DNA of 9,056 bases from a virus (lineage: Duplodnaviria > Heunggongvirae > Uroviricota > Caudoviricetes), in IMG/VR virus record IMGVR_UViG_3300029473_000092; one strand, 5' to 3'. The stretch's first letter is position 1. Each line of letters opens with the position of its first letter. Of the stretch, positions 1-9,056 are shown in pieces. Under the pieces are notes generated by a model. It was not told where the DNA came from and made no database searches. It worked only from the letters and a program-made list of their open reading frames with translations. The translations under genes and the position numbers were made by a program.

Positions 1-6467: not shown

Positions 6468-7323
6468 TTTTTCTGGCGGGAGAACATCCGCATATCTTGT
6501 TCACCTGATGGAAGAACAAAGAAAGGCTGGCAATAACGTCTGCTACATCTTTATGGATACCGGTTGCGAACATCCGCTGACATACCGCTTTATTCGGGAG
6601 GTTGTGAAGTTCTGGGGCATACCACTAACTGTGTTGCAGGTCGATATCAATCCTGAGCTTGGGCAGCCAAATGGTTATACAGAATGGGAGCCAAAGGATA
6701 TTCAGACGCGAATGCCGGTACTTAAACCGTTTATGGACATGGTTAAAAAGTACGGCACGCCATACATCGGTGGCGCGTTCTGTACTGACAGGCTAAAACT
6801 CATCCCTTTCACGAAATACTGCGATAACCATTTCGGGCGAGGTAATTACATCACATGGCTGGGTATTCGTGCAGACGAACCCCGTAGGCTGAAACCGAAA
6901 TCGGGCATCCGGTATCTTGCCGAACTGTCAGATTTTGATAAGTCGGATGTTATCCGGTGGTGGCGAAAACAACCTTTTGATTTGCAAATCCCGGAGCATC
7001 TCGGGAACTGTGTTTTCTGCATCAAAAAGTCAACGCAAAAGCTGGGGCTTGCATGTAAAGACGAACCTGGTCTGATGCGAGTTTTTAATGAGCTGGTTAC
7101 AGGCAAACACGTCAGGGATGGTCATCGCAGAACAGGTAAAGACGTTATGTACCGTGGTCACCTGACGCTTGACGGAATTGCCAGAATGTCTGCCAACAGC
7201 GACTACAGAAATTTGTATCAGGCGATGGTACAGGCCAGGCGATTCGATACCGGCTCGTGTTCAGAGTCATGTGAAATCTGGGGTGATCAATTGGAATTGA
7301 AATTCGAAGAGGTAGGGGTATGA
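6445..7323 (+). CDS. PP-loop ATP-pyrophosphatase-fold protein, PAPS-reductase-like / DndC-like family (phage type)
   Basis: N-terminal PP-loop SFSGGRTS nine residues after the proposed ATG at 6445. Arg-rich segment LGIRADEPRR and several Cys pairs (CVFC, CSESC) are consistent with PAPS-reductase-like enzymes. Overlaps the yfdR-like gene by 23 nt. The track's GTG at 6301 would overlap yfdR extensively and is rejected. Confidence 0.75.
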   Translation: MCITHVVSFSGGRTSAYLVHLMEEQRKAGNNVCYIFMDTGCEHPLTYRFIREVVKFWGIPLTVLQVDINPELGQPNGYTEWEPKDIQTRMPVLKPFMDMVKKYGTPYIGGAFCTDRLKLIPFTKYCDNHFGRGNYITWLGIRADEPRRLKPKSGIRYLAELSDFDKSDVIRWWRKQPFDLQIPEHLGNCVFCIKKSTQKLGLACKDEPGLMRVFNELVTGKHVRDGHRRTGKDVMYRGHLTLDGIARMSANSDYRNLYQAMVQARRFDTGSCSESCEIWGDQLELKFEEVGV

Positions 7324-7667
7324 CAAACGAAATTAACTACCATGCACTGCTTGAGCGCGCACGGAATAAAGTGCAGAGCATTGAGTTCGCCTTAACACAG
7401 AGTGCATTCGCTGAGATTCGCGCTGAGCTTGAAGATGATTTAGAACTGGCACGGATTGCACTGGCATCTCTGGAAGTTGAGCCAGATGAACGCGCAGCCT
7501 ATGAATTATTTATGGAAAAGCGTTTCGGTAAAACAGTCGATCGTCGGAGAGCAAAAAACGGTGATAACGAGTACATGGCGTGGGATATGGCTCTCGGCTG
7601 GGTCGTCTGGAAACAACGCGCTGGCATGAGTCTTTCAACTGCACAACCACAGGAGGGTCAACAATGA
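7320..7667 (+). CDS. Hypothetical phage protein (115 aa), acidic and helical-looking
   Basis: ATG overlaps the upstream stop (ATGA at 7320-7323) and its stop overlaps the xis-like start (ATGA at 7664-7667). No recognisable motif. Confidence 0.6.
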   Translation: MTNEINYHALLERARNKVQSIEFALTQSAFAEIRAELEDDLELARIALASLEVEPDERAAYELFMEKRFGKTVDRRRAKNGDNEYMAWDMALGWVVWKQRAGMSLSTAQPQEGQQ

Positions 7668-7858
7668 ACAACTTAATGACAACAAAACAAGTCGCCGAAT
7701 TCTGTGGCGTTTCAATATCGACGGTGCTTCGCTGGAACAGTGTAAACCGGAGGACTGGTCAGAAATATCGGCCTGATTTTCCAGATCCTGATATTAAATC
7801 CTGCCCAAATAAATGGGCATCACGTAAGATATACAGGTTTGCAGGAGTAATTGAGTAA
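7664..7858 (+). CDS. Excisionase / AlpA-like winged-helix recombination directionality factor (Xis/TorI-like)
   Basis: 64 aa. ATG at 7664 with AGGAGGG 7-13 nt upstream. Motif TTKQVAEFCGVSISTVLRWN resembles the Xis/AlpA pattern (…S..TV.RW). Sits at the operon end next to a terminator, as TorI sits at the KplE1 end. The track's upstream start at 7580 is rejected. Confidence 0.7.
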   Translation: MNNLMTTKQVAEFCGVSISTVLRWNSVNRRTGQKYRPDFPDPDIKSCPNKWASRKIYRFAGVIE

Positions 7859-7916
7859 CAAACATTAGCTCAAATGTGAGCTGGCACATCTATGGCACAA
7901 GCCAAACAGATCTGAC

Positions 7917-7958
7917 TGTCTGCTCTGTATCAAGAGCAGACAAGCTATTTATTTTTTT
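7917..7958 (+). terminator. Intrinsic terminator downstream of the xis-like gene
   Basis: 10-bp perfect stem TGTCTGCTCT/AGAGCAGACA (7917-7926 with 7933-7942), 6-nt loop, then a T-rich run (TATTTATTTTTTT, 7946-7958). Confidence 0.6.
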
Positions 7959-8143
7959 ACATGAAAATGCGCGCTCTTTGGACGTTAGGGTTATTCTATC
8001 CAGAGCCAGCAGCACCTCTTAGCCAAGTACATAATTGCAGGCACAATCCGGCATCGATGTGCAGCTCCGGTCGCTGAACTGCTGGAAAACCCTTCCGTTC
8101 ATAAGCCAGTCTCGATACGTGGCAACAGTATCATTGATACAAT

Positions 8144-8950
8144 TTATTTTAATTTTCCCGTACCTCGAAGAAGTGATAGGTATTGATCAGTGGCAAGTAA
8201 TGGTAGATTATTCTCTTGGCTAGAGTCGATATCTCTAATTAAAATTGTACGGTTTTTTATGCTGAACTTGTATTTAGCCTCCAGCATTGCCCAAAACATT
8301 CTTTTATTTAATCTTGATAGTCTTATAAAATTTACAAGACCTTCAAGGCTCATAACTAAAACTTTCGCCCCTTTTGACTCTTTAAGGTTGCTAATTTCGT
8401 TATAAATCTTTTCAGCACCTTCTTTCTCTAAAACAAGATCTGAAATTATCACTAAATGATAAATACCCTTTCTGCGCTTTATTAAGCATTCCCTCCCGTC
8501 ATAATTAATAACCACATCATTATTTAGAATTGGGATAACGCCTTTAACCTGATCGATCCCTTGCAATGCTTTTTTCTTATACATGCTACAAAGCTTTTCA
8601 TGAGATTTCAAACCCATTTCAATCAAAGATGATGCTTTAGACTGTATAGATAATACATAGTCATTTTCTACAATAAGAATATCAACTAGTTCTCTTTTTT
8701 TATTACCCTCAATAATATCTGGAGAAAAAAACACTTCCTCCGGTGAAAAGACCTGCCGCAAAGCATGGTATATAAGAGCTTCCTGCTCATATCCCTCAGA
8801 GCCGTTTTCACTGACGCTAAATTCATATGTTAATACGGTATCGTTTGGTTCATGAACACTTGCTAGGTAAGATTTTTTATCGATTACACTTAGTGGCAGA
8901 CTAATTATTTTCTCGTTACCAGTCAAAGCATTGTTGCAGAATTCATCCAT
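8144..8950 (-). CDS. AT-rich orphan ORF, 268 aa, unknown function (candidate horizontally acquired defence, abortive-infection or toxin cargo)
   Basis: Clean ORF with ATG at 8950, AGGGAAGG 8-15 nt upstream and an in-frame stop 36 nt upstream. GC content is visibly far lower than the roughly 50% of flanking sequence, and the drop is confined to the ORF. Lys/Ile/Asn/Glu-rich. Contains PD…D…E…QSK (SPDIIEGNKKRELVDILIVENDYVLSIQSK) and RRKGIYH segments, weakly reminiscent of PD-(D/E)xK nuclease and HEPN motifs respectively; neither is reliable by eye. Confidence 0.65.
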   Translation of the reverse strand: MDEFCNNALTGNEKIISLPLSVIDKKSYLASVHEPNDTVLTYEFSVSENGSEGYEQEALIYHALRQVFSPEEVFFSPDIIEGNKKRELVDILIVENDYVLSIQSKASSLIEMGLKSHEKLCSMYKKKALQGIDQVKGVIPILNNDVVINYDGRECLIKRRKGIYHLVIISDLVLEKEGAEKIYNEISNLKESKGAKVLVMSLEGLVNFIRLSRLNKRMFWAMLEAKYKFSIKNRTILIRDIDSSQENNLPLLATDQYLSLLRGTGKLK

Positions 8951-9056
8951 TGCTTCATTACCTTCCCTGGTGATGCTGCCAACTTACTGATTTAGTGTAT
9001 GATGGTGTTTTTGAGGTGCTCCAGTGGCTTCTGTTTCTATCAGCTGTCCCTCCTGT

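Follow-up and report, generated by a model that had tools for sequence, protein, structure and literature searches.

The window, as we call the whole stretch of 9,056 nucleotides analysed here, lies in a CPS-53-like lambdoid prophage and covers its early region. The early genes encode an HTH_36 replication-type protein, Rha/Ash, YmfL, a Cro-like protein and a CI-like (S24) repressor. Further genes of the region encode YfdP, YfdQ, YfdR and a PAPS-reductase-like protein. The operon ends with a small HTH gene in the excisionase position, followed by a terminator-like hairpin (Table 1). Beyond the hairpin, the ORF listing of the window has a minus-strand ORF of 268 codons, convergent with the plus-strand early operon. 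A first-pass annotation, made from the DNA letters by a model, had described this arrangement and placed the ORF past an xis-like gene and its terminator. Orientation and position were both confirmed. The label "xis-like" corresponds only to sub-threshold matches of the HTH protein to HTH_17/MerR (~20 bits).

The ORF has a GC content of 34.1% (GC3 29.4%). All other 807-nt stretches of the window have a mean of 47.3% (sd 2.4%, minimum 40.8%), which places the ORF ~5.5 sd below them, and the remaining genes have 42–51% GC. The low GC content reported earlier, distinct from that of the neighbours, was thus reproduced by the windowed calculation.

Table 1 Features at the right end of the window. 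Residues are numbered in the 268-residue fragment and, in brackets, in the 417-residue parent protein.
Feature	Position	Strand	Remarks
HTH protein, 64 aa	7664–7858	+	last early-operon gene, excisionase position
Terminator-like hairpin	7917–7942	+	10-bp stem then T-rich tail; closes the early operon in the convergent gap
Remnant ORF	8144–8950	−	codons 150–417 and stop of the 417-codon gene; half of the linker helix, the beta-hairpin and the complete FokI/BspD6I-like, NERD-related PD-(D/E)xK nuclease domain
Nuclease catalytic core	8549–8782	−	from conservation in 69 diverse members
E57 (E206)	8780–8782	−	core position
P77 (P226)		−	core position
E87 (E236)		−	core position
D90 (D239)	8681–8683	−	core position
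Q103 (Q252)	8642–8644	−	core position
K105 (K254)	8636–8638	−	core position
Q134 (Q283)	8549–8551	−	core position
Parent codons 144–149 (R-E-G-N-E-A)	8951–8968	−	retained, without start codon; hold the SD-like AGGGAAGG
IS1 left end	8969–9056	+	inverted repeat GGTGATGCTGCCAACTTACTGAT, then insA promoter/leader reading away from the ORF; extends past the window end

The sequence upstream of the ORF start was compared with uninterrupted loci. Megablast of positions 7600–9056 against complete E. coli genomes gave matches of 99.9–100% in 75 genomes, ending at query base 1369 (window position 8968). Up to this base the window is identical (100%) to uninterrupted E. coli loci. From 8969 it reads the left inverted repeat of IS1 (GGTGATGCTGCC...). 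In the alignment with L001, the uninterrupted reference locus of E. coli APEC E16002, the window continues after 8968 with GGTGATGCTGCCAACTTACTGA..., and L001 has 429 more coding bases instead. The last 88 bases of the window match thousands of sites in E. coli genomes that are annotated as IS1A/IS1B transposase elements. Likewise, positions 8960–9056 match more than 5000 plasmid records at 95–99%, with features annotated as IS1A/IS1B family transposase. The element was identified as IS1 by its terminal inverted repeat GGTGATGCTGCCAACTTACTGAT, the insA leader and the identity to annotated IS1 copies. Its right end and the target-site duplication lie out of view, because the window ends inside IS1.

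IS1 was inserted between codons F143 and R144 of a 417-codon gene (window 8968|8969). An in-frame TAA stands six codons into IS1, no start codon occurs between it and the ATG of the ORF, and this ATG is the internal Met150 of the parent protein. The ORF comprises the 3' 64% of the 1254-nt gene. In agreement, its residues 1–268 align to positions 150–417 of the 417 positions of the PHROG 30399 profile (E 1.7e-184). The ORF does not reach a full-length match to this profile and is an N-terminally truncated member. The ORF at 8144–8950 is therefore a piece of a gene truncated by IS1, and not the complete 268-aa gene described initially.

The parent gene encodes 417 residues and is annotated as "hypothetical protein" only. 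It is carried by 75 of 5426 complete E. coli genomes (1.4%), each with one uninterrupted 1254-nt copy of at least 99% identity. All 75 copies are chromosomal, and they are almost always annotated as a single CDS. Among the intact alleles are WP_015674827 of E. coli CE10 and WP_072109023 of APEC E16002. In the intact loci the order is small HTH/xis-like gene, 417-aa gene, tyrosine integrase. The 417-aa gene has the same strand as the integrase and follows it 170 nt downstream. The intact prophage, a CPS-53-like lambdoid element, is integrated next to yjjG and abuts yjjG-rimI-holD. The tyrosine integrase stands between the gene and the host flank, and the location at the prophage terminus that had been proposed did not hold. 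The whole gene has 33.9% GC, the N-terminal part missing from the window 33.1%, the surrounding prophage 45–50% and the integrase 45%. The low GC content of the whole gene within this prophage supports its being foreign cargo. The earlier suggestion of compositionally foreign cargo is thus sound for the parent gene, but not for the 268-aa ORF as a whole unit.

The IS1 junction was absent from all complete E. coli genomes searched. An identical junction was present in two loci, L011 and L012, both metagenome assemblies, and both contigs end inside IS1. Two specific patterns for the far side of IS1 gave no match in viral contigs. The far-side pattern TCATTACC-N6-AAATCC also occurs in the intact gene, and the metagenome scan returned three intact copies.

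By exact-product look-up, the same 268-aa product was found to be called by gene finders on at least 13 contigs. Other lesions of the full-length gene lead to this call as well: the loss of one A from the A7 run of codons 129–130 (A7-to-A6, L010), which causes a frameshift, and a nonsense mutation that turns C128 into a stop (L013). All three independent E. coli lesions, including the IS1 insertion, fall in codons 128–144 and leave the 268-aa ORF intact. We attribute this clustering to ascertainment, because the loci were found by the exact 268-aa product and only lesions after M114, the last upstream in-frame Met, give that call.

The first-pass annotation had taken the ORF for a complete and self-sufficient gene with an SD of its own, which encodes a defence or toxin protein and came to the prophage end in one piece. 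The ORF is indeed open and AT-rich, it carries the full nuclease signature, and its product is called on many contigs. However, the close homologs are all 411–418 aa long, and the distant relatives have ~400 aa and match over both domains. The ORF starts 18 nt from the end of IS1, and in 75 genomes the same DNA runs 429 coding nt further. The other calls of the product derive from the frameshift and the nonsense mutation described above. Met150 is not conserved, being M or L among the close homologs. The supposed SD, AGGGAAGG at 8961–8968, consists of the parental codons R144-E145-G146 and is present in all intact alleles. Neither naturally ~268-aa family members nor a 268-aa ORF with its own conserved promoter as the ancestral state were found. 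An intact 268-aa protein is almost certainly not what lies here.

The remnant might instead still be expressed from Met150, by read-out from IS1 or by a hybrid promoter, giving a free FokI-like cleavage domain that acts as a toxic or neo-functional nuclease. IS1 insertions can create hybrid promoters. The remnant has retained all catalytic residues, its SD-like bases lie 10 nt upstream of Met150, and three independent lesions have spared the 268-aa ORF. It also shows no decay, with 885 of 885 nt identical to L001. However, a consensus scan of 8951–9056 gave no promoter-like site on the minus strand. The sole such site near the ORF start is the inward-facing promoter of IS1 itself, on the opposite strand. 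The SD-like bases are ordinary codons in every intact allele, and the clustering of the lesions is expected from the look-up. The complete identity to L001 fits a recent insertion and therefore indicates that the insertion is recent, and not that a fragment has been maintained. Moreover, the isolated cleavage domain of FokI and the small subunit of R.BspD6I have little activity without a DNA-binding partner. Taken together, an active free nuclease domain is quite improbable. The window copy is most likely a pseudogene, since its promoter, ribosome-binding site, native start codon and N-terminal domain are lost. An intact 268-aa single-gene system in the window, as first proposed, is not compatible with this structure.

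In the intact protein, an alpha/beta N-terminal domain of ~135 residues is followed by a linker helix, a beta-hairpin and a C-terminal nuclease domain. Fold comparison placed the C-terminal domain among the PD-(D/E)xK nucleases, of the FokI/BspD6I cleavage-domain type and at the edge of Pfam NERD. Its alpha-beta-beta-beta-alpha-beta core could be superposed on solved PD-(D/E)xK members. The best structural matches were BspD6I, FokI, HindIII, BstEII and NgoMIV, with weaker matches to AspBHI and McrC via the nuclease domain.

Conservation was assessed in 69 diverse members with 16–30% identity to the E. coli protein. K34, G202, E206, P226, E236, D239, K254 and Q283 (417-aa numbering) are invariant in all 69, and the consensus core reads RELTDIL...LIESKA...QLxGAxK. 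The middle acidic position of the ExK motif is E in 60 of the 69, and Q252 in the enterobacterial clade. This clade further has S at two other positions: one in the N-domain, which is glutamate in 63 of 69 members, and another that is aspartate in 53 of 69. Judged from these substitutions, the catalytic competence of the enterobacterial clade is not assured. Cfr10I and NgoMIV, with SxK, do without the acidic residue in the middle and take one from a different place instead. Given this precedent, proteins of the clade may be active despite the change from E to Q.

Two weak motifs had been pointed out in the ORF at first. The PD...D...E...QxK segment was roughly right, as E57, E87, D90, Q103-x-K105 and Q134 are conserved and the fold is that of a nuclease; the assignment applies to the parent gene only. 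The HEPN-like Rx4-5H segment (RRKGIYH, residues 308–314) varies in the close clade, and across the wider family G, C or A takes the place of its H. HEPN membership was rejected, with Rx4-6H not conserved and the fold being PD-(D/E)xK instead of helical HEPN.

For the N-terminal domain, profile searches of Pfam and of PDB sequences gave no match, and no relatives were recognised by sequence or fold. That it might be a degenerate duplicate of the nuclease domain was considered and rejected (hhalign probability 1.4%). Another rejected candidate was P0054, a T9SS surface protein of 2283 aa made of near-identical tandem repeats. It has 22 weak matches to the N-domain profile, and the score is an artefact of adding them up. 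From the architecture, the N-terminal domain may be a sensor or targeting domain.

A search of 5.8 billion sequences gave 13 close homolog clusters with 54–99% identity, all unnamed, from E. coli, Serratia, Morganella and Yersinia. Plasmid copies were found in Salmonella, Klebsiella and Yersinia, and no copies in deposited phage genomes. When 1.84 billion representatives were searched exhaustively with a profile, 225 distant clusters were found. Most of these have ~400 aa and match from position 4 to ~390, and the two-domain architecture is therefore the conserved unit. A profile search through a word-indexed database added one protein. The related-locus search with close alignment gave only a copy in Kluyvera.

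Between the E. coli and Serratia fonticola genes, dN/dS was 0.275 overall, with the same level in the N-terminal (0.285) and C-terminal (0.278) parts. The parent gene is thus real and constrained, with purifying selection over both domains, including the one lost in the window.

Searches of Pfam, NCBIfam, PADLOC and PDB sequences gave no match for the fragment or the 417-aa protein, and NCBIfam has no model for the family. Pfam NERD was not hit by either, even at E-values up to 10. Among the 69 distant members, 20 hit NERD at E <0.01, with a best E-value of 8.8e-6. Ten inspected members scored 14–18 bits, below the NERD gathering cut-off of 22.1 bits; the best E-value may imply that at least one member passes it. 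With PHROG 30399, the close and distant clusters and a position at the edge of NERD, the protein is not the orphan outside any family that it had appeared to be when read by eye.

Homologs were found in diverse genomic contexts. In a P2-like prophage, the homolog shares a gap of the tail cluster with a DUF6602 gene, flanked by baseplate V/spike on one side and tail S/R on the other. The Morganella homolog follows exc-int as the final gene of a lambdoid prophage, next to icd. The homolog on a plasmid island of Yersinia pseudotuberculosis is near Mrr, PLD and HEPN-like genes and Tn3. The Serratia fonticola homolog is IS-flanked near Fic/Phd, and the one in S. marcescens lies in a small insert between housekeeping operons. 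No conserved partner gene was found among these contexts. Neighbours of 432–452 aa in L003, L004 and L017 were examined as a common partner and rejected, as they are mutually unrelated (BLASTP E >0.6). In the fetched flanks of the E. coli, P2-like, Morganella, Yersinia and Serratia loci, no called neighbour had a methyltransferase Pfam hit. By guilt by association, the homologs appear to move alone into cargo slots of prophages and plasmids, as expected of a stand-alone accessory or defence gene.

The similarity to restriction enzymes allows two further readings of the parent protein. It could be the endonuclease of a Type II/IIS-like restriction-modification system, protected by an N6-adenine methyltransferase of the prophage. 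The best structural matches are restriction enzymes, and the same prophage does encode a Dam-type methyltransferase (L001 294–947, L010 14514–15167). However, the latter belongs to another operon ~9 kb away, which runs in the opposite direction and where it lies among regulatory/replication-type genes. The flanks of five other homolog contexts contained no such gene, as described above. The N-domain, at ~135 aa, would be a small module for recognising a specific sequence, and it has no match to one. A role in restriction-modification is therefore very unlikely. The parent could also be a modification-dependent (Type IV-like) restriction enzyme, in which the N-domain reads modified bases and the FokI-like domain cuts; this would be a sub-case of the defence idea. 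A small domain of reader size joined to a non-specific cleavage domain, a solitary gene without methyltransferase, and AspBHI and McrC among the weaker fold hits are consistent with it. It is unlikely all the same, as neither sequence nor fold gave evidence that the N-domain resembles SRA, EVE, PUA or YTH, which makes the proposal an architecture-based speculation.

We prefer the reading (probability about 0.8) that the ORF is the IS1-truncated remnant of a 417-codon cargo gene for a FokI-like nuclease, that the window copy is dead, and that the intact protein is a candidate stand-alone defence nuclease. The intact protein would serve mobile elements as a stand-alone nuclease against competing phages or other incoming DNA. 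Its N-terminal domain would supply recognition of a target or trigger, or gating. The FokI-like domain would cut nucleic acid in a Mg2+-dependent manner via D239 and K254, together with E206/E236/Q252 and Q283. A cleavage module deprived of the N-terminal domain would be poorly targeted or inactive. Defence is a plausible candidate role of the intact gene. We propose only tentatively that the family is an undescribed single-protein system against phages or mobile elements, with a new N-terminal sensor/targeting domain that controls a FokI-like cleavage domain. If so, the window would show one of several occasions on which the gene was independently inactivated, a pattern that would hint at some cost in fitness.

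Neither the fragment nor the full-length protein matched any family of PADLOC-DB v2.0.0, and the 69 members gave single chance-level hits only (E 0.003–0.006). The literature searched, with supplements including those of DefensePredictor, did not mention the family by RefSeq accessions or PHROG id, and NERD was not mentioned in the P2/P4 hotspot paper. The earlier proposal of a single-gene defence or toxin candidate keeps its appeal for the parent gene, with its nuclease fold and solitary cargo slots, but not for the window copy, which is a remnant; the PADLOC v2 result does not speak for it either.

The parent was compared with several known systems. Its identity to the Type IIS proteins, namely the FokI cleavage domain, the R.BspD6I small subunit and the catalytic domain of the N.BspD6I nickase, is only 11–13%, and ~150–180 residues align. 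Unlike FokI and BspD6I, it has an N-module of ~135 aa unrelated to their recognition domains, no adjacent methyltransferase and, in the enterobacterial clade, QxK instead of D/ExK. Over the nuclease core, distant family members match positions 2–109 of the 111 positions of Pfam NERD (PF08378). Among proteins with this domain, ZwsA is a stand-alone defence protein against RNA phages (bioRxiv 10.64898/2026.04.06.716636). It shares with the family the E...D...ExK pattern, as mutated in ZwsA, and both are single-gene and tied to mobile elements or defence islands. However, ZwsA, which cuts RNA, is built as VHS-DUF647-NERD-S4 and is much larger (bioRxiv 10.64898/2026.04.06.716636). This architecture is not common to the parent family, and ZwsA is an analogy and not a relative. 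Effectors that join a sensor to a PD-(D/E)xK domain include Can2/Card1, Cdn1, NucC, HamA, Shedu SduA and Hna. In contrast to these, the parent has an N-domain that was not CARF/SAVED-like by the tests run, no conserved signal-generating partner nearby and no PADLOC model.

For the window, the result is a correction: what appeared to be a self-contained orphan defence gene is a remnant made by IS1 and most likely a pseudogene, and cloning 8144–8950 would amount to testing a fragment. The parent family (E. coli, Serratia, Morganella, Yersinia, Salmonella, Klebsiella, Kluyvera) consists of unannotated proteins of ~400 aa with a FokI-type domain and an unclassified N-domain. An intact allele would be a reasonable and cheap candidate for a phage-defence screen, and a FokI-like module with a compact partner domain may interest enzymologists. 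Current understanding is not overturned by these data.

Among the IS-disrupted accessory genes of defective E. coli prophages, the window is a classic example. The inverted repeat of IS1 borders directly on the coding sequence, between two codons. What lay upstream can no longer be seen, and gene finders continue to call the ORF downstream. It differs from other such cases only in that the same gene was also hit by a homopolymer frameshift, by a nonsense mutation and, in Kluyvera, by a C-terminal frameshift near codon 375.

Two Rfam matches, both above the gathering score, were located inside a 383-codon ORF (window 1074-2225), which RefSeq annotates as a single "Rha family phage regulatory protein". 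An arrangement of a leader RNA followed by an antirepressor is known from P1 (c4-ant) and Gifsy-1 (isrK-anrP). The 5' half of the ORF is probably non-coding, serving as an isrK/C4-type regulatory RNA leader upstream of an antirepressor-like gene.

Features located in the window
Feature	Position	Strand	Basis
C4 antisense RNA	1677-1764	-	Rfam, 83.6 bits
isrK Hfq-binding sRNA	1789-1865	-	Rfam, 67 bits
YfdR (5'-deoxynucleotidase) reading frame	5892-6467		

The CI-like repressor gene and yfdP were separated by ~720 bases (window 3817-4538), for which the RefSeq relatives carried no annotated gene and the ORF listing gave unconvincing candidates only. The GC content fell to ~38% at 3600-3900, partly within this gap.

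The 3' end of the YfdR gene was variable among relatives. The window shared a 182-aa form with the two metagenome contigs having the same IS1 junction (L011 and L012), and the product was 178 aa long in the uninterrupted locus of E. coli APEC E16002 (L001) and in L010, another E. coli locus of the nuclease gene. The frame in the window stopped ~12 nt beyond that of L001, and its overlap with the PAPS-reductase-like gene was 22 nt. In E. coli CE10, YfdR is annotated as frameshifted.

Further inactivated copies of the FokI-like nuclease gene were found in three loci. In L010 (4676-5916), a contraction from A7 to A6 at codons 129-130 shifted the frame; in a second E. coli locus, L013 (1669-2910), C128 was mutated to a stop (TGT to TGA); and in Kluyvera sichuanensis (L014, 8001-9243), a frameshift lay near codon 375. 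Together with the IS1 allele of the window, this gives four independent lesions; the sample was biased, but they might point to the gene being costly to carry. Immediately before the IS1 insertion, the nuclease gene reads TCATTACC-TTCCCT (window 8960-8968). The octamer TCATTACC, here part of the gene's own sequence, coincidentally matches the outermost bases of the right inverted repeat of IS1.

Large genes were also observed beside the nuclease homologs. In a P2-like prophage (L003, 8001-10667), the homolog and a 438-aa DUF6602 gene shared a gap in the tail-gene cluster, flanked by baseplate V/spike genes on one side and tail S/R genes on the other. The gap could represent a slot for cargo or defence genes, here occupied by two that are unannotated. 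The adjoining genes in Morganella (L004, 6401-7759; 452 aa) and Serratia marcescens (L017, 9603-10901; 432 aa) had no Pfam match and no relationship to one another or to DUF6602; they may represent additional uncharacterised cargo genes.
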